Below are positions 1 through 64,000 of a stretch of DNA of 64,000 nucleotides, piece by piece. Every line of letters starts with the position of its first letter. Position 1 is the first letter of the stretch. The stretch is from Paraspadella gotoi (lineage: Eukaryota > Animalia > Chaetognatha), in assembly GCA_051294375.1 (NCBI GenBank), contig CM119263.1, forward strand, positions 9,974,432-10,038,431. Direction: 5' to 3'. Made by a program: the position numbers and the translations under genes. The notes beneath the pieces are model-generated. The model was not told the DNA's origin. It searched no databases and was given only the letters and a program-made list of their open reading frames with translations.

Positions 1-3000
1 GATAAGCCTGAACTATATGAGGTCCACTTGCAAACGGAGAGCTTCCTGGTTGCAACTTCATAGCTGCTACTGCTGCAGACGTAGCCATGTTTGCTGTTAT
101 AGAAAAATGAACTTTAGATTAAAAATCCTTTAAAAAATAAAACCTAACAACCCATTTTCAAGTCATTTTAAGTCACCTATCCTTGAGAAACACCGAAAAT
201 ACTTACTTGAATGAGAAGAAATAGGTAATTGCATAGTGGTAGCTGATGAAACGTTCGGTTGTAAAGTGGGCGCACCCGATTGAGGTGGTGTTGTAATTTG
301 GATCTGTTGGATCTGTTGGTATTGTTGAATTTGCTGTCCGATAACCATTGGAACCTTCATTAACAAAAATACACAAATATACAGCAAAATTCCATTTTGA
401 ACAAAACAAAAATGATAAAAAGTGGGAAGGACTGGGAAAACGTTGAAGAAATATTTTTTTAATATTAAATAATATGACAATAGGAAAAAACTTTCATGTT
501 TCTAATACACGTAACTAAATGACTATAAAATTTATGTATAACAAACGTATTATGCTTGATCACTTTTTAGCAAAGTTTTAGCTCAAACAACCCGACATTA
601 TAAGAAATAGGCCACATTTACTTACAATCACGTGACCATAGTTTTGGGTGAACTTAATAGAGGCAACATGACCGAAGTTATAAACCCTTGAAACATAAGT
701 GGGACAGACCGATGGACACTGGACACAGTGAACAGACATACCGACCAACCGACCGAAAAGTGACTTATAGAAAATTAATTTATAAACAGAAAGAAAAATT
801 CTAATTTGCGATTGTTAATTAAAAAAAATAATGAAGTACCGAGGAAAATTAAAGTTACAGTTTCTGGAAAAAAAAGGAAAAACAATAAAATTTTTCATTG
901 TCAAAAAAAAACAACTAATCAGCAGAGGCAGCCCCTGAGAAAAAAAAAAAGAAATAAAAACCCGATTTTGCGATTCAAAATGATAACATGCAGAAATGCG
1001 ATGCCTAACTTTACGAGTTCAATCCTATTTCAATTTTTTCAAAGAGAGAGAGAGAGAGAGAAAAAAAAAAAAGAAATCAAAAGGCAGCAGCAGAAGCAGC
1101 AGGAGAAAAGAGAGAAAAAGAATAAGCCCCTGCAGAGCCAGCTGCAGACTCGTTTTTTTCCCCTATGAATCAGTGACGAGGGAAAAGAGAGAGAGAGAGA
1201 GAGGGAGAGAGACATATAATTAGAACAGAAAAGAGAGAGAGAAAGAAATATAAAAATAAAAGAGAAAATTAGTTTGTTTTGATAAAATGTAAACAAAACA
1301 TATTTAATAACTGTCCTGACTCAATTTTAAGCACATTGATGATGAGAAACTATATAAATTTTCAGCTTCATACACCCAAATTTAATGATAAAAAAGACGA
1401 TCTATAATTTGGAACACCGAAGACAACAACTACGACGACGACGCCACTTTTATCGTCGCAAACGCAAAGCGATTGCGACGATAAAAATGTTTTTTTCCCT
1501 ATGATCACTTCCTGTTCATCACTTCCCAATCTACTTTTCCTGATGTTGATTCCAAATTATTAATGCTATGTTATCGATACAATGATAACGATACAATAAT
1601 GCGATAATAATAAATACGATAATAATCAATCATTGATGTGATGATAATCGATCATTAATCAATGATACAATGTTGGATGAATGCGACAAGAAAATTCATG
1701 AATTAATAAAGAGAGAGAGAAACATAACAAGATCATAACCAATTAAAATTTATCAATCAATGATTTAACCAAATTAACATTTAATCAATCAGAGATAGAG
1801 AAAAACTTTTAAAAATTTAAATAAATGTTTTTTTGGTTTTCTAATTAAAACTCTTTGCCAATCCTATGATTCCATAAAAACTTTATATGCAGCTTAATCA
1901 TATACCTTCCTACCCTCACAGAAAATTCCATTTCAATTTATCTATTCAATTTTTAATAAATTTAAACAAAATTTCATTCCAATCCATCCATCCATCCAAT
2001 CACGAGTTTTTTGCTAAGGGGGACGGACAGACAGACGGACATTTTTTTTGCATAATTTATCGATTAGAGACAGTTTGAGTTTAATTTTGACAACGTTCTT
2101 ATTTTAATGCAAAACAGACATGTTTCGGCTTCATTTCAAGCCTTCATCAGCGTTAATGCTGATCGTCCCAAACAACGAAAAGAAAGGATTTATATTCACA
2201 ATACATAATTTATCATATTTTGATGTTCCGACTTGATTTAAGGGGACCCAGTGATAAAAATGATATTATAAGCTTAAGGGTCTATAATCAAAGGAATTTT
2301 AATGGTGAAGTCCAATTTTTCTTTGCACGGGAAAATGGTTAAAAAATTCCTATCTTTTATTGTAGCGGAAACAAAATTTTTATTAATTATCAAAAAAAAA
2401 TTTAGTTGATCCTACCTAAATATTTATATTTTACTAAATTCCAAATTTTTATTTTTTATTGTACAAAGCTACAATTTTAGGTTTAAGCTTCATTGAACAA
2501 AGGCTTTCAAGGATTAATAGGCGGTTTTCCTAACATCTTCCCCAACGTCGTAGAAAATTAATTAAATAAACACTAGTTTTACCTGCGTTTGATGCTGCAT
2601 CGGTGGCTGTATTCCAGTGTATGAGTTTGGATCGATGTAATTACTAGTCAGTGCACCAGGTTGAACAGGATATCCCCTGTCTGGCCCGTAAGTAGAAGGT
2701 TCCTAAATTATATAATAATATATAATAATCCTCCATAATGTCTGTGATCCAAAACCATTTTCATACGTATTTTCGAATCTAATTTAATTAACGAGTGCCA
2801 TCGTTGTGAGTCTTGGCTACAAAACTGCCACGGATTGGCCCTTGTGGTTGGCAGCCAAATGCTGAACGAAAATTTATTGATTTTTTCATTTTATTACGAA
2901 AAATTAAAACCTCACTAAAGAATAAACATCCTCGATTAATTTGTAGTTCCAATAGTTAAATGGGTTCCGGGTACCAAGTTTGAAAGTTATAAATCATTTA

Positions 3001-4809
3001 TTTATGCATTGATAATTATTTATTGATACTATGACAATTTATGGATGATAACTGATGTCGATTACGATTCATTGAAGCAAAAATAAAGATTTATTGACGA
3101 TAACTACTATTAACCAGTTGTCGATATCGATTTAAATATAATATAAATATATAAATTTTCAGCTTCATATACCCAAATTTAATCATAAAAAAGGCGATCG
3201 ATAAGTTGGAACGCCGACGACGACGACAACGGCGCCTACGCCACTTATGCGCAAAAGCGTTACGAGATCGTCGCAAACGCAAAGCGATTGCAACGATAAA
3301 AACGTTATTTTGAAAAAAAATTATGAAAAAATTTAGAAAAAAACGAATGATTGATGCGAAAACAAATTATGTGATATTATTTGATTATTGATGCAATGAT
3401 AAATTATTGATGGGATGATATCAAATTATTTATGTGATGATACCAAATTATTTATGTGATAAGGAATCATTGATAGGAAAAAGTTTAAAAAATGCAATGA
3501 ATCAATAAAAACGAAATGAAATGAATTGAATAAAATGAATTGAATAAAAGAAATTTAAATTTTAATGAAATGAGTTTAATGAGATTAAATATAAATTTAT
3601 TAAATTAAAATAGTATGAACTGAATTAATTAAATTGAACGAATATAATCAATTAATTAGCAAAGAGAATTTGTTTTTATTTCGACAACGATTTTATTTTT
3701 AATACAAAACAGACATGTTTTTTTTGTATTAAAAATAAAAAAATTATCCAAAGATGCTGATGATGATTATAAATAGTTTTTCATATTTTTCACCCACTTA
3801 TGATCAAAATATCGAAAAAAGAATTATACTTTGTGCAGACAACTTTTTACAAGCTTCCTGAATCTTATCTTAAAAATAAAAAAATCCAAAAACAATTTTT
3901 AGCCTTTCCTATTTATAAATAAATATTGTGGTAAAAACCTTTCTTTTTTCGTTGTTATATGTATTGAGGCAAAATGGTTTTGGTTTACAACGAATTTCAT
4001 TTTTCATAGAAAACGTACATGTTTCGGCTTTAGATGCAAGCCTTCTTCAGCGTCAAATAAATCTGTCTAATATTTTTACAAACTAAACTGACGCTGAAGA
4101 AACATGTACGTTTTCATCTTGAAAATAAATTGTTATTGCCAATTATTTCAAACTTTGCCTCTAATATGTAAATGCATAAAATTAGTTGAAAGGAAAAACG
4201 AAAAAAAAGGAGAAAGTAAAAAAAATACTGAAAGGGCAGAAAAAAAAGAGAGAAAAAGGGGGGAAAGGAGGGGAAAAGAGAGAAAGAAAAAAAAAGGAAC
4301 ATAAGAGTATAAAGTTTGGGGGAAGAAAGAATAAGAGAGATTAGGATAGAAAAAAGATTGGGGTTGATAATAAAAAAGGAAAAAAAAAAAACATTGAAAA
4401 AATGGAGAAGAGAGAGAGGGGGGAAAATATGGTGAGAAAGGGAGAGGAGAATAAGAGAGGACGGGAAAAAAAATATTTTCTTTTAAAAAATCACAGATTT
4501 CCTAACAAATAATAACAAAAATTGTATTTGAAAATTAACCGAATTTAACCGTTAAAATAAATATATTATATATATATTAACGGTTAAGTTAAAATTATAA
4601 TTAACCGTTAATAACCATTAACTTTTAACGCTTATCGAAGACATGGACAGATGAAGAAAGCAAGGTTGGGGGCAACCCATTTTTTGGTCATTGACTAGTA
4701 TTGCTCCGTATAAATTTTTTACCCCTCTCTTTTTCTAATTCTCTCTCTCTCTCTCTCTCTCTTGTTTTATTTTGTGCCTAAAGCCCCATTGAATAAATTC
4801 AAATTCAAA

Positions 4810-4850
<41 letters not shown>

Positions 4851-7800
4851 AAAGTTTACTTTTTCTCATTATTTTCACTGAGGATGACATACTTATAAAC
4901 TTATTCACCAATTATCTCAATTATGAACATATAGGGTAGTGCGGGGTAATTCGGAACACTTTTGGAAGTAATCAAATTTTCGCATAGTAAATTTATTTTA
5001 AAAAAAAGTATTCATTTTTATCCTGCGGCCCCTAGAGGTCGCATTTTTTAAAAAAATAGAAAAGTGTTCCGTTTTACCCCACCCTGGGGTAAAACGGAAC
5101 AGTTGATAAATTATGTATAATTTTTTATAATATTACAAAAAATAATAACTAAAACACTATTATTCAAAACATAAAGCCTTTCATTGATGTTTTATGTATA
5201 AAAAAATGAAAATCTTATATTTTTAAGTGCTTAAAATGATTTTTAATACCATGTTCTCAGTTTTGCAAAATTATTGAATGACAATAGATACCAAATTTAT
5301 ATATATTTTATTTATCGTATTTTTGACTGAGTTTTTTATTTCCTTCCATTCCTGCATTTTGTCCCCAACTTCCTTTTCCTTGCCCCTTTTTTTATTTCCA
5401 ATGTTATTTTTTCTTATTCTTTTTATTTATCATTTATATTTATCTTTAAAAATTTAGCTTATTTTTATTTCCTTTTCAAAATATTTTTATTCATATTATT
5501 TTTATATTAATTTCATCTTAATTTTTTCTTTTACTAATTTTTTAACCATATTTAGGTGTTAAATTCCATTCCAAACTTTTTTATTGCTAAAAATAGATTT
5601 TTTTACTGTATTATTAATAGTATAATAATTTTTTCCACCTAATTATATAAAAAATGTTGCAAACTCTTATTATTACTGAGTAAATTATCACTAAAACTTT
5701 ATAAAAAGCATATTAGGTAACACAGAATACTTACTTTAGAGGTGTTCCGTTTTACCCCAATTTAATTGTAGCTATATAAAAAATAATTGAATTATTTTTT
5801 CGAAATAATATATACAATAACTAAAAAATAGTAGTCTCGTCTATCAGATATGAATATTCCATAGTCATATTACGTCAAATATGACAGTGACAGAGGCTTG
5901 AAAACGACTACTCAAAGACGAAATTTGACTAGCAGCTTTGAAATTGCTGCTGCAGCCGAATGCTGTAACTGCTGTAATGGAAAGTCAAGTTGGTGAAATA
6001 TTAAATGAACAAAAAAAATTATAAAATATCTATACACAATTTTTCTATTTCATTTTATATGTCAATGTTCCGAATTACCCCGCACTACCCTACTCGAACT
6101 ATATCAAAAATAAAATATACTTTTAATTAATATTCAACGTACTAAGTTTATAACCTGAGGATAATATCCCTGTTGAAGGGCCGGCAAATTGGGAGTAGGA
6201 ACTTTCGAAAACGAATTTTGCATTTGGGGCTGAGTCCGTGAAGCTTCCGTTCCTTCCAAATGCGAAGGAAAATGAGCTAATTGAGATCCAGCAGCTTGAG
6301 ATGAAGAACAATTCTGGGACAGTTGCAGAGTTTGTTGGTGCAGGGACATAGGGCCCGGCGTCGCCGAGTAAGAATTAACTACGTTCGCTTGAGCCTAAAA
6401 GAAAAATAATTTTAATGTAGTACAATAAGCAATTAATAAGATTTCCGACAGTTCTTAGAATAACTTGCATCTAATAAATACGTGCTATTTATGTATATAT
6501 ATTATATATATATACTATTCAGCTTTTAGGCAGCAACAACAACGAATACCTGCGAATGTACAGAGTGCGCTGCCTGAGCCATTTGTGCAACTTGAGCTAT
6601 TTGAACGGCCTGAGCCGCCTGAGCAGCTTGAGCCGCCTGAGCGGCTTGAGCGGCCTGTGCAGCTTGCGCTGCTTGTGCTGCTTGAGCAGCTTGAGCGGCC
6701 TGAGCAGCTTGCGCTGCTTGAGCTGCCTGAGCAGCTTGAGCCGCCTGAGCAGCTTGAGCCGCCTGAGCAGCTTGAGCCGCCTGAGCAGCTTGAGCCGCCT
6801 GAGCAGCTTGAGCCGCTTGACCTGCCTGAGCAGCTTGAACTGCCTGAGCAGCGTGAACAGCATGCGCAGCTTGAACAGCCTGAGCAGCTTGAGCAGCATG
6901 AGATGCCTGAGTTGCTTGAGCTCCCTGCGCTGCCGGAAACGCCAGAGCAGTCTGAGCGGCTTGGGCTTGCATAGAATACACATCACTGCTTCCTCCACGA
7001 TTGATGACAGGATATCCATAGGAATCTGATGGGATGAAAATTTTTTAAAATAAAATGATCCCTCCAGCAACAAAGTGCTATTTAATGTAAGTGGGACAGA
7101 CGGACAGATATACCGACCGACCAAAAAGTGACTCCATAACTAATAAAACTGTGGTAAGTCGCCTCAACGGCATATTTTTAGTCGGATCTCGGCTCTATAA
7201 TCTACTTCGTCGGTCCTACCCAAAATCGGTATGTCAGAACATCAAATTATGATAAATTATGCAAAAATATTAAAAGTATAGTTATCTTAGCAGACTTTAC
7301 TTTCAAAGAAAATTAATGAAAAAATCTTAAAAGCACAATGATACATTGCTTAATATAAGTAAGGGGAAAAAAAGAAGATTGATGCAATGATAACGAATTA
7401 TTGATGCAACGATAACGTGCTCATTAGAGTGGAGCACTCAAGAACAAAAAAATTATTTGAATGATCGAACAACGATATTTAGATGTGAGATAGTATGATT
7501 AACTAGTACAAAAAATATTTTGTTCATATTGTTTTAAGAACAAAATAATAAAATATGAAATATTTGTAATAATATTCTTATAAAATAATAAATTTTAAAT
7601 ATAATTTTTTCAAAACTTTTAATAAACATTCAGATTCTTCATAAAAAGTAAAATCAAAAATATAAAACATGTTATCAAAAATTCTGTCATCTTCAGCATT
7701 TAAAACGGGAAAAAAGATAAAAATTCAGAACTTTTTTATTCTCTGTAATAAAAACTTATATATGTTAAAACGTTTTGGTCATTTTTTGCGATCCAAACAT

Positions 7801-10800
7801 ATAACATATAAAATATAATATAAAATAATATTAAATGAATGGATAATTTTTATATTGGTTGTACCAATTTCATAACATATTTATCTAAGTTTCTTAGTTT
7901 TTTACGGCGAATCCAAATCTGTTCTTAAAAATAAAAAAAAATCTTAAAAGCATAAGGATCGTCACAATTGCATAAGAAAAATCTAGATTGATGACAAATT
8001 TTGATACTAAAAAATATAAAATTTGAGAAAAGAAAATTTATTTTATTAACTAGAAAGAAAAATTCTATTTTGCGATTGTCAATTAAGAAAAATAATAAAG
8101 TACCAAGGAAAATTAAAGTTACAGTTTCTGAAAAATAAAAGAAAAAAAATATTATTGTCAAAAAATAAACTGATCAGCTGACGCAGCCCCTGAAAAAAAA
8201 ACGAAATAAAAACCCAATGTTGCGATAGCAAAATGATAACATGCACGAACGCAATGTCTAATTTTATGAGTTAAATCCTAATTCAATTTTTTTTTAAATA
8301 AAGACGCAGAGAGAGAGAAGAAAGAGAGAAACAAAAAAAAGAAAGCAAAAGGCAGCAGCAGAAACAACAGGAGAAAAGAGAGAAAAAGAAAGAGCCCCTG
8401 CAGAGCCAGCTGCAGACTCGTTTTTTTCCGATGAATAAGCACCTGGGAAAAGAGAGAGAGAGAGCTACATATAATTAAAGGAGAAAAGAGAGAGAGAAAG
8501 AGACATAAAAATAAAATAGAGGATATTTATTTGTTTTTATAAAACGTAAACAAAACATTTAATAACTGTCCTGACCCAATTTTAAGGACATCAATGATGA
8601 GAAGCTGTAAATAAATTTTCAGCTTCATACACCCAAATTTAATCATGAAAAAGGCGAACTATAATTTGGAACGCCAACGACGACGACTACATCACTTATG
8701 CCAAAAGCGTTACAAGATCGTCGCAATCGCTTTCAAAAAGAAAGAGTAATATAAATAGTAAAACTATAAAGAAAAATCTTAAAAGCATAAGGATCGTCGC
8801 AATTGCATAAGAAAAATCTGGATTGACGACAAATTTTAGACTAAAAAAAAATCAAATTTGAGAAAAGAAAAATAATTTATAAACAAAGAAAAAGAAGAAA
8901 AGAATAAATATAAAGAAAGAATAAAAAGGAAAAAAAGAATAAAGGAAAGAAAAAATAGAAAGGAAAGAAAAAATAGAAAGGAAAGAAAAAATAGAAAGGA
9001 AAGACAAAATAGAAAGGAAAGACAAAATAGAAAGGAAAGACAAAATAGAAAGGAAAGACAAAATAGAAAGGAAAGACAAAATAGAAAGGAAAGAAAGAAT
9101 AGAAAGGAAAAAAAGAATATAAAGGAAAGAAAGAATAGAAAGGAAAAAAAGAATAAAAAGGAAAGAGGAATAAAAAGGAAAGAGGAATAAAAAGGAAAGA
9201 ATTAATAAAAAGGAAAGAAGGAATAGAAAAGAAAAAAGAATAGAAAGGAAAGAAAGAATAGAAAGGGAAGAAAGAATAGAAAGGAAAGAAAAAATAGAAA
9301 GGAAAGAAAAAATAAAAAGGAAAGAAAGAATAGAAAGGAAAGAAAGAATAGAAAGGAAAGAAAGAATAGGAAAGAATAGAAAAAAAGAAAGAATAGAAAG
9401 GAAAGAAAGAATAGAAAGGAAAGAAAGAATAGAAAGGAAAGAAAGAATAGAAAGGAAAGAAAGAATAGAAAGGAAAAAAATAAAAATAAAAATAAAGAGA
9501 GAGTGACGAGAAGAAAGAACGAAACAAAATCTCGATGTTGCGATAGCAAAATGATAACATGCACAAATGCGAAGCCTAATTTTACGAGTTCAATCATTCA
9601 ATTTTTTTTTTTTAATAAAAACTCAGAGAGAGAGAGAGAGAGAGAGAAGCCAAATCCTTTTTCAGACGAATCAGCAGCGGCAGAGGCACCCAGAAAAAAA
9701 GAAAAATCAAAAGCCAGCAGCAGAAGCAGCAGGAGAAAAGAGAGAAAAAGAATAAGCCCCTGCAGAGCCAGCTGCAGAGAAAGAAATCAAAAGGCAGCAG
9801 CAGGAGAAAAGAGAGAAAAAGAATAAGCCCCTGCAGAGCCAGCTGCAGACTCGTTTTTTTCCTTATGATTATGAATCAGTGATTAGGGAAAAGAGAGAGG
9901 GAGAGAGACATGTAATTAAAAGAGAAAAGAGAGAGAGAAAGAAATATGAAAATAAAAGAGAGAAAATTTGTTTGTTTTGATAAAACGTAAATAAAACATT
10001 TAATAACTGTCCAGACTCAATTTTAAGCACATCGATGATGAGAAACTGTATAGAAATTTTCAGCTTCATACACCAAAATTTAATCATCAAAAAGGCGATC
10101 TATAATTTGGAACGCCGACGACAATGACGACGCCACTTATGGGCAAAAGCGTTACAATATCGTCGCAAACGCTTAGCGATTGCGACGATAGTAAAAGATG
10201 GAATTCCGGTGCAGTGCGTATTAGTTGAGTGATGAAAAAATTGAGCGATTGAACATTATTTTTTTGCTGCCTAAGGATAAGTAATTAACTAATTTTAAAT
10301 CCTTTTAAAACATTTTTTAAAACATTTTTTTTAGCATAGTAGTATAATAAATTCAATTATTTATGTAATAATATCCTTGTGTTAAGTTCCTTTCATTTCG
10401 TTGTTTCTGCCTTTCCTAATAATATTCTTATAAAATCATTAAATTTCAAAATATTTTATGAAATTAATCAAATGAAATGAATTGAATGAAATGATGTCAA
10501 TAAAATTAATTGAATGAATAAAATTAAATTTAAATTTCTTTAATTAAAATAAATAAAAGAATTGAGATAAACAAATTAATAAATCGAGTAAAAAAATTTA
10601 AAATTATGAACTGAATTAATTAAATTGAACGAATTTAATTAATTAAAAAAATTGTAGGAGAGATAAAGAGATAGAAAATGAAAGAAAACGATACAATGAG
10701 AAATTAAAAAATTTTAAAAGCATAAGGATCGTCGCAATCGGATAAGAAAAATCTGGATTAACGACAAATTTTGATACTAAAAAAAAAAAATTTGAGAAAA

Positions 10801-13800
10801 GAAAATTATAAAAAAAGAACAAATATTTTGTGATTGTCAATATAAAAAAAGTACGGAAGAAAATTAAAGTTACAGTTTCTGAAAAAAAAGAAAAAAAAAT
10901 TTTTATTGACAAAAAATTGACTGATCAGCAGACGCAGTCCCTAAGAAAAAAAAACGGAATAAAAACCCGATGTTGCGATACCAAAATGATAACATGCACG
11001 AATGAGAAGCTTAATTTTACGAGTTCAATCCTAATTCAATTTTTTTTTTAATAAAAACGCAGAGAGAGAGAGAGAGAGAGAGAGAAAAAAAAGAAATTAA
11101 TCAAAAGGCAGCAGCAGAAACAGCAGAAGAAAAGAGAGAAAAAAAAAGAGCCACTGCAGACTCAAAAGGCAGAAGCAGCAGGAGAAAAGAGAGAAAAAGA
11201 ATAAGCCCCTGCAGAGCCACATTATGAATCAGTGACTAGGGAAAAGAGAGAGGGAGAGAGACATGTAATTAAAAGAGAAAAGAGAGAGAGAAAGAAATAT
11301 GAAAATAAAAGAGAGAAAATGTGTTTGTTTTAATAAAACGTAAACAAAACATTTAATAACTGTCCAGACTCAATTTTAAGCACATCGATGATGAGAAGCT
11401 GTATATAAATTTTCAGCATCATATACCCGATTGCGACGATAAAAAACAAGAATCAATCGTGAATCCTAATAGTTTTATATAAAAATATATTTTGCGAGAA
11501 TTCTTTCTTTTCGTTGTGTATCGAACTTACAACGATGGGATTTTATTTAAAACTGACATGTTTCGGCTTTACCTCGTCTTTATCTCAATAAAAATAGATA
11601 TAATTATTTTGTAAATAAAACAAACAAATCCGATTATTGATATGAAACATGAAAAATTCAAAGATCTTGATGATGAGAAACCAAATCTAAATTTTTAGCT
11701 TCCAATGATTACAACGACGTCACAAAGAAGCAATAATAAACGAATATCACGCCCAGATGCTTATTGCTTACCGTTTAATGATCGTAGGCAGATCCAGCAT
11801 TGTTTGCTCAAACTTGTTCTAAAGTAAAGAATCAAACCTGTATACGCCGAAGAAGAGACCACTGTTGATGGAGCAGAAGTTGGTGTAAGGGCCCCAGTAC
11901 CATAAACGGTTACGCCGCTTCCCATATAGGCGGCCGCAGCAACTGCCGATGGATTGTAAGGTATCCCAACTTGTTGTCCCTGAGAAGACTGAGGCATGCC
12001 TTGCTGGGACGGATAAGGTGGTGAAGTCATTGAACTCCAGGAAGAAGTAGGAGCCGGAGAAGGAATGACGCCAGGAATAGGGTTTGGTTCGACGGTATTG
12101 TGCTTAAATGAAAACAACACTACCATAAATGATTATTGATTAATTGAAGTAGGAGTCTACGTCGTTCTTAGAGATCGAGGAAGACTTTTTCAATGGAGAT
12201 TTTCGTTCAAATCTGACTACCAAACAATATAAACGCTCCTGGTAAAAATTCTGGTAAAATATTGATGTAAAAACACTTGATTCCGATCCTGTTGCATCTG
12301 AAGGGCTCGCATTTTTTTTCTCTTGTCAAATCGTCAACATCTTGATATCAAATAAGCCAGAACAAATAGACTGCTTCTGGATGGAAAAAATTTTCCATCT
12401 CTGATTTTATATAGAAATGAAAGGGATTTTTTTTCTTGAAAACGATATAAACGTGACTGAGGTATGTTCCTGTTCAACAAATGAGGTCCAATTTTGGAAT
12501 CCTTTGGCAAAGTGTCTGAAGGGCTCTCAAAATTTTTCTTTACATTTTATTAGGTTATTTTGATATGATACGATCATGGTAAAGTGAATTAGTCCATTTT
12601 GGTGAAATTTTTATTTAAAGTAAAAGTAAAAGAGGAGCTAACGATCGGAATTCTAAGAGTTTTCAACCGGGAGTCAGATTCGGGAAAAATCTTCTATGGC
12701 GAAAATCTTCCAAAGAAGGGGTGAATTTTCCGAAGATTTTGGTTAATATTTTCTATATTTATAGTCGGATTTTTTTGAAACTTAATATTAACAATATTGC
12801 CATCATTCTACCTTGGCCGGTATAAGAATATATTAAAAAAACCTCGGGCTTTGTTCGTCAGAGCTTAGTCCTAATTGAAGGAATAATGACGGTTTGTTTT
12901 TTGGAAAACCTGATAAACGGTTGGTGGCATCAAGGGCCCAGGAGGCAGAGATGGACGATGCTGGGGCGACGTCAAAGGATGAGCTGAAATTTTGTGACAA
13001 ATTCTAAAGTTTTGCTAAATGTGCATAAAATTTAACTAACATTTCAAATAATATGTATAGTATGTATATGATATGATAGAATTAATATAAACCGATGCCT
13101 TTTAATTCTTGTACCAGATATAGAAGCTGTTGAAGTCAATGCCGAATTAACTGGTAGTCGCTGAGGTAAAGGACTAGCGCCAAGTGTGGGAAGAAGCGGT
13201 TTAGGAGTTATGCTCGGAGGTGGCCCGGTCGGAGGCGGTCCAGAAAGAGGACCTATAGGGAAGGTATACGGTAATATTCACTAGACAGTGTGTCCCATTG
13301 GTACTGTCGGTTAAGAAAAGCTCACTGCTCCTAAACCAGATCGATAAACTTTAAATCAATATAATGAATATGCGCACAAGTATGCACCATTTTATAGGAT
13401 ACCTAAATTTAAAAAAATTAACGAAGCAAACTCCTGTAGTTATTGTAATTATTAACCTATTCAGCTATAAATCAACAAGGTTAATCAAAATTAACAAAAT
13501 TGTTAAATAAAAAATTGCCCAAGAGGAGGCTTGGAATAATCATTAAATTATTGTTAACCATTTTAATATAGTCTTTCTCAAGCTTTTCTATGATACCATT
13601 ATAAACAATAATTGGTTCGAGCAATATAGTTTAAATAGGTCAGATATTTGAAAAAAAATATTTTAAAAATTTATTATTTCAATCTTAATTATCTTGATTA
13701 ATTTATGATTGATTAATTAATTATTTAATTCAAATAATATTTAATGAATTATTTTATTAATTGATTAATTGGTTGATTAATTAATTGATTTATTAATTAA

Positions 13801-16800
13801 TTAAATAAATAATTAATGTAGTTGACATTTACATTTGATATAAAAAGAAAAAAGCATAATCAAATAGTGAAACAGGTTCCATCGAAACGGATGAACGGAT
13901 GAACATTAGAGTGGAGCACTGGGGAACATAAATTTTATTTGAGTGAACAAACAAGAATAATTAAAGATAGTATGATTAAGGAGTACAAAAAATATTTGGC
14001 TTATATTGTTTGGGGAACAGTATCATAAATTACAATATATTTATAGTAATATCCTTATAAAATTATAAATTTTCAAAATAATTTTTTTAAAATTTTTATT
14101 AAAGATTCTGATTTTTTATAAAAAGTTAGATAAAAAAAAAATATATATATATGTTGTTAAAAATTTCAATATCTTCAGCGTCAAAAAATTCTTTACTTTT
14201 TTATGGTTTGTAATAGAAACTATTATGATAAAACGTTTTGGTCATTTTTTGCAGCTTTAACCTAAAAATATCATATAACATATTTTACAAAAGTTTTTCA
14301 GTTTTTTCCGGCGAATCCGAAATTGTTCTTAAAATTAAAAAAATATTATTTTGAAATTTTATGATTTTTTAAGGATATTACTATAAAAAAATTTTAATTA
14401 ATGATACTATTATACAAATTTTTTTGGAAAAAGGACTTAATTATTTTTTATTACATATACAAAAGCAGCAAAAAAATATCGTTCCATCGCTCAATCTTTT
14501 TATCACTCCACCCTAATGGACATACAGATCATTTTTTTTAAATAATTTTTTAAAGACAGTTTGAGTTTAGTTTTGACTGATGAAGGCTTGAAATAAAGCC
14601 GAATTATGTCAAAATAAAATCGTAGTCAAAACTAAATTCAAACTGTTGAAGAGACAGTAATTATTGATAAGTGTTAATGACAGAACCGTTCAATGTAAGC
14701 AGTCCCTGAGCTTCGGATCAGGCTGTAACGCCATGTTACAGGCGGGTTAAGCGCCCCGTCCCTCTTAACTGCCAGACAACCACCGGGCTAGAACACCGGA
14801 CCTTTGGGTTGGGAGGCGAATGACTTGCCTCCGGCACCAATGGCCACTGATGAATGGTTGGTGGATTTTAGTCCACCATACTGTCTCTAATCGTCCCAAA
14901 CAACGAAAAGAAAGGATTTATATCACAATGAATATTTTTTTAATAATTCGATGTTCTAAGATAATATAAGTTATAGAAGGCTTCATATTATAAAATGAGG
15001 TACTGTGGCAGCAAGACTTAAAGCTGCCTCACTGCTGTCCGTCCTCAGCCTCGTCTCAATGGCAGAGCAGGCTAAATCATCTCATTCCATCCGTGCGTCC
15101 CGGGTTCAATCCCTGGGTATCCCGGTTCTGGCTTAAATGTGACGGTGCCGGTATAAACATGCCAGTGACAGGAGGCGGTCACTGAGGGTCCGCAGCCCCT
15201 ATGCCAGTTGGTGAGATACCCCGCGCCCCGGGTATCACAGGCTATCCTCCCGTTGCCATAAGTGGTGAGCCCTACTCTCGAACACGCAACCGCTGCGCAC
15301 CGTGCGCCCACGCTTACGTCGCTTAGGGTATGCATATCACGCCTATGCCCTACTTCTCTGGTAACGCTCCAGACTCGCTCGCTCGCTCACCCGCTCGCTC
15401 TCACTATAGCAATGAGATCAAAACCTTCTCTCAGACATCTCCTCAGGATTGAGGCCCCTGTGGAGAAGTCTGGTGGGGGGATCCTGTGGCAGCAAGACTT
15501 AAAGCTGCCTCACTGCTGTCCGTCCTCAGCCTCGTCTCAATGGCAGAGCAGGCTAAATCATTTCATTCCATCCGTGCGTCCCGGGTTCAATCCCTGGGTA
15601 TCCCGGTTCTGGCTTAAATGTGACGGTGCCGGTATAAACATGCCAGTGACAGGAGGCGGTCACTGAGGGTCCGCAGCCCCTATGCCAGTTGGTGAGATAC
15701 CCCGCGCCCCGGGTATCACAGGCTATCCTCCCGTTGCCATAGTACCCCTTTTTATGACCAGAATCTGTCCTCACCAAACTAACCAATTATGGTGGACTAA
15801 AATCCATTGGTGCCAGAGGCAAATCATTCTCCTTCCAACCAAAAGGTCCGGGGTTCAAGCCCAGTGGTCACCTAGCAGTTTAGTAGGACGGGGCGCTTAA
15901 CCCGCCTGTAACTCGGTGTTACAGCCTGATCCGAAGCTCACTGTCTCTTCACAATCAAAATTTATAAAATTTTACATACACAGTAGGGTGAAGTGAAAGT
16001 TTGGAATCAAAATTTAACAGTTATATCTTAAAAACTATCATATTAGTGAATACTAATCTATAATTATTTTTTTTTACAAATATAATAGCCCAGTCAGCTT
16101 ATTTAGTATATAATACTACCCTTATATAATATTAAAATTTCAAAATAGTTTTTTTTAAATTCTGAGAACAGATTCCTCATAGAAAGTTGATAAAAAAAAT
16201 ATAAACCTTTTTTAAAAATTATGTCACCGAGTAGGTTAAATCTTTAAAAAACTATATTTTGAAGCTGGAAATTAAAAATCGGTATCTTAAAAATAGTTTT
16301 TTACATTTTTGATCAACTTAATGAAAAAATTTTTAAAAAAGAATTATACTTTGTTATATCAACTTTTTGCAAGAAATCCAAATCGATCTTAAAATTTAAA
16401 AATTTGCATTTTGAAATTTTAGCCTATTATATACTTATTACTATATAATAAGTATAAGTATATATATAAGTGGTGCCCACTAATGTATAAAATTAAAAAA
16501 TAAATTTACCAAAGTATTTTTATTGGTTTTTATTTTCATGCTTATATACTAAATTTTAATTTTCTAAAATTTTATCATTTTCACATCACTCTAATATACA
16601 GTGGAGATCCTCATTATTATTATTAGTAAGAAAGAAAATTCCAATGCCCGCTAAGAAATTGTTTTGCTCCCTCCGTTCAATCGCCGGTCGCAAAACGTTA
16701 CCTTATTTGGAAGTATTTTTAGAATTATTTACTTTACAAATGTAAACCAAATTTTCTCTCTCTCTTGCCGTATAAAAATGAATGCCACTTTGTACAATTA

Positions 16801-19800
16801 GCCAATTCGATTCCATTCGCTTTTCTGATTTCAATAAATCGATTCATCTCATTTTGTTCGTCATTTTTATCTCGACCACCTCCACTAAACAGTCCTAATG
16901 ACAATATAAATGCAAGTATCAAGGCGAATTTTGATATTTAACCCTTGACAGGAGATACAGGGTCCTGGGGCTGAACCCCTGGGGGCCTGAAAGGGCTAAA
17001 AAAATTTTTTTCAGATTTTAATATTTTTAGTATCATCAGGTGCATTGACGTCTTAAACATGTAAAAAAGAATTTTAGAACTAAAATTAATGAATTTTTAA
17101 TAATTAAGCATTGTTTTAACAAGCATTGTTCATCGTTTTACTTCTAATTTTCCCAAATTATTCCAAATCTGATTTGAACAGCTGATGTTCATGAAGATGA
17201 AAATTAAGGTAAACTAACATTTTTGAGGTAATAAATACGTTTTTGTAGAAAAATAAACGTCGTGCAACTGTTCAAAACAAAAATAATGGAATAATTTGAA
17301 AAAATATTTGATCATTTTTTGTCCCAATTGGTGACCCCCCAGGGGGCCCATATCTCGGCTCAGGGTTCAAATATTGAAATTCGCCTCGATAGTTCTATTT
17401 GTATTCACATAGGGATCGTTCATACCAAATTTCAATAAATTTGGTCCAATAGTTTTCTCGGAACGTGTTCTGGTAACAAAAAAGGGGTACCTTATTTTAT
17501 AATATGAAGCCTTCTGTACTTAGGGACAAGATTATAGGTGGCGACCGACAAGCAGATCCGGCTAAAAAAATATTTTAGTTTTAAAATGAAAGACTATTTT
17601 TAAGGCAACTTTTTTCCACTCATTGCAAAGTCAAATCATAACCAATCAGTAGTACATATAGTATAATTAGTATATATAAATGATTTTGTTTTTACTACAA
17701 AAAAAATCTTTCAAATTAAAAAAATCTTCAAAGGTTTACAAATGACGATTTTTTTCTAGCGGTGGGTTGTGGTGCGTCACCTTGGACGTCAGTTTTGCAT
17801 ATATCAGATACTTTTAAAAAAGTTAAGAAATTTTCTATCGAAGGATATATGGTGAGTTAACTTTCATTAATGAGTTTCTAATTCTATGTAATAGATTTTT
17901 ACTTTGTGCTATCCGTTCTGGCTCCAGGGGTATTGTCATTTAATTTTTTTAAAAATTAATAATTATGGATAGACGACAAAAAAATTCAAAAACGGGCCCG
18001 ACCCTCTACGAGTCTACCTTGATGTCTCGATAGCGAGGGACGTGGACCTCTAGAGCGACTCATCACTGGTCGGGTTGTTCCACGAGGCACAGAGGAACCC
18101 CGCCATCCGGACGTTGGTGGACGGTAAGCGGAGGGACGGCCGGTTCTTGGGCCCACAGGTCGCATTGGAGTGGCTCCCGAAAGATATCCTCCGCGCAAGG
18201 CAGGATTTTCTGTTTGATTTCTCTGACCAGCTTTCACGGATTGAATTACTTGAACCGTCTGTATTTAAATAAATTAGCATGACTTTATTCTTGTATCAAG
18301 TAATAATTTCGATGGCAAAATGAATATTGCTATTCATATTGCTCGGTTAAAAAATAATGAAATACAACCTGAACATCTTCATCAGCAGGGGCCAGACCAC
18401 TGATACTTTCTTGACCCTGTCTTCCGCCACCTCCGCGTCCGCCACCTTTGAAGCTTCGACCTCGGTAACCGCTGCCGCCTCCGCTGAGGTAATCAAAAGA
18501 ACCGCAGCCGCCACCGCCTGAACCGTGATCTTCGTTTCTCGGCTCAGCATACTTGACTTCCACCTAAGTACGTAAAAAGTATGTACAATGTACAATTGTA
18601 CATAATTAAGTTTTGCCTAATCTTGGGTTTTCATCAGTTTTCTATGCCTTATGAATTTCTAAATTATTTTATTATAATACCAAATTTGGCTATTATCTTA
18701 CGACTAAGATTCTAGGAGAACCACTGACTTGCTTGCCGCAAATAGTGACAAATCTTTGTTTGAGGCAATTCTGAGCGGACGAATAATCTTCGAACGATAT
18801 GAATCCGAATCCCCGAGATTTGTTTTGTTCATCCGTCATTACTTTAACATCAATGATGTTTCCTGAGAGAATTTGAGTCATATAGAATTTAAAGCAAAGA
18901 CTGAACACTAGAGGACGAGATAACAATAGTGAAGTGTCGAAATTTAACAGATTTTTCGTATTCCATACCGAATCCGGAAAAAGCTTTTTGAACATCATTT
19001 TCACTAGCCGACGTCGGGACACCTCCAAGGAACAACCTTCTCAATGCTGGATCGTTCTCCGGCTGGAAAAAAAAATCGTTAAAGTATAGTTATCTCGCCA
19101 GACGTTACTGTCAAAGAAAATAAATAAAAAAATCCGGAAAAAAAAGATTGATGTAATTATTGATGCGATGATACCCCGTGAGCCAAATCCAGTGACACGA
19201 AAGAAATCATTGCCTTGGTTTACTGCATCGACATAAACAACTTTTTTTATTAGATAGAGAAAAGTTTGACGTTTTTTCTGTTAAAATTTTATTTAAATTG
19301 ATCTTTATTAACAACTTTAATTTTTTTTTTTTTGGCGAAGATGTCAAAGTCGTCAAATTGATGGCTCTTTTGAAATATCTTTGAAATATTATGCCACTAT
19401 GATAGGGAAGCAAGGTACTCAGCGAGTGAATAAACGAGACAGAGAGAGTCTTGATTGAAAGCTGTCATTATCTCGTAAGAGTGATGGAGGCTTTAAACCA
19501 CCAAAGACTATCTAAAGTTAGGGGTAAGATAATTTAATTATTAAATGGATGGATAATTTTTATATTGGTAGTACAATTTCATAAAACCATTATTTATCGG
19601 CAGTTTTGTTTATTAAAATTCGATAACATTGTTAGTAGACATTGTTATAATCCTTTCTTTTCGTTGTGTTTGTATCAGGAAAGACAGATTTTTGCATTTA
19701 ACAACGATTTTTTATTGACAGTTTTAGTCGTACATGTTTTGACTCTCTTTAAGAGTTGAGAGTAAAGTAAAGAGTAAAAAGAGTCGAAACATGTACAACA

Positions 19801-21372
19801 AACTGTCAATAAGAAATTGTTGTTAAATGCAAAAATCTGTCTTTTCTGATATCATTGTTGTAATGTACCTAATTATCCCTTTCAGCAAAAAAACGACCTT
19901 CGCTTCTTCCTTTTTTCTTTATTTCTTTCTTCCTCTTTATTTTCCCATCGGCCGCAGAAATGTTTAAAATTTACCAGCGCCGAAACAATCATCAAAATTA
20001 AGAATAATCACCATATCCATAACTCATTCTAAGTTATACATAAGGGGCACGAAAGCTTATTTATTAAATAAATGGATAATTTTTATATTGGTTGTACCAA
20101 TTTTATAACATAACCCTAAAATCTACCTATAACCTTAAATTTTTTCCCGAACTTATAAACTTTTATTACTTATTACATAATTAATCAATTAGTATTAGAT
20201 AAAATAAGATAAGAATAAATGAAATTATGGTGGACTAAAATCCACCAACCATTCATCAGCGGCCATTGGTGCCGGAGGCAAGTCATTCGCCTCCCAACCC
20301 AAAGGTCCGGGCTTCTAGCCCGGTGGTCGCCTAGCAGTTAAGAGGGACGGGGCGCTTAAACCCGCCTGTAACTTGGTGTTACAGCCTGATCCAAAACTCA
20401 GGGACTGCTTATATTGAAAGGTTCTGCCACTAACACAACAATAATTACTGTCTCTTCAAAATCTTATTTAATCAAATTCATAAACTTCGCTCTTTGATTT
20501 TTAATTGGACGCTGTTACCCCATTTTCACGAAGGCCAATAGTTTTTTGAATAAAATAGTCATTACAGAAGAGACAGTAATAATTGTTATGAGTTAATGAC
20601 AGAACCATTCAATATAAGCAGTCCCTGAGCTTAGGATCAGGCTGTAACACCGCGTTACAGGCGGGTTAAGCGCCCCATCCCTCTTAACTGCGAGGCGATC
20701 ACCAGGCGAGAACCCCGGACCTTTGGGTTGGGAGTAGAATGACTTGCCTCCTGCACCAATGTCCGCTGATAAAGGTTGGTGGATTTTAGTCCACCATATT
20801 ACTTTTAATTCATTAAGCATTTACGTACTCCCTTTTGTCGAGGGTTACAAGCTTTGGGATCGATCAATTTTCCATCCACTACATGCTTGGTTACAGCAAG
20901 AACCTTCTGTACGGTATTGATGTCTGGAATGAAAAAAGGTTACCTTGGCAATGTCATTGACTGTCAAATGCATACAACTCATATTATTTTCAAAAAATAC
21001 CTTTGAACGTAACAAAACCAAAACCACGGCTTTGGCCAGTTTCTGGATGTCTCATCACACTGACATCTGTAACAGGCCCATACTAAAAACAAATTGATAA
21101 GTATTAACATTAAATATAAGTGCATACAGAATAATGGTAAAATTATTTAACGTGAAAAGGTCACGCGACAGAAAAACAACTTGACCTTACCTTTTCAAAA
21201 TACTCTTGTAAAGGGTCTTCAAAAGTGTTCCATCCGAGGCCACCCACAAATATTTTGGCCGCATCTATGACAGGTAGCGGAGTTACAAGCGACGATTAGC
21301 AAAGACAACATGCTAAAAAAATACTTGGCACGTACCCGATACTCCCGCCGCGTACTTCTGCTTGCCAGCCAT
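1..21372 (-). CDS. DAZAP1: DAZAP1/Hrb27C(hrp48)-like RNA-binding protein, two RRMs plus a long Gly/Pro/Ser/Gln/Ala low-complexity tail; 3' end lies outside the window
   Basis: Manually spliced GT-AG exons with consistent phases: 21372-21336, 21264-21191, 21082-21001, 20923-20829, 19062-18969, 18862-18729, 18563-18369, 18258-18018, 13252-13115, 12983-12910, 12102-11838, 7025-6550, 6394-6155, 2702-2583, 354-207, 93-1. RRM1: KIFVGGL, SRGFGFVTF, HVVDGKLIDPKACNPR (DAZAP1/Hrb27C-type). RRM2: RLFLGGV, KSRGFGFISF, VEVKYAEPR. The RRM exons are secure; joining of the tail exons rests on phase compatibility and composition. Confidence 0.85.
775..1486 (-). mobile_element. DINE-1/HINE-like (Helentron-associated) element, family 1, partial
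   Basis: Terminal palindrome TATCGTCGCAA...TTGCGACGATA next to an A-run; body shared with other copies. Confidence 0.75.
2111..2154 (-). ncRNA. Minimal type I hammerhead ribozyme (Penelope-like element type)
   Basis: AACG-CTGATGA-A-GGCTT-gaaatg-AAGCC-GAAAC-AT-GTC-TGTT: intact core, stem III reduced to the palindrome ACATGT. Confidence 0.8.
4011..4056 (-). ncRNA. Minimal type I hammerhead ribozyme (Penelope-like element type)
   Basis: GACG-CTGAAGA-A-GGCTT-gcatcta-AAGCC-GAAAC-AT-GTA-CGTT; a stem-II-less inverted remnant follows at 4089-4114. Confidence 0.78.
4934..6090. mobile_element. Non-autonomous TA-flanked TIR DNA transposon (Tc1/mariner/pogo-type MITE)
   Basis: Perfect 25-bp TIR GGGTAGTGCGGGGTAATTCGGAACA, TA on both sides, internal TGTTCCGTTTTACCCC subterminal repeats. 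Confidence 0.88.
6560..6965 (-). repeat. Coding 9-bp tandem repeat encoding (Ala-Ala-Gln)n, about 40 units
   Basis: GCTCAAGCT/GCTCAGGCG-type units with synonymous variation inside exon 7025-6550. Confidence 0.9.
7935..8731 (-). mobile_element. HINE-like family 1 copy
   Basis: AAAATCTTAAAAGCATAAGGATCGTC(G/A)CAA end (subTIR plus small hairpin) and shared body. Confidence 0.8.
8773..10190 (-). mobile_element. HINE-like family 1 copy expanded by an internal 18-bp purine-rich minisatellite (about 8925-9480)
   Basis: Both family ends present; about 30 units of AAAGAATAGAAAGGAAAG. Confidence 0.8.
10706..11443 (-). mobile_element. HINE-like family 1 copy
   Basis: Both subTIRs (ATCGTCGCAATCG / CGATTGCGACGAT) present. 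Confidence 0.8.
13909..14513. mobile_element. TA-flanked MITE
   Basis: TA-GAGTGGAG ... CTCCACCC-TA ends; related copies start at 7426 and about 10220, and a similar element spans 15986-16591. Confidence 0.55.
14647..14880 (-). mobile_element. Solo LTR-like element, family A (tRNA-like head plus twister-like fold at 14698-14772)
   Basis: TATGGTGGA...CTGTCTCTTCA, 4-bp TSD CTGT, inserted into a hammerhead-bearing repeat. Core on minus strand: GA-CGG-GGCGCT-TAA-CCC-GC-CTGTAAC..GTTACAG-C-CTGA-TCCGAAGC-TCAG. Confidence 0.85.
15128..15207 (+). ncRNA. Twister ribozyme, type P5 permutation (5' LTR, family B)
   Basis: CTGGC(P5)-ttaa-ATGT(P2')-GA-CGG(T1')-TGCCGGTA(P1)-TAA-ACAT(P2)-GC(T2)-CAGTGAC..GTCACTG(P3)-AGGG-TCCGCAGC-CCCT(P4/L4)-at-GCCAG(P5). 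Predicted cut between U15154 and A15155. Confidence 0.85.
15609..15688 (+). ncRNA. Twister ribozyme, type P5 (3' LTR, family B)
   Basis: Identical to 15128-15207; predicted cut between U15635 and A15636. Confidence 0.85.
15788..15951 (+). mobile_element. Solo LTR-like element, family A, internally deleted
   Basis: Same termini, TSD CAAT (15784-15787 / 15952-15955), B-box GGTTCAAGCCC. Confidence 0.85.
16885..17517. repeat. Fold-back dispersed repeat whose end (TACAGAAGGCTTCATATTATAAAA) recurs at 14972, 29121 and 35802
   Basis: Internal inverted arms about 16915-16975 / 17335-17395; provides the empty site for the 15004 insertion. Confidence 0.6.
19648..19852. mobile_element. Palindromic Penelope-like relic (hammerhead core deleted)
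   Basis: AATCCTTTCTTTTCGTTGTGTT followed by inverted arms carrying GAGTCGAAACATGTAC. Confidence 0.6.
20226..20458 (+). mobile_element. Solo LTR-like element, family A
   Basis: TSD AAAT (20222-20225 / 20459-20462); tRNA-like segment GCGGCCA...TGGTCGC; L4 loop mutated to TCCAAAAC. Confidence 0.85.
20566..20798 (-). mobile_element. Solo LTR-like element, family A
   Basis: TSD TTAC (20562-20565 / 20799-20802); lies inverted relative to the 20226 copy. Confidence 0.85.
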
Positions 21373-22083
21373 GTGCAACTTATGCAGGGCCGGTTTCCCT
21401 GGATTTCGACTTAGTCGCGATTTCGGCCTCATAAATTTAGTTCATCGGATTTCGATTCTCGAAAAAAGTTTATCTGTTGCTTGTTTTTACCAAAGACTAA
21501 AAAAAGGAGCACTAAAATATAGGCAAACAAAAAAGCGCATGACTGCACGAGCTTCATTTATAAAAAATGAGAGAGGATTTTTTTCGTAAATAAACTCATC
21601 CCGGGTCAATTGCCTCGTATTGTGGTCTTTTTACGCAAAACTACAAGGTGCTGGGCAATTAAAAATTTTCCTAGCAGAGGAAATTTGTAGGGAGGCGAAA
21701 CACGCTGGCATCGCATCACCGACATCGTGGATCGCCTTGTTCTTCTCGGACGTTTGTTGTTCGATGGTTCTTCTGTTCTATCCCAGTTTTCGTCGAGAAG
21801 GAGGCCAAGCAGAGGCGATGCCTGAGCCGTGACTCACATTGGAGCTTAACCCGACGTCGACTAACCAATCTAACAATCACTCGTTTTTTTGTGGCATCTT
21901 CCCTACAATATCTAAACAAATTTTTCACTCGTCGCATAATTTGTTCGTTCGTATTCAAAATTTCACTATTGTTGCAACTTCCGTGATCAAATTTTACCTT
22001 TCTTTGCCATTAGGTTCTTGACTTGGAAACGATTCCAACTTTCCTCGCTCAGATTGATTCGAAAAGGGAAACAATTGTTTAAT

Positions 22084-23620
22084 ATGGAAAAAATTAAAAA
22101 CGGAATTGAAATCCGTGACATTCACTTCGGATGCGATTATACCTTTTGTCCAGCCGTTTTTCACGACCCAAGACTTTTAAAAATCCATAGAAAGAAAATT
22201 CACGAAAATTCGGTAATAGAGGGAGACAAATGTTAAATTCCGCCTAATCAAGGCATCCTGTATTTCGAAGACAATTTATATATTTATACACATGAATAGA
22301 TTACTATTTTTATTACGAACACAGTTAATTCGATAACATTAAATATATCAAGTAATTTTGACGTTATTGATGAGACTACATTATATCCCCACAATGAAGT
22401 GACCGGGAGAATATGGGGTAAAGATGGTTGTCCCCACACTTAAAGAAGTTTAAAATCTAGATGTTATCGATTAATTCCACATTTATTCCAGGAGGAAACA
22501 CATGAGATGAAAAAAAAATACGACGAATTTTATAAATATTGGGATTCTAAAACAAAACTATCTGCACAAAATTTGAAAAAACATTTCCCAGGAATTATAG
22601 AATCTGCGCAGAACATCTTTGATGAAATATCGCAACCGGTGACAAAACAAAATATGTTGTGTTTAATACTAACCAATATACTAACTTTAGTCTTAGTTAT
22701 ATTTTTTTCCGCAGAATTTTGGAAATACAACTGTTCACCAGCATCAAATTGGTTATAAGACGGCGGAGCCAGAAATATCAGTTATTGCAAACAAAACAAA
22801 CATTTGTATTAAGTCTTTAGACCTCCAAGCAAAATCATCTAAGTCAGAATCATCAGTGACAGCAGTCCCTAAAACTAAAGGGGAATCTGGTAGAATTAAA
22901 AAAAGTAGGAAAAAAGAAAACCATTGCACAATTAAACAAGAAAAATATATAAAAATTATACGTTTTTTATATATACTTTGCAAAAGCCTTATGCCTAATA
23001 AAACAAAATGTTTTATAACAAACAATCAAATAACCAAAAGAAATCAACCGTCTGTGTTCAACAACTTAATAAAAGGTGAATATCTTGAAAAAGAAATTGC
23101 TAAACTGATGAATCAATTAAAGGTAGCAAGAAAGAACTTTTTACAATCAAGGGCTGAAGTTCTAATGACCAAAGAAAAAAACTGCGAAAGAATCAAGGGG
23201 AAAATACCTGACACTTCTGGCCAAAAAATGGTCAAAAAGGCAAAGTCCACCTTTGAAGCAGTTTTAGAACCAACCGCGAGTAATAAAAACCTAAATGCAA
23301 GTATACCGTCTTCCAATCTGCACAAACAATACAGCCAAAGAACAAAATCATTCACAAATAATTGTAATTCTAATTCAAAATTGAGCAATTCCGAAGCTAC
23401 GCAGCCTTTCCACTCAAAAGCAGCCTTGTTAAAAGCGAAAAAAACTGACAATCGAATGGAAGAAGTTGAAAAATGGCGCAAGAAGGACGAGCAGCGTCTA
23501 TTGTTTCAACAAAAAGAGGCATGCAGAAGGCGAAGCCAGTTAAATCAAATATTGAAAATGAGAAGCTTAAAGAAATTGGCCAATTCCAATCCCATGGAGA
23601 AAACCGAGATCAATCTGTAA
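22084..23620 (+). CDS. Putative protein with one N-terminal C2H2 zinc finger and a Lys-rich coiled-coil-like C-terminus (about 424 aa)
   Basis: FGCDYTFCPAVFHDPRLLKIHRKKIH fits C-x4-C-x3-F-x5-L-x2-H-x4-H. Phase-compatible GT-AG exons 22084-22231, 22325-22398, 22492-22638, 22715-23620; the last contains the 254-aa ORF. Exon model is tentative. Confidence 0.55.
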
Positions 23621-25228
23621 TATCGCCAATGAAAACAACAAATAACAGATCCAACCAAAAAGGCAATATTAAAACCGCAGTACGATTGAATACCAATATA
23701 ACGCAAAATATAAACAAAACGATCATTGAAATTTGAAGCTTTTTGTTTTGTAAGATAAATTTCTTTTTCCGAAAAAGAAAGCATTTTAATTTCGTACATA
23801 TTGAGAAATACCACGATCTTAATCTTTTCTGAGGAGGATTCATTAATTCTATTAACCAATGCCCATCGCCATATCGACAATTTTAGAAGACAGCAAGTTT
23901 AATTTTAGTACTTCATCGTGATATAAATTAAAATATAAATAAAAAACGAAATGCGAAACTAATAAACCTTTTTTTTGCCTAAGTAACTCTGCCGTCGCAT
24001 TTCAAATTCGACGCTAGCTTACTCAACCAAATCACAAAAGCTCCTCGGCTGCAGATAAAACAGCCAATGAATGCTATTTAACTTTTTTGTTTATATTTTA
24101 GGTCTAATGTAAGACTTTTTCCGAACGACAGTAGGTTTTTTATTTGAATTAGCTAGATGTCGGCCGTTATTTTTAATTAATACAGACGCAAACCAAAAAC
24201 AATCAGTTGAGACCTTTTCTAAAGATTTTATTTACTAAAAATTAAATTCATTATGTCATTAAAATTCTTACATTTCAGAAAACCAAATTTTTCCATTCGT
24301 TTATTAACTATCAAATTGTCAATTTTGTATTCCTAATTTAAAAAAAAATATATATATTTTATTCTGTATTGTCATTTTAAAACATAAAAAATTAGCGAGG
24401 TTTTTAAAAATTGACAGTTAATATTCAATAGATAAGTGAATTTTTACAAATTATCAGCTCGGCCATATACCTTGATAATTTAAACGATGATCGAGCATTA
24501 TTACTTAGTAACAAACGTGCATAAGTATCCTACGAGTCTGGCGGTATTAAGTTAGACGGAATTCATTGTGAAATGAGATTAGCACTAACTAAAACTCTGT
24601 AGATTTTACTCTACAACGTGACTTTAAAAAACAAAGTCGTACGAAAATGGACTCGGTTCGTCAGAGAAATCAACAAACAAATCTTTTTTCCAACACGTTT
24701 CCATCTTTTGTCGCGTAAAGGCGACTTGTCGCGCGATTATTCTGAGAGTTTAGAAGAGATAGCGCGGAAAGAAAACGGTGCAAACAGTCCATCTTCTAGA
24801 AGATTAAAAGAATTAACGACAGCAAAAAAAAAAAAAAAAGCGTGTATCGTGGGCCGATTGTTTATTCGATAATATGTGCTGCACACTTCTTCCTAAATCC
24901 ATTATTCGGGCAATTTGCAACTTCTACGGGAAAAGAAAAATATTTCCTGGGAGATTACAGCAGCGCAAAATATTTTCAATATTAAAAAAAAAAAAATGCG
25001 GCAAAACAAAGAAAAAAGCGTGGCATAAAAACCAGTTTATTTCATATAGCTTATGTTGAAGTCAGTGAGGTGCTATTTTAGGCCGTGGCGGTGAGTACGT
25101 AACATCATAAACATTAACCATACGAATACGTACATAAGGAGAAAACTGATTGAATTTGCGTTATCGGTGTCCAATCAATGTTTTATCGGAGATGATACAT
25201 TTAAGATCCTCTTTTACGCTTACATCCG

Positions 25229-58319
<33,091 letters not shown>

Positions 58320-58460
58320 CTAAAATGCGGGAAAATAAAAGAAAATTGATTACTCATACAAATTTCAGAACGTATATATAAAATTCGGAAAAAGGTGTCA
58401 GATAAAATTTTCTATCCGCTCATCACAGTTAACTTCCATGAAAAATCTCTTTTGAATAAG

Positions 58461-59276
58461 TTAAATGTTAAAATGAAAAAATTCACGTCGACAACAACTC
58501 GGTATTATCCAAATAGAAAGCGACGCAATTATTTTTCTCCACCAGTGAACCTTTGTATAATTAAACTTTGTATATTTTACATGCCTCAGATCCGCAAGAG
58601 TCGAAAAAGAACGAGAAAGGGATGGAAAATCAGTGAGATCTTCGCAACTCATGAGGCTGTCAACAGTCGCCTGCAATTGGTCCACAAACTCCGTATCGAT
58701 TGTTTTATTTCGTTTACGACTAGACGGTTCCACGCAAGTCGACAAGGAGCGAGTCGCCGAAAGTATTTCAGGAATCGAGTCAACGTTCGGGTCGGCTGAC
58801 TCGTTTCTCATCGTATCAGATCTAACACGGCGAGCATTGGTAAAGATTCGATTTTCTAATTCTTTACTGTAGTTTTCCCACGCTATTATCCATTTAGAAA
58901 CCGATATGCGTCTCCAAGTTACTTTCTGAGAGGTTTTACTGGACGATTCACCAGAGTAGGAATTGCACATGACTTTGAAAGTTTTAATTTGATTGAAGTC
59001 ACTCACGTTTATGCAAGACATAGCCGAGGAGTTAATAAAATCCGAATTATCACTGTCCGACATATGGTCGCACGAGACACTCAATTTGGAACATCGTCGT
59101 TTATCATTGAAGACAGGATTGATTTTAGGATAGTTTTTTTTGAAAACTTTGCTTTGTTCGAATGAAAAATCTTTTTTCAGTTTCGACATGTCGAAAATCT
59201 TGATACAAGTCACAGATTTAGAAGTTACTATTGGTAGCAAGCAAAAATTTTGTTTTTGCATTGTGACAATGAACAA
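58461..59276 (-). CDS. Hypothetical Ser-rich protein or alternative 5' exon upstream of SRPK
   Basis: 271-codon ORF in unique, less AT-rich sequence; no recognisable domain, and no phase-compatible donor to the 58319 acceptor was found. Confidence 0.35.
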   Translation of the reverse strand: MFIVTMQKQNFCLLPIVTSKSVTCIKIFDMSKLKKDFSFEQSKVFKKNYPKINPVFNDKRRCSKLSVSCDHMSDSDNSDFINSSAMSCINVSDFNQIKTFKVMCNSYSGESSSKTSQKVTWRRISVSKWIIAWENYSKELENRIFTNARRVRSDTMRNESADPNVDSIPEILSATRSLSTCVEPSSRKRNKTIDTEFVDQLQATVDSLMSCEDLTDFPSLSRSFSTLADLRHVKYTKFNYTKVHWWRKIIASLSIWIIPSCCRREFFHFNI

Positions 59277-59963
59277 TATTTAGATATTATTTATCAACCC
59301 AAACTTTAGCTTCGGAACTTTAAAAAGAAGTTCTGAAGATAATAAAAAATTAAATTCTTACCACAAGAGCCCGAGTCAAATAAAGAACATATATTTTTTT
59401 TTTTCAATGATGCACGGATACCCACATTTGAGTTATAAGGACAGAAATAAATAAATAAAAACGTCCAGCCGAATGTCCTTTTGACTTCATTTTTTTGTTT
59501 ATAAAATTGATCCAACCAAACGTCTCTTTACATATGTCAGAAAAAGAAACGTGGCTTCAATTTCGAAAAAATCGAGATGAGGGAGCGAACGTGAAATACG
59601 ACTCTGCTCCTCAGCGGATTCAATCGAGGACAACACAATTAACTCAGCTTGAGCCTTTCAATTTCATGAATAAACTCTGGACGCGTTTCGCACCAGAAAT
59701 TTTGAGTTTTTACGGACTGCACGTTTGGCTTATTGCAACAAATATCCAGTAGGCGTTCCGTCAAGTTTCTAAGCTAATATACTTAACGGTCTCCGCTCGA
59801 AGAGTTCTTTTGTAGATATTTTGACGAAACCAAAACAAAAGGGAAATCCTGAATAATCCTTTTTTCTTGACTCATCGAAATTTTCAAAGAAAAATGATAA
59901 TAACCTTCAAGACCTTCAAGACGGGGGTCACAAAAAGCGTTGTCACAAAAGAAGCCATACCTT

Positions 59964-60418
59964 TAAAAAACAAGTTTGAGCAAACAATGTCGGATCTGCC
60001 CACAATAATTAATTAATTAATACAAACTATATAAACTAAAATAATAATTTAATGAATAAATTAATTATTTTGATCCAAAATGTTTGTTTTTAGGACTTTT
60101 TGTCATTGACCACGACAAAAGCAACGACGATGATGGAGATGACAATAATGCTGATAACGATTGACTTGATTGACTGATTAATTTATTAAAAAATTAATTA
60201 ATTTATAAATAAACTGATTGAATAATTAATTAATAGATAACTAAATAAATTGATGGACGGACATACAGACGGACGGACAGCATTTTTTTTGTATAATTTA
60301 TCAGAATTCAATATTCTGACATATATGTGAATGGCCGACAAGATTGAAGGGGCGGACTGACGGACCGACAAAGTGAATTATAGAGTTGGGATCTGCTGAA
60401 AGCAGATCCGACTAAAAA
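59964..60418 (-). mobile_element. DINE-1/HINE-like element, family 2, complete
   Basis: Minus strand: TTTTTAGTCGGATCTGCTTTCAGCAGATCC (subTIR plus palindrome), (GTCC/GTCT)n microsatellite, inverted subTIR GCAGATCCGAC, terminal hairpin GTTTG-CT-CAAAC, T-run. Relatives at 42153-42704, 52130-53050, 1850-2060, 7175-7270, 11780-11820. Confidence 0.8.
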
Positions 60419-60453
60419 GTCGAAAAGAAACGAAAAAATGTTAGTCGTAAGGC

Positions 60454-63264
60454 CAGGGGCGGCGAGAAGGGGGGTCTCATTCGCATCAGGTGAAGGGCCC
60501 GGGCCTTGAGAAGAGAAAAAAAAAGGAAAGAAAAAATAAAAAACGAAGGAAGGAAAGAAAAACGAAGGAAGGAAAGAAAAACGAAAAAAAGAAAAGAAGA
60601 AAACAAAAAGAAGGGTAGAAAAGAAAAAAAAAGGAATTGAGTGACTTCCCGTTCAGATTGGAAGAAAGACACATTTGAATCCGACAAAGTTTTAATTAGA
60701 TAACCAGTCTGGGTGTCATTTTGTTCGTTTTTCCAAGCTCTTTTAAACTAAAAAAGTTTTATTTAAAAAAAAAACTTTTTCGCCCGAGCCAGGGGTGTTA
60801 AAGAGTCAAAATATGGAAATTCACCATTTTTTAGCTTTTTCCAATTAATTTTTATAATATAATAATCTTTAAGCAAGTTAATTACTTCTGATAATGATTT
60901 TAATTTATCCTATTTAACTGTTTTTAAAACCATTCATTAAAAAAATATTAGTTTTTAGCTTAAGCTAAGGGTGTTGAACAGCTAAATTGTTTAAATATTT
61001 TTTTTTAATATTTATAAATTTTAATTTATTATTTTTTTAAAGATAACTTATTTTTATTATTGTAATGAAAATATTTGATATCTTTAAATGCTTTGAGGCA
61101 ACTTACCACAGCTTTAAGTTAATCAATTTAATAATGTTTTTTAAAACTGAAAACCCCAAAAACTTCTATGATCCAAAGCAATTAATTTTAATTTTTAATC
61201 ACAAAATATAATTGTTATAAGATAAAAATTATTTAAATAATATTCGGATATTACTATAAAAAATTGTTTACTTTATATTATATAAATATAATTATATTTA
61301 TATTATAAATATAAATAAAATTTTATTTAAAAAATAATTTAAAAAATGATATCTGAATATAAATTTTGTACGGATAAGAGTAATAGTTTGGTTTAACTCT
61401 ATATACAAATATTTTGTTATTAAATAAAATAATTTTTTTTTAATATACAATAATTTTTAAAAAAATAATTGTTTTTTACTTTTTTCATTAAATAATTGTT
61501 CAACAAAGAAGTTTTGTTTTTCTCACTAAATCTAAAAACACAAGGAAAAGAAAGTTATGATTTATAAAAGATTCATTAAAAATAACTACCTCTTATAGTC
61601 CGATTCATATATTTAAATTAATTCATAAATTCATTTAGATACTATTTTACTCTATAATAATATTGTTAATTAATTTACCTGATTAGCAAATTATTAACAA
61701 GTTTAAATTATAAACATTGTGTTGAACTTGTTTATTGCATTTTTAGATTTATAAAAAAAATTTATGTTAACAAAAAAATTTAATGAATTTGTTAACAATT
61801 CTATTTTTATCGTTGTTAACAAATTCATTAAACTTTCTATGTAATCTTTAAAAACAACAAAAAAGAAAGGATCAAACAATGAATATGTTAACAAACATTT
61901 TTTTAATAAAAAAAAGTTTTTCTAAAGTCTAAATAAAAATTTTTAATTAAAATATAAATCATTTCTATCCTAGCATCCCACGTAAGTCCCTCCCCTAGCC
62001 CTAACCTCCGCTTCGCGTCCAAAGCCAAGTATGAACCTTGAACCTATCATCGCCCATAAAACTTTTCCCATCTGTAACTTTCCAGTCGGGTATAACTACA
62101 ACAACCTTGTTGATCATAATGCTCACTTTTACTTATTCAACCTGAATTACAATTACCTCAAACGTTAAAACTAAACACTAACCCTTAACCTAATTTTGCT
62201 AAAATTGCCATAACTAGAACATCAGTTTCAGTTCATTAACAAAATTATTATTTTCTATGCGATATCGCATAAAATCTGGATAGTGGATATCATTTGAATA
62301 ATTATATCTTTGTTGTAACAATTTCATTATATGATTAAAAAATTTTATGAATTGCTTTGTTTTTAAGATAAATCTTTAAAAAAAAATTTTTAGAAATAGG
62401 TCACAATAGTTTTTAATGCTTTTAATTCTAAAAAATTAATTAACTATGTTAATTAACTTAAAAAACCATTTAAAATTATCAAATATTTTTACTATCATGA
62501 TTAAAATATGTAATCCTTAAAAAAATAATAAATTATTATTTAAAAATATTAAAAAAGACAATTTAGAAATTTTTGCTCTTTAACACCCCTGGCTTAAGCC
62601 CTAAACTAATATTTTTTGTGAATGAATGTTTTAAAAATTTTTTTTTTAAATAAAACTTTTTTAGTTAAAAAGAGCTTGGAAAAACGAACAGAATGACACC
62701 GAGACTGGTTGTTTATTTAAAACATTGTCGGATTCAAATGTGTCTAACAATGATTTTGATAGAATTTTTCTCATAAAAATATATATCTTGTGGAACTTGA
62801 GTGACTCAACTAGGTTCTTGCCATTTTCTTTGTTTTCCTAAATCTTTTTACTGTACAGCCTGTAATGGTTAAAAATTAGAGCCATATTTTTTCTATTCAG
62901 AAGATTTGACTAATTCAGACCTCTCCTTCAGAAAAAAGTCACAACGATTGTGATTTATAACCATATCTCTATTGCTGATCATAAGCGCTAAATCTCATCT
63001 AGTCAGGTTTAACAAATCTAAACCCCTCGCTCAGACTAGAGGAGTAGAGGTAGAGTAGAGGCACAATGATTGTGATTTAAACAAAAAATTTGTAAAACAC
63101 CAATGTCAGATTGCAAGTCGTGGAGGCAGAAGTTTGAGCACTGGAGCAATTTTCAAGGCAGAAAGTCGTTAATCAAAAACAAAAAACTAAAATTATGGAG
63201 AGCGGGGGGCGGGCCCCGGCCAGGGGGCCAGTGGGGGGGCCCGTAATTTCTCTCGCCGCCCCTG
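60454..63264. mobile_element. Non-autonomous hAT-like DNA transposon
   Basis: Perfect 14-bp TIR CAGGGGCGGCGAGA and perfect 8-bp TSD CGTAAGGC (60446-60453 / 63265-63272). Confidence 0.9.
60667..62745. mobile_element. Long-TIR fold-back element nested in the hAT-like element
   Basis: Imperfect TIRs of more than 100 bp starting AGACACATTTGAATCCGACAA; inner CCAGGGGTGTTAAAGAG repeats also inverted. Confidence 0.8.
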
Positions 63265-64000
63265 CGTAAGGCTATCAAAGAAATAAAAAAATTTTAAAAG
63301 TGAAAATGAAAAAAAAATGAAAAAAATTCCCACTTATCGGACATTATAAAAAAGAAATTTTAGCCAACAAAAAATTGATGCAAACAAAAATGTAACTATA
63401 ATAACAAAAGGTAAAATATTCAAAATAAAGGAAAAAGTATACATTTTCTAGTCAATCATTTTTTATGAGCAACAAGTATAAAAATATTAATATACGAAAA
63501 AGAAAAAACGCAATGGACCAATGGTAAGAGTTGAAAAACTTTAAATATAAACCCCCAAAATCACTCCTAACCCTTACCACCCTTAACCCCTAACTCAACG
63601 AACCCCCAACATTAAACCCGTCGTTAAAATGAAGTAGAAACAAATTTTCCAGTCCCAGAATATAAAGTATGACATGATAATATTTTAAACAGGAAAAATA
63701 TTTTTATATTCACTATTTTTACAAAATACTATATCCTGTTAAAAACTTTAAAAATTCACTTTGTTTTATTATTTGCGCTATTAACGCTTCTGTTATATAG
63801 TTATTGCAATCACATAACAGAAAATCCGATTACGAGAAAAGTCAATGCGACGCAGCACCATGTTACATTGCCATTCCTCATTTAAAAATTATTTAACACG
63901 ATCACAATTAAGAAATTTTATCATTTGAAAAAAATACATACGTCAGGTGATTCAAATTTAATTCTCCTAAAAGTTGGGAGGCACAGTTCAACGTAAAAAA

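Follow-up and report, generated by a model that had tools for sequence, protein, structure and literature searches.

A miniature LTR retroelement with a predicted twister ribozyme in each LTR, a likely LTR retrozyme in an animal

Can an LTR retroelement of an animal move as a circular RNA that is cut out by twister ribozymes? According to the available portions of reviews and of a 2026 preprint, retrozymes are either LTR elements of plants, whose hammerheads are of type III, or non-LTR elements of animals, whose hammerheads are of type I (10.64898/2026.07.22.740005), and an animal LTR element carrying twister breaks both rules of this split. We analyzed such a locus in a 64,000-nt stretch of Paraspadella gotoi contig CM119263.1 (the window). 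SRPK exons also assign the host, if loosely, to the animals. With a probability of about 0.6, we conclude that this noncoding miniature LTR element, with one twister per LTR, moves as an LTR retrozyme via a circular RNA and a Gypsy-type helper.

The element, the type copy of subfamily A, spans 738 bp (15004-15741; forward strand, as for all coordinates unless noted) and has no protein-coding capacity. Its 257-bp 5′ LTR (15004..15260) has the termini TG...TA and differs from the 257-bp 3′ LTR (15485..15741) only at 15081 (C/T), an identity of 99.6%. In the related copy A2, the LTR terminates in CA rather than TA. The LTRs enclose an internal region of 224 bp without a protein family match (15261..15484), which closes with a polypurine tract (15460..15484; a run of six G and an A, then TCC). 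A GTAC target-site duplication (TSD) borders both ends (15000..15003 and 15742..15745), and an empty paralogous site on the reverse strand (17450-17530), a paralog of the flanking repeat with the same left and right flanks, holds one GTAC; the 4-bp TSD is thus real. In contigs of four sequencing runs, dissimilar flanks accumulate at 15004, 15261, and 15485, which indicates many insertion sites. With two LTRs, a length below 1 kb, no coding sequence, and a TSD, the element has the defining features of a TRIM. The earlier note had described this architecture correctly as to the near-identical LTRs, the noncoding interior, and the TSD; the purine tract that it listed is present but modest, with 17 purines in 25 positions (13 in 25 in the corresponding tract of subfamily B). 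A coding role was considered and rejected, since three frames of the elements, two of them from A, gave nothing above the Pfam cut-off and the long frames of A do not stand in register with those of B.

RNAfold predicts several further structures. A hairpin at the LTR start (15007..15028) is maintained in subfamilies A, B, and C despite their differing sequences, and a second predicted hairpin lies 3′ of the ribozyme (15215..15236). The adjoining U5 segment (15237..15251) is predicted to pair with the polypurine tract and the start of the second LTR, with pair probabilities of 0.78-1.0 in A and 0.4-0.7 in B1, the B helix being comparable and of other sequence.

Each LTR carries a complete P5-permuted twister core, a predicted ribozyme. 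Copy 1 occupies 15128..15207 (predicted cut U15154^A15155) and copy 2 occupies 15609..15688 (predicted cut U15635^A15636). All twister parts that had been named from inspection of the sequence were found, in P5 order, in both LTRs. In copy 1 they are P5 (15128-32/15203-07, register from RNAfold), P2 (15137-40/15157-60), the GA strand (G15141-A15142), the T1 pseudoknot (15143-45/15190-92), a minimal P1 of 2 bp and a tetraloop (15146..15153, an 8-mer that is also self-complementary), the UAA cleavage loop (15154-56), the GC/GC T2 pseudoknot (15161-62/15195-96), P3 (15163-69/15178-84, 7 bp), and P4 (15186-88/15197-99, 3 bp). By the twister consensus, G15141 would be the general base and A15155 the general acid, roles described for twister in PMC11662667. 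Stem lengths among the subfamilies are 4 bp for P2 (with one C-A pair in B), 3 bp for P4, 7 bp for P3, and 5-6 bp for P5, and L1 with its U^AA site and the GA strand are present in both copies of A and in B (three strict matches, one of them within a duplication). P1 has 2 bp and a 4-nt loop in all four aligned copies; it is reported to be dispensable, and natural twisters tolerate imperfections in P1 and P2 (PMC11662667, section 32).

Searches with general models do not recover this motif at their thresholds. The earlier note had proposed a covariance-model hit as a check and counted the lack of one against its reading; no Rfam twister family (clan CL00120) reached its gathering score anywhere in the window. 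None appeared at E≤10 on a 951-bp query (14900-15850) or on an 801-bp B query, the B element giving chance matches only. A 106-bp core query, narrowed after the longer queries drew blanks, had as its best match a partial twister-P1 (RF03160; 14.9 bits versus a gathering score of 67.2; E 0.76). Rfam hammerhead models matched neither the window nor 14900-15850. The twister-compatible nested fold lies above the minimum free energy by 7.0 kcal/mol for the core and 9.5 kcal/mol in context, pseudoknots not being scored in these values. A strict descriptor of the motif matched 0 of 100 shuffled windows, 1 of 20,000 mononucleotide and 0 of 20,000 dinucleotide LTR shuffles, and nothing across control loci totaling 90,299 bases, figures that flatter the motif because the descriptor was written after the motif had been seen. 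That post hoc descriptor and the negative Rfam thresholds are what would favor a fortuitous match, with the helices belonging to some other conserved LTR structure. We consider this highly improbable, given the empty dinucleotide shuffles and 90 kb of control DNA and given the covariation, across all three subfamilies, of the T1 pseudoknot with its 3 bp.

The window holds two further subfamilies, B and C, and LTRs are 57-65% identical among the three. A full B element of 744 bp lies on the reverse strand (39421..40164; TSD ACAC, LTRs 96.5% identical), with an intact twister core in both LTRs and a predicted monomer of 488 nt; its second copy (44688..45450, forward strand) falls within a 9.3-kb inverted duplication and is not independent. 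Subfamily C is represented by the solo LTR C1 (38086..38338, forward strand; duplicate near 46530-46782), the twister core of which has decayed (GA to AA, UAA to AAA), and by C2 (38661..40480, reverse strand), split within its twister by the A-type element A2 (38780-40343, forward strand), itself interrupted by the B element. Both young elements (LTR identities of 99.6% and 96.5%) keep intact cores, and the decayed core sits in a solo LTR.

The fold is retained across the three subfamilies, with compensatory changes in P2, T1, P1, P4, and P5. In an alignment of four copies, 93.9% of 82 cells pair and 6 of 21 pairs have changed on both sides. The covariation score is 0.437, versus at most 0.111 in slid controls, and was reached by none of 500 shuffles; it is computed from four rows of three subfamilies, with the structure read from these same sequences, and omits P5 because this helix is out of register. 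P5 varies in sequence between subfamilies and still pairs. T1 and T2 are fully paired in all four rows, two of the three T1 pairs having changed on both sides. Among the contigs of the four runs, all 27 variant rows at a 5% threshold lie outside GA, T1, UAA, and P2; in run X9, one contig at ~5% of depth alters a guanine in each of P4 and T2, and P1 shows variation of up to ~10% at its two ends. The family pattern had no match in metagenome and viral contigs, and nothing resembling the element was found at 126 metagenome tRNA loci.

These comparisons bear on whether twister might be an idle passenger, captured for example from the head of an RTE or SINE element, in an ordinary Helenus-type TRIM. 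RTE 5′ ends do carry twisters (PMC8501958), and the minimal P1, the lack of an Rfam-level score, the unfavorable predicted fold, and the decayed core of C1 are what one would expect of such a relic. Set against this, the catalytic nucleotides and both pseudoknots are retained and accompanied by compensatory changes between LTRs of merely 57-65% identity, and we judge the passenger account improbable. Anatomy, covariation in three subfamilies, and copy evidence together support a TRIM-type LTR element with a P5 twister in each LTR. The architecture in the earlier interpretation thus stands; what it had overlooked are the sister subfamilies and, as described next, the promoter boxes and the identity of the primer.

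Upstream of the ribozyme, the subfamily A LTR contains a tRNA-type Pol III A box (15060..15071), an exact match to the consensus, and, 31 nt after it, a B box inside a T-arm-like hairpin (15103..15113). An exact pair of boxes occurred in 0 of 20,000 shuffles, and a pair with one mismatch allowed in each box in 29 of 20,000. The full pair is absent from B and C even at one mismatch per box, each having one box. ARAGORN found no complete tRNA. The A LTR is devoid of T4 runs; 985 of 5,000 shuffles are as well, and we therefore dropped this absence as proof of Pol III read-through. The TGG previously noticed as resembling a primer-binding site (PBS) starts at 15263, 2 nt past the first LTR, and proved to open a two-block site (15263..15291) for tRNA-Trp, with 11 of 13 matches to the acceptor end followed by 14 of 14 to the T arm. 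When the PBS pattern was run against metagenome sequence, 96 of 129 matches, at 126 loci, were tRNA-Trp(CCA) genes. Gypsy and Helenus families that use a tRNA-Trp primer appear in Fig. S2 of PMC10886601, with Gypsy-32_NVi and Helenus-2_SyJa as examples.

From these parts we propose the following cycle. Pol III transcription would start near 15050, and both twisters would cut the transcript, at U15154^A15155 and U15635^A15636. Twister cleavage leaves a 5′-OH terminus and a 2′,3′-cyclic phosphate. The two cut sites predict a unit-length RNA of 481 nt (15155..15635), whose terminal ribozyme halves would re-pair through P5, P2, and T1, so that the monomer ends would meet for joining by RtcB or by self-ligation into a 481-nt circle. 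A Gypsy-type reverse transcriptase would copy the circle from the tRNA-Trp primer; the circle would substitute for the lost R repeat, allowing reverse transcription to pass one unit and rebuild two LTRs, and the integrase of the helper would complete integration. The window contains no helper element. Such circles have precedents in plant LTR retrozymes (PMC4918200) and in the engineered Tornado system, in which ribozymes and RtcB act under a Pol III promoter (10.1101/2023.07.11.548538).

Structure predictions for the RNAs of this cycle are mixed. The A monomer has ordinary stability (z of -1.39, -1.22, and -1.04 relative to shuffles), and the B1 monomer is unusually stable (z -3.08, equaled by 0 of 40 shuffles). 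In a once-cut A transcript, P3 of the second twister is predicted to be unformed (0.03). This leads to a possible but rather unlikely alternative, in which twister would only trim: the 5′ LTR copy would set the 5′ end or free the unit from host read-through, the 3′ copy would be blocked, and the template would be a linear RNA with a normal R repeat, which would run for 106 nt from the cut site to the end of the LTR, so that a circle would not be needed. An asymmetry of this kind is predicted for A, where P3 forms in the nascent Pol III RNA (0.85-0.93) and not with the LTR start upstream (0.02-0.03); twister variants process 5′ ends in Perere-3 (PMC8501958), and ordinary Helenus and Cassandra do without a circle (PMC10886601). 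However, the blocking duplex does not exceed in strength those of shuffles (z 0.06, 0.06, -0.77, and -0.45) or of cross-family pairs, P3 is predicted to be kept in the B circle (0.83), and, with the 5′ end and the R repeat already supplied by the Pol III start, trimming alone would add little. On the same duplex energies we rejected selection of the LTR start as a ribozyme blocker in the circle.

The self-complementary P1 8-mer raises a further alternative, that cleavage by the twisters requires a domain-swapped dimer, which would tie cleavage to full-length transcripts. Dimeric cleavage is known for the minimal hammerheads of Penelope elements, and full self-duplexes of the P1 8-mers are calculated at -10.9 kcal/mol in A, -11.0 in the 3′ LTR of B1, and -9.8 in C2. 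The self-duplex is available in only three of five copies, on which ground we set the obligate form aside; moreover, the short hairpin already gives six of eight pairs, P1 ends differ among copies, and P1 is reported to be dispensable (PMC11662667). We regard dimer-only cleavage as quite improbable, and we retain cleavage by both twisters followed by circularization.

Judged by its features, namely the A and B boxes and the tRNA-Trp primer site, subfamily A belongs among the animal Helenus TRIMs (TRIMp3). It shares with Helenus (Kojima 2024, PMC10886601) a length below 1 kb and LTRs that contain tRNA-like A and B boxes, with animal Helenus a 4-bp TSD (GTAC in A, ACAC in B), and with both Helenus and Gypsy a PBS for a tRNA 3′ end, Trp being one of those that the two share. 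It differs in the 147 nt after the B box, which contain the twister, whereas most published animal Helenus LTRs stop, by eye, ~20-70 nt past it (PMC10886601). In the text available for that paper the word twister does not occur, ribozymes are mentioned in one reference only, and no Helenus ribozyme is reported; Helenus is treated there as probably of multiple origin, and neither transcription by Pol III nor a Gypsy helper is validated for Helenus itself. Two of its families from Synergus wasps, Helenus-2_SyJa and Helenus-2_SyUm, share with our element the tRNA-Trp PBS, the TGTGG LTR start, and the 4-bp TSD, and by eye they have a long LTR (277 bp) with a candidate ribozyme downstream of the B box. 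This candidate, not annotated in the available text of PMC10886601, differs from ours in parsing as a hammerhead of type III whose loops 1 and 2 are complementary. Such candidate hammerheads at the equivalent position suggest that LTR retrozymes of animals form a hidden group. We consider the odds evenly balanced that animals have unrecognized LTR retrozymes, in the form of Pol III-driven Helenus-type TRIMs that travel as circular RNA and carry, past the B box, an interchangeable ribozyme (twister in the three subfamilies here, type III hammerhead in the two Synergus families). An animal LTR element that carries twister would make the ribozyme class exchangeable and the circle itself the selected property, and it would offer an answer to how a Pol III TRIM whose LTRs lack a terminator defines its RNA ends.

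The LTR retrozymes of plants (Cervera et al. 2016, PMC4918200) resemble the element in being noncoding, with a ribozyme in each LTR, a PBS, a polypurine tract (modest in our element), a 4-bp TSD, and high GC content, and in both, loss of the R repeat upon cleavage would call for a circle. They differ in host, in ribozyme (type III hammerhead rather than twister), in primer (tRNA-Met rather than tRNA-Trp), and in monomer length (600-800 nt versus a predicted 481 nt; PMC4918200), and Pol II is the suggested polymerase for plant NbRZ1 (PMC12029980), unlike the tRNA-type Pol III boxes here. As proposed, the element works like an LTR retrozyme, yet it falls outside that family, which is defined by a hammerhead and tRNA-Met. 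In the literature searched, ribozyme-cut, circularizing LTR designs were found only in plants, with another ribozyme; a twister-based LTR retrozyme was not found there, in agreement with the earlier note, which knew of none in an animal.

The biological roles of twister are barely known (PMC8501958), and the proposed cycle, if true, would give it a second, testable one. The twister variants of Schistosoma Perere-3/RTE (Liu et al. 2021, PMC8501958) likewise reside in an animal retroelement and have a weak P1; they differ as single P1-type ribozymes that head, at its 5′ end, an autonomous non-LTR element, for which no LTR, PBS, or circle is described there. Metazoan non-LTR retrozymes are also animal and noncoding, with ribozyme-bounded unit RNAs that form circles, and differ in their type I hammerheads in tandem repeats, lack of LTR, PBS, and polypurine tract, and link to Penelope, according to the portions available (PMC7229834; 10.64898/2026.07.22.740005). 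The 738-bp unit is fully testable and would offer a natural design for RNA circularization with one ribozyme. If the reading holds, LTR retrozymes that use twister would have their first example in this element, and Tornado would have a natural counterpart; Tornado has the Pol III promoter, the ribozyme at either end, and the RtcB ligation proposed here, and differs in being synthetic, not mobile, and equipped with a designed ligation stem (10.1101/2023.07.11.548538).

The subfamily A element lies at 15004-15741 (+), where the earlier note had placed it, and comprises two 257-bp LTRs differing by one base and an internal region of 224 bp; its GC content is 54%, compared with 34% for the window. 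The claimed 4-bp target site duplication (TSD) was borne out: GTAC is present at both ends, and the flanking DNA is itself a repeat, of which a further copy without the element, at 17450-17530 (-), has both flanks around a single GTAC, which proves the duplication. Contigs from 4 of 17 listed public sequencing runs were compared with the element. Matching contigs numbered 2,505 in run X1, dissimilar flanks accumulated at the LTR ends 15004, 15261, and 15485, and contig joints jumped 741 to 751 bases (~15002 to ~15745). Thus, the element is a member of a many-copy mobile family. Low-depth contigs near-identical to subfamily A, along with ends typical of its relative subfamily B, were also seen in run X10 (organism B label), reflecting a close relative, contamination, or transfer.

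The window is AT-rich and intron-rich. It contains SRPK kinase exons, which match human SRPK2 (104 bits) far better than yeast Sky1 (66 bits), as well as exons encoding an RRM protein. In the homology search, an ostracod protein (55%; one of 10 matches) was the sole named relative. Together these suggest an invertebrate animal as the host. The element has RRM exons on one side (near 18.7 to 19.1 kb) and a putative exon on the other (near 12 kb), and likely sits in an intron, in antisense orientation. A 9.3-kb inverted duplication (32834-42152 and 42706-51989; 98.4% identity) lies inside the SRPK gene, exons included. Small indels are abundant in one of its copies, possibly an assembly artifact. 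Two inverted copies of a SINE-like dispersed repeat with a B-box-like motif, 14646-14880 (-) and 15788-15958 (+), stand on either side of the element, with others at 20226-20459, 20567-20798, and 27445-27593. The long hairpin at 14556-14646 (23-bp inverted repeat) encloses a degenerate minimal hammerhead-like core, one core base off consensus and missed by the strict scan, that recalls Penelope-type motifs; a related stretch occurs near 2070-2150. Other features are a GC-rich tandem repeat (6526-7044) with several open frames, Ala/Gln-rich on the minus strand, and long open frames of 272 aa (58464-59279, -) and 307 aa (22697-23620, +).

Measured against what we take to be the twister consensus, each LTR contains all parts in the P5 permutation, as had been claimed from the sequence: P5a, P2b, GA, T1′, a minimal P1, UAA, P2a, GC, P3, P4 with an eight-base L4, and P5b. 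A strict descriptor, composed after the motif was seen, matched five sites in the window, every one inside LTRs of this element family. It matched none of 100 shuffled windows, one of 20,000 LTR shuffles, none of 20,000 dinucleotide shuffles, and nothing in 90,299 control bases. The covariance-model check suggested in the earlier note came back negative, no Rfam twister model reaching threshold on the subfamily A and B elements. With the query narrowed to 106 bp, the best of 4,227 Rfam families was twister-P1 (14.9 bits versus a threshold of 67.2), the match spanning P3-P4-L4 only. The twister-compatible nested fold lies 7.0 to 9.5 kcal/mol above the minimum free energy, pseudoknots being uncredited. 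The domain table in PMC8501958 agrees with the consensus as applied.

Two additional subfamilies, B and C, are present within the window. The B element (39421-40164, minus strand; TSD ACAC) has LTRs that are 96.5% identical, with intact cores in both; subfamily C is represented by a solo LTR whose core has decayed and by an LTR that an A-type element has interrupted. Between subfamilies, the LTRs are 57 to 65% identical. Second copies from the inverted duplication (32834-42152) were excluded, and four copies were aligned: A, two of B, and the solo C LTR. Pairing was retained in 93.9% of 82 cells, and both sides had changed in 6 of 21 pairs (two each in P2 and T1, one each in P1 and P4). The covariation score, from few and related rows that also yielded the structure, was 0.437 versus at most 0.111 in slid controls, and 0 of 500 shuffles attained the observed score. 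P5, out of register there, was omitted from the score; aligned by hand, it pairs in every subfamily with differing sequences. None of 27 variant rows in the runs falls on GA, T1, UAA, or P2; one contig of run X9 has a guanine changed in P4 and in T2, and variation at both P1 ends reaches about 10%. A test of ~1,900 natural P1-type twisters (PMC11662667) identified the catalytic A and the pseudoknots as sensitive, with imperfections tolerated in P1, P2, and, for the most part, P4; the parts kept in the LTR motif match the sensitive ones. Fold and covariation identify the motif as a twister, although its Rfam score does not; self-cleavage is predicted.

Within a three-element nest at 38661-40480, a C LTR is cut at T1′/P1 of its twister by an A-type element, itself interrupted by B, which hints at an insertion preference or hot spot. 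The observed 4-bp targets alternate purine and pyrimidine. The B internal region carries three tandem copies of a ~30-nt hairpin-forming unit (39760-39870), and one related segment occurs in A near 15330-15350.

Upstream of the ribozyme motif, and absent from the earlier note, are an exact A box (15060-15071) and B box (15103-15113) with 31 nt between them, a pair found in 0 of 20,000 shuffles; subfamilies B and C have one box each and failed the paired-box test. The PBS-like motif of the earlier note held up, matching the tRNA-Trp end (PMC10886601, Fig. S2) at 11 of 13 bases. A pattern derived from it occurs at at least 126 metagenome loci, and among the matches listed, 96 of 129 are tRNA-Trp(CCA) genes. 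A second PBS block pairs at 14 of 14 positions with the T arm in the most frequent such gene among the matches listed.

We favor, at a probability of roughly 0.6, a mechanism in which a predicted Pol III transcript is cut twice, circularized, and copied by a helper. Transcription would initiate near 15050; A is free of T4 runs, the first coming only at 15749, which is weak evidence, as 985 of 5,000 shuffles are free of them too. Cuts at 15154/15155 and 15635/15636 would free a 481-nt RNA (488 nt for its counterpart in B) that, having no R repeat, would have to be circular to yield two LTRs, by analogy with the argument made for plant retrozymes (PMC4918200). Ribozyme halves at the unit ends could re-pair via P5, P2, and T1, keeping the two termini close; in the engineered Tornado system, termini of this kind are ligated by RtcB (10.1101/2023.07.11.548538). 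In the once-cut A transcript the second twister is predicted to be misfolded, which favors a twister that trims only, with no circle required; however, the blocking duplex is of chance-level strength, and we judge trimming alone unlikely. A helix from U5 to the PPT/LTR start is predicted (0.78-1.0 in A; 0.4-0.7 in B, with different sequence) and may explain the degenerate PPT. Counting against the favored mechanism, the A monomer is of unremarkable stability; that of B is unusually stable.

Our literature search, whose scope lay outside Repbase, Dfam, the original twister paper and its alignments, preprint supplements, and most subscription journals, returned no twister-bearing LTR retrozyme or TRIM; an earlier mention elsewhere is possible. 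In the portions available, PMC4918200, PMC7229834, PMC7761336, PMC5680766, PMC11722881, PMC6765202, PMC10085705, PMC12029980, 10.1101/2022.07.19.500677, and 10.64898/2026.07.22.740005 either treat LTR retrozymes as elements of plants that carry hammerheads or make no link between twister and LTRs. Subfamily A would work like an LTR retrozyme but has neither the hammerhead nor the tRNA-Met primer of that family and therefore lies outside it as defined. A 2020 review hints at then-forthcoming work on insect type III hammerheads and on twisters in RTE elements.

PMC10886601 (Kojima 2024), on the TRIM group Helenus, contains no mention of twister, and by eye none was noticed in the animal consensus sequences seen in its supplement. 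There, the wasp Helenus-2_SyJa-LTR and Helenus-2_SyUm-LTR combine a tRNA-Trp PBS with a putative, unannotated type III hammerhead behind the B box, with complementary loops 1 and 2, again by eye. That paper applies the name animal Helenus to TRIMs in which tRNA-type boxes occur together with a 4-bp TSD and a tRNA primer of the Gypsy type; subfamily A shares all three, the Helenus features open to testing. Most animal Helenus LTRs seen, the two wasp LTRs being exceptions, stop ~20 to 70 nt past the B box (by eye), whereas that of subfamily A continues for 147 nt.

Follow-up and report, generated by a model that had tools for sequence, protein, structure and literature searches.

In a 64,000-nucleotide stretch of the genome of the chaetognath Paraspadella gotoi (contig CM119263.1, positions 9,974,432 to 10,038,431; called the window below), the LTRs of a short retroelement carry a twister-like fold whose P1 strand, at 15146-15153, amounts to a short self-complementary word. 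This locus raises the question of how such a ribozyme works: alone, with P1 as a minimal linker, or, as the original prediction proposed, as a strand-swapped dimer in which the two LTR ribozymes of one transcript activate each other, so that full-length RNA is processed and monomer circles and solo LTRs stay largely uncleaved.

A short non-coding LTR element in an AT-rich window

The window is AT-rich, mostly 28-42% G+C in 2-kb bins, with short G+C-rich inserts. Element B is 738 bp long, has TG..TA ends and is flanked by a GTAC target-site duplication (TSD); its two 257-bp repeats lie 481 bp apart and are 99.6% identical. Its parts are the following.

15000..15003, plus strand: 4-bp TSD GTAC, second copy at 15742-15745
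15004..15260, plus strand: 5' LTR, TG...TA ends
15060..15112, plus strand: two tRNA-like boxes, A at 15060-71 and B at 15103-12, ahead of the ribozyme
15263..15272, plus strand: primer-binding-site-like TGGTGAGCCC, right after the 5' LTR; the start of element C is near-identical
15472..15481, plus strand: polypurine-tract-like run preceding the 3' LTR
15485..15741, plus strand: 3' LTR

Compared by eye, the boxes TGGCAGAGCAGG (A) and GGTTCAATCC (B) match motifs given in the accessible part of PMC10886601, and they are likely to form a Pol III promoter in the LTR of element B. The B box is, again by eye, less distinct in element C, and ARAGORN reported no tRNA gene at the A/B-box region. The sense strand of B is free of T4 runs, which fits Pol III transcription without proving it; such a run is present on the opposite strand of each of B, C and A. 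A 134-codon open reading frame starting with GTG lies at 15262-15666 of the element, which is classed as non-coding. In contigs assembled from public runs, the depth of families B and A is thousands of times that of single flanked pieces; this depth is no copy number and is read here as 'high-copy' only. Within each of these two families the copies are homogeneous.

A type-P5 twister fold in each LTR

The ribozyme fold is present in each LTR of element B, with the following layout.

15128..15207, plus strand: type-P5 twister fold in the 5' LTR (E 0.0018 with our own model)
15128-32/15203-07, plus strand: P5
15137-40/15157-60, plus strand: P2
15141-42, plus strand: GA
15143-45/15190-92, plus strand: T1
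15146..15153, plus strand: P1 word TGCCGGTA, between GACGG and TAA
15154/15155, plus strand: predicted cut between these two nucleotides
15161-62/15195-96, plus strand: T2
15163-84, plus strand: P3
15186-88/15197-99, plus strand: P4
15609..15688, plus strand: the corresponding type-P5 twister fold of the 3' LTR, with its predicted cut at 15635/15636
15627..15634, plus strand: identical P1 word TGCCGGTA in the 3' LTR, the predicted pairing partner

Cuts at the two predicted sites would release a unit of 481 nt. The order of elements is that described for the type-P5 twister (PMC5408937; Rfam clan CL00120), namely P5-P2'-GA-T1'-P1-UAA-P2-GC-P3-P4-L4-P5, with the T1 and T2 pseudoknots. In contrast to that type, P1 is here 6-8 nt long, is predicted to form no stable hairpin and is self-complementary to its centre; the folds lie in paired LTRs and score below the Rfam thresholds.

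A strict structure scan of the window found a type-P5 twister only at the two B LTRs; C, A, D and the decayed copies came in when the rules were relaxed and a profile was used.

39421..40164, minus strand: element C, 744 bp, two LTRs with twister, TSD GTGT
40024-40017 and 39536-39529, minus strand: P1 words TCCTTGGG and TCCTAGGG, respectively, in the two LTRs of this one element
14647..14880, minus strand: family A solo LTR bearing the twister fold, P1 word GGCGCT at 14755-14750, TSD CTGT
15788..15951, plus strand: family A solo LTR with internal deletion, P1 GGCGCT at 15892-15897, TSD CAAT
20226..20458, plus strand: family A solo LTR, P1 at 20351-20356, TSD AAAT
20566..20798, minus strand: family A solo LTR, P1 at 20674-20669, TSD TTAC
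38660..38790, minus strand: 'family D', in which an inverted LTR start abuts the 3' half of an LTR, P1 TGCTGGCA at 38778-38771
38207..38290, plus strand: copy E, a decayed D-related twister, P1 TGTCAGCA at 38226-38233 with a non-palindromic centre

A 4-bp TSD was found at 6/6 insertions checked. Element C is built as element B, with two LTRs, a length below about 1 kb, a primer-binding site and a polypurine tract. By their anatomy, elements B and C are classed as Helenus-like TRIMs with a retrozyme-like layout. They share with the Helenus TRIM (TRIMp3; Kojima 2024, PMC10886601) the short non-autonomous LTR build, the A/B boxes, the primer-binding site, the polypurine tract, the 4-bp TSD of the animal type and the TG..TA and TA..CA ends. 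The word 'twister' is absent from the accessible text of that article, 'ribozyme' gives one match, and inspection by eye of the animal consensus sequences of its Data S1 (supplement parts 5-9) revealed no twister. With the plant LTR retrozyme (PMC4918200) the elements share one ribozyme per LTR, the non-coding build, the 4-bp TSD and a predicted circularisable RNA of unit length. The plant element, however, has a type III hammerhead and circles that have been demonstrated, whereas here we find a twister fold, putative circles and a likely Pol III promoter.

The remaining copies are less regular. 'Family D' is without GA and T1 partner and has the inverted LTR start in their place. Two decayed copies resembling A, at about 27550 and 34280, have a P1 centre that is not palindromic, as does copy E, which the original prediction did not list. 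D and E each differ from a CCGG centre by at most two C>T or G>A substitutions, so both probably belong with B. A giant (17-kb) inverted repeat at 33.8-51 kb doubles the C and D copies, those at 45334 and 46092 mirroring 39536 and 38778; these copies are thus not independent. The independent central 4-mers number three: CCGG, CTAG and GCGC. The uniformity across families that the original prediction assumed was therefore overstated, since D is rearranged, one C LTR and the decayed copies break the palindrome, and C and D are doubled.

Conservation and covariation of the twister core

The B, C and A copies keep both conserved L1 strands, GA and NAA, with P2 at their flank; core mutations occur in copy E and in both decayed A-like copies. 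P2 has 4 bp in B, 3 bp in C and 2+1 bp in A. T1, between L4 and L1, reads CCG/CGG in A and B, CGG/CCG in C and CCA/TGG in D/E, with changes on both sides in 2/3 pairs and 90.5% of cells paired. T2 is paired in 13/14 cells, P4 changes on both sides in 3/4 pairs, an 8-nt loop is present, and P5, of 5-6 bp, differs in sequence among A, B and C. Overall, both-sided changes are seen in 10/17 pairs, including T1, P2 and P4, in an alignment of seven window copies whose rows are few and related. The P1 columns change on both sides in 3/4 pairs, including the adjacent central CG/UA, a weak signal from the same seven related rows.

We built a covariance model from 30 phage, MAG and metagenome P5 twisters only, leaving the window sequences out. 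This set, which also served as control below, shares its search pattern, contains related sequences, is not a random sample and is without a known eukaryotic P5 twister. The window copies were the top 11 matches of this model, with E values of 0.00013-0.002 for five copies and weaker ones for C, and P1 of B was aligned as four pairs with a zero-base loop. The same model offered for family A an alternative parse with a long P1, which we rejected because P2 is lost and T1 broken. We read the LTR fold as a type-P5 twister that is predicted to self-cleave.

Could the fold nevertheless be a twister-like relic that no longer cuts, with a P1 that has merely eroded? The Rfam twister families reach their threshold nowhere in the whole window; in a 141-nt search the best score was 18.8 bits for twister-P1 against a threshold of 67.2, with none for A. 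(Rfam matches to miRNA and snoRNA families were put down to chance.) The core also deviates in places: P2 is weak in A, C has a mismatch beside the core, and B has a changed L4 base, C at 15193, where at least 90% of the 30 control twisters have A; among B copies, 15193 has no listed variant at 1% or above. Against erosion, the core nucleotides are kept, P2, P4 and T1 covary between families as described above, the families are high-copy and homogeneous, and the twister tolerates many imperfections (PMC11662667). We regard a dead relic as very improbable.

P1 is short and self-complementary

The P1 words sit where they had been predicted, TGCCGGTA, TCCTTGGG, TCCTAGGG and GGCGCT all standing before TAA, the last in four A copies (14755, 15892, 20351 and 20674). 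P1 measures 6-8 nt, and the end pairs possible within one strand number one or two; isolated hairpins of the words are uphill by +2.7 to +5.7 kcal/mol (B +5.0), and these end pairs are predicted not to form in a monomer, the complete helix being available only between two copies. As self-duplexes, the words of B, C (TCCTAGGG), D and A reach -10.9, -11.0, -9.8 and -8.3 kcal/mol, respectively, and TCCTTGGG, which has two central U-U mismatches, only -5.9 kcal/mol. Pairing between copies over the full length, as stated in the original prediction, holds for B, A and TCCTAGGG but not for TCCTTGGG. The claim that every family has 6-8 self-complementary bases in this place is similarly borne out by B, A and TCCTAGGG of C, but not by D, which is without the T1 partner, by TCCTTGGG of C or by copy E.

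P1 is longer in well-paired type-P5 twisters from other sources. Among distinct matches with P2 paired 4/4 and a P4 extension, it spans 15-26 nt in 26/26 from the first viral scan, 17-21 nt in 13/13 from the third viral scan and 18-23 nt in 5/5 from the MAG scan, after removal of 8/34, 4/17 and 15/20 rows, respectively; pooled, these phage and MAG twisters have a P1 of 15-26 nt in 44/44. The fourth viral scan gave 5 loci, one of them convincing (L271, P1 of 21 nt). A metagenome scan for the B/C family found 0 loci. Another, restricted to a short P1, returned 27 distinct parses. Three of the parses had P2 4/4 and a P4 extension, with a P1 of 5 nt (L191), a 12-nt GAAA hairpin and a 16-nt hairpin; the others were dropped as type-P1 twisters or chance. 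A loose short-P1 pattern run on viral contigs gave at least 120 loci, but T1 3/3 together with P2 4/4 occurred in 0/125 parses listed, so we attribute these loci to chance.

The duplex strength observed is reached by 4.4% of hairpin-compatible 8-mers and by 3.0% of 6-mers. In the C LTR, P1 is the sole 8-mer of 251 that is as strong; B has 8/251 such words and A has 3/230 6-mers. With free tetraloops, three palindromic ones have a null probability of 0.00025. Counting the centre alone, with the outer loop pair conceded to a C-N-N-G mini-loop, raises it to 0.016 for three independent words and to 0.063 for two, A and B then sharing CG by descent. The B and C words differ at 6/8 positions, and their adjacent central pair changes from CG to UA. 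As the two central bases are adjacent and unable to pair within one strand, this change is usable only by an intermolecular helix. On the other hand, a C-N-N-G loop can be drawn for every 8-nt word whose core is intact, and the third pair could then lie within one strand. With three words as its basis, and having been recognised only post hoc, self-complementarity of P1 beyond chance is suggestive but unproven.

The same statistics would be expected if the palindrome were selected for RNA-RNA pairing rather than for catalysis, the monomeric ribozyme being already active. The P1 word would form the 3' end of the cut unit, and might dimerise the RNA for packaging by a helper Gag or hold the ends for ligation. 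Short palindromes dimerise Ty1 RNA (PMC6844567), the 481-nt unit terminates in the P1 word, and the hatchet ribozyme provides a precedent: it forms a swapped dimer through a 4-nt palindrome that catalysis can do without (PMC7357161). However, the word lies exactly at the P1 hinge in all families and not elsewhere in the LTR, and the other equally strong words of B (8/251) would be fit for packaging as well. We hold a role confined to RNA pairing to be quite improbable. The hatchet homodimer (PMC7357161) resembles the situation here in that a short palindrome drives strand exchange between two copies; it differs in that its dimer is unneeded for cleavage, in ribozyme class and in having no LTR context.

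Variants between copies, read from assembled contigs of public runs, add little. The outer pair of the B word varies most (15146 T>A at about 5%, 15153 A>C at 1.3-1.6%); 15148-15152 is free of listed variants at 1% or above. Variants are listed at only 11/181 B sites, so the invariant centre says little. In A, the central P1 CpG shows 1.35% and 0.29% variation against 1.4% and 0.9% at the T1 CpG, that is, it varies like other CpGs.

Does each twister act alone?

The plainest alternative is that each twister acts alone in an element resembling the plant LTR retrozyme, P1 being a minimal linker, either 1-2 bp with a 4-nt loop or a C-N-N-G mini-loop. The palindromes would then simply follow from a short hairpin being rich in G+C. 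A twister without P1 was found to cleave at near wild-type rate (PMC5408937), and in natural type-P1 twisters the length, stability and imperfections of P1 were without effect, a result that concerns type P1 only (PMC11662667). In the window, TCCTTGGG of C and TGCTGGCA of D retain the hairpin pairs and weaken the duplex; elsewhere, L191 combines its 5-nt P1 with full P2 and P4. A linker of 5-8 nt could span one helix width by our own geometric reasoning, and the values of 0.016-0.063 under the conservative null fit a by-product. Other observations fit a lone twister poorly. Minority variation in B is highest at the outer pair, which would be one of the two pairs of the stem; A, with 6 nt, can form at most one G-U pair; natural single-copy P5 twisters have long P1 hairpins, in the 44/44 counted above; and P1-less cleavage has been called inefficient (PMC8501958). 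Moreover, the dispensability tests in the literature used an open P1. When P1 is closed, aptamers joined to it have switched twister activity in cells by as much as about 35-fold (PMC5052635), and a tight loop may thus matter. Independent action of each twister is a real possibility, although we would not bet on it.

Energy models favour a strand-swapped dimer

We compared monomers and strand-swapped dimers with nearest-neighbour models, which omit both pseudoknots as well as kinetics. P1 pairing was predicted in 0/4 window monomers versus 30/30 control twisters, which also speaks against a solo twister held by a P1 hairpin. In the monomer models, core bases are mispaired with the free P1 or with bases beside it. 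The predicted cost of keeping the monomer compatible with the core is 4.1 kcal/mol in B, 8.9-9.2 in C and 7.8 in A, compared with a control median of 3.0 and values of 5 or more in 5/30 controls. The calculated gain on swapping strands is -15.1 kcal/mol for B, -13.4 for C TCCTAGGG, -11.7 for A and -8.4 for C TCCTTGGG; the control median is -3.95, and gains of -11.7 or stronger occur in 3/30 controls. Folding the dimer without constraint yielded the strand-swapped twister for B and for A; the unconstrained dimer of C was not the swapped fold. A full-length kissing-loop dimer without strand swap appears unlikely on helix geometry, by our own reasoning.

In whole transcripts the preference is smaller. 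For the full B transcript the swapped fold is better than two monomer folds by 4.3-5.7 kcal/mol, and for the full C transcript the difference, swapped minus two monomer folds, is -2.3 to +0.9 kcal/mol; both constrained folds lie well above the global minimum, and the inter-LTR P1 pairing probability in the full B ensemble is 0.007. The 5' ribozyme of B is complete about 400 nt before its partner is made. The computed dimer strength is nM or tighter; at such a strength, abundant solo-LTR RNAs would be able to pair in trans as well, and exclusive processing of full-length RNA is therefore the weakest step of the proposal. The twister fold costs 10-11 kcal/mol in a circle versus 8.5-10 in a lone LTR, and circles are accordingly predicted to have no special masking of the ribozyme relative to a lone LTR. 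Since circles would not mask it more, slowness of the monomer would offer a simple means of keeping them closed.

Dimer-assisted cleavage as a working model

Palindrome-driven dimers are known from hammerheads: those with a helix III of 1-2 bp and a palindromic loop need tandem dimers (PMC4209133, PMC7229834). The newt/axolotl and Penelope-like hammerheads share with the present elements the 1-2 bp helix, the palindromic loop by the cleavage site and the transcription of two or more copies, and their dimers have been proposed to spare monomer circles (PMC4209133, PMC7229834). A 1-2 bp stem with a palindromic loop in a multi-copy unit is found here in both B LTRs, in A and in one of the two C LTRs, but not in copy E. 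The core being twister-type, these elements may work alike without belonging to the hammerhead group. Nor is the dimer logic automatically transferable, since helix III builds the hammerhead core and twister P1 is reported to be dispensable. Twister dimers are mentioned in the accessible part of PMC5408937 only as a crystal artefact, and the literature searched, with subscription journals outside its coverage, yielded neither a natural dimeric twister nor a twister in an LTR.

These elements show the LTR build, a twister core in which P2, P4 and T1 covary, and a short self-complementary P1. Together with the energy models, this suggests that P1 is a shrunken self-complementary hinge and that cleavage is assisted by, but not strictly dependent on, dimerisation; we see about an even chance that this is right. 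Transcription by Pol III would start from the LTR. The two LTR copies would fold as a strand-swapped dimer, the 5' half of one copy (P5, P2, GA and T1 partner) completing the core of the other, and would cleave more quickly than one copy on its own. Cleavage at both U^AA sites would free the 481-nt unit, whose two ends, held by one swapped core, would be pre-arranged for ligation. A host ligase could then close the unit into a circle, and the circle, with its single ribozyme, would be re-cut more slowly. Mutual activation of the LTRs thus keeps the backing of models that favour the swapped dimer, but the reported dispensability of twister P1 and the small number of words, three, count against it.

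The stricter form, in which the LTR twisters cut only together and lone ribozymes are nearly silent, would let full-length RNA alone give units that circularise and stay closed; this strict gating seems unlikely. The TCCTTGGG LTR of C and copy E, which break the palindrome, also count against a dimer. As an open P1 is reported to be dispensable in twister, a palindrome by itself need not mean dependence on a dimer, and the hatchet ribozyme is a precedent to the contrary.

If pairing controls cleavage, dimer gating would be a general solution for retroelement ribozymes and not a hammerhead peculiarity. Twister P1, called dispensable yet conserved, would gain a regulatory job, and the element would hold a compact switch sensing two copies in one RNA. 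Strict gating, if true, would give the double hammerhead an equivalent among twisters, with a separate origin in a Pol III mini-retrotransposon of an animal. Even if the monomers work, P1 is among the shortest natural ones found and would define the minimal linker of a P5 twister.

Another ribozyme class occurs at the matching place in two published Helenus elements. In the accessible supplement of PMC10886601, the LTRs of the wasp elements Helenus-2_SyJa and Helenus-2_SyUm contain a hammerhead core after the tRNA-like part, at the position that the twister has here; this core of the wasp consensus LTRs goes undiscussed in the accessible text of that article.

Clustering and apparent nesting of twister-bearing inserts

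Mini LTR elements and solo LTRs in the window that carry a predicted type-P5 twister include:
14647-14880, minus strand, family A solo LTR (A1)
15004-15741, plus strand, two-LTR element B
15788-15951, plus strand, family A solo LTR (A2)
20226-20458, plus strand, family A solo LTR (A3)
20566-20798, minus strand, family A solo LTR (A4)
39421-40164, minus strand, two-LTR element C

A1, B and A2 place three inserts with a twister inside 1.3 kb (14647-15951), and A3 and A4 stand tail to tail, spaced by 108 bp (20226-20798). Directly upstream of C is a D/E-family LTR, within which sits a B-family LTR piece that is inverted and partly deleted (40188-40340). The mini LTR elements appear to nest in one another. 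Two old, decayed A-like copies (27445-27593 and 34257-34343) have a mutated core and a non-palindromic P1, the first twister stem.

The interior of C contains three copies of a repeat of about 31 nt with the motif GGGTACGC...CCTATGCCC (39770-39870), and that of B one related motif (15327-15351), possibly a common signal for packaging or helper recognition.

Hammerhead-like sequences

In two wasp entries of PMC10886601 Data S1, Helenus-2_SyJa-LTR and Helenus-2_SyUm-LTR, the tRNA-like part is followed by a hammerhead core (CTGATGA ... GAAA). These two entries suggest that Pol III TRIMs have recruited two distinct ribozyme classes. In the window, a long AT-rich hairpin (14556-14646) adjoins A1, and letters in its loop resemble CTGATGA...GCCGAA; related sequence is found near 2070-2150, and 19715-19809 contains a hairpin resembling it. 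The hairpin beside A1 is possibly a hammerhead-like or MITE-like repeat.

Twister-like sequences in metagenome contigs

In the metagenome contig L191 (397-441), a type-P5 twister fold with a P1 of 5 nt (TTCGA) precedes the start of an ORF. The data set that contains L191 also has a similar case, L182, in which P1 is a 4-bp GAAA hairpin; the two form a natural pair suited to a minimal-P1 test. Matches in L167, L172, L184 and L193 resemble the rice-type P1 twister and are preceded by G-rich or TTAGGG-like sequence.

Inverted and other repeats

A 17-kb inverted repeat (33826-51019), with 93-100% arm identity, is flanked by N gaps (32480-32489 and 52099-52123). Its right arm has scattered indels, and the C ribozyme is garbled there near 44830-44860. 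The repeat is likely an assembly fold-back artefact; all content within it is present twice. The window also contains tandem arrays with periods of 9 and 18 bp (6507-7000 and 8800-9500), as well as about seven dispersed copies of an AG-rich repeat family.
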